DNA from: an uncultured Actinomycetes bacterium
GTDB taxonomy: Bacteria > Actinomycetota > Thermoleophilia > Gaiellales > JALYLC01
Assembly (NCBI GenBank): GCA_963743275.1
Contig: CAVUPB010000001.1
Span: forward strand, 7,776-71,775
Direction: 5' to 3'
DNA length: 64,000 nt
The notes under the pieces are model-generated. The model did no database searches. It was given only the letters and a program-made list of their open reading frames with translations, and was not told the origin of the DNA. Below, piece after piece: positions 1 to 64,000 of this stretch (position 1 is its first letter; each line of letters opens with the position of its first letter). A program made the position numbers and the translations under genes.

Positions 1-1054
1 CCCCGAGCGCGACGCGGAACGTCGTGCCGAAGCCGAGCACGCTCGCGACGTCCACCCAGCCGCCGTAGCTCTCCGCGATCGCCTTCACGATCGCGAGCCC
101 GAGGCCGCTGCCGCGGGTGCCGTCGGCGGAGGGGGCGCGGTAGAAGCGATCGAAGATGTAGGGCAGGGCGTCGCCGGCGATGCCCTCGCCGCAATCGCTC
201 ACCTCGAGCACGAGCGTCCGCCCGTGCGCATAGGCGGCGAGCGTCACGGGCGAGCCGTCCGGGGTGTGCCGCACGGCGTTCTCGATGAGGTTGTCGAGCA
301 GCAGGCCGATGTCCTGGCGCGCGCACGAGAGCTCCCCGCGAGCGCGCTCGCCGATCACGACGGGGCGCTTCGTGATGCGGCTCCAGCGCTGCACGGCGGC
401 GTCGAGCAGCTCATCCGCAGGGACGGCGCTGCGCGGGGCGCTGATCGCGGCGTCGAGCCGGGAGAGCGTGAGCAGCCCGGTCGCGAGCACGCGGCCGCGC
501 TGGAGCTCCTCGAGCACGACCCGCCGGGTCTCGTGGATCTCCTCGATCGTCGGAACCCGGTCGCCCCGGCCGAGCAGCTCGAGCTCGCCCCACGCGATCG
601 TGAGCGGCGTCATCAGCTCGTGCGAGGCGTTGGCGAAGAGCGCGCGCTCGTGCTCCACCGCCCGCTGCCGCTTGCGCACGTGCCAGGCCATCACGAGGAA
701 GAGCACGCACATCAGCGGGACCTCGGCGAGCTCCGTCGGGCTCTCGTGCCCGGTCTCGATCGAGCGCACGATCAGCAGGAAGGTGGGGATGGAGACGGCG
801 GCGAGCACGAGCAGGCTGCTGCGCACCGTCCACATGCGCAGGCCGAAGACGACGCTGACGCTGATGAAGATGAAGTGCACCGGAAACGCCTCGACGCCGT
901 GCCAGAGCGCGACCCACGCGAGGTTGGCGAGGCAGAAGAGGCCGAGCGCGAGCTCGGGGAGGTAGCGCCTCGCGGACGCACGCAGACGCGAGACCCCGGC
1001 GTGTGCGGCGGCGAGCGAGACGGGAACCCGTGGAATCGTCGTCCTGGCCTGCAT
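1..1054 (-). CDS. Sensor histidine kinase (partial; C-terminus lies beyond the left edge)
   Basis: Not in the ORF track because there is no stop in the window. My reverse-strand translation from ATG (complement of 1052-1054) stays open to position 1. It gives hydrophobic N-terminal segments, H-box LFANASHELMTPLT and HATPase motifs LLDNLIENAVRHTP, VSDCGEGI, GSGLGLAIVK. Confidence 0.85.
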   Translation of the reverse strand, partial: MQARTTIPRVPVSLAAAHAGVSRLRASARRYLPELALGLFCLANLAWVALWHGVEAFPVHFIFISVSVVFGLRMWTVRSSLLVLAAVSIPTFLLIVRSIETGHESPTELAEVPLMCVLFLVMAWHVRKRQRAVEHERALFANASHELMTPLTIAWGELELLGRGDRVPTIEEIHETRRVVLEELQRGRVLATGLLTLSRLDAAISAPRSAVPADELLDAAVQRWSRITKRPVVIGERARGELSCARQDIGLLLDNLIENAVRHTPDGSPVTLAAYAHGRTLVLEVSDCGEGIAGDALPYIFDRFYRAPSADGTRGSGLGLAIVKAIAESYGGWVDVASVLGFGTTFRVALG

Positions 1055-1307
1055 CGTCGCCTTCCTGGGGGCTGGAGGTGCCGAGAAGCGCAGCGCCAAG
1101 GTACGTCCGTCCGGCGTACGGCAGGCGGCACGTGACGAGGCTGTCATCCGCTCGTCATCGGGCCGGGCGCCGCCGCGCGCCCGGGCGATGCCGTAGGCTC
1201 GCCGCCCCATGCACCGGGGCGACAGCACGAAGGCGGCGCGCGGCAGCGCGCGGGCGTGCCCGAGACAGGGCATCGCGCTACCGCGCGCACATGCCGATGA
1301 CCCTCGT

Positions 1308-2369
1308 ATGCGCCGCTCCCCCACCCTCCGACTCGCGGCCGCGGTCATGCTCGCGCTCGTGCTCGCCGTCCTCGCGACGATCGGACCCGGGCCGGCGCAG
1401 GCGCGCAGCGCGCATCCCCGGGCGCTGTACTGGGGCGCCTGGATCGGAAGCCAGCTCACGGGCAAGGAGGCGCCGTGGGACGTCAACGCGCTCTCGGCCT
1501 TCGAGCGGCAGGTCGGCAAGCGCGCGTCGCTCGTCAACTTCTCCTCGCCCTGGCAGGACTGCAGTGCGGATCCGTGCACGTACTACGCGTTCGACAAGGT
1601 CGCGATGGACACGATCCGCGAGCACGGCGCGATCCCGTTCTTCAGCTGGGGCTCCGACTCGCTGCCGTTCAAGGTCGCGCAGCCCCGCTTCTCGCTGGCG
1701 TCGATCATCGCGGGGAAGTGGGACCCGTACCTCACGAGCTGGGCGAGCGACGCGAAGGCGTGGGGCCACCCGTTCTTCCTGCGGCTGAACTGGGAGATGA
1801 ACGGCAACTGGTTCCCGTGGTCGGTCGGCGTCAACGGCAACACGGCGGCGCAGTACGTGCAGGCCTGGCGCCACATCCACGACGTCTTCACGTCGGTGGG
1901 CGCGACGAACGTGACCTGGGTGTGGTGCCCGAACATCGACCCCGCGCACCGCTACGCCTCGCTGAAGTCGACGTATCCCGGCGACGCCTACGTCGACTGG
2001 ACCGGCCTCGACGGCTACAACTGGGGCACGCCGTGGCGGTCGTTCGACCAGCTCTTCCGCTCGACCTACCGGCAGCTCGTGACGCGCGTCGCGCCCGGCA
2101 AGCCGCTCGTGATCGCGGAGACGGCGTCGACCGAGCACCGGGGATCGAAGGCGCGCTGGATCACCCAGTTGCTGACGGCCGACCTCCCGCGGGCCTACCC
2201 GCGCGTCAAGGCGTTCGTCTGGTTCGACAAGTTCGACTCCAGCATGGACTGGCCGCTCACGACGTCGAAGCGCGCGCGGGCCGCCTTCGCGGCGGGCATC
2301 CGGGCCGGCGTGTACGCGCCGGGCCGCTTCGGCTCGCTCGACGGGACGACGATCCAGCCGCTCGCCTGA
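1308..2369 (+). CDS. Glycoside hydrolase family 26-like (beta-mannanase-type) secreted protein
   Basis: ORF 1209..2369. Preferred start is ATG 1308 (MRRSPTLRLAAAVMLALVLAVLA, signal/TM-like). GH26-type block GHPFFLRLNWEMNGNWFPW. Clear paralogue of 11220..12365. Confidence 0.8.
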   Translation: MRRSPTLRLAAAVMLALVLAVLATIGPGPAQARSAHPRALYWGAWIGSQLTGKEAPWDVNALSAFERQVGKRASLVNFSSPWQDCSADPCTYYAFDKVAMDTIREHGAIPFFSWGSDSLPFKVAQPRFSLASIIAGKWDPYLTSWASDAKAWGHPFFLRLNWEMNGNWFPWSVGVNGNTAAQYVQAWRHIHDVFTSVGATNVTWVWCPNIDPAHRYASLKSTYPGDAYVDWTGLDGYNWGTPWRSFDQLFRSTYRQLVTRVAPGKPLVIAETASTEHRGSKARWITQLLTADLPRAYPRVKAFVWFDKFDSSMDWPLTTSKRARAAFAAGIRAGVYAPGRFGSLDGTTIQPLA

Positions 2370-2435
2370 GATCGCGGGGCCGCGCGCGTCAGTATCCTCG
2401 GAGCGGGACGACGCCGCAACGACGGAAGACAGGTC

Positions 2436-3982
2436 TTGACGCCGAGCGAGGAGCACTTCGACATCCGCGACCTCCTGGACGGAGAGGAGCGCACGCCGCG
2501 GCTCGTCAAGGTGCTCGACCAGGGCCGCTGCATCGGCTGCCACGCCTGCACGACCGCCTGCAAGTCGGAGAACCTCGTGCCGCTCGGGGTCACGCGCACG
2601 TACGTGAAGGCCGTCGAGGTGGGCGAGTTCCCGCAGGCCGGCCGCTCGTTCCAGGTCACGCGCTGCAACCAGTGCGCCGACGCCGCCGTGCGTCACGGCC
2701 TGCCCGACCGCAGCGATGTTCACGCGCCCGGACGGCATCGTCGACTTCGAGAAGTCGGTCTGCATCGGCTGCAAGGCGTGCATGGCGGCCTGCCCCTACG
2801 ACGCGATCTTCATCAACCCCGAGGATCACTCGGCCGAGAAGTGCAACTTCTGCGCGCACCGCATCGACGCGGGCCTCGAGCCGGCCTGCGTCGTCGTCTG
2901 CCCGGTCGAGGCGATCCTCGTCGGCGACCTCGACGATCCCAGCTCGCGCGTCGCGCAGATCGTCAACCGCGAGGCGGTCAGCGTACGCAAGCCCGAGAAG
3001 GAGACGCGGCCGGCGGTCTTCTACACGGGCGCCCACCAGGCGACGCTCGATCCGCTCGCGGCGCGGCGGCCCGACGGCGGCCTGTTCATGTGGAGCGAGC
3101 AGGGGAACGTGCCGCATCAGGTCGCCTCGGGCACGCCGGCGGGCGCGAACTCCTCGGCGGCGGCGCTGCTCGCCTACGACGTGCCGCACCGCGCGCCGTG
3201 GGACTGGCGGGTCAGCCTCTACACCTGGACGAAGGGGATCGCCGCCGGCGCCTACCTCGTGGCTGCGGCGCTCGCGCTCGCCGGGACGATCTCGTGGTCG
3301 GACTCGCTGTGGCTGTGGACGGCACCGCTGATCGCGCTCGCGCTGCTGGCCGCCACCGGGGTCGTCCTGATCGCCGACCTCGAGCATCCCGCGCGCTTCT
3401 ACCTGCTGCTCACGCGGCCGCAGTGGCGCAGCTGGCTCGTGCGCGGGGCCGTCATCATCGGCGCCTACGGCGGGGTGCTCGCCGTGCACCTGCTGGGCTC
3501 GCTCGCCGGCGTGCGCGATCTCCAGGAGTGGCTCGCGATCGCCGGTGCCCCGCTCGCCGCCGCGACCGCCGTCTACACCGCGTACCTGTTCGCCCAGGCC
3601 AAGGCGCGCGACCTCTGGCAGAGCCCGCTGCTCGCCCCGCACATGCTCGTCCAGGCGGTGCTGCTCGGCGCCGCGGTGCTGCTGCCGTTCGACCACGCCG
3701 CGCACGAGCTGCGCTGGATCCTCGCCGGCCGCGGCGCTCGCCCACGTCGCCCTCGCGCTCGGCGAGATCTCGCTCACGCACCCGACCGCGCACGCGCACC
3801 TCGCCGTGCGGGAGCTGACGCGCGGGCGCTACGCGCTGCCGTTCTGGCTCGGGCTCGCGCTCGCGGCGGCGGCGGTCGCTGCGCCCGCGATCGGCGTCGT
3901 CGCGATCGCCCCGGCGCTCGCGGGCGTGCTGCTGCACGAGCACGCCTACGTGCAGTCGGGCCAGGCGGTGCCGCTCGCATGA
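2436..3982 (+). pseudogene. 4Fe-4S ferredoxin (NrfC/PsrB/DmsB-like) fused to NrfD/PsrC-like membrane anchor; needs two frame changes
   Basis: Frame of 2436 (CIGCHACTTACKSEN ... RCNQCADA) must switch near 2688 to the frame of 2716 (PCVTACPTAAMFTRPDGIVDFEKSVCIGCKACMAACPYD ... CNFCAHRIDAGLEPACVVVCP, then a multi-TM region). It must switch again near 3730 to the frame of 3545..3982 (AALAHVALALGEISLTHP ... YVQSGQAVPLA*). The stop overlaps the next ATG (ATGA at 3979-3982). Confidence 0.8.
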
Positions 3983-6897
3983 GCCTCCGCCGCCTCGAAG
4001 AGCGCCTGTCGCGCGGCCAAGCGCGCGACGCTCGCGCGCGGCGAGACGTTCTACCCGGGCCCGAGCCGCGTGCACCTCGCGGCCTTCCCGCCCAAGGAGC
4101 GCTGGGACGACTGGGTCGAGCTCGACTCGCGCGCCTGGCCGCACGCGAGCGGCACTACGTGCTCGTGCCGACCACCTGCTTCAACTGCGAGTCCGCCTGC
4201 GGGCTGCTCGCCTACGTCGATCGCGAGACGCTGACGGTGCGCAAGTTCGAGGGCAACCCCGAGCACCCGGGCTCGCGCGGGCGCAACTGCGCCAAGGGCC
4301 CGGCGACGATCAACCAGGTCACCGACCCCGACCGCATCCTCTACCCGCTGCGGCGCGCGGGCGCGCGCGGCGAGGGCCGCTGGGAGCGCGTGTCGTGGGA
4401 CGAGGCGCTCGACGACATCGCGCGCGCGCATCCGCCGCGCGATCACCGAGGCGCGCCCGAACGAGGTCATGTACCACGTCGGCCGCCCCGGCGAGGACGG
4501 CTTCACCGAGCGCGTGCTCGCGGCCTGGGGCGTCGACGGGCACAACTCGCACACGAACATCTGCTCCTCGGGCGGGCGCGCCGGCTACCACTGGTGGATG
4601 GGCCTCGACCGGCCGAGCCCCGACCACGCCAACGCCGACGTGATCCTGCTCATCAGCTGCGCACCTCGAGTCGGGCCACTACTTCAACCCGCACGCGCAG
4701 CGGATCATCGAGGCCCGCGAGCGCGGCGCCAAGCTGATCGTGCTCGACACCCGGCTCTCGAACACGGCGACGAAGGCCGACCACTGGCTCGCGCCCGTGC
4801 CGGGCTCGCGAGGCCGCGATGCTGCTCGCGATCGCGAGCCACCTCATCCGCAGCGGCCGCTACGACCGCGAGTTCGTGCGCCGCTGGTGGAACTGGCAGG
4901 AGTACCTCGCAGCACGAGCACCCCGGCGGGCCGCAGACGTTCGAGGAGTTCGAGCGCGTGCTCGCCGATCTGTACGCGCAGTACACGTTCGAGTTCGCCG
5001 AGCGGGAGTCCGGCATCGCGGCCGCGGTGCTGCGCGAGGTCGCGGACGTGATCGCCTCGGCCGGCACGCGGCTCTCCTCGCACGTCTGGCGCATCGGCGT
5101 CGGCCGGCAACCTCGGCGGCTGGCAGGTCGCGCGCACGCTCTTCCTGCTGAACGCGCTGCTCGGCGCCGTCGCGGTCGAGGGCGGCACCTACCCGAACGC
5201 GTGGAACAAGTTCGTGCCGAAGCCGATGTACCTGCCCGCGCCACCCGCCGCAGTGGAACGAGCTGACCTGGCCCGAGGAGTACCCGCTCGCGATGAACGA
5301 GATGTCGTTCCTGCTGCCGCACCTGCTCAAGGAGGGCGGCGGGCCGCTCGACGTCTACTTCACGCGCGTCTACAACCCCGTGTGGACGAACCCGGACGGC
5401 TTCTCGTGGATCGAGGCGCTCACGGACGAGGCGCTCGTCGGCCTGCACGTGGCGCTGACGCCGACCTGGAGCGAGACCGCGTTCTTGGCCGACTACGTGC
5501 TGCCGATGGGCCACAGCTCGGAGCGGCACGACATCCACTCCTACGAGCAGTACGACGGCCAGTGGATCGGCTTCCGCCAGCCCGTGCTGCGCGCCGCGCG
5601 CGAGCGGCTCGGCGAGACCATCCGCGACACGCGCGAGGTCAACCCGGGCGAGGTCTGGGAGGAGAACGAGTTCTGGATCGAGCTCTCCTGGCGCATCGAC
5701 CCGGACGGCTCGCTCGGCATCCGCCGCTTCTTCGAGTCGCAAGGAGCGGCCGGGCGAGAAGCTCGGCGTCGACGAGTACTACGCCTGGATCTTCGAGCAC
5801 TCCGTTCCCGGGCTGCCCGAGCGCGCGGCCGCCGAGGGCTTGACCCCGCTCGCGTGGATGCGCCGCTACGGCGCGTTCGAGGTGACGCGCGGCGTCGGGC
5901 CGCTGCACGAGCAGCCCGTGCCCGACGCGGAGCTCGAGGACGTCGCGACGGGCGAGCACGGCCGCGTCTACTCGCGCGCGCCGAAGCCCGACTCGCCCAA
6001 CGTCGTGCCGATGCCGACGCCCGAGCCCGACGCGGACGGCCGGCGGCCGGTCGGCGTCGAGGTCGACGGCGCGGTGCTGCGCGGCTTGCCGACGCCGAGC
6101 GGCCGGCTCGAGTTCTACTCGCGCACGCTCGCCGAGTGGGGCTGGCCCGAGGCGGCGGTGCCGACGTACATCCGCAGCCACGTCCATCCCGACAACCTCG
6201 AGCCGGGCCAGATGCCGTCCTGATCGCGACGTTCCGCCTGCCGGTCCAGATCCACACGCGCTCCGCGAACGCGAAATGGCTCGACGAGATCGCCCACACG
6301 AACCCGCTGTGGCTGCACCCGCGCGACGCCGAGCGCATCGGCGTGCGCACCGGCGACCTCGTGCGGGTCGAGACCGAGATCGGCCACTTCGTCGTCAAGG
6401 CGTGGGTGACCGAGGGCATCCGCCCCGGCGTCGTCGCCTGCAGCCACCACATGGGGCGCTGGAAGCCCGAGGGCCAGACCGGCGGCCAGCGCCAGTCGAT
6501 GGCGACCGTCGCGCTCGAGCACGCGGGCAGCGACTGGACGATCCGCCGCCGCGCCGGGGTCGCGCCGTTCGCATCGTCCGACCCGGACACGAAGCGGATC
6601 TGGTGGACCGACGTCGGCGTGCACCAGAACCTCGCGTTCCCCGTCCACCCCGACCCCGTCTCGGGCATGCACTGCTGGCACCAGGCCGTGCACGTGCGCA
6701 AGGCCGGCCCGGGCGACGCCTACGGCGACATCGCCGTCGACACCGCCGCCTCGCGCGCGGTCTACGAGCGCTGGCTCGCCGAGACACGGCCGGCGCGGGC
6801 GACCTCGCCCGACGGGACGCGCCGGCCCTACTGGCTGCTGCGCCCGCTCAAGCCCGGCAAGGACGTCTACCGGCTGCCCGCGCAGCGCGACGCCTGA
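3979..6897 (+). pseudogene. Molybdopterin (bis-MGD) oxidoreductase catalytic subunit, no obvious Tat signal; about 10 frame changes
   Basis: Conserved blocks are spread over all three + frames: MSLRRLEERLS / KRATLARGETFYPGPSRVHLAAFPPKERWDDWVELDSRAWP / ERHYVLVPTTCFNCESACGLLAYVD...NCAKGPATINQ / IRRAITEARPNEVMYHVGRPGEDG...ADVILLIS / HLESGHYFNPHAQRIIEARERGAKLIVLDTRLSNTATKADHWLAPVPGS / EAAMLLAIASHLIRSGRYDREFVRRWWNWQEYL / QHEHPGGPQTFEEF... / GNLGGWQVARTLFLLNALLG...KPMYLPAPP / QWNELTWPEEYPLAMNEMSFLL...IRRFFES / KERPGEKLGVDEYYAWIF...EPGQMP / VLIATFRLPVQIHTRSANAKWLDEIAHTNPLWLHPRDA...*. Switches lie at roughly 4013, 4140, 4425, 4658, 4808, 4908, 5096, 5255, 5745 and 6215. Confidence 0.8.
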
Positions 6898-7742
6898 TGG
6901 AGCTCTTCCGCGCGCTCGGCGCCCTCTGCGAGCCGCCCGCTCCGGCCCACGGGCGGCTGGCCGAGGCGCTCGGGATCGCCGGCGAGGCGCGCGGCGACGA
7001 CTACGCCGAGCTCTTCCTCTTCCAGCTCTATCCCTACGCGTCGGTGTATCTCGGGGCCGAGGGCATGCTCGGCGGCGAGGCGCGCGACCGCATCGCCGGC
7101 TTCTGGCGTGCGCTCGGGCTCGTGCCGCCGTCCGAGCCCGACCACCTCGCCGCCCTGCTCGGCCTCTACGCCTCGCTCGCCGAGCGGGAGCGCGACGAGC
7201 CGGACGCGGCGCGCCGGCTGCTGCTGCGGCAGGCGCGGGGGACGCTCCTGCACGAGCACCTGCTGAGCTGGAGCGGCCCGTATCTCGCCAAGCTCGGCGA
7301 GCTCGCACCGCCGTACTACGCGGCGTGGGGCGCGCTGCTGGACGAGGCGCTCGCGGCCGAGGCCGCCGAGCTCGGCCCGCCGGCCGGCCTCGCGCCGGCG
7401 CTGCGCGAAGCGCCGGCGCTCGAGGCCCCGGCCGCGATCGGCGGGAAGGCCTTCCTCGAGCAGCTGCTGGCGCCCGCGCGCACCGGCGTGATCATCGTCC
7501 GCGACGACCTCGTTGCCGCCGCACGCGAGCTCGCGCTCGGCGTGCGCGTCGCGGAGCGGCGCTACGTGCTCGAGGCGCTCGTGCAGCAGGACGCCGCAGC
7601 GACCCTGACGTGGCTCTCGGGCTACGCCGCTGCCTGGTCGCAGCGCCATGACTCGCCCCACTGGCACGCGCGAGCTGCGGCCACCGCCGCCGTGCTCGCG
7701 GAGGCTTCGCGTGCGGCGGCCGAAAGGCCGGTGCACGCGTAG
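6897..7742 (+). CDS. TorD/DmsD-family molybdoenzyme maturation chaperone-like protein
   Basis: In-frame part of ORF 6276..7742 starting at ATG 6897, which overlaps the upstream stop (TGATG). MELFRALGALCEPP...YAELFLFQLYPYASVYLGAEGMLGGEA...DHLAALLGLYASL. Uninterrupted frame. Position directly after a Mo-enzyme gene. Confidence 0.65.
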   Translation: MELFRALGALCEPPAPAHGRLAEALGIAGEARGDDYAELFLFQLYPYASVYLGAEGMLGGEARDRIAGFWRALGLVPPSEPDHLAALLGLYASLAERERDEPDAARRLLLRQARGTLLHEHLLSWSGPYLAKLGELAPPYYAAWGALLDEALAAEAAELGPPAGLAPALREAPALEAPAAIGGKAFLEQLLAPARTGVIIVRDDLVAAARELALGVRVAERRYVLEALVQQDAAATLTWLSGYAAAWSQRHDSPHWHARAAATAAVLAEASRAAAERPVHA

Positions 7743-7834
7743 AGGAGGCCGGCATCGGCGCGGAGCCGCCGCGGCGCCGCCGGCCGTGGGCGGGCGTCCG
7801 CCTGCAATGGCAGGACGTCCTCGCCGGCGTCTCG

Positions 7835-9286
7835 GTGGCCGTCGTGCTCGTGCCGCAGTCGCTCGCGTACGCCCAGCTCGCCGGGATGCCGGCCTATCGG
7901 GGCCTCTTCGCCGCCGCCATCCCGCCGCTCGTCGCAGCGCCGCTGGCCTCGTCGCCCTACCTGCAGCCGGGGCCCACCGCGATCAGCGCGCTGCTCACCT
8001 ACGGAGCGCTCAGCCCGCTCGCACCGATCGGGAGCGACCGCTACATCGCGCTGGGGCTGCTGCTCGCGCTCCTGGTGGGCGTCGTCCGCGTCGCCGTGGG
8101 CCTCCTCCGCGCCGGAGTCATCGCCTACCTGATGTCGCAGCCGCTGCTGATCGGCTTCGTCCCCGGCGCCGGCATCCTGATCATCGCCTCGCAGCTCCCG
8201 GTCGCGCTCGGCGCGCCCGCACACGGCCACCACGAGCTCTATCGCGCCGGCTGGGCCCTCGTCCACGTGTCGGACTGGCGCTCCGGCGCGATCGCCATCG
8301 CGGTGATCGCGTCCGCGCTGCTGCTGTTCGGCCGGCACCTCCACCCGCTCTTTCCGGGCGTGCTGATCGCGATCGTCCTCGCGCTGCTCTACAGCAAGTT
8401 CGCCGGCTACGGCGGCCCGAAGCTCGGCACCGTCCACTCGGGCCTGCCGCCGCTCACCACGTCCCTCCCGCTCGGCCAGGTCGCGCACCTGATCGTGCCC
8501 GCGCTCGTGATCGCCCTGCTCGGCTTCGCCGAGGCCGCGTCGATCGCGCGCACCTATGCGGCGCTCGATCGCAAGCGCTGGGATGCCAACCGCGAGTTTC
8601 TCGCGCAGGGCGTCGCCAACCTCGGCGCGGGCGCGTTCGGCGGCTTCCCCGTCGGCGCCTCGTTCTCGCGCAGCGCACTCAACCGGCTCGCCGGCGCCCG
8701 TACGAACATGAGCGGGCTCGTCACCGGTCTCGCCGTGTGCGCGTTCCTGCCGCTCGGGTTCCTGCTCGAGCGCCTCCCGCAGTCGGTCCTGGCCGCGACC
8801 GTGATCGTCGCCGTGATCCCGCTCGTCCGGGTCGACCGCATCGTGGAGATCGCCAGGCTGTCATGGGCCCAGGGAAGCGTGGCGCTCACCGCGTTCGCGC
8901 TCACGCTTGCGCTCGCGCCGCACGTGGAATGGGCGATCGTGGCCGCGATCGTGCTCTCGGTCGCGATCCATCTCTGGCGCGAGCTGCGCCTCGACGTCAC
9001 CTCGGCGAGACGCGGCGAGACGCTCGAGCTGAACCCGCAAGGCGTCCTCTGGTTCGGCACCGCGAGAATGCTCGAGGACCGCTTCATCGACCTCCTCGCC
9101 GGGCATTCCGAGGCGACGCAGCTCATCATCCACCTCGACGGACTGGGCCGCATCGACCTGACCGGGGCGCTCGCGCTCAAGACGCTGATCGCCGACGCCG
9201 AGGGCGCGGGCCTCAGCGTCTCGCTGCAAGGCACCCCCCTGCACGCGGGCCGGGTGCTCCGGCGCGTGCTGGGCGGCGATTTCTAA
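7835..9286 (+). CDS. SulP-family anion (sulfate-type) transporter with C-terminal STAS domain
   Basis: ORF 7835..9286: VLVPQSLAYAQLAGMPAYRGLFAA..., many TM segments, STAS-like tail (LIIHLDGLGRIDLTGALALKTLIADAEGAGL). The conserved N-terminus continues in frame upstream to about 7754 without a canonical start (see findings). Confidence 0.9.
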   Translation: MAVVLVPQSLAYAQLAGMPAYRGLFAAAIPPLVAAPLASSPYLQPGPTAISALLTYGALSPLAPIGSDRYIALGLLLALLVGVVRVAVGLLRAGVIAYLMSQPLLIGFVPGAGILIIASQLPVALGAPAHGHHELYRAGWALVHVSDWRSGAIAIAVIASALLLFGRHLHPLFPGVLIAIVLALLYSKFAGYGGPKLGTVHSGLPPLTTSLPLGQVAHLIVPALVIALLGFAEAASIARTYAALDRKRWDANREFLAQGVANLGAGAFGGFPVGASFSRSALNRLAGARTNMSGLVTGLAVCAFLPLGFLLERLPQSVLAATVIVAVIPLVRVDRIVEIARLSWAQGSVALTAFALTLALAPHVEWAIVAAIVLSVAIHLWRELRLDVTSARRGETLELNPQGVLWFGTARMLEDRFIDLLAGHSEATQLIIHLDGLGRIDLTGALALKTLIADAEGAGLSVSLQGTPLHAGRVLRRVLGGDF

Positions 9287-9618
9287 TCCGTCGTGGTCGG
9301 GAGGCTGGCGCGCTGCCAGGCGGTCATGCCCCCGTGCACGTTGAGCGCCACGAGGCCGTGGCTGCGCGCGACGGCGCAGGCCGCGGCGGAGCGGTGACCG
9401 GAGCGGCAGATGAACGCGACGGGCTTGCCCTGCTGGACGAGTGCGTCGATCGCCCGGGGAAGGGAGGTCAGCGGGATGTGCCGCGCGCGCGGAGCGCGCC
9501 CCCGGCGCCACTCGGCCGGCTCCCTGACGTCGACGAGCACGAGCTCGCCCGCCTCGAGGCGGCGCGCGGCTTCGCCGACGCCGATCGCGTCGGCGCGCTG
9601 GAAGAGGTTGCGCAGCAT
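9283..9618 (-). CDS. Single-domain rhodanese (sulfurtransferase)
   Basis: Internal ATG 9618 of ORF 9283..9879 (MLRNLFQRADAIGVGEAARRLEAGELVLVDVREPAEW...). Active-site loop FICRSGHRS. The start overlaps the upstream stop (TGATG). Confidence 0.85.
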   Translation of the reverse strand: MLRNLFQRADAIGVGEAARRLEAGELVLVDVREPAEWRRGRAPRARHIPLTSLPRAIDALVQQGKPVAFICRSGHRSAAACAVARSHGLVALNVHGGMTAWQRASLPTTTD

Positions 9619-10778
9619 CACGCGGCTCCCGCGGCCCACTCGGCCTTGGCGGCGCAGTTGTTGGCGCCGACCTCGAGGCGCGCGGCCGCGTCTGCGTCGA
9701 GCGCGTCGCCGAGATTGACGGAGATGATGTCGAGGTAGTTCGCCGGTCGTGGTGGCATCGCGGCGAGCACCTGCCGCACGAACGCGTCCTCGCCGAGTGC
9801 GAGCTCGCGGACGGCCGCGCGGACCTCGCCGAGCGCCGGCGCGAGCGGCCCGTCGAGGCGACCGCCCGCGTAGTGGCACGGCAGCAACAGCGCGCTGTCG
9901 GGCAACGGGGCGATGCGCTCGCGCAGCGTGCGATGCAACTCGCGCGCGGCGTCTTCCGCGCCCGCGTCGCCGTTCTCGAGATCGGGCCGCGCGACGGAGT
10001 CGGCAAACAGCGAGTCGCCGCCGATCAGCGCCTCCTCGCCGATCTGGACTCCGATCATGTCGCTCGTGTGGCCGGGCAGGGCCACGACCCGGACGGCCTG
10101 GCCGCCGAAGTGCAGCTTGTCGCCGTCGCCGACGGGCTCGACGTCGGACGCGTAGCGAACGCCGCGCGCCAGGGCCGCGGCGGACAGGTGCAGCGCGGCG
10201 CCTGCGCGGCTCGCGAGCTCGCGCGCGCCGGAGAGGTGGTCGGCGTGCACGTGGGTATCGAGCACGCGCACGATCCGCACGCCTCGGCGGCCGGCCTCGT
10301 CGAGGTACGGCTGCACGTCCGGAGCCGGATCGACCACGAGCGCCTCGCCGCCGGCGGCGAGCAGGTACGACAGGCAGCCGCGCGCCTCACGCCGGAACTG
10401 CGTGACCGCGATCGGGCCGCGCAGCGGTATCTCGTCGCGCTGCAGGACGCGCGACCATCCGATCACGCCGCCGCGCACGCTCCGTGCGCGCCCGCCGTGG
10501 CGCTCGAGCGCCGCCACGACGCGGCGCGAGGCGTTGCCGGCGTTGCAGATCACCCGCAGCGAACTGCCCGCCGGGACACTCGCGAGGATCTCCCCGGGAG
10601 CGGCGACGATCTCCTCCGCGGGAGCGTTGAGCATCGTCGCGCCGGCAGGGTCGACGTGCCACGCCGCGTAGCTGGCGCGATCGCGCGAGTCGACGACGAC
10701 GACCTCTGCACCGCTTCGAAGCTCCTGCTCGAACGCGGCCGGCTCGATCTCGTCGATGCTCTGGGGTGTCTCGGTCAT
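9618..10778 (-). CDS. Rhodanese - MBL-fold metallo-hydrolase fusion (persulfide-dioxygenase-like)
   Basis: ATG 10778 (MTETPQSIDEIEP...) preceded by GGAGGAG. N-terminal rhodanese (VICNAGNASRR). MBL motif LDTHVHADHLSG ... ALPGHTSD. The rest of ORF 9618..11078 upstream of this ATG is non-coding-looking. Confidence 0.85.
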   Translation of the reverse strand: MTETPQSIDEIEPAAFEQELRSGAEVVVVDSRDRASYAAWHVDPAGATMLNAPAEEIVAAPGEILASVPAGSSLRVICNAGNASRRVVAALERHGGRARSVRGGVIGWSRVLQRDEIPLRGPIAVTQFRREARGCLSYLLAAGGEALVVDPAPDVQPYLDEAGRRGVRIVRVLDTHVHADHLSGARELASRAGAALHLSAAALARGVRYASDVEPVGDGDKLHFGGQAVRVVALPGHTSDMIGVQIGEEALIGGDSLFADSVARPDLENGDAGAEDAARELHRTLRERIAPLPDSALLLPCHYAGGRLDGPLAPALGEVRAAVRELALGEDAFVRQVLAAMPPRPANYLDIISVNLGDALDADAAARLEVGANNCAAKAEWAAGAA

Positions 10779-10854
10779 GATGATCGCTCCTCCGTGGAAG
10801 GCATACACACAATACAACTGCGTGCTTTTATAGTATATTCCTGAGAGAGTCCTG

Positions 10855-11202
10855 ATGCCGACACCGCATCCCCTCCCCGAACCGCTCGTCGAGCTCGTCG
10901 CCCAGCGCTTCCGCCTGATCGGAGAGCCGATGCGCATCCGCCTGCTCGACCGCCTGCGCGACGGCGACGCCAGCGTCGGCGAGCTCGCCGACGCGCTCGA
11001 GACGTCGCAGCAGAACGTCTCCAAGCACCTCGCGACCCTGCACCAGGCCGGCATCGTCGGCCGCCGCAAGGACGGCAACCGCGTCGTCTACTCGATCGCC
11101 GACGATTCCATCTTCACGCTCTGCGAGATCGTCTGCGGCGGCCTCCAGAGCCAGTTCGCCGAGCTCGCGCAGATGCTCGAAGCGCCCGCCGCCCGGCCCT
11201 AG
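10855..11202 (+). CDS. ArsR/SmtB-family transcriptional regulator
   Basis: ORF 10855..11202: RIRLLDRLRDGDASVGELADALETSQQNVSKHLATLHQAGIVGRRKDGNRVVYSI (wHTH). Divergent from the rhodanese/MBL operon across an AT-rich 76-bp spacer. Confidence 0.9.
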   Translation: MPTPHPLPEPLVELVAQRFRLIGEPMRIRLLDRLRDGDASVGELADALETSQQNVSKHLATLHQAGIVGRRKDGNRVVYSIADDSIFTLCEIVCGGLQSQFAELAQMLEAPAARP

Positions 11203-11219
11203 CGCGACGCGGCGGCCCG

Positions 11220-12365
11220 GTGCGCTCGCGCTACCGTGGCCGCATCCGCTCCACTCGCCTCCTCCGCCTCGCGTGGACGCTCGGCCTCGCCGTGGCCGTG
11301 TCGGCCGGACTCACGCTGATTCTCCTGGGGCACTGGGGCCGCGGGCCGCTCGCGAGCAGCGGCGCGCCGGGCGGGGCCCGCGGAGGACCCGCGATCGCCA
11401 CGGCGGGCCCGGCAGCGCCGGCGCTCTACTGGGGCGCCTGGGTCGGCGACCAGCTGACGGGCACCGAGGCGCCGTTCGACATGACCGCGACGAAGGCGTT
11501 CCAGCGCCTCGCCGGGGGCAAGGGGTTGTCGCTGATCCAGTTCTCCTCGCCGTTCGAGAACTGCTACCGGCACCCGTGCGCCCCGTACCCGTTCCCCGCG
11601 GCGGCATTCGCGAAGATCCGCCGCTACGGGGCGATACCGCTCTTCAGCTGGGGGTCGAACGCGCTGCCCGTGCGCTCGACCGCCGCTCGCTTTGCGCTCG
11701 CACGGGTCGTCCGCGGCGATTTCGACGCCTACATGACGACCTGGGCGCGGGCGGCCGCGCGCTGGGGCCACCCGTTCTTCCTGCGCTTCGACTGGGAGAT
11801 GAACGGCAAGTGGTTCCCGTGGGGCTGGGCTGCGAACGGCAATCGTCCCGGCGACTTCATCCGCGCCTGGCAGCACGTCCACCGGATCTTCACGGCGGCC
11901 GGAGCGGCGAACGCGACCTGGGTCTGGTGCCCGAACGTCGACCCCGCCGGGGTGTTCGGGCCGCTGGGCGCGCTCTATCCGGGGAGCGCCTACGTCGACT
12001 GGACCTGCGTCGACGCCTACAACCGCAACGCGCCCTGGACGAGCTTCGACGACCTCTTCGGCGCGTCGTACGCGGCGATCGCGCGCCTCGCTCCGGCCAA
12101 GCCGATGCTGATCGCCGAGATCGGCTCGACCGAGCGCGGCGGCTCCAAGGCGGCGTGGATCACCGCCCTGCTGGGCGACCTCTCGGGCAGGTACCCGCTC
12201 GTGCGCGGCCTCGCCTGGTTCGAGAAGTACGGATCGGGCTTCGACTGGCCGATCGAGACGTCGAAGGCGTCGCAGCGGGCGTTCGCGCGCGGCATCGCCT
12301 CGCCGCTCTACCGGGCGAACGCGTTCGGGGCCATCGAGGGCGGACCGGTCCGTCCCCCGAAATAG
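11220..12365 (+). CDS. Glycoside hydrolase family 26-like protein (paralogue of 1308..2369)
   Basis: ORF 11220..12365 (GTG start). N-terminal TM (LLRLAWTLGLAVAVSAGLTLILL). GHPFFLRFDWEMNGKWFPW block. Collinear with the first GH26 copy. Confidence 0.8.
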   Translation: MRSRYRGRIRSTRLLRLAWTLGLAVAVSAGLTLILLGHWGRGPLASSGAPGGARGGPAIATAGPAAPALYWGAWVGDQLTGTEAPFDMTATKAFQRLAGGKGLSLIQFSSPFENCYRHPCAPYPFPAAAFAKIRRYGAIPLFSWGSNALPVRSTAARFALARVVRGDFDAYMTTWARAAARWGHPFFLRFDWEMNGKWFPWGWAANGNRPGDFIRAWQHVHRIFTAAGAANATWVWCPNVDPAGVFGPLGALYPGSAYVDWTCVDAYNRNAPWTSFDDLFGASYAAIARLAPAKPMLIAEIGSTERGGSKAAWITALLGDLSGRYPLVRGLAWFEKYGSGFDWPIETSKASQRAFARGIASPLYRANAFGAIEGGPVRPPK

Positions 12366-12399
12366 GGGAATTCGCCTACGCCCCTACAGCAAAACGGGG

Positions 12400-13293
12400 A
12401 TGCCGCTGCGCGCACTCCGTCCGATGCTGAGAGTGATGTCCATGCCATCCCACAGCCCGGAGGAGAAGCGGCGCGCGACCGCCTTCGTCCCGCCGCCGCT
12501 CGGCTGGCCGCCGAGGTCCGAACGGGACGACCACCTGCTCGATGCCATGCTCACGCGCGAGAGCGACCCGGTGAGCCAGTTCGAGTACGAGCGCAGGCGC
12601 AACAGCCGGCCGACGGTGAGCGTCATCATCCCGACGCTCAACGAGGAGGCGAATCTCCGCCACGTCCTGCCGCGCATCAGCCCGTGGATCGACGAGGTCG
12701 TGATCGTCGACGGCCGCTCGACCGACCGCACGCTGGACGTGGCGCGCCACCTGCTGCCGGATGTCCAGATCGTGCACCAGAAGGGCAAGGGCAAGGGCGA
12801 TGCGCTGCGGGCCGGCTTCGCGGCCGCGCGCGGCGACCTCGTGATCATGCTCGACGCCGACGGCTCGACGGATCCGCGCGAGATCCCCGCGTTCGTGGGT
12901 GCGCTCGCGGCCGGCGCCGACTTCGTCAAGGGCTCGCGCTTCACGCAGGGCGCGGGGACGGCCGACATGCCGTTGTTCCGGCGGCTCGGCAACCACGCCC
13001 TCGTGCTCTTCGCACGGCTGCTCTTCGGCGGCCGCTTCTCCGACCTCTGCTACGGCTACATCGCCTTCTGGAAGCGCGTCCTGCCGGTGCTCGAGCTCGA
13101 TTCCGACGGCTTCGAGATCGAGACCCAGATGACCCTCCAGGCGCTGCGCAGCGGCCTGCGCGTGGTGGAGGTGCCGAGCTACGAGCGCTCCCGCATCCAC
13201 GGCAGGGGCAACCTGCGAACGTTCCCCGACGGCTGGCGCGTGCTCAAGGCGATCGTGCGCGAGCGCCGGCGGCCGCGGCGGCGGCTGCGGTGA
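12400..13293 (+). CDS. Glycosyltransferase family 2 (Dpm/Ppm-type)
   Basis: ORF 12400..13293: VSVIIPTLNEEANL...VVIVDGRSTDRT...GKGDALRAGF...VIMLDADGS (GT2 DxD-type motifs). Confidence 0.85.
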   Translation: MPLRALRPMLRVMSMPSHSPEEKRRATAFVPPPLGWPPRSERDDHLLDAMLTRESDPVSQFEYERRRNSRPTVSVIIPTLNEEANLRHVLPRISPWIDEVVIVDGRSTDRTLDVARHLLPDVQIVHQKGKGKGDALRAGFAAARGDLVIMLDADGSTDPREIPAFVGALAAGADFVKGSRFTQGAGTADMPLFRRLGNHALVLFARLLFGGRFSDLCYGYIAFWKRVLPVLELDSDGFEIETQMTLQALRSGLRVVEVPSYERSRIHGRGNLRTFPDGWRVLKAIVRERRRPRRRLR

Positions 13294-14300
13294 GCGCCGC
13301 AGCGCACCCGCTGCCGCACCCCGCCGAGAGCGCGTCCCAGCGCCGCTCCCCGCGAGCGCAGGGCGACGTGTCCGTCGTCATCTGCGCCTTCGCCGACGAG
13401 CGCTTCGACGACCTCGCGGCCGCCGTGGGGTCGATCGAGACGCAGACGGTGCGCGCGCGCGAGACGATCGTCGTCGTCGACCACAACGCCGCGCTGGCGC
13501 AGCGCGCCCGCGAGCGCTGGCCCGGCGTCCTCGTGATCGAGAACACGGGCCGCCGCGGCGTCTCGGAGAGCCGCAACGCCGGCGTCGCGCAGGCGCAGGG
13601 CGCCATCGTCGCGTTCCTCGACGACGACGCGGTCGCGGCGCCGACCTGGCTCGCGCGCATGCTGCGCGCGTACGAGGGCGACGCGGTCATGGCGGTCGGC
13701 GGGGACATCGCCCCGCTCTGGCAGACAGGGCACCCTGCGTGGTTCCCGGACGAGTTCGGCTGGGTCGTCGGCTGCAGCTACACCGGGCTGCCCGAGCGGC
13801 CCGCACCCGTTCGCAACGTGATCGGCGCGAACATGTCGTTCCGGCGCGAGGTCTTCGACGGGATCGGCGGCTTCGACAGCTCGATCGGCCGGGTCGGCCG
13901 TGTCCCCGGCGGCTGCGACGAGACCGAGCTCTGCGTACGCGCCCGGCGGCGGTGGCCTGCCCGCGAGATCATCTACGACCCGAGCGTCAGGGTCGCGCAC
14001 CGCGTACCCGCGCGGCGCGCGGGCCTGCGCTACTTCCTGGCGCGCTGCTACGGAGAGGGGCGCTCGAAAGCGCTCGTCAGCGAGCGCGTCGGGCGGCGGG
14101 ACGCCCTCGCGACGGAGCGCGCGTACGCGACGCGCGTCCTCCCGGCGGGCGTCGTCCACGGGCTTCGCGACGCCGCCGGGGGCGACCGCTCGGGCCTCGC
14201 TCGGGCCTCGGCGATCGTCGCGGGGCTCGCCGCCACCTCCGCCGGGTTCGTCGCCGGCCGCACGAGCGAGGCGCTCTCCTCGCGCCCGAGACCGCACTGA
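13290..14300 (+). CDS. Glycosyltransferase family 2
   Basis: GTG 13290 overlaps the upstream stop (GTGA). VSVVICAFADERFDDL...IVVVDHN...SESRNAGVAQAQGAIVAFLDDDAV...NMSFRREVF. Confidence 0.8.
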   Translation: MSAAAHPLPHPAESASQRRSPRAQGDVSVVICAFADERFDDLAAAVGSIETQTVRARETIVVVDHNAALAQRARERWPGVLVIENTGRRGVSESRNAGVAQAQGAIVAFLDDDAVAAPTWLARMLRAYEGDAVMAVGGDIAPLWQTGHPAWFPDEFGWVVGCSYTGLPERPAPVRNVIGANMSFRREVFDGIGGFDSSIGRVGRVPGGCDETELCVRARRRWPAREIIYDPSVRVAHRVPARRAGLRYFLARCYGEGRSKALVSERVGRRDALATERAYATRVLPAGVVHGLRDAAGGDRSGLARASAIVAGLAATSAGFVAGRTSEALSSRPRPH

Positions 14301-14311
14301 TCCCCGGCGCG

Positions 14312-15403
14312 ATGCGCATCCTCATCGTCACCCCGAGGTTCCTCCCCTCCATCGGAGGCGTGCAGATGCACGTGGCCGAGGTCGCGCGCCGGATCGCGAA
14401 GGAGGGGCACGACGTGACCGTGCTCGCGGCCGACCGCTCGCGCCGGCCCCCGGCCGGCGAGGACTGGAACGGCGTCGCCCTGGAGCGCGTGCGGGCGTGG
14501 CCGCGCCACGGCGACGCCTTCTTCGCGCCCGGCATCTGGCGCCGCGTCCGGCATGGCGGCTGGGACATCGTCCACGTGCAGTCGTACCAGACGCTCGTCG
14601 CCCCGATCGCAATGGCGGCGGCGCGCTCGGCGCGCATCCCCTACGTCGTGACGTTCCACGCCGGCGGGCACTCCTCGCGCCTGCGCAGCGCGCTCGGCGG
14701 ACTCCAGCTCGCGCTGCTCCGGCCGCTGCTGGCCCGGGCGGCCCGCCTCGTCGTGCTCACCGAGAGCGAGACCGAGACCTACTCGCGCCGCCTGCGGCTG
14801 CCGCGCGAGCGCTTCGTGCTCATCCCGAACGGCTCCGACCTGCCGGCGCCGCGCGGCCCGCGCCCTCCGCGCCCGGACGCGGCACGGCTGATCGCGTCGA
14901 TCGGCCGGCTCGAGCGCTACAAGGGCCATCAGCACGTGATCGGCGCGCTGCCCGGCATCCTGCGCGAGCGGCCCGAGACGCGTCTGTGGATCGCCGGCGC
15001 GGGCCCCGAGCACGACCGCCTCGCGGCGCTCGCGACGCGCCTCGGCGTGGGCGCGCGGACCGAGATCCGCGCCGTGCCGGCCGAGCAGCGCGCACAGATG
15101 GCCGACGAGCTCGCGGGCGTCGACGTGGCCGTGCTCGCGAGCGAGTTCGAGACGCAGCCGATCGCCGCCCTCGAGGCGGCCTCGCTCGGCTGCCGGCTCG
15201 TCGTCGCGGATTCGCCCGGGCTGCGCGAGCTCGGCGAGCAGGGCCTCGCCCGCGTCGTGGCGCACCCCGCGGACGCCGCGGAGCTCGCGCGCGCCGTGCT
15301 CGCCGAACTGGACGGACCGCGCACGCCGCGGCCCACCGGCCTCGTCACGTGGGACGACTGCGCGGCCCGCCTGTGCGCGCTCTACGCGTCGGCAGCGGGC
15401 TAG
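14312..15403 (+). CDS. Glycosyltransferase family 4
   Basis: ATG 14312 inside ORF 13739..15403: MRILIVTPRFLPSIGGVQMHVAEVARRIAKEGHDVTVL ... ASEFETQPIAALEAASLGCRLV (GT4 E-x7-E-type region). Confidence 0.85.
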   Translation: MRILIVTPRFLPSIGGVQMHVAEVARRIAKEGHDVTVLAADRSRRPPAGEDWNGVALERVRAWPRHGDAFFAPGIWRRVRHGGWDIVHVQSYQTLVAPIAMAAARSARIPYVVTFHAGGHSSRLRSALGGLQLALLRPLLARAARLVVLTESETETYSRRLRLPRERFVLIPNGSDLPAPRGPRPPRPDAARLIASIGRLERYKGHQHVIGALPGILRERPETRLWIAGAGPEHDRLAALATRLGVGARTEIRAVPAEQRAQMADELAGVDVAVLASEFETQPIAALEAASLGCRLVVADSPGLRELGEQGLARVVAHPADAAELARAVLAELDGPRTPRPTGLVTWDDCAARLCALYASAAG

Positions 15404-15412
15404 TGGAGGGCC

Positions 15413-16651
15413 ATGAAGATCCTCATGCTCGCCCAGTTCTTCCGCCCCGTCATCGGCGGTGAGGAGCGCTCCGCCGAAGATCTCGCAACGGCGCTCGCAG
15501 CGCGCGGCCACGACGTGGCGGTGGCCACGCTGCGGGTGCCCGGCACGCCGGCCTACGAGGAGGCGCGCGGACTGCGGATCCACCGGCTCGACAGCCTCGC
15601 CGGCCGGCTCGGCTGGCTGTTCGCGGAGCGCGAGCGCCGCCACGTCGCGCCCTTCCCCGACCCGGGGCTCGTCGCGGGCCTCCGCCGCGTGCTGCGCGAG
15701 GAGCGCCCCGACGTCGTGCACGCCCACAACTGGATCGCTCATTCCTGGCTGCCGCTCGCGCCCCGCGCCGGCGCGCCCCTCGTGCTCTCCCTGCACGACT
15801 ACAGCCTCGTGTGCGCGACGAAGCGGCTGATCCGCTTCGGCGCGGTCTGCGACGGCCCGGCGCCGGCGAAGTGCCTGCGCTGCGCGGCGCACCACTACGG
15901 CGCGGCGAAGGGGACGCTCATCGCGGGCGCGCTCCAGGCGACCGCGCCGCTCATGCGCCGGGCCGTCGACATGTACCTGCCCGTCAGCGCCACCGTCGCC
16001 GAGCGGCTCGCGCTCGCGCGCCGCGGCCTGCCGTTCGAGGTGATCCCCAACCTGCTGCCCGCGACGGACGAGCCCGCGCTCGCGGCGGGCGATCGCGCGC
16101 TCCTCGACCGGTTGCCCGCGGGCGACTTCGTCCTCTTCCTGGGCGACGCCGGCGCGGACAAGGGCGCGCGGATCCTCGTCGAGGCGCACGCGCGCCTCGA
16201 CCGCCCGCCTCCGCTCGTCTTCGTCGGCCGCCCGCTCGACGTCGACCGCGCAGATTCCGGGGGCGGCGTCCTGGCGCTCGGCGCGTGGCCGCACCGCGCC
16301 GCGCTCGAGGCGGTGCGGCGCTGCACGCTGCTCGTCGCGCCGTCGATCGTCCCGGAGACGTTCGGACTCGGTGTCCTCGAGGCGATGGCGCTCGGCAAGC
16401 CGGTCGTCGCATCGCGACTCGGCGGGCTCGCCGAGCTCGTCGCCGACGGCGAGACGGGGCTTCTCGTCGCTCCCGGCGATCCCGCCGCCCTGGCCGCCGC
16501 GATCGGCCGGCTGCTCGCCGACGCGCCTGCGCGCGAGGCGATGGGCCGCGCGGCGCGAGTCCGGGCCGAGCGCTATTCGGCTCCGCACGTCGTCCCGCGC
16601 GTCGAGGCCGTCTACCGCTCGCTCGTCGCGGGCCGGAGGCAGGCGGCATGA
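15413..16651 (+). CDS. Glycosyltransferase family 4
   Basis: ORF 15413..16651: MKILMLAQFFRPVIGGEERSAEDLATALAARGHDV ... PETFGLGVLEAMALGKPVVASRLGGLAELV. Confidence 0.85.
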   Translation: MKILMLAQFFRPVIGGEERSAEDLATALAARGHDVAVATLRVPGTPAYEEARGLRIHRLDSLAGRLGWLFAERERRHVAPFPDPGLVAGLRRVLREERPDVVHAHNWIAHSWLPLAPRAGAPLVLSLHDYSLVCATKRLIRFGAVCDGPAPAKCLRCAAHHYGAAKGTLIAGALQATAPLMRRAVDMYLPVSATVAERLALARRGLPFEVIPNLLPATDEPALAAGDRALLDRLPAGDFVLFLGDAGADKGARILVEAHARLDRPPPLVFVGRPLDVDRADSGGGVLALGAWPHRAALEAVRRCTLLVAPSIVPETFGLGVLEAMALGKPVVASRLGGLAELVADGETGLLVAPGDPAALAAAIGRLLADAPAREAMGRAARVRAERYSAPHVVPRVEAVYRSLVAGRRQAA

Positions 16652-18507
16652 GCGGGCTGACGCTGTCGCCGGCCGCGCGCCCGGCACCCTCGCCGCCCCG
16701 GCCCCCGGCGAGGGACGGGAACAAGCTCCTCTTCCTCACGGCGATCGGATCGGAGGGCCTGCTCGTCGTCTCGGTCGGGCTCGCGCTCTCGCGCTCGCAT
16801 CCGCAGTCGGGCTGGGCCGAGCTGCTGTTCTGGAGCGGGCTCTGCCTGATCGTCCTGCCGCCGGCGGCGCGCCTGATCGCGCCCTCCGCCGCGCGCGCCG
16901 AGCGCGCCGGCCTGTTGCTCGTGGTGGGCGTCCTCCTGTACCTCGTGAAGGTCGTGCACGACCCGTTCGGGTTCACGTACGCCGACGAGTGGGTGCACGT
17001 CTTCAACGCGCAGCAGATCGCGCAGACCGGGTCGCTCTTCAACGGGAATCCGATCCTGCCGGTGACGGCGCGCTACCCCGGCCTCGAGGGCGTCACGTCG
17101 GCGGTCGCCTCCCTCACGCACCTCAGCGGCTTCGTCTCCGGCGTCCTCGTCGTGGGCGCGGCCCGGCTCGTCTTCGTGCTCGCCCTCTTCCTGCTGTTCG
17201 AGCGGATCACCGGCTCCGCGCGGATCGCGGGCATCGCCGGTCTCGTCTACCTGACGAACCCGAACTTCCTGTTCTGGAGCGCGCAGTACTCCTACGAGTC
17301 GCTCGCGCTGCCGCTCGCGCTCTTCGCCGTCGTCGCGGTCGTCGCGACGAGGCGGCCGGCATCCACGGCGAGCCCGCCGGCGAGGATCGCCTGGGCGGTC
17401 ATCGCGTGTCTCGCGATCACCGCGACCGCGATGAGCCACCACCTCACGGCGTTCGCGCTGTGCGGATACCTCGTCGCTGCGTGCCTCGTCGCGTCGCTGC
17501 GGCGATCGACACGGCGCGAGGCGCCGTGGCTCCCGGCGGCCTTCGCGCTCGCGGCGACGGCGCTCTGGGTGCGCGCGGTCGCCCCCGGCACCGGTCACTA
17601 CCTGCTCCCGGTGCTCACGCACGCCTACCACCAGTCGGTCGCGACGCTGCTCGGCCACACGACCGGCCGCTCGCTCTTCGGCGGGGGGTCCGGCGAGCAC
17701 CTGGTCGCGCCCGCCTGGCAGCGGCTCGTCGCGCTCGCATCGGTCGCGCTGATCGCGCTCGCGCTGCCGCTGGGACTGATCGAGGTCCGCCGCCGCTTCC
17801 CGCGCAACCCGTTCGCGATCGTGCTCGCGGCCGCGGCCGTCGCCTACGTCGCCGTGATGCCGATGCGGCTCGTGCCGGCGGCCTGGGAGACGTCGAACCG
17901 CTCGTCGGAGTTCCTCTTCATCGGGATCGCGCTCACGTTCGCGCTCGCGCTGTCGCGACCCGGAATCCCGCGTCGCCTCGCGCTCCTGGCGCCGCCCGTC
18001 GCCATCGGGATCCTGCTCGTCGGCGGCACGGTCGCAGGCTGGCCGCCGCGCGTCCTCCTCTCGCTGCCCTACCGCGCAGACGCGGGCCGCGGAGCGGAGA
18101 TCGTCCCGCAGCCCGAGGCCGCGGCGGTCTGGGCGCGCACGGCGCTCGGGCCTCGCCGCCGCTTCGTCGCCCCCGAGGCCGTGGGACGGGAGCTGCTCGT
18201 GCACGGCGGCGAGACGGCGTTCGTCACCTCGGCCCCGTTCAACGCCGCCACGATCCTGTTCGAGGGGACGATGACCTCGGGGATCGTCGACGGCCTCACG
18301 GCCCAGTCGATCGGCTTCGTCGCAGAGGATCGGCTGACGGCCGGCGACGACAGCATGGCCGGGTACTTCTTCCGCAGCGCGCAGGGCACCCACCGGGTCG
18401 ATCCCGCGGCGCTCGAGAAGTTCGACGCCTATCCGGGCGTCGACCGGCTGCTCGACAGCGGCGACATCGTGATCTACGACGTGGGGGTGCTCAGTGGCAC
18501 GCCCTGA
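16648..18507 (+). CDS. Large polytopic membrane protein of the glycan locus (possible GT-C-type transferase/polymerase)
   Basis: ATG 16648 overlaps the upstream stop (ATGA). About 619 aa with more than 10 hydrophobic segments. Acidic loop motif FTYADEWVHVF after the early TM segments. Soluble C-terminal region. The functional call is inference only. Confidence 0.55.
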   Translation: MSGLTLSPAARPAPSPPRPPARDGNKLLFLTAIGSEGLLVVSVGLALSRSHPQSGWAELLFWSGLCLIVLPPAARLIAPSAARAERAGLLLVVGVLLYLVKVVHDPFGFTYADEWVHVFNAQQIAQTGSLFNGNPILPVTARYPGLEGVTSAVASLTHLSGFVSGVLVVGAARLVFVLALFLLFERITGSARIAGIAGLVYLTNPNFLFWSAQYSYESLALPLALFAVVAVVATRRPASTASPPARIAWAVIACLAITATAMSHHLTAFALCGYLVAACLVASLRRSTRREAPWLPAAFALAATALWVRAVAPGTGHYLLPVLTHAYHQSVATLLGHTTGRSLFGGGSGEHLVAPAWQRLVALASVALIALALPLGLIEVRRRFPRNPFAIVLAAAAVAYVAVMPMRLVPAAWETSNRSSEFLFIGIALTFALALSRPGIPRRLALLAPPVAIGILLVGGTVAGWPPRVLLSLPYRADAGRGAEIVPQPEAAAVWARTALGPRRRFVAPEAVGRELLVHGGETAFVTSAPFNAATILFEGTMTSGIVDGLTAQSIGFVAEDRLTAGDDSMAGYFFRSAQGTHRVDPAALEKFDAYPGVDRLLDSGDIVIYDVGVLSGTP

Positions 18508-19246
18508 CCGCGACCTCGCCGCCGCCGCCGGCGTCGCGGCGCTCGCGGCGCTCGCCGTCGCCACGACGGGCGACGCCGCCGTGCGGGCGGTCCCCGGGAT
18601 CCTGCTCGCCCTCTTCGTGCCCGGCTACGCGCTCTCGGTCGCGCTGTTCCCCGAGCGCCGGGGAGACGGCTTCGAGCGCCTGCTGCTGGCCCTGGGATCG
18701 AGCCTCGCCATCTCCGTGCTCGCGGCCGTCGCGCTCGACCAGGCGCCGGGCGGCCTGAATGCGCGCTCGTGGTGCATCGCGCTCGCGGCCGTGACGCTCG
18801 TCTCGTGCGGCGTCGGCGCGCGGCGCCGGCGGGCGCATCCGCGCCGTGCAGCGGGCGCTCCGCGCCGCATCCGCCTCGCGGCCGTCGCCCTCGCGTGCGC
18901 GGCCTGCGCACCGGTGGCGGGCGCGCTCGCGATCGCGCGGCTCCCGGCCACCGGCGTGCAGGGCTACACGCTGCTGTGGGCGCTCCCCAAGGACGAGGCG
19001 CAGGGAACCTTCACGGTCGGCGTCCGGAGCTACGAGCTCACGACGACGTCGTACGTGGTCACCGCCCGCTCCGGGACGCGCGTCGTGCTGCAGCGGCGCG
19101 TCACGCTGCGGCCGGGCGAATCCTGGTCGGCGGCCGCGACGCGCGCGCCCTCGATCGCCCGAGCGGTCGAGGTCGCGCTCGCCAAGGCCGCGCACCCGGG
19201 CAGCACGTACCGCCGCGTCCATCTCGCGCTCGGAGCGGCGGGATGA
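18494..19246 (+). CDS. Membrane protein, DUF1616-like
   Basis: ORF 18494..19246 (GTG): GILLALFVPGYALSVALFPERRG, three or more TM segments, then a beta-rich tail. Overlaps both neighbouring genes by a few nt (operonic). Confidence 0.5.
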   Translation: MARPDRDLAAAAGVAALAALAVATTGDAAVRAVPGILLALFVPGYALSVALFPERRGDGFERLLLALGSSLAISVLAAVALDQAPGGLNARSWCIALAAVTLVSCGVGARRRRAHPRRAAGAPRRIRLAAVALACAACAPVAGALAIARLPATGVQGYTLLWALPKDEAQGTFTVGVRSYELTTTSYVVTARSGTRVVLQRRVTLRPGESWSAAATRAPSIARAVEVALAKAAHPGSTYRRVHLALGAAG

Positions 19247-20310
19247 GCACGGCACCGCCAGCCCCCGCGGTCGACGTGATCATCGACAACCACGACTACG
19301 GCCGCTACCTCCGCGCCGCGATCGAGAGCGCGCTCGCACAGACCTACGAGAACGTCTCCGTGATCGTGGTCGACGACGGCTCGACCGACGACTCCCGCGC
19401 CGTCATCGCCTCGTTCGGCGACCGCATCGTGCCCATCCTGAAGGAGAACGGCGGCCAGGCTTCGGCCTTCAACGCCGGCCTGGCCCGCTCCCTCGGCGAT
19501 GTCGTGCTCTTCCTCGACGCCGACGACGTGCTCGCGCCGCAGGCCGCCGAGCGCGTCGCCGCCGCCTTCCGCGCGCGGCCCGAGCTCGCGAAGGTGCACT
19601 TCCGGCTCGCGGTCGTCGACGCGGCCGGGCGCCCGACCGGCGAGATCAAGCCGGATCCGCACATCGCCCTCCCGCACGGCGACCTGCAGGCCGCCACGCT
19701 GCGCTTCCCGTTCGACCTCGCCCACCCGGCGACGAGCGGCAACGCGTTCTCGGCGCGCACGCTGCGGGCGATCGCGCCGATCCGCGACTGCGGCGACGGC
19801 ATCGGAGCCGACTGGTACGCCGTGCACCTCTCGGCGCTGCTCGGGCCCGTCGGAGCGATCGACGCCCCCCTCGCGCAGTACCGCCTGCACGGCGCCAACC
19901 TCTACGAGAGCGCGACCACCGAGCTCGACCTCGACCAGATCCGCGCCACGATCGGATGCACCGCGCGGACGCGGGAGCACCTTGCGGAGTTCGCGCACGG
20001 GCATGGCCTCGAGCTGCGCGCGGACGACGCCTCGATGGCGGAGGTGGCGGACCGCGCGATCTCGCTCAAGCTCGACCCGGCACGGCATCCGCTCGCCGGC
20101 GACACGCTGCCGCGACTCGTGCGGCTCGGTGCGCACGCCGCGTCCCGGCGCTTCGACATCGCGCTCCCGATGAAGGTGGGGTTCGTCGCCTGGCTCGCCT
20201 GCCTGGCGATCGCGCCGCGGCCCGTCGCGCGGTGGCTCGCCGCCGTGTTCGTCTTCCCCGCCCGGCGCACCCGCCTGAACGCGTGGCTGAAGCGGATGGG
20301 CCGGCGATGA
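19243..20310 (+). CDS. Glycosyltransferase family 2
   Basis: ATG 19243 (ATGA overlap): VDVIIDNHDYGRYLRAAIESALAQTYENVSVIVVDDGSTDDS ... VLFLDADDV. Confidence 0.8.
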   Translation: MSTAPPAPAVDVIIDNHDYGRYLRAAIESALAQTYENVSVIVVDDGSTDDSRAVIASFGDRIVPILKENGGQASAFNAGLARSLGDVVLFLDADDVLAPQAAERVAAAFRARPELAKVHFRLAVVDAAGRPTGEIKPDPHIALPHGDLQAATLRFPFDLAHPATSGNAFSARTLRAIAPIRDCGDGIGADWYAVHLSALLGPVGAIDAPLAQYRLHGANLYESATTELDLDQIRATIGCTARTREHLAEFAHGHGLELRADDASMAEVADRAISLKLDPARHPLAGDTLPRLVRLGAHAASRRFDIALPMKVGFVAWLACLAIAPRPVARWLAAVFVFPARRTRLNAWLKRMGRR

Positions 20311-21977
20311 CCACATCGCCCGCGAACCGGATCCCCGCGCTGAGCGTCGTCATCGCGACCCGCAACCGCTGCGAGCTGCTGCGCCTCTGCCTCGAGTCGC
20401 TCGACCGGCAGACCGCGGCCCCGGAGGACTACGAGGTCGTGGTCGTCCTCGACGGCGCGACGGACGGGTCGGCCGAGATGCTGCGGCGGCTCGCTCCACG
20501 GCATGCCCTGACGGTGGTCGAGCAGCACGGGGCCGGCGCGTCGGCCGCGCGCAACACCGGCGCGGCGCGCGCGCGTGCGGGCGTCGTGCTGTTCGTCGAC
20601 GACGACGAGCTCGCCCGCCCCGAGCTCGTGAGCGCGCACCTCGAGGCGCACCGGGCACATGACCACAGCGTCGTCATCGGCCCGATCGAGCGGCGCGTCC
20701 CGGGCGACGCCGACCGCTACGCGCGCCTGAGCGCCGAGGACGCAGCCTGGCGCAACGAGCAGCTGCACAGCCGCCCGGCGACGTACTGGGACTGCTTCGG
20801 CGGCAACTGCTCGCTCACGCGCACCGCATTCGACGAGGTCGGCGGCTACGACCCCGAGCGGGACAAGGAGAGCGACACGGAGATCGCCTATCGCCTGCAC
20901 GAGCACGGCTACGGCTTCGTGTTCGCGCCCCGCGCCGTCGTGTCCGAGTACCGCACGCGGCCGTGGGCCGGCATCGTCGCCGACACCGTGCGGCGCGGCC
21001 AGGTGGCCGTGGCGCTCTACGGGCGCCATCCGGCGATGATCGCGCAGATGCCGCTCGGCGGAAGCGACGCGCTCTCCACGGCGCGGGCGACACAGGCGCT
21101 CGCCGGCGCGCTGCTCGCGCTGCGCGTCCCTCCGGCCCTGCTCGCCGGCGCGGGCTTCCTCGTGCCGCGCCGGCGCTGGCAGAAGGCCTGGTTCGCGTTC
21201 GTCCTCCGGCACGCCTACTGGAGCGGCGTCCGGGGGGTCGCCGGCCGCGACCTCTGGCAGCGCCTGCGCAGCGCCACGCTGATCCTCGGCTACCACGCCT
21301 TCGGCGAGGACGGCGAGAAGCCGAGCCGCTTCGTCGTGCCGGGGCGGAGGTTCGCGCGCCAGGTCGCCTGGCTCAGGCGCCGCGGATACAACGTCATCAG
21401 CCTGGGCGAGTACATCGAGTACCGCACGACGCACCGGCTTCCGCCCGCGAAGACGGTCGTCATCACGATCGACGACGTGTACGAGGACGCCGTCGCGGTC
21501 GCGGGCCCGATCCTGGCGCGGGCGGGGATCACGGCGACCGCGTTCCTGATCTCCGCGACGGGCCCGCGCAACGACCAGGCCACCGACTCCGCCCTGGCCG
21601 GACGCCGCCTGATCGATCTCCGCGCAGCGCCGCGGCTGCTGGCAGGGCCGTTCGAGATCGGCTCCCACACGCGCACCCACCGCGACCTGACCACCCTCTC
21701 GGCGGCCGAGGCCGAGCGCGAGATCGCCGGCTCGAAAGAGGAGCTCGAGCGTGCGCTCGGCGTCTCCGTGAGCGCGTTCGCGTATCCGTTCGGCGGTTCC
21801 GGGCCCGAGCTCCGGGCGCTCGTGGAGCGCGCCGGCTTTCTCGCGGCACGTGGCACCCGGCCGGGCCGCAACCGGCCCGCGACCGATCCGTTCGACCTCC
21901 GCTGGATCGAGGTCTGCGGCACGTACTCGCTGCCGCGCTTCGCCGCGACCCTGCTGCTCGGCGACCTCCGGCGCTGA
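20307..21977 (+). CDS. Glycosyltransferase family 2 fused to polysaccharide deacetylase (NodB/CE4-like)
   Basis: ATG 20307 (ATGA overlap): LSVVIATRNRCELL...VVVVLDGATDGS...VLFVDDDE. C-terminal half VVITIDDVYEDAV...GITATAFLI...EIGSHTRTHRDLT...FAYPFG. Confidence 0.85.
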   Translation: MTTSPANRIPALSVVIATRNRCELLRLCLESLDRQTAAPEDYEVVVVLDGATDGSAEMLRRLAPRHALTVVEQHGAGASAARNTGAARARAGVVLFVDDDELARPELVSAHLEAHRAHDHSVVIGPIERRVPGDADRYARLSAEDAAWRNEQLHSRPATYWDCFGGNCSLTRTAFDEVGGYDPERDKESDTEIAYRLHEHGYGFVFAPRAVVSEYRTRPWAGIVADTVRRGQVAVALYGRHPAMIAQMPLGGSDALSTARATQALAGALLALRVPPALLAGAGFLVPRRRWQKAWFAFVLRHAYWSGVRGVAGRDLWQRLRSATLILGYHAFGEDGEKPSRFVVPGRRFARQVAWLRRRGYNVISLGEYIEYRTTHRLPPAKTVVITIDDVYEDAVAVAGPILARAGITATAFLISATGPRNDQATDSALAGRRLIDLRAAPRLLAGPFEIGSHTRTHRDLTTLSAAEAEREIAGSKEELERALGVSVSAFAYPFGGSGPELRALVERAGFLAARGTRPGRNRPATDPFDLRWIEVCGTYSLPRFAATLLLGDLRR

Positions 21978-22134
21978 GAAGCTCTGACTGAATGAGCGTG
22001 AGTGGCTGGGGTGGGTGGAGCGAGCAGGAGTGCCGGCCGCCTCGCAGGACAGGCGGGACGCCTTTCCAAGAGGCGGGCGGTGCTCCTGCGACGCCCCGCA
22101 CCAGACGCCACGCTCATTCCGTGAGAGCTTCTCA
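21975..22134 (+). repeat. Roughly 160-nt extended imperfect palindrome (long hairpin) filling the convergent intergenic gap
   Basis: Outer arms TGAGAAGCTCTGACTGAATGAGCGTG (21975-22000) and CACGCTCATTCCGTGAGAGCTTCTCA (22109-22134). Inner arms GCAGGAGTGCCGGCCGCCTC (22024-22043) and GAGGCGGGCGGTGCTCCTGC (22070-22089) give 19/20 pairs if two G-U wobbles are allowed on the + strand. Apical mini-stem AGGC/GCCT. Confidence 0.6.
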
Positions 22135-22144
22135 AGGCCGGCGG

Positions 22145-23413
22145 TCAGATCGCGGGCGTCGTCCAGCGGTGGCGCACGGCGACCGTGCCGCGCGACCAGC
22201 CGCGGTCGATCGGGCGGCCGTCCAGCAGGCCCTCCTCGACGTCGAACATCGCGGCTGCCTCGACGGCGTCCTGCAGGCGGTTCCCGGAGCGGATCTCGAC
22301 GTCGACCCGGTAGCGCCCCGGCACGAGCGGCAGCTCGTCGATCGCGCACACGAAGCGATCGGGCGCCGCGCCGTCGTCGCGATCGCCCGGGGCGCCGACC
22401 GCGCTGCGGAACTCGGCCACCGCGTTGCCGAAGCTGTCGTGGATCGTGAAGCTGCAGGTCGTGCTGATCGACGACGACGACAGCACGAACGCGAACGTGA
22501 GACCGGCGCCGGTCGTCGGCACCCCCGCTCCGTCGGCCCCGCAGGCGAGCTCGACCCGGGTGAGCTTCACGTCCTGGCGTCCCTTGCGGTCGGTGCGATC
22601 GCCCACATCGGTCGCCATCGCCTGCTCGAGGTCGCGCAGGTACAGCGCGACCGTCTCGTCGATCGGGCCGTCGAAGCGCAGGCCGCCGCGCTCGAGCAGC
22701 AGGCCGCGCTCGCAGAGCGCCTGGATCAGCGCCATGTTGTGACTCACGAAGATGACCGTTCGGCCCTCGCTCGCGACCTCGCCCATCTTGCCGAGACAGC
22801 GCTTCTGGAAGGCGAGGTCGCCCACCGCGAGCACCTCGTCGACGAGCAGGATCTCGGGCTCGAGATAGGCCGCGACGGCGAACGCGAGCCGCACCTGCAT
22901 GCCGCTCGAGTAACGCTTGATGGGCGTGTCGAGCTGCGGGCCGATCTCGGCGAACTCGACGATGTCGTCGAACCTCCGGCGGATCTCGGCGCGCGGCATC
23001 CCCAGGATCGACCCGTACAGCGACACGTTCTCGCGCCCGGTCAGCTCCGGGTGGAACCCGGTTCCGACCTCGAGCAGCGACCCGACGCGGCCGCTGAGGC
23101 CGATGCGGCCGGCGCTCGGCTCGGTGATCCGCGAGAGGATCTTGAGCAGCGTCGACTTGCCCGCGCCGTTGCGGCCGATGACGCCGACGATGTCGCCGGC
23201 CCCGATCGCGAACGAGACGTCGCGCAGGGCCCAGAACGTGGTCTTCCGCGCGCGCTCCGGGCGCTCGCGCCCGGCGACCGACGCCGCCGCGTCGAACCAC
23301 GCGCGCGCGCCGCCCGCGATCGCGTCGCGCAGGGTCGCGTCGGAGTGGCGGTCCTCGTCGATCTCGAAGCACTTCGAGACGTTCTCGGCGCGGATGACGG
23401 TCGCGCTCGCCAC
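22145..23413 (-). CDS. wzt: Polysaccharide ABC exporter ATP-binding protein with C-terminal extension (Wzt/TagH-type)
   Basis: ORF 22145..23413 (GTG): Walker A GRNGAGKST, signature YSSGMQVRLAF, Walker B ILLVDEVLAVGD. About 170-aa extra C-terminal domain. Confidence 0.9.
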   Translation of the reverse strand: MASATVIRAENVSKCFEIDEDRHSDATLRDAIAGGARAWFDAAASVAGRERPERARKTTFWALRDVSFAIGAGDIVGVIGRNGAGKSTLLKILSRITEPSAGRIGLSGRVGSLLEVGTGFHPELTGRENVSLYGSILGMPRAEIRRRFDDIVEFAEIGPQLDTPIKRYSSGMQVRLAFAVAAYLEPEILLVDEVLAVGDLAFQKRCLGKMGEVASEGRTVIFVSHNMALIQALCERGLLLERGGLRFDGPIDETVALYLRDLEQAMATDVGDRTDRKGRQDVKLTRVELACGADGAGVPTTGAGLTFAFVLSSSSISTTCSFTIHDSFGNAVAEFRSAVGAPGDRDDGAAPDRFVCAIDELPLVPGRYRVDVEIRSGNRLQDAVEAAAMFDVEEGLLDGRPIDRGWSRGTVAVRHRWTTPAI

Positions 23414-24280
23414 TCAGATCACGTCCGCGAAGTCGCGCTCGGTGCGGTTGAAGTACAGGTAGCCCGTGGCGAACAGGGCGAGGCCGCTCAGGATCGAGAG
23501 CGCGACCTGCCCGCCCTGCGGCTGGGCTCCCCCGGCGAGCGCCCAGCGGAACCCCTCGACGACGGTCGTCATCGGGTTGATGCCGTAGAGCGTCCGCCAC
23601 GGCGCCGAGATCGAGGTCGTCGCGTAGACCACGGGCGTCGCGAAGAGCAGGGTCTGGACGAGGAACGGCACCACGAAGCGGATGTCGCGGTACTTGACGT
23701 TGAGCGCGGCGAGCCAGGCGCTCACCCCGACGGTCGTGAGGAAGGCGAGCCCGAGCAGCGGCACGAGCAGGAGCACGCCGAGCAGCTGGGGCCCGGTGTC
23801 GTAGTAGGCCATCATCCCGATCAGCACGACGAACGCCAGGGCGAAATCGACGAGCCCGGCCAGGATCGGCGCCATCACGAGATAGAGCCGCGGGAAGTAG
23901 ACCTTCGTGATCAGCTGCGGATTGACCGTGAGGCTCGTCGAGGCGAGCTGCACGGCGTTGGCGAAGAAGAGCCACGGGACGAGCGCCGTGTAGGCGAAGA
24001 TCGGGTACGGCATCCCGCCGGTGTCGATCCTCGCCACGTGCCCGAAGACGACGGTGAAGAGGATGACCGCCAGCACCGGCTGGAGGATCGCCCAGCCCGC
24101 GCCGAGGACGGTCTGCTTGTAGCGCACCTTGATGTCGCGCCAGGTCAGGAAGTAGAGGAGCTCGCGGAACTGCGCGAGCTCGCCGACCCGCAGCGAGCGG
24201 AACCCCGTGGTCTTCTGCAGGACCTGCTCGAACGCCCCGGTCCAGTCGGACTCGGCCGGTTTCCCGATCTCGTTCGGCAT
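23414..24280 (-). CDS. wzm: ABC-2 type polysaccharide exporter permease (Wzm/TagG-type)
   Basis: ORF 23414..24343. I prefer ATG 24280 (MPNEIG...) because codons upstream look non-coding (ATA, GGA). FRELLYFLTWRDIKVRYKQTVLGAGWAILQP plus six TM segments. Its stop abuts the wzt start. Confidence 0.85.
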   Translation of the reverse strand: MPNEIGKPAESDWTGAFEQVLQKTTGFRSLRVGELAQFRELLYFLTWRDIKVRYKQTVLGAGWAILQPVLAVILFTVVFGHVARIDTGGMPYPIFAYTALVPWLFFANAVQLASTSLTVNPQLITKVYFPRLYLVMAPILAGLVDFALAFVVLIGMMAYYDTGPQLLGVLLLVPLLGLAFLTTVGVSAWLAALNVKYRDIRFVVPFLVQTLLFATPVVYATTSISAPWRTLYGINPMTTVVEGFRWALAGGAQPQGGQVALSILSGLALFATGYLYFNRTERDFADVI

Positions 24281-24374
24281 TTCGACACTCGGACGCGCAG
24301 CCACGGTCCTCTCGATTCCCTCGCTCACCCCCGATATCGGCACGCGCGCGCGAGATCGTGAGCGGGGAGCGCGC

Positions 24375-24677
24375 TCAGCGGCCGAGCAGGCCGGGATTGC
24401 GCCCGGCGAACTCGTCGAACTCCGTGACGCCCGGTGCGCGCTCGATCGCCGCCTGGATGCGGGCGCACCAGGCGCGCGTCAGCGCGAGGTCGAACTTCCC
24501 GGGCACGCCGGCGGCCCGCGTGACCGCTCGCAGCCCCTCCGCCATGCGCTCGGCCCCCGCCTCGGCGCCGTCGCGGCGGAGGCACAGCCACGCGACCCTG
24601 ACGTGCGCCCGGTGGTCGAAGTCCGCGACCGGGAGCGTTCCCGCGGCGAATGCCGCGAGCAGGTCGTCGTCGCTCAT
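24375..24677 (-). CDS. Conserved hypothetical protein (about 100 aa) co-transcribed with MarR
   Basis: ATG 24677 overlaps the MarR stop (ATGA): MSDDDLLAAFAAGTLPVADFDHRAHVRVAWLCLRRDG... Good GC3 bias. No family recognised. Confidence 0.5.
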   Translation of the reverse strand: MSDDDLLAAFAAGTLPVADFDHRAHVRVAWLCLRRDGAEAGAERMAEGLRAVTRAAGVPGKFDLALTRAWCARIQAAIERAPGVTEFDEFAGRNPGLLGR

Positions 24678-25081
24678 CGGGCGTCGCCGCCCGGCGGGAA
24701 GCGAGCGAGCGCCGCGCGCAGCGCCTCCACGTCCCGCGCCGCGAGCGCGCCCTCGAGCGAGCCCATCGCGCGCAGCACGCGATCGCGCGCGGCCTCGCCG
24801 TCGGGGGTGAGCACGGCCAGGACGGCGCGGCGATCCGCGGCGTCGGGCCGGCGTTCGAGCAGCCCGCGCTCGGCGAGCCGGTCGAGGACGCCGGTGAGCG
24901 TGGACGGGCGCTGCCCCGTCGCACGGACGAGCGCGCCGACCCGCGAGGACCGCTCGCTCCCGAAGCATCCGAGCGCGTTGACCTCGGCCGCGCTGAGGCC
25001 GCTGTCGCCGAGCGCGGCGTCCAGCGCGGCGAGCGCGCGGTGCGTGGCGCGCTCGAGCGCGAGTACGAGAGGCTCATTCAT
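24674..25081 (-). CDS. MarR-family transcriptional regulator
   Basis: ORF 24674..25081: LSAAEVNALGCFGSERSSRVGALVRATGQRPSTLTGVLDRLAERGLLERRPDAADRRAVLAVLTPDG (wHTH). Confidence 0.9.
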   Translation of the reverse strand: MNEPLVLALERATHRALAALDAALGDSGLSAAEVNALGCFGSERSSRVGALVRATGQRPSTLTGVLDRLAERGLLERRPDAADRRAVLAVLTPDGEAARDRVLRAMGSLEGALAARDVEALRAALARFPPGGDAR

Positions 25082-25110
25082 ACGGATCCGTATTATACGG
25101 ATCCGTATTA
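25081..25110. promoter_or_regulatory. Two tandem copies of TACGGATCCGTATTA, each holding the perfect 12-bp palindrome TACGGATCCGTA (putative MarR operators)
   Basis: Read directly: 25081-25095 and 25096-25110. They lie in the 55-bp divergent spacer between marR (start 25081) and the deiodinase-like gene (25137). Confidence 0.5.
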
Positions 25111-25136
25111 CATCTGCGCGCTGGTAGGCTCATCGC

Positions 25137-25754
25137 GTGGCTGCCCAGGAACCGGACACGCCCGGCGACTCGCCGCTGAGGATGGCCGACGTCCTCGCGT
25201 CGCCGTTCTACCGCGACCTCATGACGCCGGAGCTCGCCGCCGGCGAGCCCGCCGCCCCGTTTGCGCTGCCGAGGCCCGACGGCACGATCGTGCGCCTGGC
25301 CGACTTCGCCGGAGTCTCACCGGTCGCTCTGGCCTTCGGCTCCTACACCTGACCGCCCTTCCGCGCCCAGTTGGGCGCGCTGTCGCGGCTGCACCGGACG
25401 TACGGCGACCGGGTGGCGTTCTTCATCGTCTACATCCGCGAGGCGCATCCCGAGGACGGCTGGGTCCTGGCGGACAACCGCGAGGCCGGCGTGCGCATCG
25501 AGGACCCGCGTTCGGAGGGCGAGCGCCAGGGCGTCGCCGAAACGTGCGCGACGCTCTTCTCGCTCGAGATCCCGGTGCTCGTCGACGGCATCGGGGACGA
25601 GGTCGCGCGCACCTACGGCGGTTGGCCGGAGCGGCTCTATCTGATCGACGCGGACGGCGCCATCGCCTACCAGGGCGAGGAGGGGCCGTTCGGATTCCAC
25701 CCCGAGGAGCTCGAGGCGGCGATCGAGAGCGAGCTGGGCATCCGCCGGCGTTAG
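25137..25754 (+). CDS. Iodothyronine-deiodinase-like thioredoxin-fold protein; candidate selenoprotein (in-frame TGA 25350-25352 read as Sec)
   Basis: Track ORFs 25137..25352 and 25371..25754 share one frame and are split only by the TGA. Read-through gives VALAFGSYT-U-PPFRAQLGALSRLHRTYGDRVAFFIVYIREAHPEDGW. This has the same spacing as my recollection of the deiodinase active-site region (FGSCT-U-PSF ... 23 aa ... [12 protein letters not shown]). GC3 bias continues across the TGA. Confidence 0.7.
25362..25379 (+). promoter_or_regulatory. SECIS-like hairpin just downstream of the in-frame UGA
   Basis: CGCGCCC-AGUU-GGGCGCG: 7-bp GC stem with an apical loop containing G-U. It starts 10 nt after the UGA. 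Consistent with bacterial SECIS geometry, but not scored with any model. Confidence 0.45.
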
Positions 25755-26179
25755 GCCGCCGGCGGCGGAATCGCTCCGACCTGGATCAGCAGCGAGAGGA
25801 AGTCGGCGACCGACCAGCGCTCGGCGCAGCGCTCGCCCGCGAAGCGCAGGATCGTGATGCCCGGGACGTCGACCGGCAGGCCCGTGGGCGGGACGCCCAT
25901 GAACGCGCCGTCGTGGGTGCCGAGGAAGCGGAAGCCGAGCGTCAGGCGATCGCCGTCGACGAGCGCCTGCTCGACGGTCACGCGCGCGTCGGAGAAGCCC
26001 TCGAAGATCGCGCGGTAGAACTCCTTGACCGTCGCCTTGGGCGTGAGCGGCTCGGGCGTGTAGCCGTGCAGCACGACGTCGTCGTGGTAGAGCATCTCGA
26101 AGTAGTCGTCGCGGCGCGCCGGGTCGTTGAAGGCGGCGATGGCCTTCTCGGCGGTCGCGATCATCTCCTCGCGCGTCAT
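25751..26179 (-). CDS. SnoaL-like / ester-cyclase (NTF2-fold) protein
   Basis: ORF 25751..26179: AIAAFNDPARRDDYFEMLYHDDVVLHGY...KEFYRAIFEGFSDARVTVEQ...HDGAFMGVPPTG. Confidence 0.75.
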   Translation of the reverse strand: MTREEMIATAEKAIAAFNDPARRDDYFEMLYHDDVVLHGYTPEPLTPKATVKEFYRAIFEGFSDARVTVEQALVDGDRLTLGFRFLGTHDGAFMGVPPTGLPVDVPGITILRFAGERCAERWSVADFLSLLIQVGAIPPPAA

Positions 26180-26248
26180 GGAACCCCTCCCCCTCGCGGA
26201 TACGGATCGACCGCGAACTTCTTCGCAGGCGCCGCCGTGGCGGTTCGG

Positions 26249-29200
26249 CTAAGACGGGACGGCGAGGATCCGATCCCCCGCCACGCCGTGGAGGCGCGTG
26301 ACCTTCCCGCCGGGATAGCGCACGACGAGCGTGCGCACGCTGGTCGCGCTCCCGAGCCCGAAGAACACGCGCGGGTCCTCGGAGGAGAGGTAGCTGCTGC
26401 CGGCCTGCACCTGGCGCACGAGCGTGCGCCCGTCCGGCAGCTCGGCGCTGACGGTCGCGCCCGGGTGGAAGCCCTTGAGCGAGACCTCCAGCCAGTGCCC
26501 GGACGTGTTGTGGTTCTCGAGCAGCAGCAGCGGTCCGCCGACGGTGTTGACGGCGACGTCGACGTTGCCGTCGTTGTCGAAGTCGGCCGCCGCGACGCCG
26601 CGCCCGTTGACGCGCGGGGTCTGCGCGAGGCCGACGAGGCCGCCCGCGTTCGCGAACTGGCCCGGAAGGCCCTGGCCCGCGAGGTTCTCGAGCGCCTGCA
26701 CGGGGGCGGCGTCCTTCGCCAGGCTCATCACGGGGATCCCGCCGTTGGCGAGCACGAGATCGGGGTAGCCGTCGCGGTTGAGGTCGACCCACGAGTCGCC
26801 CCAGCCGGTGAAGTTCTTGCCGAAGGCCGGCGCGAAGCCGGGTCGCGCGCTCACGAACGCCCGCCCGCCCGCCGCGGCGGGCCGCGCCTGGAAGACCGCG
26901 TGCGTCTGGCCGCGCGAGTTGCTCACGAAGAGGTCGGTGGAGCCGTCCCCGCTGAAGTCGGCGGCGGCCACGCCCATGCCCGCGTTGGCGTCGGCGACGC
27001 CCATGCGCGGGGCGCGATCGACGAGGCGGAAGCCGAGGCCCTTCGGGTCGGCCTTCGCGCCTCCCGGCCACGGGACGTTCAGGTAGAGGCGGTTCGGATC
27101 CTCGTCGTTCGCGACGTAGAGGTCGAGACGGCCGTCGCCGTTGAAGTCGGAGAAGACGGCGCCGAGGCTGTGGTCGAAGTGCGACGCGGGCAGGCCCGCG
27201 GCGACGCTGACGTCGCGGAAGCGCGCGTGCCCGCGCCCGTCGGGCCCCTCGTTGAGGAAGAGCTCGCTGCGGACGCCCTCGTGGTTGCCCGGGAAACCGG
27301 CCACGGAGGTGGGGATCGGCGCGCCCATGTTCGTGTAGCCGGAGACGTAGAGATCGGGCCGGCCGTCGCCGTTCACATCGGCCACGGCGGCACCCGAGTG
27401 CCAGCCGAACGACGTGATGCCCGACGCGCGGGCGCCCTCGGTGAACGTCCCGTCGCCGTTGTTCCAGAGCAGCTTGTCGCCGACCGCGGAGGTGACGTAG
27501 AGGTCGGTGTGGCCGTCACCGTTGAAGTCGGCCGCGACGCAGCCCGTGCCGCGGATCTGCAGGTTCGCGCGCGAGCGCTTGCTGACGTCGGCGAACCTGC
27601 CGTGCAGGTTGTGGAAGAGCGCGCTGCGCGGCAGGCCGCCGTGCTTCTGCCAGGCGGGGATGTTCGCGTCGGCGTACGAGTTGACGACGAACAGGTCCAT
27701 CCAGCCGTCGCCGTCGTAGTCGAGCCAGCAGAGGCCGCCGCCCATCATCGCCGGCGCGTCGCTCGGGTCGGCGCCGAAGCGGAACGAGCCCTGGCGGAAG
27801 CGGAGGCCGACCTGCGCGGCGACGTCGCTGAGGCGGACGCCGGCGAAGCCGCGGGCTGCCGCGCGCGCCACCTGCGCGCTCACGACGGGCGTGGCGACCG
27901 CTGCCGGCGCGGCGGGGGCCGCGAGCGCGGCGATGCTCGCGTTGCGCGAGCGGACGATCCGGAAGCGGTCGCCCTGGAGCTGGAGGTCGAACGTCTGCAC
28001 GAACCGCGCCGGCTCGCCGGAGCTGGCGGCCAGGTCGGCGCTGCCCGCGTACGTCGTGAGCACGACGCGGCCGCGGCATTCGGCGACGACGACGGGCGGC
28101 GCCTGGCCCTTGCCGGGCTCGAGATGCACGCGGATGCGGTCGATCTCGTAGGTCGGCACGCGCACGCCGCGCGTCGGAGCGGTGCGGATCTGCGACTGCA
28201 GGCCGGCCAGCCACGCGCCGCTCGCCGCCGAGGACGCGCGCGTGACGTCGCGCAGGCGCAGCGCATCGGCCTGCGCGTGCAGGTCGGCGACGACGTCGCG
28301 GGCGATCCGCAGCGCCGTTCCCCGGCCGAGCTGCGCGGACACCCCGGTCGAGCGCGCGATGGTCACCTGCGGCATGCGCGAGACGACCGGCATGGCGGCG
28401 GCGGGGCCGGCCGCGCCCGCGCTCGTGCGCGCCGGCACCCCGGCGAGCAGCAGCAGGCCGATGAACGCCGCCGTCCCGCCGAGCGCGACGGCCCCCGTCC
28501 CGCGCCAGGTCGTGCGCAGCCGCAGCGCCGCGAGCCGGCGGCTGCGCGCCTCCGCGCCGGGCGCGAGCTCGAGCAGGGCCCGCACCGTGCAGGCCACCGC
28601 GAGCGCGCCCAGCAGCGCGACCTTGGTGGCGAACTCGGTGCGCTGCGGTGCGATCAGCAGCGCCGCCGCCAGGCCGATGCCGACCGCATAGAGCCGCCGC
28701 CCGAAGCGGCCGCCCGGGATCGTCTTCGGGTCGGTGATCATGAAGAACAGGAAGACGAGGAGCTCGGGCGACGACACGAGCACCCACCAGAAGTACGCGC
28801 CCGTGATCGGGCCGAGGTGCCAGCGCGCGGTCATCTCGTGCCCGCTCAGCGCGAGCACGCCCATCCCGGCGGCGAACGTGACCCAGAACAGCACGGCGAT
28901 GCCGAGCAGCCGCAGCCGCGAGAGGATCGCGAGTCCCCCGGCGACGATGATCGCGAGCGCGAGCAGCATCCACCCCGACATCGGCGCCCACCAGAAGTCG
29001 AGCGGTTCCGCCCGGCTCGAGCCGAGCAGGAGGAAGCACAGCACGAGACCGAAGTTCGACGGGTTGAAGATGTGCCGGCCGCGCATCCGGATGAGGTGCT
29101 TGGAGAGCAGCGAGATGCCGGCCACCCCCGCGAAGATCCACCAGCCGCGCAGCGTCCACCAGTCGCCGTGCTGGGTGCCCGGCACGCGCAGGATGAAGGC

Positions 29201-29476
29201 GACGCCGTTGCCGGTCAGGAGCGCGCTGGCCGGCCACATGATCACCTTGTGCCGCCAGAGCGCGATGCCGAACTCGAGCGCGGCCGACGTGAGCAGCGCG
29301 ACGAGGATCTGCGCGATCGAGAGCCGGAAGTCGAACGCGACCTGCCCGAGCACCTGCAGCGAGGTGATCGTCACCGCGAGATGCAGGCGCGGGTCGCGCG
29401 GCGACGGCAGCAGGACGGGATAGGCCCTGCCGCGGATTCGCACCGTCGGCTTACCGGCGAGGTCGGGCGCGCTCAT
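26249..29476 (-). CDS. Giant membrane protein: RnfD/NqrB-like polytopic N-domain + linker + FG-GAP/VCBS repeats + ASPIC/UnbV C-terminus (CRTAC1-like)
   Basis: ORF 26249..29476 (1075 aa). N-terminal part: HIFNPSNFGLV...FFMITDPKT. C-terminal part: repeated DxNGDGxxDL blocks (DYDGDGWMDLFV, DFNGDGHTDLYV, DVNGDGRPDLYV, DFNGDGRLDLYV, DFSGDGSTDLFV, DLNRDGYPDLVL, DFDNDGNVDVAV), then GSSYLSSEDPRVFFGLG. Confidence 0.8.
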   Translation of the reverse strand: MSAPDLAGKPTVRIRGRAYPVLLPSPRDPRLHLAVTITSLQVLGQVAFDFRLSIAQILVALLTSAALEFGIALWRHKVIMWPASALLTGNGVAFILRVPGTQHGDWWTLRGWWIFAGVAGISLLSKHLIRMRGRHIFNPSNFGLVLCFLLLGSSRAEPLDFWWAPMSGWMLLALAIIVAGGLAILSRLRLLGIAVLFWVTFAAGMGVLALSGHEMTARWHLGPITGAYFWWVLVSSPELLVFLFFMITDPKTIPGGRFGRRLYAVGIGLAAALLIAPQRTEFATKVALLGALAVACTVRALLELAPGAEARSRRLAALRLRTTWRGTGAVALGGTAAFIGLLLLAGVPARTSAGAAGPAAAMPVVSRMPQVTIARSTGVSAQLGRGTALRIARDVVADLHAQADALRLRDVTRASSAASGAWLAGLQSQIRTAPTRGVRVPTYEIDRIRVHLEPGKGQAPPVVVAECRGRVVLTTYAGSADLAASSGEPARFVQTFDLQLQGDRFRIVRSRNASIAALAAPAAPAAVATPVVSAQVARAAARGFAGVRLSDVAAQVGLRFRQGSFRFGADPSDAPAMMGGGLCWLDYDGDGWMDLFVVNSYADANIPAWQKHGGLPRSALFHNLHGRFADVSKRSRANLQIRGTGCVAADFNGDGHTDLYVTSAVGDKLLWNNGDGTFTEGARASGITSFGWHSGAAVADVNGDGRPDLYVSGYTNMGAPIPTSVAGFPGNHEGVRSELFLNEGPDGRGHARFRDVSVAAGLPASHFDHSLGAVFSDFNGDGRLDLYVANDEDPNRLYLNVPWPGGAKADPKGLGFRLVDRAPRMGVADANAGMGVAAADFSGDGSTDLFVSNSRGQTHAVFQARPAAAGGRAFVSARPGFAPAFGKNFTGWGDSWVDLNRDGYPDLVLANGGIPVMSLAKDAAPVQALENLAGQGLPGQFANAGGLVGLAQTPRVNGRGVAAADFDNDGNVDVAVNTVGGPLLLLENHNTSGHWLEVSLKGFHPGATVSAELPDGRTLVRQVQAGSSYLSSEDPRVFFGLGSATSVRTLVVRYPGGKVTRLHGVAGDRILAVPS

Positions 29477-29488
29477 GCCACCGCAATG

Positions 29489-29701
29489 CTACTCCCGTGC
29501 GGGCGAATCGCCCTCTCCGCGCGCGCGTGCGGCGAGGTGGCGCAGGAGTTCCGGATCGCTCGACCGCAACGTGTCGACGGGCTCGCCGTGGCAGGTGCAC
29601 AGCTCGACCACCGCCAGGCGCTCGCTCAGGATCTGGACGCGCCAGGTCGCGCCGGAGGCCTCCCAGCGCTGGAGCACCGCAAGGGGCGCGTCGCCGCTCA
29701 C
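29489..29701 (-). CDS. Small hypothetical protein (about 70 aa)
   Basis: GTG 29701 overlaps the cupin stop (GTGA): VSGDAPLAVLQRWEASGATWRVQILSERLAVVELCTCHGEPVDTLRSSDPELLRHL... GC3-biased. No family recognised. Confidence 0.45.
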   Translation of the reverse strand: MSGDAPLAVLQRWEASGATWRVQILSERLAVVELCTCHGEPVDTLRSSDPELLRHLAARARGEGDSPARE

Positions 29702-30024
29702 CGCGCCGCCGGCAGGAGCGGGCCGCGGCGCCGGTGGACCGAGAGGTAGCGCACGCCGTCCCCACCGGCGGTGATGGCGCGCGTGCAGCCGCGCGGGAGG
29801 AGCAGGAGATTGCCCGTCGCGAGCTCGTGCTCGGCGCCGTCGAGCGTGACGCGGGCCGAGCCGCCGAGGATGACGAGGAGCACCTCGAGGTGGTCGTTCA
29901 CGTGCTCGGCGACGCCGCCGCCCGGCGGCCACGCGAGCAGCGTCGCGTTGAGCTCGTCGGACTGCATGCCCCAGAGCGGTCCGGCGCCGCCCGGGGCGGC
30001 GGCGAGATCGACGGGAGCGCTCAC
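29698..30024 (-). CDS. Cupin-domain protein
   Basis: ORF 29698..30024: GGGVAEHVNDHLEVLLVILGGSARVTLDGAEHELATGNLLLLPRG (cupin motifs). Confidence 0.75.
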   Translation of the reverse strand: MSAPVDLAAAPGGAGPLWGMQSDELNATLLAWPPGGGVAEHVNDHLEVLLVILGGSARVTLDGAEHELATGNLLLLPRGCTRAITAGGDGVRYLSVHRRRGPLLPAAR

Positions 30025-30063
30025 AGCACGCCCACCCTAGCGCCGCCGGGGACCCGAGGCGGA

Positions 30064-30645
30064 TCAGGCTTCGCGAATCGTGTGATCGAGCAGCTCCTGG
30101 CGGCCGTGCTGAGGCTCGCGGCGAAGCTCCCCTTCGGGCCCGGCGCGGTACTGCCCGACCTCGAGGAGCGGCGGGGAGTACGCGTGCAGGGTCACGGCGG
30201 GCGCGCCCGACCGGTGCCTCACCGAGTGGATGTACCCGGCCGCGCCGAGCCGGACGGGGCCAGGTACGAGCTCGCGCTCGAGACTCGCCGCGCCGACCCG
30301 TACCTGCCGCTCGAGCACGGATCCCCGAAGCGCCGTGAGGGCGACGCCCGACGCGCCGTGGTCGTGATAGCCCGTGGCCTGGCCCGGCATCCAGCTGAGC
30401 ACCCAGACATCGAGGCGCGCGTCCTCGAACAGCAGCCGGTAGCGCCTGCGCGTGCCGTCGCGCACCACCAGCGGCTGCCACAGATCGGGCCTGGCGGCGA
30501 GGACCGACACGAGCGCGCCGAGCTCCTCGCACGCGAGCACGTCGCCGCCGTAGCGCGCGGCTGCGACGCCCGCGGCCTCTGCGAGCTCGGCGGGCGGGGT
30601 CGTCACGTCGTGCCATTCGCGCGGCAGCAGCTCGAGGGTCGTCAT
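30064..30645 (-). CDS. Cysteine dioxygenase type I-like cupin
   Basis: ORF 30064..30645: LDVWVLSWMPGQATGYHDHGASG...GYIHSVRH...VTLHAYSPPL, matching the CDO-type W-x-PGQ-x3-HDH pattern as I recall it. Confidence 0.7.
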   Translation of the reverse strand: MTTLELLPREWHDVTTPPAELAEAAGVAAARYGGDVLACEELGALVSVLAARPDLWQPLVVRDGTRRRYRLLFEDARLDVWVLSWMPGQATGYHDHGASGVALTALRGSVLERQVRVGAASLERELVPGPVRLGAAGYIHSVRHRSGAPAVTLHAYSPPLLEVGQYRAGPEGELRREPQHGRQELLDHTIREA

Positions 30646-30875
30646 CGGAGGCCCGCTTCCTGCTGCACGAACGCGCGCAGCGACTCGTGTTCCTCGCGGC
30701 AGGCCGGGCAGCCGGCGAGATGCGTCCGCATGCCCGGCGTCGACGCATCGGCGTCGCCGCCGTCGATCTGCAACTCGACATAGCTGTCGAGCAGGTCGAA
30801 GCAGCGGTCGCAGTCGATCTGATGACCGGACGGGCCGAGCAGCGCCGCCACGACGGGCGGGGTCGGAAGCGTCAT
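30642..30875 (-). CDS. Small soluble zinc-finger (zf-HC2 / ZAS-type) anti-sigma factor
   Basis: ORF 30642..30875: HLAGCPACREEHESL (H-x3-C-x2-C) plus an extra CDRC pair. No TM segment. ATGA overlaps with both the sigma gene and the CDO-like gene. Confidence 0.7.
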   Translation of the reverse strand: MTLPTPPVVAALLGPSGHQIDCDRCFDLLDSYVELQIDGGDADASTPGMRTHLAGCPACREEHESLRAFVQQEAGLR

Positions 30876-31543
30876 GTGATCGTCTCCTCGGGGTCGACGA
30901 GCCGCCGGAGGCGCGTGCGCGCGTCGTGCAGCGTCTTGTAGAGCGCGTTGCGGTTGGTCGAGAGACGTTCGGCCAGCACGTCGATCGGCACCCCGTCGAC
31001 TGCCAGCGCGAGCAGCACGTCCCGCTGATGGGGCGTGAGAAGCTGGATCGCCTCGCGGATCCGGCCGAGCAACGCGCGCGTCTGCGCGGACTCGGCGGGA
31101 CCCTGAGCGAGATCGGCGAGCTTCTCGAGGGCCTCGCCCGAGGTCTCGGCCACGGCGCGATTGCGCCAGGCGTGGCGCCGCACCGCGACGCCCGCCGTGT
31201 GGATGGCGAACTTGTAGGCCCAGGTCGTGAAGCGGCTCCGCCCCTCGAAGCGGTCGAGCCGCGCGAGCACGGCGAGCAACGCGTCGTCGGCGGCCTGTTC
31301 GGCGATGTCGTCGAGCTCGGAGCCGGCGGTCAGACCGAACGCGGCGGCCCTGCGGCGCACCTCGAACCGGCTCGCCCGCACGAGCAGCGCGTGCAGGTCC
31401 TGGACCGCCCTGTCGTGCACCGCGCCCGTCGCCGTGAGAGGGCCCAGCCAGATCGTGCGGTCGTCGGCGCGCGTCACAGCCTGAGCATGCAGCACCGCGC
31501 GCGACGCGGCGGCGCGCGGTGCGAGGGGTTGCAGGACGGCCAT
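30872..31543 (-). CDS. ECF-type sigma-70 family RNA polymerase sigma factor
   Basis: ORF 30872..31543: region 2 DDIAEQAADDALLAVLARLDRFEGRSRFTTWAYKFAI; region 4 LTPHQRDVLLALAVDGVPIDVLAERLSTNRNALYKTLHDARTRLR. Confidence 0.85.
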   Translation of the reverse strand: MAVLQPLAPRAAASRAVLHAQAVTRADDRTIWLGPLTATGAVHDRAVQDLHALLVRASRFEVRRRAAAFGLTAGSELDDIAEQAADDALLAVLARLDRFEGRSRFTTWAYKFAIHTAGVAVRRHAWRNRAVAETSGEALEKLADLAQGPAESAQTRALLGRIREAIQLLTPHQRDVLLALAVDGVPIDVLAERLSTNRNALYKTLHDARTRLRRLVDPEETIT

Positions 31544-31723
31544 GCGTCAGACCCGGATCGCAGCGGCGGTCGTGAAGCCGAGGCGCAGCAGGCCGAACAC
31601 CTGGCGTGCCGCCAGGCCCATCCGCGTGTCCATCGTCACTCCCTCCATGGCTTGGCCCATGTCAGGTGAGTGTCGGGCGCCGGCGGATCCTTACCCCGCC
31701 CGCGCGGCGGCGGGCGCCGTTCC

Positions 31724-32194
31724 TCAGCGCAGCGGGATCGACGTGCGGTCGCCGGCCGGGCGCGGCCCGTCGATCCGGCGCTCGCCCGCCGCGATCGCGA
31801 CGTCGTTGATGGACGCCTCGCGGCGGCGCATGAGGCCGTGCTCGTCGAACTCCCAGTTCTCGTTGCCGTACGAGCGCCACCACTGCCCGCCGGCGTCGTG
31901 CCATTCGTACTGGAAGCGCACGGCGATGCGGTCGCCGCTGAACGCCCACAGGTCCTTGCGCAGGACGTAGTCGAGCTCGCGCTGCCACTTGCGCGCAAGG
32001 AACGCGCGGATCTCGTCACGGCCCGTGAGGAACTCGTCGCGGTTGCGCCACTGCGAGTCCTCCGTGTAGGCGAGGACGACGCGGTCGGGGTCGCGCGTGT
32101 TCCAGGCGTCCTCGGCCGCCTGCACCTTCTGGCGCGCGCTCTCCTCGCCGAAGGGCGGGAAGGGCGGGCGCGGGGCCGGCGGGGAGGGCGCCAT
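31724..32194 (-). CDS. DUF1348 / NTF2-like family protein
   Basis: ATG 32194 inside ORF 31724..32875: [74 protein letters not shown]...GNENWEF. Confidence 0.8.
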
Positions 32195-32275
32195 CGCCGC
32201 GAGTCTACCGCCGCCGCTTGCTAGGTTCGGGGGCGCGCCCGCGCCCGCGACGCCCCGACCGCACAGGAGAACCCG

Positions 32276-32890
32276 ATGCCCCTGCTCGAGCTGACGCCCG
32301 ATGAGCTGCTGTCGACGACGCGCGCCGTGCGCAAGCGGCTCGACCTGACGCGGCCCGTGGAGCGGGAGGTGCTCGAGGAGTGCGTGCGCATCGCGGTGCA
32401 GGCGCCGACGTCGACGAACACCCAGAACTGGCACTTCGTCGTCGTCACCGACGAGGCCCGCCGCAGGGCGCTGGCCGAGCTCTACCTGCGCTCGTGGATC
32501 CCGTACAACGGCGGCAAGCCGCCGCAGGACTCGGAGGACGCGACCGGCTCGAGCCACCTGGCCGCGCACCTGCACGAGGTTCCGGCGCACGTCATCCCGT
32601 GCATCACCGGCCGGCCCGAGGGCCTGGCGCCCGCCGACCTGGCCTGGTTCTACGGCTCGATCATCCAGGCCGGGTGGAGCTTCCAGCTCGCCGCGCGCGC
32701 CCGCGGCCTCGGCAGCGTGTGGACGACGCATCACCTCGACTACGAGCGCGAGGCCGCCGAGCTGCTCGGCATCCCGTTCGACGAGGTCACGCAGGTCGCG
32801 CTGCTCCCGGTCGCCCACACGATCGGCACCGACTTCAAGCCGGCCAGGCGCAACCCGCTCGAAACCGTCCTGCACTGGCAGGCCTGGTAG
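32276..32890 (+). CDS. Nitroreductase-family protein
   Basis: ORF 32276..32890: [43 protein letters not shown]...[25 protein letters not shown]. Confidence 0.85.
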
Positions 32891-32893
32891 CGC

Positions 32894-33181
32894 TCAGCGG
32901 GACAGCGCCCGCCCGACCTTCGCGAGCTCGCGCGTCTCGTCGTAGTCGAACAGGTCCTGCCCGATGCCCACCGCACGCACGCGCGGCCGTGCGTCGCCGA
33001 TCAGCTCGAGCAGCGTCTCCGTGAAGAGCCCCGCACCCGGCGTGACCGGATAGTCCTCGTCGCGCGGCTTGTCGGGCCGCCCGCCCCACTCGTCGCTCGC
33101 CGCCGTCAGCTCGACGCCCATCGTCGGGCTGCCGTCGATGCCGAGCACGACGACGCGCGCGCCGGCCGCGAGGGTCGTCAC
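32894..33181 (-). CDS. Small hypothetical protein (about 95 aa), last gene of the hydantoinase operon
   Basis: GTG 33181 overlaps the upstream stop (GTGA): VTTLAAGARVVVLGIDGSPTMGVELTAASDEWGGRPDKPRDEDYPVTPGAGLF... GC3-biased. No family recognised. Confidence 0.45.
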   Translation of the reverse strand: MTTLAAGARVVVLGIDGSPTMGVELTAASDEWGGRPDKPRDEDYPVTPGAGLFTETLLELIGDARPRVRAVGIGQDLFDYDETRELAKVGRALSR

Positions 33182-34575
33182 GTGCGGGCCGCGCCGAGCG
33201 CGTAGTCGCCGTGGCAGGAGAGGAAGCGGCCCCAGCCGGGGGCGCCCGTGATCGCGCCGTCCGCGTAGACGGTCTCGCCGCGCACGAGCGTGCGCACGAC
33301 GCGCGCCCGCGCGCGCCGCCCGTCGAACGGCGACCACGGGTTCTTGGAGAACTGCTGGGAGGCCGCGTCGACCTGCCACTCGCGCTCGAGGTCGTAGAGC
33401 ACGACGTCGGCGTCGGCGCCCGGCAGCAGCGTCCCCTTGCGCGGGTACATGCCGGCGATCCGCGCGGCGTTCGCCGACGAGAAGCGCACGAAGGCCTCGA
33501 GCGGGAGCCCGCGCCGGTGGAAGGCCTCGTCGAGCACGAGCGGCACCGTCTCCTGCATCACCTGGCAGCCGAGCGGCGCGCGGAAGATGTCGTCGTGGCC
33601 CGCGTCCTTCTCCGCGCGCGTGTACGCGGAGTGATCCGAGACCAGGCAGTCGGCCGTGCCGTCGAGCACGGAGTCCCAGAGCCGCTCGACGAGCGCGCGC
33701 TCGCGCAGCGCGGGCGCGCACACGCCGTAGGGCCCCAGGCGCACGAGGTCGTCGAGGTCGAGCAGCAGGTGGTGCGGGCAGATCTCCATCGACACCGGGC
33801 GCCCGCGGCGCTTCTCGTCGCGCACGAGGCCGGCGCTCACGGGGCTCGACACGTGCACGATCTGGATCCGCACGCCGGCGTGCGCCGCCAGGTAGAGCGC
33901 CCGGTGGACGGCCTCCTCCTCGACGAACGGCGGCCGCGACTCGTGGTGGGCGAGCGGGTCGCGGCGGCCCGCGGCGCGCATGCGCGCGATCCCGGCCTGC
34001 AGCAGCGCGTCGTTCTCGGCGTGCACGAGCACGAGCCCGCCGACGGCCGCGACCTCGCGCATGCCGGCGAGGAACTGGGCGTCGTCGACGTGCGGATACG
34101 ACGGGTCCGAGACCGGCATGAAGGCCTTGAAGCCGATCGCGCCCTCGGCGTGCTGGCCGGCGATCTCGGGGATCGACGGCGCGGTGAGCGCGCCCCAGAG
34201 CCCGAAGTCGACGACGACCTTGCGCGCCGCCAGCTCGCGCTTCTCGCGGTAGAGCGCCGTCGTCGTGACGGGCGGATAGGTGAGCGGGTGCTCGATCACC
34301 GTCGTGATGCCACCCGCCGCGGCCGCCATCGTCCCGCTCGTGAAGTCCTCGCGCTCCGTGTGCCCGGGGTCCTCGAAATGCGCGTGCATGTCGATCGCGC
34401 CCGGCAGCACGAAAAGCCCGGTGGCGTCGATCCGCTCGTCGGCGGGCCCGCCCTCGCCGGGCCGTGCGAGCGCGGCGATGCGCTCGCCCTCGATCACGAT
34501 GTCGGCCGCGAAGACCGCCGACTCGGTCGCCACGGTGCCGCCCGCGATCAGCGTCCGCTGCGCGCTCGCCGCCAT
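33178..34575 (-). CDS. Cyclic amidohydrolase (allantoinase / dihydropyrimidinase / hydantoinase family)
   Basis: ORF 33178..34575: VLPGAIDMHAHFEDPG...GFKAFM...VLVHAEN...IVHVSS...VSDHSAY (metal-ligand pattern of the family). Confidence 0.85.
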   Translation of the reverse strand: MAASAQRTLIAGGTVATESAVFAADIVIEGERIAALARPGEGGPADERIDATGLFVLPGAIDMHAHFEDPGHTEREDFTSGTMAAAAGGITTVIEHPLTYPPVTTTALYREKRELAARKVVVDFGLWGALTAPSIPEIAGQHAEGAIGFKAFMPVSDPSYPHVDDAQFLAGMREVAAVGGLVLVHAENDALLQAGIARMRAAGRRDPLAHHESRPPFVEEEAVHRALYLAAHAGVRIQIVHVSSPVSAGLVRDEKRRGRPVSMEICPHHLLLDLDDLVRLGPYGVCAPALRERALVERLWDSVLDGTADCLVSDHSAYTRAEKDAGHDDIFRAPLGCQVMQETVPLVLDEAFHRRGLPLEAFVRFSSANAARIAGMYPRKGTLLPGADADVVLYDLEREWQVDAASQQFSKNPWSPFDGRRARARVVRTLVRGETVYADGAITGAPGWGRFLSCHGDYALGAART

Positions 34576-34579
34576 CCGG

Positions 34580-35806
34580 TCACGCTACCGGACGGCCCCC
34601 GGCGAGGCTGCGCAGCGCGCGCGTGAGGATCGCCGCGGCAACGGCGATGTCGGCGTCCGAGGTCAGCTCCTCGGGCCGGTGGCTGATGCCGCCGTTGCGG
34701 CTGCGGACGAAGAGCATGCCGGCCTCGACCCCCGCCGTCGCGAGAATGCCGGCGTCGTGGCCGGCGCCGGACTCGAACTCGACGAGCGGCACGCCCTCGG
34801 CGACCGCGGCGTCGGTCAGCGCCCGCCGCGCGAGGGCCGAGAGCGGCACGGGCGGCTCGAACATCGCGACCTCGATCTCGACGTCGATGCCGGTTTCGTG
34901 CGCGAGCCGCTGCGCGGCCTCGGCGATCGTCCTGAGCGTCTCGATCGCGGGCGCGCGCAGGTCGACGGTGAGGTCGACGCGGCCGGGGACGACGTTGGCG
35001 GCCGCATCGGCGATGCGGACGTCGCCCACCGTCGCGACGGCGTCGCCCAGCCGGATCGCCTCGTCGCGCAGCGCGAGCGTGAACTCCGCCGCCGCCACGA
35101 AGGCGTCGCGGCGGCCGGCCATCGGCTGCGTGCCCGCGTGGCCGCTCTCGCCGGTGAAGCGCATCGAGTAGCCCGCGAATCCCGTGATGCCGGTTGTGAC
35201 CGCGACCGGGGCATCGGCGCGGTCGAGCACCGGCCCCTGTTCGATGTGCACCTCGACGAAGCTCCCCGGCAGCGACGCGCGCGGCGCGCGCAGGCCGAGG
35301 AAGCCGAGCGCCGAGAGCGCGGCGCGCACGCTCACGCCGGCGGCGTCCCTGCGGTCGAGGTCGGCATCGCAGAGCCGCCCGCACACCGCGCGGCTGCCGA
35401 ACACGCCGCGCCCGAACCGGCAGCCCTCCTCGTCGCGGAAGACGCAGACCGCGAGCGTGGCGGGCAGGCACTCGCTCGCGAGGCGGTGGACCGCGTCGAG
35501 CGCGACGAGCACTCCGAGCGCACCGTCGAAGCGCCCGCCGTCCGGCACGCTGTCGAGGTGCGAGCCCGACCAGACCTCCGGGAGCGCGGGATCGGTGCCG
35601 CGCCTGCGCCCGAAGAGATTGCCGGTGGCGTCCCAGGACACCTCGAGGCCGTCGGCGACCATCCACGACGAGACGAGCTCGCACGCCCGCTGCTCGGCGA
35701 CGCTCAGACCGAGGCGCGTGACGCCGCCGCTCGAGCCGGCGCCGATGCGCGCCAGTTGCCCGAAGCGATGCATCCTGCGCGCCAGATCGTCGTGCGGCGT
35801 CGACAC
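34580..35806 (-). CDS. M20-family amidase (allantoate amidohydrolase / N-carbamoyl-L-amino-acid hydrolase type)
   Basis: ORF 34580..35806: GGVTRLGLSVAEQRACELV...SGSHLDSVPDGGRFDGALGV...FRDEEG...GESGHAGT...SGAGHDA. Confidence 0.85.
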   Translation of the reverse strand: MSTPHDDLARRMHRFGQLARIGAGSSGGVTRLGLSVAEQRACELVSSWMVADGLEVSWDATGNLFGRRRGTDPALPEVWSGSHLDSVPDGGRFDGALGVLVALDAVHRLASECLPATLAVCVFRDEEGCRFGRGVFGSRAVCGRLCDADLDRRDAAGVSVRAALSALGFLGLRAPRASLPGSFVEVHIEQGPVLDRADAPVAVTTGITGFAGYSMRFTGESGHAGTQPMAGRRDAFVAAAEFTLALRDEAIRLGDAVATVGDVRIADAAANVVPGRVDLTVDLRAPAIETLRTIAEAAQRLAHETGIDVEIEVAMFEPPVPLSALARRALTDAAVAEGVPLVEFESGAGHDAGILATAGVEAGMLFVRSRNGGISHRPEELTSDADIAVAAAILTRALRSLAGGRPVA

Positions 35807-35909
35807 TCCCGGCTCCCCTCTCGCGATAGAGCGATCCTAGTGTCCCGAGTCGGAGGTTGGCTGCCGCGATTGCACCGTCCGGGCGCAAGGCCGCCTCTGC
35901 TCCACGCTC

Positions 35910-36885
35910 TCAGGCGGGCAGCGTGCGCCGCAGGACCCGCAGCAGGTTCTCGCTCGCGATCGCGCGCAGGTCGTCGTCGCCGTAGCCGCGCGCGCTCAGC
36001 GCCTCGAGCAGGCGCGGGTAGTCCTCGGGCCCGCCGAGGCCCTCGATCTGCGTGCCCCACTCGAGCGGCTCCGCGCCGAACGCGCCCGAGAGCTCGAGCT
36101 GCCGCGCGAAGTCGCCGCCGAGGCTGATGTGGCGTACGCCGATCGTGTGCGCGAGGTGGTCGACGTGGTCGATCAGGCGGGCGATCGTCCACTCGCTCGC
36201 GTGCACCACGAACGGAAGCGCCATCAGCCCGACGACGCCGTCGCGCTCGGCGAGCGCGCGCAGCTGTCCGTCGGAGAGGTTGCGCGGAATGTCCATGAGC
36301 GCCCGGCAGAGCGCGTGGCTCACGAGCACCGGCCGCTCGCCGATGCGCTCGAGCACCTCGGCGAACGTGCCCTCGTTGGCGTGCGCCAGGTCGAACGCGA
36401 TCGGCAGCGCGGCCATGCGGTCGACGAGCGAGCGGCCGATGCGGCTGAGCCCGCCCGCGGGCGCCTCGGCCGTGCCGTCGGCAAACGGGTTGCGCCGGTT
36501 CCAGGTCAGCGACGCCATGCGCACGCCGAGCGCGCAGAACACGTCGATCAGCCCGGGGTCGTAGCCGAGCGGCTCCATGCCCTCGAGCGAGAGCACGAGC
36601 CCGAGGCGCCCGGGCTCGAGCGCCGCGTCCAGATCGGCGGCCGAGCGCACTGCGATCAAACCCGGGCTCCCGGCCACGGCGCGGTCGAACGCGGCGACGC
36701 CCTGGAGCGCCCTGCGCAGCGCCAGCTCGGGCAGGTCGGGCTCGTCGGAGAAGAGCGCGCAGACCTGGAGCTGCACTCCGCCGGCCTCGAGCTGGGGCAG
36801 CCAGCGGGTCGGCGAACGGGCGCTCCTCGCCGCGGAAGAAGACGAGCTCCATGAGCAGGTCGCTGTGGGCGTCGGCAACGATCAT
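35910..36885 (-). CDS. Membrane-dipeptidase (peptidase M19) family protein, N-terminal frameshift
   Basis: Body is ORF 35910..36878. The true N-terminus MIVADAHSDLLMELVFFRGEERPFAD lies in the frame starting at 36885 and joins RWLPQLEAGGVQLQVCALF only if one base of the run at 36806-36808 is removed. Confidence 0.75.
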
Positions 36886-36904
36886 CGACCGTGATTGTGA
36901 CGGT

Positions 36905-37431
36905 TCAGCGCAGGCAGCCCTCGCTACCGCAGGCGATGCCCCAGGCGATCACGAAGAGGATCGGAGGATGACGGCCAGTGCCGCTACGGCACCCGACGGC
37001 GGCGCCGACGATCCCGACCGGCATCCAGTCCGACTCGCGGCGGATGAGCTTGATGCTCGCGACGAGCAGCGGCACGGAGAGCACGCCGGCCGAGATCATG
37101 AAGTCCTCGAAGAGCCGGTTGTACGGAATCCCAGTGCCCACTCGCGCGCCACCCACGACCACCACCCCGTGATGGGCACCGGAGCGCCGCCGCTCGTCAC
37201 GATCCCCTCTCCCTCGACGCGCGCGATCTCGGACAGCGGCCAGCGCCGCGCGCCCTGCCCGTCGACGAGCACGAGCTCGTCGCCCGCGATCAACACCACC
37301 GCGGGACGGCGCTCGGCGCCGCTCACGTGTGCTGCGCAGGACACCTCCGCGCCCTCCGTCGCCGCGATCGCCCGCTTGAGGGCGCCCGGCACGTGCAGCT
37401 TGTCTCCGTTGTTCAGCGTCACCGTTGGCAT
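36905..37431 (-). CDS. Hypothetical protein: soluble N-domain + 2-TM C-terminus, apparently split by a 1-nt frameshift
   Basis: ATG 37431 (MPTVTLNNGDKLHVPGALKRAI...GAPVPITG) in the frame of ORF 37096..37659. The GC3-biased continuation VVVVGGARVGTGIPYNRLFEDFMISAGVLSVPLLVASIKLI... lies in the frame of ORF 36905..37165. The frames join if the CCCC run at 37165-37168 had one more base. Confidence 0.4.
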
Positions 37432-37539
37432 GCGGCCACCATCCACGCAGGTGGCGCCAAGCGGCAATCCCCCGTCGGCGGGCGGTCGCGGACCGCCGCT
37501 GAACGGCGTGCCGCCCGCCGTCCGCAATAGTTCGCCGCG

Positions 37540-38058
37540 GTGGACAGCGCCCCGCAGCCCTGGCAGGACGCGCTCTTCGCCGCGCTGCTCGACGCGGACG
37601 TGCGCACCGTCGCCTACGTGCCCGACGCGGGCCACGCCCATGTGATCGACCGGGCGCACGCGGAGGCGAGCATCACCGCCGTGCCGCTGACGACCGAGGA
37701 GGAGGGCATCGGCTACCTCGCGGGCGCCTGGCTGGGCGGGGTGCGCGGCGTCCTGCTGATGCAGTCGAGCGGCGTCGGCAACTGCATCAACACGCTCGCG
37801 CTCGCGGCCCAGGCGCGCTTCCCGCTGCTGATGCTCGTGACGATGCGCGGCGAGTGGGCCGAGCTCAACCCGTGGCAGAACCCGGCGGGGGCCGCCGCAG
37901 AGGAGAGCATGCGGCTGATGGGCGTGCGCACCTGGCGCGCGGATCGCGCCGAGGACGTCGACCCGCTCGTCCGCGGCGCCCTCGCGATGACGTTCGCGGG
38001 CGACATGAGCAGCGCCGTGCTGCTCGGCCAGCGCCTGATCGGGAGCAAGGTCTGGTGA
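37540..38058 (+). CDS. ThDP-dependent decarboxylase, alpha subunit (sulfopyruvate/phosphonopyruvate decarboxylase-like)
   Basis: ORF 37540..38058 (172 aa): VAYVPDAGHAHVIDRA...VPLTTEEEGIGYLAGAWLGGVRGVLLMQSSGVGNCINTLA. Confidence 0.75.
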   Translation: MDSAPQPWQDALFAALLDADVRTVAYVPDAGHAHVIDRAHAEASITAVPLTTEEEGIGYLAGAWLGGVRGVLLMQSSGVGNCINTLALAAQARFPLLMLVTMRGEWAELNPWQNPAGAAAEESMRLMGVRTWRADRAEDVDPLVRGALAMTFAGDMSSAVLLGQRLIGSKVW

Positions 38059-38642
38059 CGGGACCGGGGCCGCTCGATCGCCGCGCCGTCGTGCGCGAGC
38101 TGCTCGCCGAGCGTGGCGAGCTCGCCGTCGTGAGCGGCCTCGGCTCGCCGTCGTACGACACGATGGCCGCCGGCGACCACGACCTCAACTTCTACCTCTG
38201 GGGCGCGATGGGCAGCGCCGCGACGGTCGGCCTCGGCCTCGCGCTCGCCCAGCCGGAGCGGCCGGTGCTCGTGATCACGGGCGACGGCGAGCAGCTGATG
38301 GGACTCGGCGCGCTCGCGACGATCGGCGTCCAGCGCCCCGCGAACCTCACGATCGCCGTGCTCGACAACGAGCGCTACGCCGAGACGGGCATGCAGCGCA
38401 GCCACACGGCAGACGGGGTGCGCATCGACCGGGTCGCCGCGGCCTGCGGGTTCGCCTGGACGGCGGAGGTCGCGGATGCGGCCGGCGTCGACGGCGTACG
38501 GCAGCGACTCGGGACGCGCGAGGGCCCGGGCCTCGCCGTCTTCAAGGTCGCCTCCACCGACCTGCCGCGCGTGCTCCCGCCGATCGACGCCGTGCACCTC
38601 AAGCTCCGCCTGCGCCAGGCGCTCGGATTCGCTCCGAACTGA
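38055..38642 (+). CDS. ThDP-dependent decarboxylase, beta subunit (ThDP-binding)
   Basis: GTG 38055 overlaps the alpha stop (GTGA): FYLWGAMGSAATVGLGLALAQPERPVLVITGDGEQLMGLGALATIG...LTIAVLDNERY (GDG-x24-ish-N motif). Confidence 0.75.
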   Translation: MTGPGPLDRRAVVRELLAERGELAVVSGLGSPSYDTMAAGDHDLNFYLWGAMGSAATVGLGLALAQPERPVLVITGDGEQLMGLGALATIGVQRPANLTIAVLDNERYAETGMQRSHTADGVRIDRVAAACGFAWTAEVADAAGVDGVRQRLGTREGPGLAVFKVASTDLPRVLPPIDAVHLKLRLRQALGFAPN

Positions 38643-38731
38643 GGGCCCGCCCGAGCCGCGCCTCCGTTGACGAGGAGCGGACGGTTGTGCAGAATCTCTG
38701 AACACTCCGACCGTACCCGAAGGGACAAGCG

Positions 38732-40117
38732 ATGGCCCAACGCACGCTGATCAAGGGCGGGACCGTCATCTCGGTCGATCCGGCCGTCGGCGACTTCGAG
38801 CGCGGCGACGTCCTGATCGAGAACGGGGCCATCGCCGCCGTCGGCCCTGCGCTCGAGGCCGGCGACGCGGAGGTCATCGACGCGACCGACCGCATCGTGC
38901 TCCCGGGCCTGATCGACACGCACCGCCACACGTGGCAGGCGCTCTTCCGCAACATCGCGTCCGACTGGACGCTCGCGCACTACTTCACCGGCCTGCACGG
39001 CACGATGAGCCAGCTCTACCGCCCGGAGGACACCTACGCGGGCAACCTCATCGGCACGCTCGAGGCGCTCGACGGCGGCATCACGACGCTGCTCGACTGG
39101 TCGCACAACCTCAACACGCCCGAGCATTCGGACGCCGCCATCGAGGCGCTCCAGGAGACGCGCTCGCGCGTGATCTTCGCGCACGGCTGCGGCTTCGCGC
39201 ACTGGGCGCCCGTGAGCTCGCTGGCGCACGACGAGGACATCCGGCGCGTCGCGCACCAGTACTTCTCGTCCGACGACCAGCTCGTGACGCTCGCGATGGC
39301 GCCGCGCGGCAACCAGTTCGCGACGCTCGACGTGACCGAGCACGACTACAAGCTCGCGGACGAGCTGAACATCCGCATCACCTGCCACGCAGGCGACGGC
39401 GAGTGGGGCAAGGGCCGCCCGATCGCGCAGCTCCAGGAGCGCGGCCTGCTCGGCCCGACGCAGACCTACGTGCACTGCAACTCGCTGGCCGACGACGAGC
39501 TGCGGATGATGGCCGACGCGGGCTGCACGGCCTCGATCTCGCCCGACATCGAGCTGCAGATGGGACACGGCTGGCCAGCGACCGGACGCCTGCTCGAGGC
39601 CGGCGTGCGCCCGAGCCTCTCGATCGACGTGTGCTGCTCGAACGGCGGCCACCTCTTCGGCACGATCCGCGCCACGATCGGCACGCAGCGCGGATTCGAC
39701 AACGCGAATGCCGGCGAGGGCGGGCTCAGGGAGCTCAAGCTGAGCTGCCGCGACGTGCTCGAGTTCGCCACGATCGAGGGCGCGCGCGCTGTCGGGCTGG
39801 ACTCCAAGATCGGCTCGCTGACGCCCGGCAAGCGCGCCGACATCATCCTCATCCGCACCGACAACTTCGGCATGACGCCGCTCAACAACCCGATCGGCGC
39901 CGTCGTCTACAACGCGCACCCGGGACTCGTCGACACCGTGTTCGTGGACGGCGAGGTCGTGAAGCGGGACGGCACACTCGTCGGCGTCGACGTCGCGCGC
40001 GTGCGGCGCCTCGCGGTCGAGGCGCGCGACGACATCCTGCGGCGCGCGAACGGCGCAAACGGCGCCCGGCTCGGCGGTGACTGGATTCCGAAGCCGTACG
40101 AGGCGGTCGAGGCCTGA
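38732..40117 (+). CDS. Amidohydrolase-superfamily protein (aminohydrolase/deaminase-like)
   Basis: ORF 38732..40117: TLIKGGTVISVDP...VLPGLIDTHRHTWQ...YVHCNS...SIDVCCSNGG...GSLTPGKRADIILI. Confidence 0.85.
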   Translation: MAQRTLIKGGTVISVDPAVGDFERGDVLIENGAIAAVGPALEAGDAEVIDATDRIVLPGLIDTHRHTWQALFRNIASDWTLAHYFTGLHGTMSQLYRPEDTYAGNLIGTLEALDGGITTLLDWSHNLNTPEHSDAAIEALQETRSRVIFAHGCGFAHWAPVSSLAHDEDIRRVAHQYFSSDDQLVTLAMAPRGNQFATLDVTEHDYKLADELNIRITCHAGDGEWGKGRPIAQLQERGLLGPTQTYVHCNSLADDELRMMADAGCTASISPDIELQMGHGWPATGRLLEAGVRPSLSIDVCCSNGGHLFGTIRATIGTQRGFDNANAGEGGLRELKLSCRDVLEFATIEGARAVGLDSKIGSLTPGKRADIILIRTDNFGMTPLNNPIGAVVYNAHPGLVDTVFVDGEVVKRDGTLVGVDVARVRRLAVEARDDILRRANGANGARLGGDWIPKPYEAVEA

Positions 40118-40119
40118 GC

Positions 40120-40138
40120 GCGGGCGCTGAACGCCCGC
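40120..40138 (+). terminator. GC hairpin just after the amidohydrolase stop
   Basis: GCGGGCG-CTGAA-CGCCCGC (7-bp stem). No U-tract. Confidence 0.35.
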
Positions 40139-40161
40139 ACGCAACAGACGTTCACGGTTCC

Positions 40162-40190
40162 TTGACAGGCTGGGCAGCATTGCTTAACGT
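40162..40190 (+). promoter_or_regulatory. Sigma-70-like promoter candidate upstream of the SDR/ABC genes
   Basis: TTGACA (40162-40167), 17-nt spacer, TAACGT (40185-40190). About 54 nt upstream of GTG 40244. Confidence 0.3.
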
Positions 40191-40243
40191 CGGCGCGTGC
40201 TCGCCCCTCGCGGCGCGCAGTCGTCCACCACTCGGGAGGCTCC

Positions 40244-41011
40244 GTGGAAGCTGCCAGCGTTGACTGGGGCCTGACAGGCAAGGCCGTCATCGTGACCGGA
40301 GCGAGCTCCGGCATCGGGGCCGCGACCGCGCGCGCCCTCGGGGCCACGGGGGCCTCGGTGCTGCTCGTCGGGCGCGACGATGACCGGCTGGCCGAGCAGG
40401 CCCGGGCGACGCAGGCGCGCGGGGGTCGCGCGGAGATCGCGAATGTCGACCTGGACGACCTCGAGGCGACCGCGGGCCTGCCCGCGCGCGCGGTTGCCGC
40501 GTTCGGCTCGCTGCACGGCATCGTCCATACCGCCAGCCTCTTCGATCCCCTGCCGCTCGCGGACACGACGCCGGCGTCGCTCGAGGGGCAGTGGCGCACG
40601 AACGTCGCCGCGCCGCTGATGCTCACGAAGGCCGCCGTGCCGCACCTCGGCACGGGCTCGTCGATCGTCTTCATCGGCTCGACCACCGGCAGCGTCGGCT
40701 TTCCCGGATGCTCGGCCTACACGGCCACGAAGGGTGCGGTGGATTCGCTCACGCGCGCGCTCGCCGTCGAGTTCGCGCCGAGCGGGATCCGCGTCAACAT
40801 CGTGGTGCCCGGCTACGTGCGCACGCCGATGCTCCAGCCGCATCTCGACGCGAACGAGGGCTACGAGGAGTGGATCCTCGGGCGTACGCCGCTGGCGCGC
40901 ATCGGCGGCCCGGACGAGGTCGCGTCGAGCATCCTCTTCATGCTCTCGCCGCTGTCGCAGTACGTCGACGGCGCCACCCTGGTCGCGGACGGCGGCTGGA
41001 TCGCCCAGTAG
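40244..41011 (+). CDS. Short-chain dehydrogenase/reductase (SDR)
   Basis: ORF 40244..41011: VIVTGASSGIGAATA...GSTTG...YTATKGAV...PGYVRTPM. Confidence 0.9.
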   Translation: MEAASVDWGLTGKAVIVTGASSGIGAATARALGATGASVLLVGRDDDRLAEQARATQARGGRAEIANVDLDDLEATAGLPARAVAAFGSLHGIVHTASLFDPLPLADTTPASLEGQWRTNVAAPLMLTKAAVPHLGTGSSIVFIGSTTGSVGFPGCSAYTATKGAVDSLTRALAVEFAPSGIRVNIVVPGYVRTPMLQPHLDANEGYEEWILGRTPLARIGGPDEVASSILFMLSPLSQYVDGATLVADGGWIAQ

Positions 41012-41016
41012 GGCCC

Positions 41017-42192
41017 GTGCTGGTGCCGACGACCGCCATCCCCGGATCGCGAGCGCCCGTCCCGCGCTGGGACGGCGCCGGCGACCTACGTTCGCGCCTG
41101 CGCGTGCCGCGGTTCTCGGCGATCTGGGTCGCGACCGCCGTGCTGTTCGCGGTCAGCCCGCTGCTCGCGAGCGGCAGCGTCAGCCACAGCGCGCTGCTCT
41201 CGATGCTGCCGTTCGCGGCGATCCTGGCGATCGCGGGCATCGGCCAGACGCTCGTCATCCAGCAGCGCGGGCTCGACCTCTCGGTGCCCGGGATGATCAC
41301 GCTGACGACGATCCTCGTGACGCGGATCCCGGACGGTCACGACGACCGGCTGCCGGAGGCGATCGGCGTGATCCTGCTGGCGTGCATCGCCTCGGGGCTG
41401 ATCAGCGGCATCGCGATCACATGGCTCTCGATCACGCCCCTCGTCGCGACGCTCGGGGTCAACGCCCTGCTGCAGGGCGTCGTCTTCCAGATCACGAGCG
41501 GCGCGTCGACGTCGGCCGCTCCGCCCGGCCTCGCGAACTTCGCGCTCGACAAGACGTTCGGCGTGCCGAACGCGGTCCTGATAGCGGCCGCCGCAATCCT
41601 GCTCGTGGCGGGCATCATCCGCTCGACGATCGTGGGGCGGCGCTTCATCGCCGTCGGGGCGAGCCCCGCCGCGGCGCACGCGGCCGGCGTGCGCGTCAAG
41701 GCCTACGAGGTCGCCACGTACGTCTTCGCCAGCATCACCTACGGGGCCGCGGGGATCCTCGTCGCCGGCTTCCTCGGCACGCCCGGCATCGGCGCCGGCA
41801 ACGACTACCTGCTGCCCACGATCGCCGCGGTCGTGCTCGGCGGCACGTCGCTGGTCGGCGGCGTCGGCAGCGTCGTCGCGACCGGCATCGGCGCGCTCTT
41901 CCTGACGCAGCTCGAGCAGGTCGTGCGCGGCATGGGCGCGCCCTCCTCGGTGCAGTTCATCATCCAGGGCTCGATCATCGCCCTCGGCATGGCGGTCGGC
42001 GCGGTGCCGTGGCGGCGGCTGCGCGAGCGCCTGCTCCCGTCCGCGGGCCCGCTCGCCGCCACGACCGCGGGCATCGCGCTCGCGTCCTCCTCGCCATCGG
42101 CGTCCGGGGTCGTTGACCCCGCCCCGGACGAAACGTCTCCCGCGTCGCATCCGCGCGACGACTCGGGCCATTCACCCTCGAACGGGGTCTAG
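41017..42192 (+). CDS. Sugar-type ABC transporter permease (RbsC/AraH-like)
   Basis: GTG 41017 in ORF 40591..42192: QTLVIQQRGLDLSVPGMITL...RRFIAVGASPAAAHAAGVRV...VLGGTSLVGGVGSVVATGIGALFL. Confidence 0.85.
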   Translation: MLVPTTAIPGSRAPVPRWDGAGDLRSRLRVPRFSAIWVATAVLFAVSPLLASGSVSHSALLSMLPFAAILAIAGIGQTLVIQQRGLDLSVPGMITLTTILVTRIPDGHDDRLPEAIGVILLACIASGLISGIAITWLSITPLVATLGVNALLQGVVFQITSGASTSAAPPGLANFALDKTFGVPNAVLIAAAAILLVAGIIRSTIVGRRFIAVGASPAAAHAAGVRVKAYEVATYVFASITYGAAGILVAGFLGTPGIGAGNDYLLPTIAAVVLGGTSLVGGVGSVVATGIGALFLTQLEQVVRGMGAPSSVQFIIQGSIIALGMAVGAVPWRRLRERLLPSAGPLAATTAGIALASSSPSASGVVDPAPDETSPASHPRDDSGHSPSNGV

Positions 42193-42203
42193 GAGGTCGC
42201 TCA

Positions 42204-43361
42204 ATGTCCGGAACGTCCCATCGCGGAGCGAAGTCGCTCCCGCAACGGCGCAGGCGGTTGCTCGTCCTGCCCGCCCTCGCACTGCTCGCCGTGGCGCTCG
42301 CGGCGACGACGGCATGGGCGCGCGGCGCCGTAACCTGGCCGACGGAGGCCCAGGAGACGGCTACGTCGGGCGTCTTCACGAACCTGCCGTTCTGCGGCAC
42401 CAAGCAGATCACGCTCGGCATCCACGACGGCTTCGGCATCAACGCGTGGTCGCAGGAGTCGTACGCGGCGGTGCGCTCCGAGGCCGCCAAGTGCTCCAAC
42501 GTCAAGCAGATCGTCGTGCTCGGCGGCGGTGACCTGCAGAAGTCCATCTCGGACATCAACTCGATGGTCGCGCAGGGCGCGAACGCCATCGTGATGATCC
42601 CCGACTTCGGCCAGGCCCAGCTGGCGTCGATCCAGGCCGCCACCGCGGCCGGCGTCAAGGTCGTGCCCTGGGGCGCCGATCCGGGCGGAACGCCGGGCAA
42701 GGACTTCGTCACCTACGTCGACTGGAGCTCGCCGATCGCGGGCACCATGTGGGCCAACTGGATGGTCAAGCTGCTCGACGGCAAGGGCAACATCGTGTTC
42801 CTCGGCGGACCCGCCGGCAACCCGGTCACCACGGGCCAGCTCAAGTCGATCGTCAAGGTCTTCGCCAAGCACCCGGGCATGAAGCTGCTCACGGGCAAGA
42901 AGTCCTGGCCCGTCACGAACTGGGATCCCGCGACCGCGCAGAAGCAGATGAGCGCGCTGCTCGCCAAGTACAAGAAGATCGACGGGATCATCTCCGACTA
43001 CGGCACGGACGCCCTCGCCGCGACGCGCGCGTTCCAGGCGGCCGGCCGCAAGCTCGTCCCGATCGGGACGCTCGACGCCAACGGCCTCTCGTGCCTCTAC
43101 AAGAAGGTGCACGCGAAGAACCCGGCGTTCCAGCTCGCGACCATCTCGTCGCGCAACTGGCTCGGCCGCGTGGCCGCCCGCAAGGCGATCGCCGCGGCCG
43201 AGGGTCTCCCCAACAAGGAGCCGAGCCGCTACGACCTGCCGTTCTTCGAGAACTCGGTGAGCGGCCAGGACCCGGTCTGCGTGCCCAGCGCCGCGCCCGA
43301 CTTCTACTCCTCGAACAAGCTCACCCAGGCCGTCATCGGCAAGTACGGGAAGCCGTCGTAG
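42204..43361 (+). CDS. Periplasmic sugar-binding protein (PBP type I, RbsB-like)
   Basis: ORF 42204..43361: signal-like RRRLLVLPALALLAVALAATTAWA; ...AVRSEAAKCSNVKQIVVLGGGDLQKSISDINSMVAQGANAIVMIP... Confidence 0.8.
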   Translation: MSGTSHRGAKSLPQRRRRLLVLPALALLAVALAATTAWARGAVTWPTEAQETATSGVFTNLPFCGTKQITLGIHDGFGINAWSQESYAAVRSEAAKCSNVKQIVVLGGGDLQKSISDINSMVAQGANAIVMIPDFGQAQLASIQAATAAGVKVVPWGADPGGTPGKDFVTYVDWSSPIAGTMWANWMVKLLDGKGNIVFLGGPAGNPVTTGQLKSIVKVFAKHPGMKLLTGKKSWPVTNWDPATAQKQMSALLAKYKKIDGIISDYGTDALAATRAFQAAGRKLVPIGTLDANGLSCLYKKVHAKNPAFQLATISSRNWLGRVAARKAIAAAEGLPNKEPSRYDLPFFENSVSGQDPVCVPSAAPDFYSSNKLTQAVIGKYGKPS

Positions 43362-43365
43362 GGAG

Positions 43366-45888
43366 ATGAAGGAAGCCCGCGTCGTTCTCCGCCTCACCGA
43401 CGTCGTCAAGACGTTCCCCGGGGTCGTGGCGCTCAAGGGCGTCGGCCTCGAGGTCGTCGAGGGCGAGGTCCATGCGCTCGTGGGGGAGAACGGCGCGGGC
43501 AAGTCGACGCTCATGGCGGTCGCCGCCGGCTCGACGCTGCCCGACACGGGCATCGTCGAGATCGGCGGCGCCGTCATGGAGCAGCCGTCGCCCGCGACGG
43601 CGCAGGCGATGGGCATCGCCGTCGTCTACCAGCACCTCTCGATCCTCGAAGACCTCACGGTCGCCGAGACGATGGTCTTCGCGATGCCGCGCGGGCGGCG
43701 GCCGTCGCTGCTGCGCGCGGGCCCGTGGGCGCGCGAGAAGCTCGCCGTCGTCGGCGCGTCGATCGACCCCTCGGCCCGCGTCAGCGAGCTGAGCGTGGCC
43801 GACCGCCAGCTCGTCGAGATCGCCAAGGCGCTCGCGCTCGAGCCCAAGGTGCTCGTGCTCGACGAGCCGACGGAGTCGCTCACGCCCGTCGAGAGCGCCC
43901 TCCTGTTCGAGCAGGTGCGCCGGATCACGGCCGCCGGGACGGCCGTCGTCTACATCTCGCACCGCCTCCCGGAGGTGCAGCGCATCGCCGACCGCATCAC
44001 CGTCCTGCGCGACGGCGAGACGCGCGGCACGGTGGCCGCCGCCGGCGTCTCCGAGGCCGAGATCCTGCGGCTCATCATCGGGCGCGCGGTCGATCAGGCC
44101 TTCCCGCCCAAGGCCGAGCTCGCGGCCGGCGCCGAGCCGCTGCTGAGCGTGCGCGGGCTCTCCGGACCGCGCTTCCACGATGTCAGCCTCGCTGTCCGGC
44201 CCGGCGAGATCGTCGGGCTCGCAGGCGTCGAGGGCAACGGCCAGCGCGAGTTCCTGCGCGCGCTGGCGGGGCTCCTGCGCGCGAGCGGCGAGGTCACGCT
44301 CGCCGGCGCGCGCGTGCCCCTGGGCGACCCGGGCAAGGTGCAGCGCGCCGGCATCGTCCACCTGCCCGGCGACCGCCACGCCGAGGGCGTGCTGCTGCCG
44401 CTGAGCGTGCGCGAGAACACCTCGCTGCTCGCGCTCAAGGACGTCGCGCGCGCCGGCATCGTGCAGCGCCGGCGCGAGTCCGAGCTCGTCGCCGGGCAGA
44501 TCCAGCAGCTCGACGTGCGTACGCCGGGGATGGAGACGCCGATCTCGGCGCTCTCCGGCGGCAATCAGCAGAAGGTGCTGTTCGCGCGCTCGCTGCTGGC
44601 GGGGCCGACCGTGCTGCTGGCCGACGAGCCGACGCGCGGCGTCGATGCGAACGCGCGCCTCGAGCTGTACCAGGTGCTGCGCCGCGCCGCCCAGGCCGGC
44701 CAGGCGGTGATCGTGGTCTCCTCGGACGTCGTCGAGCTGCAGGGGCTGTGCGACCGGGTGCTCGTGTTCTCGCGCGGGCAGGCGGTGCGCACGCTCGAGG
44801 GGCCGGAGATCACCGAGGAGAACATCACCGGCGCCGCGATCACGTCGGACACGCACCGCTCCGGCGCGGGCGCGCGGCTGCGCACGGGTCTGCAGTGGCG
44901 CCGCTTCGGCGCCGGCGACTACCTCCCGACCGCCGTGCTCGCGGTCCTCATCGCCGGGCTCACGATCTACACCTCGGCCTCCAACGACCACTTCCTGTCC
45001 CAGTTCAACTTCGTCAGCATGCTGCTGCTCGCGAGCGCCCTCGGATTCATCGCCCTCGGCCAGCTGATCGTCATGCTGACGGGCGGCATCGACCTCTCGG
45101 TCGGCCCGCTCACGGGCCTCGTCGTCGTGGTCATGTCGTTCTTCGCCGGCGCCGGGCAGAGCGAGGCGCGGCTCTGGGTGGGCATCCTCGCGGTGATCGG
45201 AACCGCGGTCGCGGTCGGGCTGACGAACGCCGCGCTCGTGCGCATCGTGCGGCTCGCTCCCGTGCTCGCGACGCTCGCGACCTACATCGTGCTGCAGGGG
45301 ATCTCGCTGCTCCTGCGCGAGACGCCCGGCGGGTTCTTCCGGCCCAGCGTCACGACCACGATCAAGACGACGATCGGCTGGGTGCCCGTCGCGTTCCTGC
45401 TGTGTGCCGGGCTCGCGCTCGCCTGCGAGGCGCTGCTGCGCTGGTCGCGCCTCGGGCTCGCGCTGCGCGCGGTCGGCTCCGACGCCACGCGCGCGCACCG
45501 GCTCGGCGCCCACGTCACGATCACGCAGGTCTCGGCCTACGTGCTCTGCTCGCTCTTCACCGCCGCGGGCGGCGTCATGCTGGCCTCGCAGATCGCGATC
45601 GGCGACCCGAGCGTGGGACTCAACTACACGCTCACGAGCATCACCGCCGTCGTGCTCGGCGGGGCGAGCATCTTCGGTGGCCGTGGCTCGTTCATCGGCG
45701 CCTTCTGCGGCGCCGTGCTGATCCAGGAGATCGTCACGTCCACGACGTTCCTGCAGATCGGGACGGAGTGGCAGTACTACCTGCCGGGCATCCTGATCCT
45801 GGCCGGCGCGGGCGTCTACTCGCGCACGCGCCACCTGGGGCCGTCGGCGCTGAGCTCCGAGACGGCACCCGCACCTGCATCCAACTGA
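43366..45888 (+). CDS. Fused ABC protein: tandem ATPase domains (RbsA-like) + C-terminal RbsC-like permease
   Basis: Single uninterrupted ORF 43366..45888 (840 aa). GENGAGKST, then a second NBD with LSGGNQQKVLFARSL...LLADEPTRGVD. From about aa 505, a permease with IVMLTGGIDLSVGP...LALRAVGSDATRAHRLGAHV...VLGGASIFGGRGSFIG. Confidence 0.85.
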   Translation: MKEARVVLRLTDVVKTFPGVVALKGVGLEVVEGEVHALVGENGAGKSTLMAVAAGSTLPDTGIVEIGGAVMEQPSPATAQAMGIAVVYQHLSILEDLTVAETMVFAMPRGRRPSLLRAGPWAREKLAVVGASIDPSARVSELSVADRQLVEIAKALALEPKVLVLDEPTESLTPVESALLFEQVRRITAAGTAVVYISHRLPEVQRIADRITVLRDGETRGTVAAAGVSEAEILRLIIGRAVDQAFPPKAELAAGAEPLLSVRGLSGPRFHDVSLAVRPGEIVGLAGVEGNGQREFLRALAGLLRASGEVTLAGARVPLGDPGKVQRAGIVHLPGDRHAEGVLLPLSVRENTSLLALKDVARAGIVQRRRESELVAGQIQQLDVRTPGMETPISALSGGNQQKVLFARSLLAGPTVLLADEPTRGVDANARLELYQVLRRAAQAGQAVIVVSSDVVELQGLCDRVLVFSRGQAVRTLEGPEITEENITGAAITSDTHRSGAGARLRTGLQWRRFGAGDYLPTAVLAVLIAGLTIYTSASNDHFLSQFNFVSMLLLASALGFIALGQLIVMLTGGIDLSVGPLTGLVVVVMSFFAGAGQSEARLWVGILAVIGTAVAVGLTNAALVRIVRLAPVLATLATYIVLQGISLLLRETPGGFFRPSVTTTIKTTIGWVPVAFLLCAGLALACEALLRWSRLGLALRAVGSDATRAHRLGAHVTITQVSAYVLCSLFTAAGGVMLASQIAIGDPSVGLNYTLTSITAVVLGGASIFGGRGSFIGAFCGAVLIQEIVTSTTFLQIGTEWQYYLPGILILAGAGVYSRTRHLGPSALSSETAPAPASN

Positions 45889-45905
45889 ATCGATCGAGGA
45901 GAAGC

Positions 45906-46856
45906 ATGGCTGACAAGAAGATCATCGCCGTCGTCGGCGCCACGGGCGCGCAGGGCGGCGGCCTGGTGCGCGCGATCATGGGCGACCCGAACAGCGAGTT
46001 CACCGCGCGCGCGCTCACGCGCGACCCGAGCTCCGACGCCGCCAAGGCACTGGCCGCGCTGGGGGCGGAGGTCGTCGCCACCGACATCGACGACGAGGCC
46101 AGCCTCGAGCGTGCGTTCGAAGGCGCCTACGGCGCGTTCTGCGTGACGTTCTTCTGGGCCCACTTCTCGCCCGAGACCGAGCAGGCCGAAGCCACGTCGA
46201 TGGCCCGCATCGCCAAGGCCAAGGGCCTCAGCCACGTGATCTGGTCGACCCTCGAGGACACGCGCGAGCACATCCCTCTGAGCGACGACCGCATGCCGAC
46301 GCTGCAGGAGAAGTGGAAGGTGCCGCACTACGACTCGAAGGGGTCGATCAACCACGTCTTCACCGACGCCGGGGTGCCGACGACGTTCCTCAACACGTCG
46401 TTCAACTGGGAGAACTTCATCTTCTTCGGCATGGGCCCGCAGCGCGGCGACGACGGCAAGCTGCGCCTCACCCTGCCGATGGGCAGCGCGAAGCTGCCGG
46501 GCATGGCTGTCGAGGACGTCGGCAAGGTCGCGTACGCGATCTTCAAGGCGGGCCAGGCGTACATCGGCAAGACCGTCAGCATCGCGGGCGAGCACCTGAG
46601 CGGCGCCGAGATGGCCGCGGGCTTCAGCAAGGCGCTGGGCGAGGAGGTGGAGTACAACGAGGTCTCGCCCGACGTGTATCGCGGCTTCGGCTTCCCCGGA
46701 GCGGACGACATCGGCAACATGTTCCAGTTCAAGCGCGACTTCGAGAAGGAGTACTGCGGGCCGCGCGACATCGCCGCCACGCGCGCGCTCGACCCGGAGC
46801 TGCAGTCCTTCGAGCAGTGGCTGGCGGCCAACGCCAGCCGCATCCCGATCGGCTAG
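45906..46856 (+). CDS. NmrA-family NAD(P)-binding protein
   Basis: ATG 45906: MADKKIIAVVGATGAQGGGLVRAI...VPHYDSKG... Confidence 0.85.
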   Translation: MADKKIIAVVGATGAQGGGLVRAIMGDPNSEFTARALTRDPSSDAAKALAALGAEVVATDIDDEASLERAFEGAYGAFCVTFFWAHFSPETEQAEATSMARIAKAKGLSHVIWSTLEDTREHIPLSDDRMPTLQEKWKVPHYDSKGSINHVFTDAGVPTTFLNTSFNWENFIFFGMGPQRGDDGKLRLTLPMGSAKLPGMAVEDVGKVAYAIFKAGQAYIGKTVSIAGEHLSGAEMAAGFSKALGEEVEYNEVSPDVYRGFGFPGADDIGNMFQFKRDFEKEYCGPRDIAATRALDPELQSFEQWLAANASRIPIG

Positions 46857-46874
46857 CGCCGCTTCGCAGCACGC

Positions 46875-46924
46875 ACGGCGGCCGGTTCCCAACCTCCCCG
46901 AACGGGGTAGGCGGAACCGGCCGT
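46875..46924 (+). terminator. Compound GC hairpin after the nmrA-like gene
   Basis: GGCCGGTTCC ... GGAACCGGCC (10-bp stem) enclosing CCCC-GAAC-GGGG. No U-tract. Confidence 0.35.
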
Positions 46925-46966
46925 CCGCCCTGCGCGCGATCGCGGGGCGGCCGCTTTCATGGCGGT

Positions 46967-48325
46967 GTGGCGATCATCACCAGACAGCGGCTGCGCGCCG
47001 CGACAGCGGCAGGTGTCCTCGCAGCGGCGCTCGCGGGCGGCGCGATCGCGTACGCCGACGGCACGCTCGACCCGGGCTTCAACGGCGGCGCCGTGCGCGT
47101 CGGGACGAACGCGCAGGGGCTCGCGTGGTCGACGGCGAGCGTGCGCATCCCGGCCGTCGTCCAGGCCGACGGCCGCATCGTGGTCGGCGGCGCGAGCGGC
47201 GGCGCAATGACGCTCGCGCGCTTCAACGGCGACGGGTCGCTCGACACGACCTACGGGACGAACGGCTTCGTGACGGCGCGCTTCGCCGGCACCCCGACGA
47301 CCTCGCCCGGCGCCTCCGGCGCGACCGCGCTGACGCTCGACGGCGCCGGCAACGTGCTCGCGGCCGGGTTCGGCGGCTCGCAGTCCATGTTCGTCGCGCG
47401 CTTCTCGCCCGCGGGCGCGATGCTCGCGAGCGTCGTCTGCTTCGCGCCGCACCTGATCGACTACACCGCGCACGCGATCGCCGCGCGGCCCGACGGGAGC
47501 GTCGTGATCGCCGGGCAGGCGCGCGATCGCTGGCACGGGACGCCGTACAAGCTCTACGGCGCGCGCGCCGTCGTGCAGGTCACGGGCGCGTCCGCGCGCA
47601 CGAACGGCTGCGGCACCCAGGGGACGTCGGCGACGACGCAGAAGACGACCGGCTCCTCCGGCGTGACGGTCGACGGCCTCGCCACCGACGGCACGCTGCT
47701 CGACGGCAGCCTGGCCGGGCGCGTCTACCAGGGCGTCGCCGTGCGCGGCGACGGCTCCTACGTCACAGCGGCCGCCAACGGCGCGATCTCGAGCTTCACG
47801 GCCGCAGGCGCGGTCAACGGCGGCTTCGGCAACGGCGGCTCGACGACGATCGCGACGGCCGCGCTGCACGCCGTGCGGGTGCTGCCGGACGGGAGCGTGC
47901 TGGCCGCCGGCGAGGGCACGGGCGCGTCGAGCGCGCGGCGGCTGCTGGTCGCCAAGCTCGCCCCGGCGGGCACGCCCGCGGCCGGCTTCGGCACGGCGGG
48001 CGTCGCGCGCCTGCTCGCGGGCGTCGGCAACAACCAGGGCCAGGCGCTCGCGCTGCAGTCGGATGGCCGCATCCTCGTCGCGGGCGGCGCGGTCCTGAGC
48101 GGCAGCGTCTCGCAGCTCGCCGTCGCGCGCCTCACCGCGGGCGGCCTGCCCGACACGACCTGGTCGCCCACGGGCGTCGTCACGACCGCGCTCGGGGCAA
48201 CCGGCTGGGCGACCGCGATCGCGCCCTCGGCGAGCGGCTTCGTCGTCGCGGGCCGCCGCGCCGACGCCGCGATGGGCAACGCCTACCTCGACGTCGTCGT
48301 CGCGCGCTACACCGGCGGCCCGTAG
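46967..48325 (+). CDS. Secreted repeat protein (delta-60-type beta-propeller repeats)
   Basis: GTG 46967: signal-like MAIITRQRLRAATAAGVLAAALAGGAIAYA. Repeated ...DG(S/T)LDxxFGxxG...QxDGRI(V/L)V(G/A)G...ARF/ARL units. Confidence 0.6.
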   Translation: MAIITRQRLRAATAAGVLAAALAGGAIAYADGTLDPGFNGGAVRVGTNAQGLAWSTASVRIPAVVQADGRIVVGGASGGAMTLARFNGDGSLDTTYGTNGFVTARFAGTPTTSPGASGATALTLDGAGNVLAAGFGGSQSMFVARFSPAGAMLASVVCFAPHLIDYTAHAIAARPDGSVVIAGQARDRWHGTPYKLYGARAVVQVTGASARTNGCGTQGTSATTQKTTGSSGVTVDGLATDGTLLDGSLAGRVYQGVAVRGDGSYVTAAANGAISSFTAAGAVNGGFGNGGSTTIATAALHAVRVLPDGSVLAAGEGTGASSARRLLVAKLAPAGTPAAGFGTAGVARLLAGVGNNQGQALALQSDGRILVAGGAVLSGSVSQLAVARLTAGGLPDTTWSPTGVVTTALGATGWATAIAPSASGFVVAGRRADAAMGNAYLDVVVARYTGGP

Positions 48326-48335
48326 CGTTCCCGGA

Positions 48336-49103
48336 ATGGGAACGCTCGAGGGTCGCGTCGCAATCGTCACCGGAGGGGGCGCCGGGCTGGGCCTCGCGAT
48401 CGCGGAGGAGCTCGCGGCCGCGGGCTGCGCCATCGCGATCGCGGAGCGCGACACCGCCGCGGGCGAGGCGGCCGCGGCGGGCTTGCGGGCGCAGGGCGCC
48501 GAGGCCCGGAGCTACGCCGTCGACGTCAGCGTCGCGGCGCAGGTCGACGCGCTCTTCGCGGCCGTTCCGGGCGACCTCGGCCGGCTCGACATCGTCGTCA
48601 ACAATGCCGGGGTCAGCCACGTCGGCCCGCCCGTGGCGGAGACCACCGACGAGGCCTGGGCCGAGTCGATCGCCGTCATGCAGACCGGCGTCTTCCACTG
48701 CATGCGCGCGGCCGCGCGTCACCTGCTCCCGCAGGGCTCGGGCAGCGTCGTCAACATCTCCTCGATCCGCGGCTTCTCGCCCAACCCGGGCCGCATCGCC
48801 TACTGCGCCGCCAAGGCAGCCGTGCTGATGATGACGCGCGTGGCCGCGGGCGAGTGGGCCGGGAGCGGGGTGCGCATCAACGCGATCGCGCCCGGGATCC
48901 AGCGCACGCCGATGTGGGACGCCGATGTCGCTCGCGGCGCGATCGACGAGCCGTTCTACCTGCGCACGGTGCCCGCGGGCCGCATCGGCGACCCGCGCGA
49001 GGTCGGCAAGCTGGCCGTCTACCTGTGCTCGGACGACGCCGCGTACATCACGGGCGGGTGCTTCACGATCGACGGCGGGCTGACGTCGATCCCCGCCGGC
49101 TAG
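48336..49103 (+). CDS. Short-chain dehydrogenase/reductase (SDR)
   Basis: ORF 48336..49103: VAIVTGGGAGLGLAIA...NNAGV...YCAAKAAV...FTIDGGL. Confidence 0.9.
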   Translation: MGTLEGRVAIVTGGGAGLGLAIAEELAAAGCAIAIAERDTAAGEAAAAGLRAQGAEARSYAVDVSVAAQVDALFAAVPGDLGRLDIVVNNAGVSHVGPPVAETTDEAWAESIAVMQTGVFHCMRAAARHLLPQGSGSVVNISSIRGFSPNPGRIAYCAAKAAVLMMTRVAAGEWAGSGVRINAIAPGIQRTPMWDADVARGAIDEPFYLRTVPAGRIGDPREVGKLAVYLCSDDAAYITGGCFTIDGGLTSIPAG

Positions 49104-49128
49104 ACGTATATCCGGGGCCAGGCCGCGG

Positions 49129-50130
49129 ATGCGCGGCACCGGGGTCGTCCTCGGAGGATCGGACTACCATGGAGACGTGGCAGCCGTCGAGGCACGTCGT
49201 CGTCGCGACCCTGGTCCGAAGCAGCTCGCGCACGTTGCGCGCGAGCGCGTTCGCGTGGCTCCGCGCGGCGGCGCCGAGATCGCACCGCCCCGGGTCGGGC
49301 GCGTCGTGGAGGCGAAGCCGCTCGCGGTCGTCGTCACCCGGCCGGCGCCGGCCCGCCCGCAGCGCAGGCCCTGGTCGGACGAGCGCAAGCGGCGCTTCCA
49401 GCGGCGCTTCCTGCCGGCCGCGACCGCGCTCGTGCTGGCGCCGATCCCGATCGGCCGCGTCGTGCTCGGCGGCGACGGCCCGGCCCCGCTCCCGGTTCCG
49501 CCGGCCGCCGTCGGCTCGAGCGGCCGCCTCCGCGGACTGCCGGTCCCGCCCATCTTCCTGCCGCTGCCGACACCGGCTCCGCCGGCGCGCGGCGGCAGCT
49601 CGTCCGTCATGCCCGAGATCGTCTGGCGCGACTCCATCTCGCTCGGCCTCCCCTACCAGGGGCGGCTGATCGACGGCGTGCAACTGCCCGCCGAGAGCCC
49701 GCTCTGGACGACCTGGGATCCCGCCCTCGACCGCGTGCCGGACCGCGACTACCGGCGCTACGGCAGCGCGAAGCTCGTGCACCTGCTCGTCTCGGTCGCG
49801 CAGGCCTACCACGACGCCAACCCGAACGCCCCGCGCCTCGTCATCGGCGACCTCAGCCGGCGCGGCGGCGGCCCGCTCGACCAGCACGAGTCGCACCAGA
49901 ACGGCCTCGACGTCGACGTCTACTACCCGCGCACCGACGGCCTCGAGATCGCACCGACGACCATCGAGCAGGTCGACATCCCGCTCGCGCGCGATCTCCT
50001 CGACCGCTTCGTCGCCGCACACGCGGAGTTCGTCTTCGTGGGCCCGCACCTGCCGCTGAGCGGCCCCGCGGGCGTCGTCGAGCCGCTCGTCGGCCACGAC
50101 AACCACATGCACGTCCGCATCTTCCCGTAG
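49129..50130 (+). CDS. Penicillin-insensitive murein endopeptidase-like (M74/LAS-type) protein; start uncertain
   Basis: ORF 49129..50130. C-terminal 180 aa: HESHQNGLDVDVYYP...GHDNHMHVRI. TM-like LPAATALVLAPIPIG and a Pro-rich linker upstream. Confidence 0.6.
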   Translation: MRGTGVVLGGSDYHGDVAAVEARRRRDPGPKQLAHVARERVRVAPRGGAEIAPPRVGRVVEAKPLAVVVTRPAPARPQRRPWSDERKRRFQRRFLPAATALVLAPIPIGRVVLGGDGPAPLPVPPAAVGSSGRLRGLPVPPIFLPLPTPAPPARGGSSSVMPEIVWRDSISLGLPYQGRLIDGVQLPAESPLWTTWDPALDRVPDRDYRRYGSAKLVHLLVSVAQAYHDANPNAPRLVIGDLSRRGGGPLDQHESHQNGLDVDVYYPRTDGLEIAPTTIEQVDIPLARDLLDRFVAAHAEFVFVGPHLPLSGPAGVVEPLVGHDNHMHVRIFP

Positions 50131-50154
50131 CGGCGGCCCGCCAGGAGACGGCGC

Positions 50155-50206
50155 GGCCGGTCGCGGGCCAGGCGTGCGCCCGCGACCGGCCGCTCCGTTG
50201 GAGCGG
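50155..50206. terminator. Bidirectional terminator candidates between convergent genes
   Basis: GGCCGGTCGCGGGC (50155-50168) / GCCCGCGACCGGCC (50178-50191), a perfect 14-bp stem, followed by CCGCTCC-GTT-GGAGCGG. Confidence 0.5.
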
Positions 50207-50210
50207 AGGA

Positions 50211-51833
50211 CTAGGAGGGGATGACCTCGGAGGTCACGTTGTCGCCGTGCTGATGGGTGAAGAAGAGGCGCCAGCCATGCGAGAGCCCCTTCGGGATCGA
50301 CGCGCCGAGCACGCCCGCCGCGGTCGGGTCGCCGTTGGACTCGTGGATGCCGGTGATCTCGTTGTCGCCCTCGTTGTTGAAGCCGTTGCCCGAGATGCCG
50401 CTGATCGCCGAGTCGATCGTCGCGGACGGGTCACGGCCCTCGGCGATGACCTTGACCGGCTGTGCGCCGCCGGCGTAGTCGCCGTTGACGTCGAACATGA
50501 ACGCCGAGTCGAGCGCGTTGACCGACGAGTGGAGGCCGTCGCCCGCGTCCTGCGAGGCGATCACGTGCGTCTTGTCGAAGAACGTGATGTTGTCGAAGCC
50601 CGAGCGCGTCTTGTCGGAGAGGTAGAACAGCGAGAGCGTGCCCTTGTCGCTCTTCGGGTCCTGCTGCAGCTCGAGCAGGCCGCCGAAGCCGCCGTAGGCC
50701 ACGCCCGCCTCGCTCGAGGCGTTGGTGTCGCCGGTCTCGGTGAAGAAGAACTTCTTGAAGCCCGTGCCCGGCTTGAAGACCCCGTTCTCGGGCCGCTTGA
50801 ACGGCGTGCCGCCGGCCTTCTTGGCGGCTGCGTTCGCGCTGAACGCTGCGGTGCCGTCCTTGGCGGTGTCGTGGATCGTGACCCACGTCGTCTTGAACGT
50901 CTTGCCGTAGGTGTGCAGGTCCTTCATGTCGGCCGAGAGGATGTCCGCGTCGGCCTGGCCGTCGTGGAAGACGATCGCGCCCGTGTGCGAGAGCGACGCG
51001 ACCTGCAGCACCTGCAGCTTCCCGCCCTTGTCGAGGTTGGCCGGGTCCGTGGCCAGGAAGCGGTAGAGGAAGCTGTTCGGCTGCTTGGCGTGCGTGTTGA
51101 CCTTGCCGGCCGGCCCGCCGGCGTCCTCGACGATGTAGAGGTTGCCCTTGTCGTCGTTCTGGATGCCCTCGTAGCCGCCCTGGCCGAGCACGCCCCAGAG
51201 CGTCGTGACCTTGGACGGGAAGTCGAGCGTCGCCTGCGTCACGCCGCCGGCGTCGCCGCCCTCGGTCGTGAAGAGGAGCCGCTGCGCCCACGGATCCCAG
51301 GTCGAGCCGTCGATCACGGGCACCGGCGTGGTGCCGTCGGCGAGCGTCTCGGCGAGCTTCGTCACGCGATGCGCGGCGTCGGCGTCGAGGTTGATGCGCG
51401 TGATGTAGCTCCCCTTGGAGCCGAGCTCGTGGCCCTGGTAGAGGAAGTGCGTGCCGTAGTCGTACTTCGCGTCGGCGCCGTGCTGGCCCTTGACGACGAG
51501 GTAGGTGTTCTTGTCGGGCTCGCTCTTGCTGGCCTCGACGTTGTGGCCCGTGGCCTGCACGTCACCGGGCGCCGGGACCATCGGGCCGTCGTTGTAGTAG
51601 CCGTACCAGCTGGTGAGCGCGGACGGGTTCTCGAGCGCGTTCGAGCCCTGCGCCACCGTCGTCTCGCGCCACTGCGGCGAGATCTTGTCCGGCAGCGAGA
51701 TGCCCGCCGTCTTGGTGTTGGCCGAGCCGGCGTCGGTGAGCGCCGGTCCACTCGCGAACGTCGTGGCGCCGAGCACCGCGACCCCTGCGAGCGCCGCCGC
51801 CACCCCTGCAATCCGGATCCTCTTTGCGGACAC
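50211..51833 (-). CDS. Secreted beta-propeller protein, DUF839/PhoX-like
   Basis: ORF 50211..51833: signal MSAKRIRIAGVAAALAGVAVLGATTFA; ...EGIQNDDKGNLYIVEDAGG...FKRPENGVF...NEGDNEITGIH. The family call is from memory of PhoX-like proteins and is moderate. Confidence 0.55.
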   Translation of the reverse strand: MSAKRIRIAGVAAALAGVAVLGATTFASGPALTDAGSANTKTAGISLPDKISPQWRETTVAQGSNALENPSALTSWYGYYNDGPMVPAPGDVQATGHNVEASKSEPDKNTYLVVKGQHGADAKYDYGTHFLYQGHELGSKGSYITRINLDADAAHRVTKLAETLADGTTPVPVIDGSTWDPWAQRLLFTTEGGDAGGVTQATLDFPSKVTTLWGVLGQGGYEGIQNDDKGNLYIVEDAGGPAGKVNTHAKQPNSFLYRFLATDPANLDKGGKLQVLQVASLSHTGAIVFHDGQADADILSADMKDLHTYGKTFKTTWVTIHDTAKDGTAAFSANAAAKKAGGTPFKRPENGVFKPGTGFKKFFFTETGDTNASSEAGVAYGGFGGLLELQQDPKSDKGTLSLFYLSDKTRSGFDNITFFDKTHVIASQDAGDGLHSSVNALDSAFMFDVNGDYAGGAQPVKVIAEGRDPSATIDSAISGISGNGFNNEGDNEITGIHESNGDPTAAGVLGASIPKGLSHGWRLFFTHQHGDNVTSEVIPS

Positions 51834-51951
51834 GGGCGATTCCCTCCAGGATTTCAGACACGCGGGATCGGCCAGGCGGCGCGGCCCCGCTCGGTCGATG
51901 TCACCGTAGGTATGAGGTGGCCGCGGCGGGAATCGGTCCGGTGAAGATGCG

Positions 51952-52761
51952 GTGACCGTCCGGAGAACCGCCCTGGAGCGTGGCGGAAGCTACCCTGCAC
52001 GCGTGGCGCCGCTCGCCGTTCACAGCTTCCTCGGCGAGGTGGCGCGCCCGCACTACGAGGCCGTCGCCCACGCGCTCGGCGCCGAGACCGGCGTCACGGT
52101 CGCCCCCCTGCGGGAGACGCCGCTCGCCGAGCTCCCCGCGGTCGTGGCCGGGCCGCCCGCGCTGCTCTTCGTGTGCGGCCTGCCGTACACGCGCATGCGC
52201 GACGCCGGCGCGCCCATCGAGCCGCTCGCCGCGCCGGTGCCGGACGACGAGGACGGCCCGTGGTACCGCGCCGACCTGCTCGTGGCGCCCGGCGTGGACG
52301 TGACCGCGCCCGAGCAGCTGCGCGGGCGCCGCGTCGGGTTCAACGGAGACGACTCGCTCTCGGGGTGGGTGATGCCGCGCCACGCGCTGCGCGCGCTCGG
52401 CATCGATCCGGACGACTACGACTGGGTGCGGACGGGCAGCCACCACGCCTCGCTCGCGGCGCTCCTGCGCGGCGAGGTCGAGGCCGCCCCGATCGACTCG
52501 ACCGTGCTGACGCTCGAGCGCCGGGCCGACCCGGCGCTCGCCGCGCTCGCGCGGATCGCGCGTCTCGGGCACATGCCGAGCCCGCCGGTCGCGCTCGTCG
52601 GCGGCGATGCCGGGCTCGCGGCGTCGCTGCGCACGGCGCTGACCACGCTCGCGCGCAGCGAGGAGGGGCGAGCCGCGCTCGCGCTCGGCGCGGTGCAGCG
52701 CTTCGACGCCGTCGGCGACGCCGACTACGCGCCGGTGCGCGCGGCCGACGCCACGCGCTGA
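51952..52761 (+). CDS. PhnD-like (phosphate/phosphonate-type) periplasmic binding-fold protein; start uncertain
   Basis: ORF 51952..52761: LLFVCGLPYTRM...YRADLLVAPG...RVGFNGDDSLSGWVMPRHAL...GSHHASLAALLRGEVEAAPIDS. Confidence 0.55.
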   Translation: MTVRRTALERGGSYPARVAPLAVHSFLGEVARPHYEAVAHALGAETGVTVAPLRETPLAELPAVVAGPPALLFVCGLPYTRMRDAGAPIEPLAAPVPDDEDGPWYRADLLVAPGVDVTAPEQLRGRRVGFNGDDSLSGWVMPRHALRALGIDPDDYDWVRTGSHHASLAALLRGEVEAAPIDSTVLTLERRADPALAALARIARLGHMPSPPVALVGGDAGLAASLRTALTTLARSEEGRAALALGAVQRFDAVGDADYAPVRAADATR

Positions 52762-53480
52762 GGCTTCCAGCCGTCGCGGCGCAGGCGCGCGACCATGCGC
52801 ACGCCCTCGAGCGCGATGGCCGGATGCATCTTCGACTGCCCGGCGGTGCGATCGCGGAACGTGAACGGCAGCTCGACGACCCGCAGGCCGGCGCGATGCG
52901 CGCGCTGCGTCGTCTCGACCTGGAAGACGTAGCCCTGCGAGCGCGTCGAGGCGACGTCGATGGCCGTGAGCGCGGAGGCCCGCCAGAGCTTGAGGCCGCC
53001 CGAGAGATCGGTGTAGGGCAGGCCGAGCGTGCGCGACGAGAGCGCGCACCCGACCCGGCTCGCGACGCGGCGGTGGAGCGGCCAGCCGTCGCTGCCGCCG
53101 CCGGGCGCATAGCGCGAGCCGAGCACGAGGTCGGCGCCGCGGCCGAGCGCTGCGAGCATCTGCGGCAGGATCGCCGGCGGGTGCGAGAGATCGGCGTCGA
53201 GCTGGGCGATGGCGGCGTAGCCGCGCTCGAGCGCCCACGCGAAGCCGGCACGGTAGGCGTTGCCGAGACCGTCCTTGCCCGGGCGGTGGAGGACGTGCAT
53301 CCACGGGCGCGTGGCGGCCAGGCGGTCGGCCAGCGCTCCGGTGCCGTCCGGCGAGGCGTCGTCGACGACGAGCAGCTCGATGCCGGGCGCCTCGCGCTCG
53401 AACGCTGCGACGAGACGATGCAGCGTGGCTGCCTCGTTGTAGGTGGGGACGACGGCGAGGGCGGGGGAGAATGTGCTCAC
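52725..53480 (-). CDS. Polyprenol-phosphate mannose synthase-like GT2 (Ppm1/Dpm1-type)
   Basis: GTG 53480 in ORF 52725..53801: LAVVPTYNEAATL...LLVVDDASPDGT...GKDGLGNAYRAGF...AQLDADLSHPP...GSRY. The 3' end overlaps the convergent gene by 37 nt. Confidence 0.85.
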   Translation of the reverse strand: MSTFSPALAVVPTYNEAATLHRLVAAFEREAPGIELLVVDDASPDGTGALADRLAATRPWMHVLHRPGKDGLGNAYRAGFAWALERGYAAIAQLDADLSHPPAILPQMLAALGRGADLVLGSRYAPGGGSDGWPLHRRVASRVGCALSSRTLGLPYTDLSGGLKLWRASALTAIDVASTRSQGYVFQVETTQRAHRAGLRVVELPFTFRDRTAGQSKMHPAIALEGVRMVARLRRDGWKPQRVASAARTGA

Positions 53481-53650
53481 GGCCTCAGGATGCGCGCGCC
53501 CGCCAAGCCTGCCGGTGGCCGTCGACGAGCGGTCGATCGCGACCGTTGAACGGCATTCGCAGACCCGGGGGGCGATATGCAAGACTGCGGAGCGAGGGGC
53601 CGGATGTGCGCGCGACAGCGTGCGCGTCGAGCGCCTGCTCGCCCGCCAGC

Positions 53651-53878
53651 ATGCTTCAGGAACTCGACAGCCGCCGCGAGGAGACCGCCACCGTGCGGCT
53701 GCTCTGGGACGATCGCACGCAGATCGTGTGGCTGCACGTGCAGGAGGACAGGGGTGCCGAGCACGTCGTCGGCGTACCTGCCCTCGAGGCGCGCGACGCA
53801 TTCCTGTGCCCCTCGCTGTACATCGGCTTCGAGCAGGCGCTCGAGGGCGTGAGCAGCGAGGCGCTCGACCGCGCCTGA
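53651..53878 (+). CDS. Small hypothetical protein (75 aa)
   Basis: ATG 53651 in ORF 53471..53878: MLQELDSRREETATVRLLWDDRTQIVWLHVQEDRGAEHVVGVPALEARDAFLCPSLYIGFEQ... Strong GC3 bias. No family recognised. Confidence 0.45.
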   Translation: MLQELDSRREETATVRLLWDDRTQIVWLHVQEDRGAEHVVGVPALEARDAFLCPSLYIGFEQALEGVSSEALDRA

Positions 53879-53957
53879 CGCAAAGTTGGGGTCAGACCCC
53901 AACGTTGCGTGCGCATCGCGACGACGGTGCACGGTTGGGGTCTGACCCCAATCGTGC
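53879..53957. repeat. Two related palindromic (REP-like) hairpin units
   Basis: CGCAAAGTTGGGGTC-A-GACCCCAACGTTGCG (53879-53909) and GCACGGTTGGGGTC-T-GACCCCAATCGTGC (53929-53957). Shared core TTGGGGTC-N-GACCCCAA. Confidence 0.6.
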
Positions 53958-53972
53958 AGGCATGATTCGGCC

Positions 53973-54923
53973 GTGGCCGCCGCCGTCGACCTCGTCATCC
54001 CGAACCTCGACGGCGAGGCGCTCCTGGGCGCGTGCCTCGAGGGCGTCGCCGCCCAGACGCTGCAGCCGGTGCGCGTGCTCGTGATCGACAGCGGCTCGCG
54101 CGACGGCTCGCGCGCGATCACCGAGGCCCACGGCGCCGAATGGCACGCGCTGGCGGCCAACAACGGCTTCGCGGCCGCCGTCAATCACGGGATCGCGATC
54201 TCCGACAGCCCCTACGTGGCGTTGCTCAACAACGACGCCGTGCCCGAGCCGGGCTGGCTCGCCGCCCTGGTCGAGGCGCTCGAGCGCGACCCCGGGCTGT
54301 CCTTCGCGGCCTCGCGCATGCTCTTCACGGGCGAGCGCGGCGTCAACGCCGCGGGCGACGCCTTCGACGTGCGCGGCCGCGGCGGCTACAACCGCGGCAT
54401 CCGCGAGCCCGACGGCCCGCGCTTCGACGAGCCCCGCATCGTCTTCGGCGCCTGTGCCGGCGCCGCGCTCTACCGCCGCGCGCTGTTTCACGACATCGGC
54501 CTCTTCGACGAGAGCCTGTTCCTGTCGTGGGAGGACGTCGATCTCGACCTCCGCGCCGCTCTGGCGGGCCACCGCTGCCTGTACGTGCCCGATGCGGTCG
54601 TTCACCACGCGCAGGGCGCGTCGTCGGGCGACTGGCGCGCGGCGCTCGAGCGGCGCAACAAGGCCATCCTGGCGCTCAAGGGCCTGCCCTTGCCGCTGCT
54701 CGCGCTCTACCTCGCACTCCTGCCGGCGCGCGAGGCCTACGAGACGCGCGCGGCCCGGGAGGGCGTGCGGGGCTACCTGCGGCGCCTGGCCCCCTACGCA
54801 CGCGAAGCGCCGCGGGCGCTGCGCCGCCGCGGCGAGGTGCACCGGCGCACCGGCCTGCGCGAGCTGTGGCCGCTGCTCACGCGCGATTCGCTGCCGTACG
54901 AGCCTCGGCAGCGCTCGCGCTGA
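53973..54923 (+). CDS. Glycosyltransferase family 2
   Basis: ORF 53973..54923 (GTG): VDLVIPNLDGEALLGACLEGVAAQT...VLVIDSGSRDGS...NNGFAAAVNHGI...LLNNDAV...WEDVDLDLR. Confidence 0.85.
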   Translation: MAAAVDLVIPNLDGEALLGACLEGVAAQTLQPVRVLVIDSGSRDGSRAITEAHGAEWHALAANNGFAAAVNHGIAISDSPYVALLNNDAVPEPGWLAALVEALERDPGLSFAASRMLFTGERGVNAAGDAFDVRGRGGYNRGIREPDGPRFDEPRIVFGACAGAALYRRALFHDIGLFDESLFLSWEDVDLDLRAALAGHRCLYVPDAVVHHAQGASSGDWRAALERRNKAILALKGLPLPLLALYLALLPAREAYETRAAREGVRGYLRRLAPYAREAPRALRRRGEVHRRTGLRELWPLLTRDSLPYEPRQRSR

Positions 54924-54956
54924 TCCGCCCGCCGTGCCGATACGATCCGGTCGCCG

Positions 54957-55229
54957 ATGACGACTTCGACCGACGAGCACCGGCGTCTCCTGGCTGAGGC
55001 GCTCGCGCGAGCCGACAGCGATATCGCCGAGTTGCGCGTCCGCGTCGCCGAGGGCGAACGGGTGGCCGCTGAGCTCACGACCGTGCAACGCCAGCTGGCC
55101 GTGTGCCGCGCAGAGTGCGCGCAGCTCCAGGTCGACCTCAGCGGAGTCATGGGCTCGTTGAGCTGGCGCGCCACGGCTCCGATCCGGTTCGCCGCGGCGC
55201 GGGCGCGCATGCTTCGGCGGGGCGGTTGA
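54957..55229 (+). CDS. Small coiled-coil protein with C-terminal S-W-R-x-T-x-P-I-R motif
   Basis: ORF 54957..55229: heptad-like LAEALARADSDIAELRVRVAEGERVAAELTTVQRQLAV..., then SLSWRATAPIRF. Its stop overlaps the next gene's TTG (TTGA). Confidence 0.5.
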   Translation: MTTSTDEHRRLLAEALARADSDIAELRVRVAEGERVAAELTTVQRQLAVCRAECAQLQVDLSGVMGSLSWRATAPIRFAAARARMLRRGG

Positions 55230-56680
55230 CCGTCGACCCGGCCGACATCGAGCGCGCGTTTGCGGCCGACGGTCCGTGGCAGAGCCAGTTCGTAGTCGAT
55301 GGCCGCCGCTACGGCGGCGACCTGCGCTACCAGGAGGATGGCCGTGTCGCCGAGTTCTTCGGGTGGGTCGGTGCGCCGTCCAGCGTGCTCGAGCTCGGTT
55401 CTCTCGAGGGAGCCCACTCCGCCCAGCTCGGTGCGGCACCATCGGTGGATCGGCTGGTCTGTCTCGAGGCGCGCGGAGAGAACGTTCGGCGGGCGCGCCG
55501 CGCGATGGCGGTACTCGGACTGTCGGATCGCGTTCAGATCGAGCAGGTCGACCTCGAGGACGCCGACCTCGGCAGATTCGGCACGTTCGACGCCGCATTC
55601 TGCGCAGGGCTGCTCTACCACCTGAGCCGGCCCTGGTTGCTGCTCAACGAACTCCGCCGGCGGGTCCAGCTGCTCTTCCTGGATACCCACGTCAGCTCGA
55701 CCGGCAACATCGCGCTGGCCGGTTACCCGGGGTGCCTCTACCGCGAACTCGGACTCGACGATCCGTTCAGCGGCGTCCAGGACTTCTCGTTCTGGCCCAC
55801 AGCGGAGGCCCTCGATGACATGCTCGCCCAGGCCGGCTTCGCGGTCGTGCGCCGCAGCGACTGGCCCGACTGGCCGAATGGTCACCGCGTCCATCTGCTC
55901 TGCGAAGCGTCGCTGACGCCCGCACCGGCACGCCCGGCCGCTCCGGCGACGACCGCACCTATCGTCGCACCCCCCCGCGAGATCGACGTCCCGTCACTCG
56001 ATGCGTCCCCGGCCGAGCTCGATCACTTCTTCGAGCGCACCGGCCCCTGGCAGACCCAGGTCGACATCGGCGGTCGCAGCTACGGCGGGCCGTATCCCTT
56101 CGGCCAGGGGGGCCGTGTCGAGCGCTTCCTCGAATGGAGCGGCAATCCCCGGCGGGTGCTCGAGCTCGGATCGCTCGAAGGCGGCTGCTCGATCGAGCTC
56201 GCGGCAGCGGCGTGCGTCGAGGAGCTCGTCTGCATCGAGGCCCGTGCCGAGAGCGTCGAGCGGGCACGGCTGCTCCTGCGGCTCCACGGGCTCGAGCACA
56301 AGGCAGACCTGCGCGTCGCCGACCTCGAGGAGGACGACCTGAGCAGCTACGGCCGCTTCGACGGCGTCTTCTGCGCGGGTCTGCTCTACCACCTCACGCG
56401 CCCCTGGGAGATGGTCGCCCGCATGGCGGCCATCAGCGACCGCGTCTTCGTCGACACCCACGTGAGCGAGACCGATCACATCGAGCTGGCGGGGTACCGG
56501 GGGCGAATGTACGCGGAGTTCGGCTACGACGACCCGATGAGCGGCACGGCGCCGCATTCGTTCTGGCCCACCGAGCCGGAGCTCGTGCGGATGTTCACGG
56601 AGGCGGGCATGCGCCAGACGGAGCGGATCCAGGCGCCTCCGGGTCCCAGCCCGCGGGTCTGGCTCGAGTTCGTGCGCTAG
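55226..56680 (+). CDS. Tandem-duplicated class I SAM-dependent methyltransferase (two DUF1698/CmoB-like modules)
   Basis: TTG 55226 in ORF 55103..56680. Module 1: GPWQSQFVVDGRRYGG...VLELGSLEGAHS...FCAGLLYHLSRPW...FLDTHVS...SFWPT. Module 2: GPWQTQVDIGGRSYGG...VLELGSLEGGCS...FCAGLLYHLTRPW...FVDTHVS...SFWPT. Confidence 0.75.
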   Translation: MTVDPADIERAFAADGPWQSQFVVDGRRYGGDLRYQEDGRVAEFFGWVGAPSSVLELGSLEGAHSAQLGAAPSVDRLVCLEARGENVRRARRAMAVLGLSDRVQIEQVDLEDADLGRFGTFDAAFCAGLLYHLSRPWLLLNELRRRVQLLFLDTHVSSTGNIALAGYPGCLYRELGLDDPFSGVQDFSFWPTAEALDDMLAQAGFAVVRRSDWPDWPNGHRVHLLCEASLTPAPARPAAPATTAPIVAPPREIDVPSLDASPAELDHFFERTGPWQTQVDIGGRSYGGPYPFGQGGRVERFLEWSGNPRRVLELGSLEGGCSIELAAAACVEELVCIEARAESVERARLLLRLHGLEHKADLRVADLEEDDLSSYGRFDGVFCAGLLYHLTRPWEMVARMAAISDRVFVDTHVSETDHIELAGYRGRMYAEFGYDDPMSGTAPHSFWPTEPELVRMFTEAGMRQTERIQAPPGPSPRVWLEFVR

Positions 56681-56683
56681 TTG

Positions 56684-57373
56684 TCACACCCGGAGCACGC
56701 CCGCCGCGCGCGAGGGGTCGCTCGAGATCACGATCAGCCGGCCCGGCCGCTTGCGGCGCGCGAGCAGTCCGGCGTGCCGCAGCGCGCGCTGGGCGCGCGC
56801 GGCGGCCACGTCGCCCGCCTCGACGACCGCGAGCGCTCCGCCGGCCGCCTGCGCGATCGCCGGGCGCAGCTCCGAGAGCGCCGGCGAGGTGAGCGCGAGC
56901 GCGCCGACGCCGGCCGCGAGCAGGGCCGGGATGCGCGCGGCGACGGCCGCCGGATCGAGCGGCCACTGCTCGAGGTGGATCGCCGAGGCTCCGCGCTGGC
57001 GGCGCAGCGCCTGCCCGAACGAGCGCCCGCGCATCGACCCGGTCGTGACCACGGCTGCGACCGCGCCTCCGCCGCAGGCCGCTCCGGCCTGCGGGATCGG
57101 GGCCTCCAGCGCGATCAGCGGCACCGTCCCGGCCGGCTGCGCAGCGAGCGCGTCGAGCGCGCCCTGCGGCGAGGCCAGCACGATCAGCTTGGCGCCGTCG
57201 GCCCGCAGCTGGCCGAGCAGGTCGGTCACCCGCCGCACGACGATCTCGGGCCGCCGGCGCGCGTACGGCGCGTAGGCGTCGTCGCACAGCAGCACGACGT
57301 CCTCCCTGGGCATGAGGCGCTGCAGGGCGCGCGCGACCGAGACCCCGTGGGCGTCCTCGGCGAGGATGCCCAC
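56684..57373 (-). CDS. Glutamate-racemase (Asp/Glu racemase)-like protein lacking both catalytic cysteines
   Basis: GTG 57373 in the frame of ORF 56684..59467: VGILAEDAHGVSVARALQRLMPREDVVLLCDDAYAPYARR...KLIVLASPQGA...GALALTSPALS. By eye this aligns with MurI blocks (IGVFDSGVGG / LP-E-x2-IY-x-GD-x-A-x-PYG / VIACNTAS / LGCTHYP), with Ser at both Cys positions. Confidence 0.55.
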   Translation of the reverse strand: MGILAEDAHGVSVARALQRLMPREDVVLLCDDAYAPYARRRPEIVVRRVTDLLGQLRADGAKLIVLASPQGALDALAAQPAGTVPLIALEAPIPQAGAACGGGAVAAVVTTGSMRGRSFGQALRRQRGASAIHLEQWPLDPAAVAARIPALLAAGVGALALTSPALSELRPAIAQAAGGALAVVEAGDVAAARAQRALRHAGLLARRKRPGRLIVISSDPSRAAGVLRV

Positions 57374-57387
57374 GGGCAGGTCGGGGT

Positions 57388-59406
57388 TCAGACCCGCGGC
57401 CGCGTCTTCTCCGGGTCGTAGATCGGGTAGCGGTCGACGAGCGCGGGCACCGTGCGGCCGTCGCCGAGCGCGATCTCGAGCGGCGTGCCGACCTCGGTCA
57501 GCTCGGTCTCGATGCAGGCGATGCCGATGAGGCGATCGACCGTCGGCGAGCGGCCCGCGCTGGGCGAGAGCAGGCGGCCGACCTCGCGACCGTGGCGGTA
57601 GACCGGCGAGTTGTAGTCGGGCGGATCCTCGCCGGCGATGACGAGCGTGACCATGCGGTGCGTGATGCCGGCGGCGTGCTCCTCGACGAGCGCGTCCTTG
57701 CCGTGGAAGTCGGCCTTGTCGAGCTTGATCATGCGCTCGAGGTTCATGTGGAACGGCGAGGTGTGGGCCGGGAAGTAGTCGTAGCCGAGGAAGATCAGCC
57801 CCGACTCGATGCGCAGCGACTCGACGGCCGCGAGGCCGTAGGGCCGGAGGCCGAGCGACTGGCCCGGGTCGAGCAGGGCGCTCCACAGGCGCTCGGCGTT
57901 CTCGGGCGCCGTGTAGATCTCGTAGCCGAGCTCGCCCGAGTAGCCCGTGCGCGAGACCAGGCATCCGGGGACGCCGCCGATGGTGACGTCCTCGAGGAAG
58001 CGGAAGTAGCGCAGCGAGGCGATGTCGGCGTCCGTCAGCGACGCGAGCAGCTCGCGCGACTTCGGGCCCTGGAGCTGCAGGTGCGGCAGCTCGGCGGTGC
58101 GCTCGACGATCTCGACGCTCAGGCCCTTCGCGGCCGCGATCCTGCGGAAGTGGTCGCCGTCGGTCGAGAGCGCCGTGACCACGAGGATGCCGCGCTCGTT
58201 GTCGCCCGTGTTGTAGACGGTGCCGTCGCCGAGCATCTTGCCGCGCTCGTCGCAGAACGCGCCGTAGCGCACCTGGCCGACCGCGAGGCCCGCCATGTCG
58301 CTCGTGAAGCAGTAGTCGGCGGCGGCCAGCGCGTCGGGGCCGCGGAACAGCCACTTCTGCAGCGGCGACTCGTCCCACAGGCCGACCGTCTCGCGCACCG
58401 CGTGATGCTCGCCGGCGGCATCGCCGAAGTCGGAGATCCAGTCCCAGCCCTCCCACTCGGCGAACTGGCCGCCCATGCGGCGCTGGATCGCGTCGAACGG
58501 CGTGTGGCGCAGCGTGCCGGTCGGCAGCTCGTAGGAGCCCGTGTCCTCGTCGTCCGGCTTGGCGGGAGGCGGAGCCGAAAGCGCGGTGGCGGCGTCGAGC
58601 GGCGCCGACGTCGCGTCGAGCGGCGCGCCCAGCGGCACCTCGAGCGGCAGGATGATGGTGGGTGCCGAGCGGCGCGAGACCTCCTGGTGGCCCGGCGGCA
58701 GCACCTCGGTCACGCCCAGCAGCGCGCGCGCGGCCGCCGCGTTCGGGAGCGTCTTGTACTGCTCGAAGCTGCGCAGCGGCTCGCGGTCGATCGCGCGGCG
58801 CAGGCGGCGCAGGCGCGCCTGCTCGCCGGCGCCCACGCCGGGCGTCGAGAAGATCGCCTGCTCGACGTAGCTCTCGACGATCTTGTTGCCGAGCAGCCCC
58901 ACGTCGCCGTCGCGCGCGCGGCCCGTGCGCGGCGAGTAGGTGACAACGCAACGAACCTGTGCAAGCAGGGCGTTCCAGGTCGAGAGCACGACCTCGCCGC
59001 GACAGCGCACGCCCACCTCGGGCAGTACGAGCAGGGTGATGCGGCGGTCGTTGATGGTCTCGAGCACGGCCTCCGCCGTGGGCTGGAGCACGCCGACGAA
59101 CTTGTGCATGGGCCAGACGTCGAGCTGGTTGAAGTCGCCGGGCTCGCAGCCGACGCCGATCAGGTACGTGTCGGCGTAGCGGAAGAAGCCGCCCGTGCCC
59201 TTCGTGTCGCGCAGGACGTCGTAGAAGAGCGTGTTGGTGGCGCAGATGAGGTTCGAGCAGCCACACGGGTCCATCGGCTGGTTGAGCACGACGCCGAGGC
59301 GGTCGCCAGGCTGGTAGCCGCCCGGCCAGAGGTCGCTGAGCGGCCCCGCCGCGCCGTCGCGCTCGACCTCGAAGTCGTCGGACCGGAGCGCATAGGAGGA
59401 GTGCAT
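57388..59406 (-). CDS. Fusion protein: unrecognised about 270-aa N-domain + Ala/Pro linker + GcvT-like aminomethyltransferase (folate-binding) domain
   Basis: ORF 57388..59406 (672 aa). C-terminal part: RHTPFDAIQRRMGGQFAEWEGWDWISDFGDAAGEHHAVRETVGLWDESPLQKWLFRGPDA...SRTGYSGELGYEIY...GLAAVESLRIESG. I cannot assign the N-terminal part (…NQPMDPCGCSNLICATNTLFYDVLRDTKGTGGFFRYADTYLIGVGCEPGDF…) to a family. Confidence 0.8.
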   Translation of the reverse strand: MHSSYALRSDDFEVERDGAAGPLSDLWPGGYQPGDRLGVVLNQPMDPCGCSNLICATNTLFYDVLRDTKGTGGFFRYADTYLIGVGCEPGDFNQLDVWPMHKFVGVLQPTAEAVLETINDRRITLLVLPEVGVRCRGEVVLSTWNALLAQVRCVVTYSPRTGRARDGDVGLLGNKIVESYVEQAIFSTPGVGAGEQARLRRLRRAIDREPLRSFEQYKTLPNAAAARALLGVTEVLPPGHQEVSRRSAPTIILPLEVPLGAPLDATSAPLDAATALSAPPPAKPDDEDTGSYELPTGTLRHTPFDAIQRRMGGQFAEWEGWDWISDFGDAAGEHHAVRETVGLWDESPLQKWLFRGPDALAAADYCFTSDMAGLAVGQVRYGAFCDERGKMLGDGTVYNTGDNERGILVVTALSTDGDHFRRIAAAKGLSVEIVERTAELPHLQLQGPKSRELLASLTDADIASLRYFRFLEDVTIGGVPGCLVSRTGYSGELGYEIYTAPENAERLWSALLDPGQSLGLRPYGLAAVESLRIESGLIFLGYDYFPAHTSPFHMNLERMIKLDKADFHGKDALVEEHAAGITHRMVTLVIAGEDPPDYNSPVYRHGREVGRLLSPSAGRSPTVDRLIGIACIETELTEVGTPLEIALGDGRTVPALVDRYPIYDPEKTRPRV

Positions 59407-59465
59407 GCGGGGCAGTATCCCACCTTCCCCGGTGCGAGGCGGGGGCCAGCGTAGACTGGCTGTGC

Positions 59466-60953
59466 ATGGCTGACGGCGGCTATCTCGGCGCGGGCGGGCG
59501 CCTCGCGGGCGGCCCGGCCAACGAGCTCGTGGAGGCCGCCTACGCGCACGAGCTGCGGGCCGCGCCGCGGCTCGCGCACGACCTCTCGCTGTCCGACATC
59601 GCGCATGCCGTGGCGCTCGCCGAGAGCGGCGCGCTGCCGCCCGCGACCGCGCGCGCGCTGCTCGGCGGCCTGCTCGAGCTGCACGCCATCCCGGCGGCGG
59701 AGTTCCCCTGGCAGGCCGCGCTCGGCGACGCCTTCAACTCGCGCGAGGCCGAGCTCGTGCGCCACATCGGCAGCGACGCCGCCGGCTGGCTGAGCGCGGG
59801 CCGCCCCCGGCGCGAGGCGTTCCGCGTCGCGCTGCGCGCCTGCGCCCGGCGCGGCGCGGCCGAGCTCGCGGGCGCGCTCGCCGGCGGCGCCGCGGCACTC
59901 GCGCAGCATGCGCGTGCGCTGCGCGGGGCGCTCGCCGCCGACTACACCTACCTCCAGGCCGCCCAGCCGACGACGGCCGGGCACCTGCTGCTGGCCTACG
60001 CCTATCCCGCCCTGCGCGACGCCGAGCGCCTGCGGCACGCCCACCGCGAGCTCTCGCGCAGCGTCGCCGGCGCCGGCGGCAGCGCAGGCTCGCGCTGGCC
60101 CCTCGACCGCGAGCGGCTCGCCGAGCTGCTCGGCTGCGACGGCCTCGTGCTGCACGCCAAGGACGCCGCCTGGCAGTGGGACGTGTACGCCGAGCTGCTC
60201 GCGACGCTCGCGATCGCCACCACGCACCTCTCGCAGCTCGCGCAGGACTTCGAGATCTACGCGAGTCACGAGTTCGGCCTGATCGAGCTCGCCGACGCGC
60301 ACTCGCGGGCGAGCGCGCTGATGCCGCAGAAGCGCAATCCCTATGCCCTCGCGGCCATCCGGGCACAGGCGGGGCAGGCGGCAGGCGATGTCGCCGCGGC
60401 GCTCACGGCGACGCACACGGGCTCGGCGCGCACCGACCACTTCCACCTCCTCAACGGCCTCGTGCCGCGCGCGCTCGAGGAGGCCGGCGCGATCGCCCGG
60501 CTCGCGGCCGCGGTGCTCGCGGGCATGCGCGTCGACGCCGAGCGGATGGGCCGCGTCGCGCGCGAGGGGTTCACGAACGCGGCCGACGTCGCCGACGTCC
60601 TGGCCGCCGGCGGCGGGCTCGACTACCGCACGGCGCACAAGGTCGTGGGCCTGGCCGTCCGACACCTCGTCGAGGCGGGCGCCGGCGAGCTGACCGCCGA
60701 GGCCGTGACCGCCGCCGCGCTCGAGCTGACGGGGACGGCGGTGGCGGTCGATCCGGCCGACCTCGACCCGGCGGGGTGCGCCGAGGCGCGGCTCCAGGCC
60801 GGTTCGTCGTCGCACGCCGCGATGGAGGCCATGCTCGACGAGGTCGACGCCGCCTGCGCGCGCGAGCGGGCCTGGGCGGCCGACGCGCTGGCCGCGGCGC
60901 GCGCCGCCGAGGAGCGCCTGCTCGGGCGCGCCGCGCAGCTCGCCGCGGGCTGA
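59466..60953 (+). CDS. Argininosuccinate-lyase-like (fumarate-lyase superfamily) protein
   Basis: ORF 59466..60953: YTYLQAAQPTTAGH...RSVAGAGGSAGS...signature SALMPQKRNPYAL. Divergent from the GcvT-fusion gene across 59 bp. Confidence 0.8.
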   Translation: MADGGYLGAGGRLAGGPANELVEAAYAHELRAAPRLAHDLSLSDIAHAVALAESGALPPATARALLGGLLELHAIPAAEFPWQAALGDAFNSREAELVRHIGSDAAGWLSAGRPRREAFRVALRACARRGAAELAGALAGGAAALAQHARALRGALAADYTYLQAAQPTTAGHLLLAYAYPALRDAERLRHAHRELSRSVAGAGGSAGSRWPLDRERLAELLGCDGLVLHAKDAAWQWDVYAELLATLAIATTHLSQLAQDFEIYASHEFGLIELADAHSRASALMPQKRNPYALAAIRAQAGQAAGDVAAALTATHTGSARTDHFHLLNGLVPRALEEAGAIARLAAAVLAGMRVDAERMGRVAREGFTNAADVADVLAAGGGLDYRTAHKVVGLAVRHLVEAGAGELTAEAVTAAALELTGTAVAVDPADLDPAGCAEARLQAGSSSHAAMEAMLDEVDAACARERAWAADALAAARAAEERLLGRAAQLAAG

Positions 60954-60993
60954 AGCCCGGCAGGACGCGGGGCCCGCGCGCTACCGTGCGGAC

Positions 60994-61224
60994 ATGGGTA
61001 AAGGGTATGCCGAAGGACCGGCGGTCGAAGAAGCACAGGCCAACGTCGAGCGGCAGAAGGAAGGGCCGGCGCGGCGCACGCGCAAGGCGGTGTTCGCATC
61101 CACCCCGCGCAAGCACGAACGGCACTTCGTCGGCTGGGTCGGCGAGGTCGACCCGGACGAGCTGTTCGCGACGGGCAAGGCCTGGGGCATCTCGGTGAGC
61201 GAGATGCCCGTCGACGCTCGCTGA
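60994..61224 (+). CDS. Small basic hypothetical protein (76 aa)
   Basis: ORF 60994..61224. The second half is GC3-biased. The N-terminal codons are atypical (ggt aaa tat gaa gga). No family recognised. Confidence 0.35.
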   Translation: MGKGYAEGPAVEEAQANVERQKEGPARRTRKAVFASTPRKHERHFVGWVGEVDPDELFATGKAWGISVSEMPVDAR

Positions 61225-61248
61225 CCGGCTGATTGCTACCGTCGGGGC

Positions 61249-62358
61249 ATGGCCGTGCCCCTGATGGACCCCCACTCGCAGTACGACGGCGTGCGCGAGC
61301 AGATCGCCCGTGCCATCGGCGATGTCATCGCATCCGGGCGCTACATCCTCGGGCCGCGCGTCGCCGAGGCCGAGAAGGCGCTGGCAGCCCACACCGGCGC
61401 CGCGCACGGCATCGGCGTCGCGAACGGCACCGACGCGCTCGTGATCGCGCTGCGCGCGCTCGGCGTCGGACCCGGCGACGAGGTCATCTGCCCGTCCTAC
61501 ACCTTCTATTCGACGGCCGAGTCGATCGCCGCGATCGGCGCGATCCCCGTCTTCGCCGACATCGAGGACGAGACGTACAACCTCGATCCGGGCGCGGTCG
61601 AGGCTGCGATCACGCGGCGGACGCGTGCGGTCGTGCCGGTGCACCTGTTCGGCCACCCGGCCGACATGGGGCCGCTCACGGCGATCGCGAAGCGCCACGG
61701 CGTCGCCATCCTGGAGGACGCGGCCCAGGCCTTCGGCGCCTCGCTCGGCGGCGTGCCCTGCGGCGCCCTCGGCGACGCCGCCACGTTCTCGTTCTTCCCG
61801 ACCAAGAACCTGCCCTGCTTCGGGGACGGCGGCCTCATCACGACGGGCAGCGCCGAGGTGGACCGCATGTGCCGCGTGCTGCGCTTCCACGGCTCCGAGG
61901 ACAAGAAGACGTTCACGCACGTCGGCTACAACTCGCGCCTCGACGAGCTGCAGGCCGCGATCCTGCTCGAGCTGCTGCCGCTCGTGGACGGCTGGAACGA
62001 CGGGCGCATCGCAGCGGCGGCGCGCTACGCCGAGCTCGGGCTGGGCGAGCACGTGGTGCTGCCGGCGGTCGCCGACGGCGCGCGCCACATCTACCACCTC
62101 TACGTCGTACGCAGCGGAGAGCGCGAGCGGCTGATCGCCGGGCTCGCCGCCGCGGGGGTCGGCTCGGCCACGTACTACACGACACCGCTGCACCTGCAGC
62201 CGGTCTTCGCGCACCTCGGCTATGCCGAGGGCTCGCTCCCGGTGACCGAGCGCTGCGCGCGCGAATGCCTGGCGCTGCCGATGTCGCCGACGCTCGCCGA
62301 GGCCCAGCAGCACGAGGTCGTGAATGCCGTCTCGGCCCTCGCCCCCGCCAGAACGTAG
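61249..62358 (+). CDS. DegT/DnrJ/EryC1/StrS-family PLP sugar aminotransferase
   Basis: ORF 61249..62358: GVANGTDALVIAL...PVHLFG...ILEDAAQAFGA...SFFPTKNL...GYNSRLDELQAAIL. Confidence 0.9.
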   Translation: MAVPLMDPHSQYDGVREQIARAIGDVIASGRYILGPRVAEAEKALAAHTGAAHGIGVANGTDALVIALRALGVGPGDEVICPSYTFYSTAESIAAIGAIPVFADIEDETYNLDPGAVEAAITRRTRAVVPVHLFGHPADMGPLTAIAKRHGVAILEDAAQAFGASLGGVPCGALGDAATFSFFPTKNLPCFGDGGLITTGSAEVDRMCRVLRFHGSEDKKTFTHVGYNSRLDELQAAILLELLPLVDGWNDGRIAAAARYAELGLGEHVVLPAVADGARHIYHLYVVRSGERERLIAGLAAAGVGSATYYTTPLHLQPVFAHLGYAEGSLPVTERCARECLALPMSPTLAEAQQHEVVNAVSALAPART

Positions 62359-62370
62359 ACTGCAGGCCCA

Positions 62371-64000
62371 ATGGGGCCTTTGAACCGCCACCGCCTGTGG
62401 CAGGTCGCCGTCGACGCCGTGCTGATCGGCATCGCCTGGTACGCCACCTACGTGGTCGGGTTCCAGATCCAGCGCAATCCCGGCTGGGATGCGTACTGGA
62501 AGCAGACGATCGCGATCGTGATCGTGATCAAGCTCGTCTGCCTGGCCGGCTTCGGGGCCTACAACAAGTGGTGGCGCTACCTCTCGCTGCGCGACGTCAA
62601 CGCCCTGCTGCGCGCCGTCGGCATCGCCAGCATCGCGTTGCTGCTGGCGCTCTCGCTCGTCAAGTTCCCGCGCGGCGTGACCATCCACCCGGAGGCTTCG
62701 GCCGGCCAGAAGGCGCAGCTCGCTGCGCCGACCTGCGAGACGGTCAAGGTCGCCGGCTGCGTGTACCAGACGAAGAAGGACGGCATCGCCGCGAGCCTCG
62801 CGCCGCGTCCGGCCCGTGAGCGCGCGCCGTCCAAGCGCGCGCTCCTGCTCGATCTCGTCTTCACGCTGATCCTGCTGGGCGGCGCGCGCGTGCTCACGCG
62901 CTCGCTGATGGAGCGGCCCCGGCGCGGCTCGTTCGTCACGCAAGGCAAGAAGGTGCTGATCGTCGGCGCCGGCGACGCCGGCAACCTGATCCTGCGCGAG
63001 ATGCTCTCGAACCGCCTCGCCGGCTACACGCCGATCGGGCTGATCGACGACGACCGCAACAAGCTGCGCTACCGCTTCCAGGGCGTCAAGGTGCTCGGCA
63101 CGACCGCCAACCTGCCCGAGATCCTCAAGGCGCGCCGGCCCGACGAGGTGCACATCGCGCTCCCCTCGGCCGGCGGTCGCCGCCGTGCCGCCGTCGTCGC
63201 GATGTGCCGCGAGGCCGGCGTCCCCGTCAAGACGCTGCCGAACGTCAACGACCTCGTCAGCGGCGACACCGACCTCGTCGCCCAGCTGCGCGCCGTCCAG
63301 GTCGAGGACATCCTCGGGCGCGAGCCGGTGTCGCTCGACCCGGCCGCCATCGGCGCCTACGTGCGCGGCCGCACCGTGCTCGTGACGGGCGCGGGCGGCT
63401 CGATCGGATCCGAGCTCTGCCGCCAGCTCGTGCGCATGGAGGTCGGCCGCCTCGTGCTCGCCGACCACGCCGAGAACAACCTCTTCCAGATCGACCGCGA
63501 GCTGCGCGACTCGACGCAGATCGAGATCGTGCCCGAGATCGCCGACGTCCGCGACCCGGCGCGCATGGAGGCGGTCTTCGAGCTCCACCACCCCGCCGTC
63601 GTCTTCCACGCCGCGGCCTACAAGCACGTGCCGCTGATGGAGCAGCACCCCGTGCAGGCGCTGCGCAACAACGCGCTCGCCACGCGCACGGTCGCGCGGC
63701 TCGCGGCGCGTCACGGCGCCGACCGCTTCGTGCTCGTGTCGACCGACAAGGCCGTCTACCCGAAGACGGCGATGGGGGCGAGCAAGGCGCTGGCCGAGTG
63801 GGTCGTCGAGGCGCTCGGCCAGGCCGAGACGGAGACGACGTTCGTCGCGGTGCGCTTCGGCAACGTGCTCGGATCGTCCGGCTCGGTCGTGCCGATCTTC
63901 CGCGAGCAGATCGCGCGCGGCGGGCCGGTGACCGTCACGAGCCCCGAGATGACGCGCTACTTCATGACGATCCACGAGGCGGCGCAGCTGATCGTGCAGG
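62371..64000 (+). CDS. Membrane-anchored nucleotide-sugar 4,6-dehydratase/epimerase (CapD/PglF/WbpM-like), partial at the right edge
   Basis: Not in the track because there is no stop in the window. My translation from ATG 62371 gives four TM segments, then VLIVGAGDAGNLILRE...VLVTGAGGSIGSELCRQL...FHAAAYKHVPLME...STDKAV...MGASKALAE...RFGNVLGSSGSVVPIF. Confidence 0.9.
   Translation, partial: MGPLNRHRLWQVAVDAVLIGIAWYATYVVGFQIQRNPGWDAYWKQTIAIVIVIKLVCLAGFGAYNKWWRYLSLRDVNALLRAVGIASIALLLALSLVKFPRGVTIHPEASAGQKAQLAAPTCETVKVAGCVYQTKKDGIAASLAPRPARERAPSKRALLLDLVFTLILLGGARVLTRSLMERPRRGSFVTQGKKVLIVGAGDAGNLILREMLSNRLAGYTPIGLIDDDRNKLRYRFQGVKVLGTTANLPEILKARRPDEVHIALPSAGGRRRAAVVAMCREAGVPVKTLPNVNDLVSGDTDLVAQLRAVQVEDILGREPVSLDPAAIGAYVRGRTVLVTGAGGSIGSELCRQLVRMEVGRLVLADHAENNLFQIDRELRDSTQIEIVPEIADVRDPARMEAVFELHHPAVVFHAAAYKHVPLMEQHPVQALRNNALATRTVARLAARHGADRFVLVSTDKAVYPKTAMGASKALAEWVVEALGQAETETTFVAVRFGNVLGSSGSVVPIFREQIARGGPVTVTSPEMTRYFMTIHEAAQLIVQ

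Follow-up and report, generated by a model that had tools for sequence, protein, structure and literature searches.

The locus examined here poses the question of whether an in-frame TGA marks the boundary between two genes, a defect in one gene, or a codon for selenocysteine (Sec). It lies in a 64-kb stretch of DNA with a GC content of 73%, referred to as the window, where two open reading frames share one frame and are parted by this TGA only. An earlier note, made from the letters of the sequence, had favored the last possibility and described a deiodinase-like selenoprotein with a SECIS-like hairpin behind the codon. Translation of the forward strand from 25137 to 25754 yields 205 codons in a single frame with TGA 25350-25352 as the sole internal stop, in agreement with that description of the two frames; around the codon, read-through gives FGSYT, the stop position and then PPFRAQLGALSRLHRTYGDRVAFFIVYIREAHPEDGW. 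The elements of the gene are the following:

25137..25754, + strand: complete gene of the predicted deiodinase-like selenoprotein, with GTG start, 204 residues, Sec at residue 72 and TAG at 25752-25754
25350..25352, + strand: UGA, the proposed selenocysteine codon (Sec72 in G-S-Y-T-U-P-P-F-R), TGA in relatives and aligned with the Sec position of Dio3/Dio2
25362..25379, + strand: putative bacterial SECIS apical hairpin, with a 7-bp G-C stem and an AGUU loop, from the minimum-free-energy fold
25545..25547, + strand: Cys137 codon, candidate resolving ('distal') cysteine, the only Cys of the protein, 65 residues past Sec

The close relatives L074-L076 have ATG where the window gene has its GTG start, and at the 3' end the gene shares 4 nt with a convergent neighbor. 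With GC3 values of 0.89 before and 0.95 after the TGA, the codon bias runs on unchanged across it, as the earlier note had also observed. Identity to relatives amounts to 55% before the codon and 58% after it, an equal degree of conservation on both sides. A Pfam search with the read-through protein, proposed in the earlier note as a check, matched T4_deiodinase (PF00837) with E=1.4e-31 and 110.1 bits (cutoff 27) over residues 34-197, a range spanning the TGA. Based on the intact frame, the Pfam match across the TGA and the equal identity on both sides, we conclude from the sequence that 25137-25754 is a single gene that gene callers have split in two at the UGA. The public record of the gene consists of P0001 alone, a 127-aa fragment 3' of the TGA, and about 100 of the top 120 database matches are fragments of ~125 aa starting right after the TGA; such post-UGA fragments are a common annotation artefact of selenoproteins.

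Assignment to the deiodinase-like family is borne out by the PF00837 match together with homology to solved structures. Using phmmer on catalytic cores, the read-through protein matches mouse Dio3 (4TR3) with E=1.7e-25 and mouse Dio2 (9H48) with E=4e-20. Both alignments are free of gaps from the TGA motif through the EAHPxDGW block, which places the TGA at the catalytic Sec position (Cys in the crystallised mutants) and gives exactly the spacing between the TGA and the YI.EAH..DGW block that the earlier note had claimed for vertebrate DIO1. With vertebrate DIO2 and DIO3, the protein shares S-x-T-U-P-P-F around Sec72. An AlphaFold model of the Cys-form homologue P0002, which is 58% identical to the window protein (pLDDT 86.9), finds Dio2 (TM 0.80) and Dio3 (TM 0.79) as its top PDB matches, with ResA/TlpA proteins and the 1-Cys peroxiredoxin AhpE as the next-best; the N-terminal region of this model is low-confidence or helical. 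The product of the window gene is predicted to be a soluble protein of ~22 kDa with a thioredoxin/peroxiredoxin-type fold.

The bacterial branch of this family is already known. Deiodinase-like selenoproteins of bacteria were first reported in 2005 from the Sargasso Sea (PMC1088965) and are included in the GOS survey of 2008 (PMC2398784) as well as in surveys of 2022 (PMC9312934) and 2026 (PMC13188914), so that the earlier note overrated the novelty and the window gene is a well-supported but ordinary further member. It shares with the published family the PF00837 domain, a UGA at the redox-active position, the occurrence of Sec and Cys forms, a presumed redox role, and a hairpin of the bacterial SECIS type, with a G in a small apical loop, directly 3' of the UGA. 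While the published members stem from marine metagenomes, the window gene and most of its relatives come from soil-type Gaiellales/Thermoleophilia-like genomes with 73% GC. The family motif is given as UxxC in the reviews of 2022 and 2026 (PMC9312934, PMC13188914), whereas the window clade features U-P-P-F, its distal Cys lying 65 residues on. The best NCBIfam match, the hypothetical equivalog NF038285 ('deiodinase_rel'), scores 194.9 bits over the catalytic domain, below its 250-bit cutoff; positions 178-340 of the 347 in the model are matched, and its N-terminal half is missing here.

To judge the codon itself, orthologues were compared at this position, as the earlier note had suggested. 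Of 67 related genome loci, 65 have TGA at the homologous codon and the remaining 2 specify Cys there. These loci represent species-level genomes from six or more phyla, and TGA is carried by members of the Gaiellales/Thermoleophilia, Chloroflexota, Myxococcota, Gammaproteobacteria, Planctomycetota, Eisenbacteria and others. Full-length database homologues have Cys (11 sequences), 'W' (3) or Ser (2) at the Sec72 position; the 'W' entries are P0015, P0017 and P0101, and the one that was checked, L070, has TGA. The earlier note had considered the use of Sec uncommon in high-GC Actinomycetota-like genomes, a view contradicted by a survey that places Actinobacteria among the three phyla richest in selenoprotein families (PMC1794560).

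Bacterial SECIS elements have been described as stem-loops 3' of the UGA with a small, G-containing apical loop (PMC1088965), and the hairpin in the window conforms to this description. It reads GCGCCC-AGUU-GGGCGC with an additional outer C-G pair, is present in the minimum-free-energy fold and has its loop G at position +21, counting from the U of UGA. The 7-bp stem and the AGUU loop are as first noted, but the stem begins 9 nt after the UGA, on the tenth nucleotide, and not ten nt after it. It is comparative data that support the hairpin; single-sequence folding is not significant against shuffles: in DNA of this GC content, the 81-nt region alone folds no better than its shuffled versions (z=-0.9). 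Within the gene, the 30-nt hairpin stretch reaches -14.8 kcal/mol compared with a mean of -8.2 elsewhere, which puts it in the top 4.9%. Across the family, covariation in the register with a 5-nt loop amounts to 0.304 versus 0.132 in shuffles, and none of 500 shuffles scored as high; the window's own 7-bp register covaries weakly when the register is held fixed, and the stem register varies from clade to clade. Counted free of register, a stem of at least 5 bp with a G in the loop occurs in 57 of 59 distinct family sequences, which, together with the covariation, upholds the SECIS-like hairpin at the place where one is expected. In L074, a C-to-U change retains the pair as G-U, and Planctomycete and related members encode another peptide after the UGA, yet have an 8-bp stem with a GGUC loop. 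Rfam gave no match in the whole window at gathering thresholds and nothing relevant for 25250-25500 at permissive thresholds; to our knowledge, Rfam holds no bacterial SECIS family. Genes of the Cys form did not serve as a clean negative control, as the hairpin is missing in 3 of the 5 and retained in 2 (L071, L072). Because of these two, the hairpin may derive in part from coding constraints or be a fossil SECIS, for which there is a precedent (PMC1794560).

By analogy with known bacterial Sec insertion, the hairpin, located within the coding sequence 9 nt past the UGA, would bring SelB with Sec-tRNA(Sec) to the ribosome. It resembles the SECIS of the E. coli fdhF type in being a stem-loop inside the ORF, ~10 nt past the UGA, with a G-U in a small apical loop. 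In E. coli fdhF, the loop G23/U24 lies 2 nt farther from the UGA than the loop G of the window, and E. coli SelB requires a bulged U in this element, whereas the stem in the window is a perfect 7 bp with no bulge. In contrast to DIO1-3, where the SECIS resides in the 3'UTR, the candidate element is part of the ORF, so that Sec insertion would need SelB and not SBP2/eEFSec; a eukaryotic 3'UTR element was looked for too, and no Rfam SECIS match was obtained anywhere in the window. Taken together, the conservation of the TGA, the Cys homologues, the equal conservation of the flanking sequence and the covarying stem-loops downstream lead us to conclude, on comparative grounds, that TGA 25350-25352 is a genuine Sec codon rather than an error, the mark of a pseudogene or the border between two genes.

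Each of the competing readings can point to some evidence of its own. Gene callers produce exactly the split that is publicly annotated, a 71-aa peptide ending with TGA 25352 and a 127-aa protein starting from a TTG that is indeed present at 25371. Two separate genes are nonetheless exceedingly improbable, since the motif G-S-x-T-[U/C]-P-P-F straddles the stop and the Cys-form homologues and Dio structures have one continuous domain; the called downstream fragments vary from 120 to 149 aa and therefore have no evident conserved start, the TTG falls inside the hairpin, and the downstream fragment by itself would be devoid of strand beta1 and of the thioredoxin-fold residue at the active site. 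That the TGA arose through faulty sequencing or assembly, or through an inactivating mutation, in what would then be a Cys-type gene or a pseudogene has a practically negligible probability. Cys-form homologues do exist, and the base-level quality of the assembly is imperfect, given that at least one gene is riddled with frameshifts: the molybdopterin oxidoreductase gene of the window changes frame ~8 times, due to error-prone assembly or gene decay. However, the TGA is found at the exact same codon in the independent genomes counted above and additionally in L074-L076, the frame of the window gene is intact throughout with equal conservation on both sides of the codon, and the errors seen elsewhere in the window take the form of indels and not of substitutions. 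The molybdopterin oxidoreductase gene was itself considered as a Sec-type formate dehydrogenase with a TGA at 4735, a candidate that was rejected because of the frequent frame changes, the out-of-frame location of this TGA and the Cys read at the ligand position.

We also regard it as very unlikely that the UGA is read as Trp, Cys or Gly by means of an alternative code or near-cognate suppression. Some pipelines do put 'W' at the codon, as in the three database entries named above, and no Sec machinery was encountered in the sequence at hand: selA, selB, selD and tRNA-Sec were found neither in the 64-kb window nor in ~640 kb of related loci, an amount of sequence that says little about the genome as a whole, a search for tRNA-Sec in the window and 60 loci found none, and tblastn with E. 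coli SelA, SelB and SelD gave no match in the screened sequence. Against such a reading, about half of the coding-like ORFs in the window end in TGA, which rules out its general use as a sense codon there as well as codes 4 and 25. Furthermore, the codon occupies a redox-active position that is filled by Cys in homologues and by Sec in the animal enzymes, and where Trp or Gly would abolish catalysis, a conserved hairpin that has a G in its loop follows it, and the bacterial deiodinase-like proteins are treated as a Sec family in three independent surveys (PMC1088965, PMC2398784, PMC13188914).

In order to relate the selenoprotein to the enzymes of vertebrates, we used the residue roles described for deiodinases (PMC11592359, PMC9141512). 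In common with DIO1-3, it has the fold of the catalytic domain, the relay residues Ser, Thr, Tyr, Glu and His, the loop-D Trp and a distal Cys; the retained proton-relay and loop-D residues are Ser69, Thr71, Tyr99, Glu102, His104 and Trp109. The E-A-H-P-x-D-G-W edges of loop D and the Ser/Thr/Tyr/Glu relay show almost no variation from phylum to phylum, and Cys137 is 99% conserved in 72 family sequences. The distal Cys of DIO1-3 is located 69-76 residues past Sec (PMC9141512). Other positions differ. The Arg275 clamp of Dio3 (Lys241 in Dio2) corresponds to Glu182 in the window protein, a position that is variable in the family and where Arg is not the consensus, the relay His219 of Dio3 is replaced by Pro124 in the bacterial clade (99% conserved), and in place of the proximal Cys of DIO1/DIO3 the clade has Tyr70 (97% conserved). 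Unlike DIO1-3, the window protein carries no N-terminal membrane anchor, residues 1-60 being polar and Pro-rich, as read from the sequence, without a hydrophobic segment. The clade thus combines a T-U-P-P-F active site and Cys137 with the loss of the Dio3 clamp Arg and of one relay His and has no membrane anchor, and since clamp, His219 and anchor are all missing, thyroid hormone is probably not the substrate.

We infer from these features that the protein may act as a thiol-recycled Sec reductase, either a dehalogenase or a peroxidase. The selenolate of Sec72 would attack an electrophilic atom, either an aromatic ring halogen, in the manner of deiodinases, or the oxygen of a peroxide, in the manner of peroxiredoxins and glutathione peroxidases. 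The invariant distal Cys137 would then resolve the Se-X or Se-OH so formed into a selenenyl-sulfide, to be re-reduced by a cellular thiol system. More than 20 years after the discovery of the family, we know of no bacterial deiodinase-like protein with an established function. The same gene could, with a chance that we place only somewhat below even, encode a plain thiol-disulfide oxidoreductase or peroxiredoxin that has no dehalogenase-type chemistry and owes its likeness to deiodinases to ancestry only. AhpC-TSA (37.7 bits) and Redoxin (28.4 bits) both score above their Pfam cutoffs, albeit far below PF00837, the ResA/TlpA proteins and AhpE follow the deiodinases in the structural comparison of the P0002 model, Arg275 and His219 of Dio3 are not conserved, and a generic redox role was what the authors of 2005 proposed (PMC1088965). 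1-Cys and atypical 2-Cys peroxiredoxins, such as M. tuberculosis AhpE, and ResA/TlpA thiol-disulfide oxidoreductases are likewise built on a thioredoxin-fold scaffold and have their nucleophile at the N-terminal end of helix alpha1; the window protein differs from them in its Sec nucleophile, its deiodinase-type loop-D insertion and the lack of CxxC. The near-invariance of E-A-H-P-x-D-G-W and of the Ser/Thr/Tyr/Glu relay would be hard to explain by generic thioredoxin selection, and a CxxC/UxxC motif is absent. The canonical peroxiredoxin spacing PxxxTxxC is not evident in the sequence of the window protein.

A further hint at the role of the proposed Sec reductase may come from its neighborhood, which contains two elements upstream of the gene:

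24674..25081, - strand: MarR-family regulator of 135 aa, divergent from the selenoprotein gene (Pfam MarR_2, MarR)
25080..25108, no strand assigned: presumed MarR operators, two tandem perfect palindromes ATACGGATCCGTAT, from the sequence and a pattern search

The two palindrome copies of 14 nt each lie at 25080-25093 and 25095-25108, and the first overlaps the start codon of the MarR gene. L074 (87% relative) and L076 (82%) likewise have a MarR gene in this position, each with one perfect and one degenerate copy of the palindrome at the corresponding site; L075 has neither an adjacent MarR gene nor a palindrome. No MarR gene stands next to the selenoprotein gene in 73 more distant loci. Both MarR and SnoaL were tried as conserved partners and dropped after tblastn of the two against the 73 loci gave nothing, and clustering of neighbors returned local Gaiellaceae synteny only, along with much high-GC ORF noise. 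Of the divergent pairing described in the earlier note, the regulator gene and its palindromes are confirmed, but the arrangement is local to the clade, occurring in close relatives only, and is not a trait of the family. The gene arrangement suggests that the divergent MarR protein, acting on the two palindromic operators, probably controls expression here and in the closest relatives. We know of no prior description of MarR coupling for bacterial deiodinase-like genes. The joint account, in which one deiodinase-like gene would use its UGA for Sec with the hairpin as SECIS, follow the thiol-recycled cycle inferred above and be controlled by MarR, is in our judgement highly probable as a whole.

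For specialists in selenoproteins nothing in these results is surprising. They do correct the annotation of the window gene, which public records misrepresent as two fragments, and likewise that of ~100 relatives, and they add a selenoprotein to a high-GC, Thermoleophilia-like genome. The Sec form is common in soil Gaiellaceae and hence extends beyond marine plankton, and the map of retained and lost deiodinase catalytic residues speaks against thyronine substrates. The ligand of the MarR regulator could point to the substrate of the enzyme. It is conceivable, although in our estimation rather unlikely, that the soil-Gaiellales clade represents a cytoplasmic Sec-dependent reductive dehalogenase of natural iodo- or bromo-phenolics, working by the halogen-bond mechanism of deiodinases with recycling through Cys137 and, in the lineage of the window, induced via an adjacent MarR protein that senses the phenolic substrate. 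If this were true, aerobic soil bacteria would have a thiol-driven, corrinoid-independent route of dehalogenation, perhaps the ancestral activity that gave rise to the thyroid-hormone deiodinases of animals.

Translation of the deiodinase-like gene at window positions 25137-25754 (+) yields one frame of 205 codons, in which the TGA at 25350-25352 is the sole internal stop (context ...ALAFGSYT-*-PPFRAQLGALSRLHRTYGDRVAFFIVYIREAHPEDGW...). A mechanical ORF listing divides the gene there into ORFs of 71 and 127 aa, the TGA-separated pair that the earlier note had described, and GC3 is 0.89 before and 0.95 after the codon in a window of 73% GC, in line with the unchanged codon bias noted at that time. 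In order to place the read-through protein within a family, the stop was replaced by Cys and the sequence searched against Pfam, which returned the T4_deiodinase model (E=1.4e-31, 110 bits, cutoff 27) over residues 34-197, so that the match spans the TGA; AhpC-TSA and Redoxin scored far below it, and the NCBIfam model NF038285 'deiodinase_rel' covered the C-terminal half only, with a score under its cutoff. The top PDB-sequence matches are the catalytic core of mouse Dio3 (4TR3, E=1.7e-25) and mouse Dio2 (9H48, E=4e-20). Alignment with both is free of gaps from the FGSxT[U]PPF motif through YIxEAHPxDGW and sets the TGA exactly on their catalytic Sec (Cys in the crystallised mutants), which bears out both the catalytic placement of the codon and its deiodinase-like spacing to the YI.EAH..DGW block. 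The AlphaFold model of P0002, a Cys-form homologue 58% identical to the window protein (pLDDT 86.9), has Dio2 (TM 0.80) and Dio3 (TM 0.79) as its top PDB folds, followed by ResA/TlpA thioredoxins and the 1-Cys peroxiredoxin AhpE.

A genome search using one genome per GTDB species gave 67 loci, mainly from Gaiellaceae, Gaiellales and Thermoleophilia MAGs, with others from Chloroflexota, Myxococcota, Pseudomonadales and other Gammaproteobacteria, Planctomycetota, Eisenbacteria, Bacillota and further groups. In 65 of them, TGA occupies the homologous position within G-S-Y-T-*-P-P-F, and the remaining two (L061, L064) are divergent Cys forms. Among the best 120 of 1480 database homologues, about 100 are ~125-aa fragments whose start lies immediately downstream of the TGA, a pattern typical of selenoprotein genes that gene callers have split. 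Full-length database homologues carry Cys (n=11), 'W' (n=3) or Ser (n=2) at the Sec codon; in the one 'W' case examined as DNA (locus L070, 1291-1293) the codon is TGA. Public gene calls render the Sec TGA as Trp in P0015, P0017 and P0101, giving full-length but wrong proteins, and most others split the gene into fragments of ~71 and ~125 aa. Mis-annotation of the family is systematic.

The window protein shares 55% identity with its relatives upstream of the TGA and 58% downstream; the downstream frame is therefore conserved, and both halves are under the same selection. TGA serves as the stop codon in roughly every second coding-like ORF of the window, which excludes an alternative genetic code and means that the recoding must be local. 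Taken together, the TGA in 65/67 loci, the fragment pattern, the equal identity and this TGA usage rule out sequencing error, pseudogene status and a pair of independent genes.

The hairpin CGCGCCC-AGUU-GGGCGCG (25362-25379) lies within the minimum-free-energy fold and starts 9 nt past the UGA, rather than the ten given in the earlier note. The 81-nt region folds no better than dinucleotide shuffles (z=-0.9), and the hairpin can therefore not be judged from the window sequence alone. Across the family, all Sec-form genes align gap-free over 48 nt from the UGA, and a stem at columns 14-19/25-30 (loop AGUUR) has a covariation of 0.304 as compared to 0.132 in shuffles, of which 0/500 reach that value; 44 cells are changed on both sides, and the stem outscores every slid register. 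The window's own register with its 4-nt loop is found in a subset only and covaries weakly across the family. When the register was left free, a continuous stem of 5 bp or more, beginning 9-23 nt from the U of the UGA, was present in 57 of 59 distinct sequences, and 57/59 have a G in a small apical loop. Planctomycete-type members have a different peptide after the UGA, yet an 8-bp stem capped by a GGUC loop forms there as well. For the 30-nt stretch starting 9 nt from the U, the mean folding energy is -11.1 kcal/mol versus -7.4 for stretches elsewhere in these genes (paired Wilcoxon p=3e-12, which overstates independence as the sequences are related); the window gene itself has -14.8 against -8.2 kcal/mol (top 4.9%). 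In the close relative L074 a C-to-U change keeps its pair as G-U. These features agree with the bacterial SECIS as described by the family's discoverers (PMC1088965); Rfam gave zero matches in the hairpin region. In the main Gaiellaceae group of alignment A1 (e.g. L001 and L006) two competing candidate hairpins are possible after the UGA: CCAGUU/AGCUGG with loop GGGCG, and an interrupted stem of greater length whose loop is AGUUG and which contains a bulged A.

The hairpin is kept in two of the five Cys-form genes examined. These two, L071 (589-636) and L072 (345-392), carry TGT/TGC and a SECIS-like AGUU(G)-loop hairpin in the same place; L068, L069 and L073 are without it. The two hairpins are consistent with fossil SECIS elements from recent Sec-to-Cys conversions, and remnant SECIS elements have been reported in Cys forms derived from Sec forms (PMC1794560).

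tRNA-Sec, SelA, SelB and SelD were found neither in the window nor in the flanks of the related loci, which is uninformative because the window covers only 64 kb of a multi-megabase genome. Two further loci of the window stand out. One is a molybdopterin oxidoreductase cluster:

4150-6897, plus strand, with upstream Fer4_11/NrfD parts from ~2608: Psr/Nrf-like molybdopterin oxidoreductase cluster (Fer4_11, NrfD, Molybdop_Fe4S4, Molydop_binding)

It was rejected as a Sec enzyme, the Mo-ligand position being Cys (HTNICSSGG). In the gene for its catalytic subunit, the best coding frame shifts about eight times, reflecting either assembly indel errors or a decaying pseudogene. The other, a family-2 glycosyltransferase ORF at 53946-55226 (+), stops at TGA 54921-54923 and is followed in frame by an open stretch of 101 codons with coding-like GC3 (0.85) that partly overlaps the next gene; this stretch is probably due to chance in high-GC DNA.

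The surroundings of the selenoprotein gene comprise the following features:

24674-25081, minus strand: MarR regulator, 135 aa, divergent from the selenoprotein gene
25080-25093 and 25095-25108: tandem perfect 14-nt palindromes ATACGGATCCGTAT, 15 nt apart, the first overlapping the MarR start codon
25751-26179, minus strand: SnoaL-like gene (polyketide-cyclase fold), between the selenoprotein gene and a large FG-GAP/ASPIC gene

The divergent MarR gene and its putative operators are present as the earlier note had it, but only close relatives share the module: L074 (87%) and L076 (82%), each with one perfect and one degenerate palindrome (~5690-5720 and ~3690-3716, respectively). L075 has neither MarR nor palindromes at its selenoprotein gene, and the module is absent from more distant loci. 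From this distribution, the predicted MarR control is a lineage-specific add-on. L075 and L074, on separate contigs, have the same downstream fragment (P0009) and full-length proteins that are nearly identical; upstream, L074 has MarR and an ABC transporter and L075 has Hpt and a response regulator/guanylate cyclase, the divergence beginning somewhere upstream of a conserved promoter-proximal stretch. The SnoaL-like gene, whose end overlaps that of the selenoprotein gene by 4 nt, is missing from the otherwise syntenic L074 and hence looks like a recent insertion.

Conservation over 72 family sequences reveals Ser69, Thr71, Sec72, Pro73, Pro74, Phe75, Arg76, Tyr99, Glu102, Ala103, His104, Gly108, Trp109 and Arg166 as near-invariant, with Cys137, 65 residues past Sec, conserved at 99%. 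Of these, the Ser, Thr, Tyr, Glu and His are the counterparts of the deiodinases' proposed proton relay and of the edge of loop D (PMC11592359), and Cys137 is that of the 'distal Cys' common to all DIO isoenzymes, there 69-76 residues past Sec (PMC9141512). In contrast, the proximal Cys of DIO1/DIO3 is replaced by Tyr70 (97%) and His219 of Dio3 by Pro124 (99%) in the bacterial family, while the window protein has Glu where Dio3 has the substrate clamp Arg275, and its N-terminus is without a hydrophobic anchor.

Starting from the observed gene, recoded codon, hairpin and fold family, Sec insertion would be SelB-dependent. The Sec72 selenolate would attack an electrophile, Cys137 would capture the resulting Se-X or Se-OH intermediate as a selenenyl-sulfide, and a cellular thiol system would regenerate the enzyme. 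The kept deiodinase-specific residues favour halogen-bond/dehalogenation-type chemistry on small phenolics, and the Prx-like scaffold, together with the generic redox role proposed in 2005, favours a peroxidase or reductase; we give the two predicted activities about the same weight. Thyroid hormones would not be expected among the substrates.

The 'Deiodinase-like protein' (PF00837) was reported in 2005 as a new bacterial selenoprotein family, with members in Sec and in Cys form and SECIS elements of the bacterial type described even then (PMC1088965); it was found again in the GOS data with 22 Sec sequences (PMC2398784) and is listed in reviews of 2022 and 2026 (PMC9312934, PMC13188914). Actinobacteria, too, had previously been placed among the phyla with many selenoprotein families (PMC1794560), contrary to the earlier remark on uncommon Sec usage in Actinomycetota-like genomes. 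The window gene is thus well supported as a new member of a known family, mis-split in public annotation; the earlier observation is confirmed and its interpretation supported, and the novelty of the locus is low. This work modestly extends what is known of how widely the Sec form occurs in soil Gaiellales-type genomes and of which deiodinase residues are kept and which are lost. All 65 Sec-form genes encode U-P-P-F, with no Cys at +3, and this architecture with its distal Cys is a further modest addition, as both reviews give the motif as UxxC (the 2008 GOS table gives none; PMC2398784). Finally, the MarR/operator module offers an experimental handle on function.
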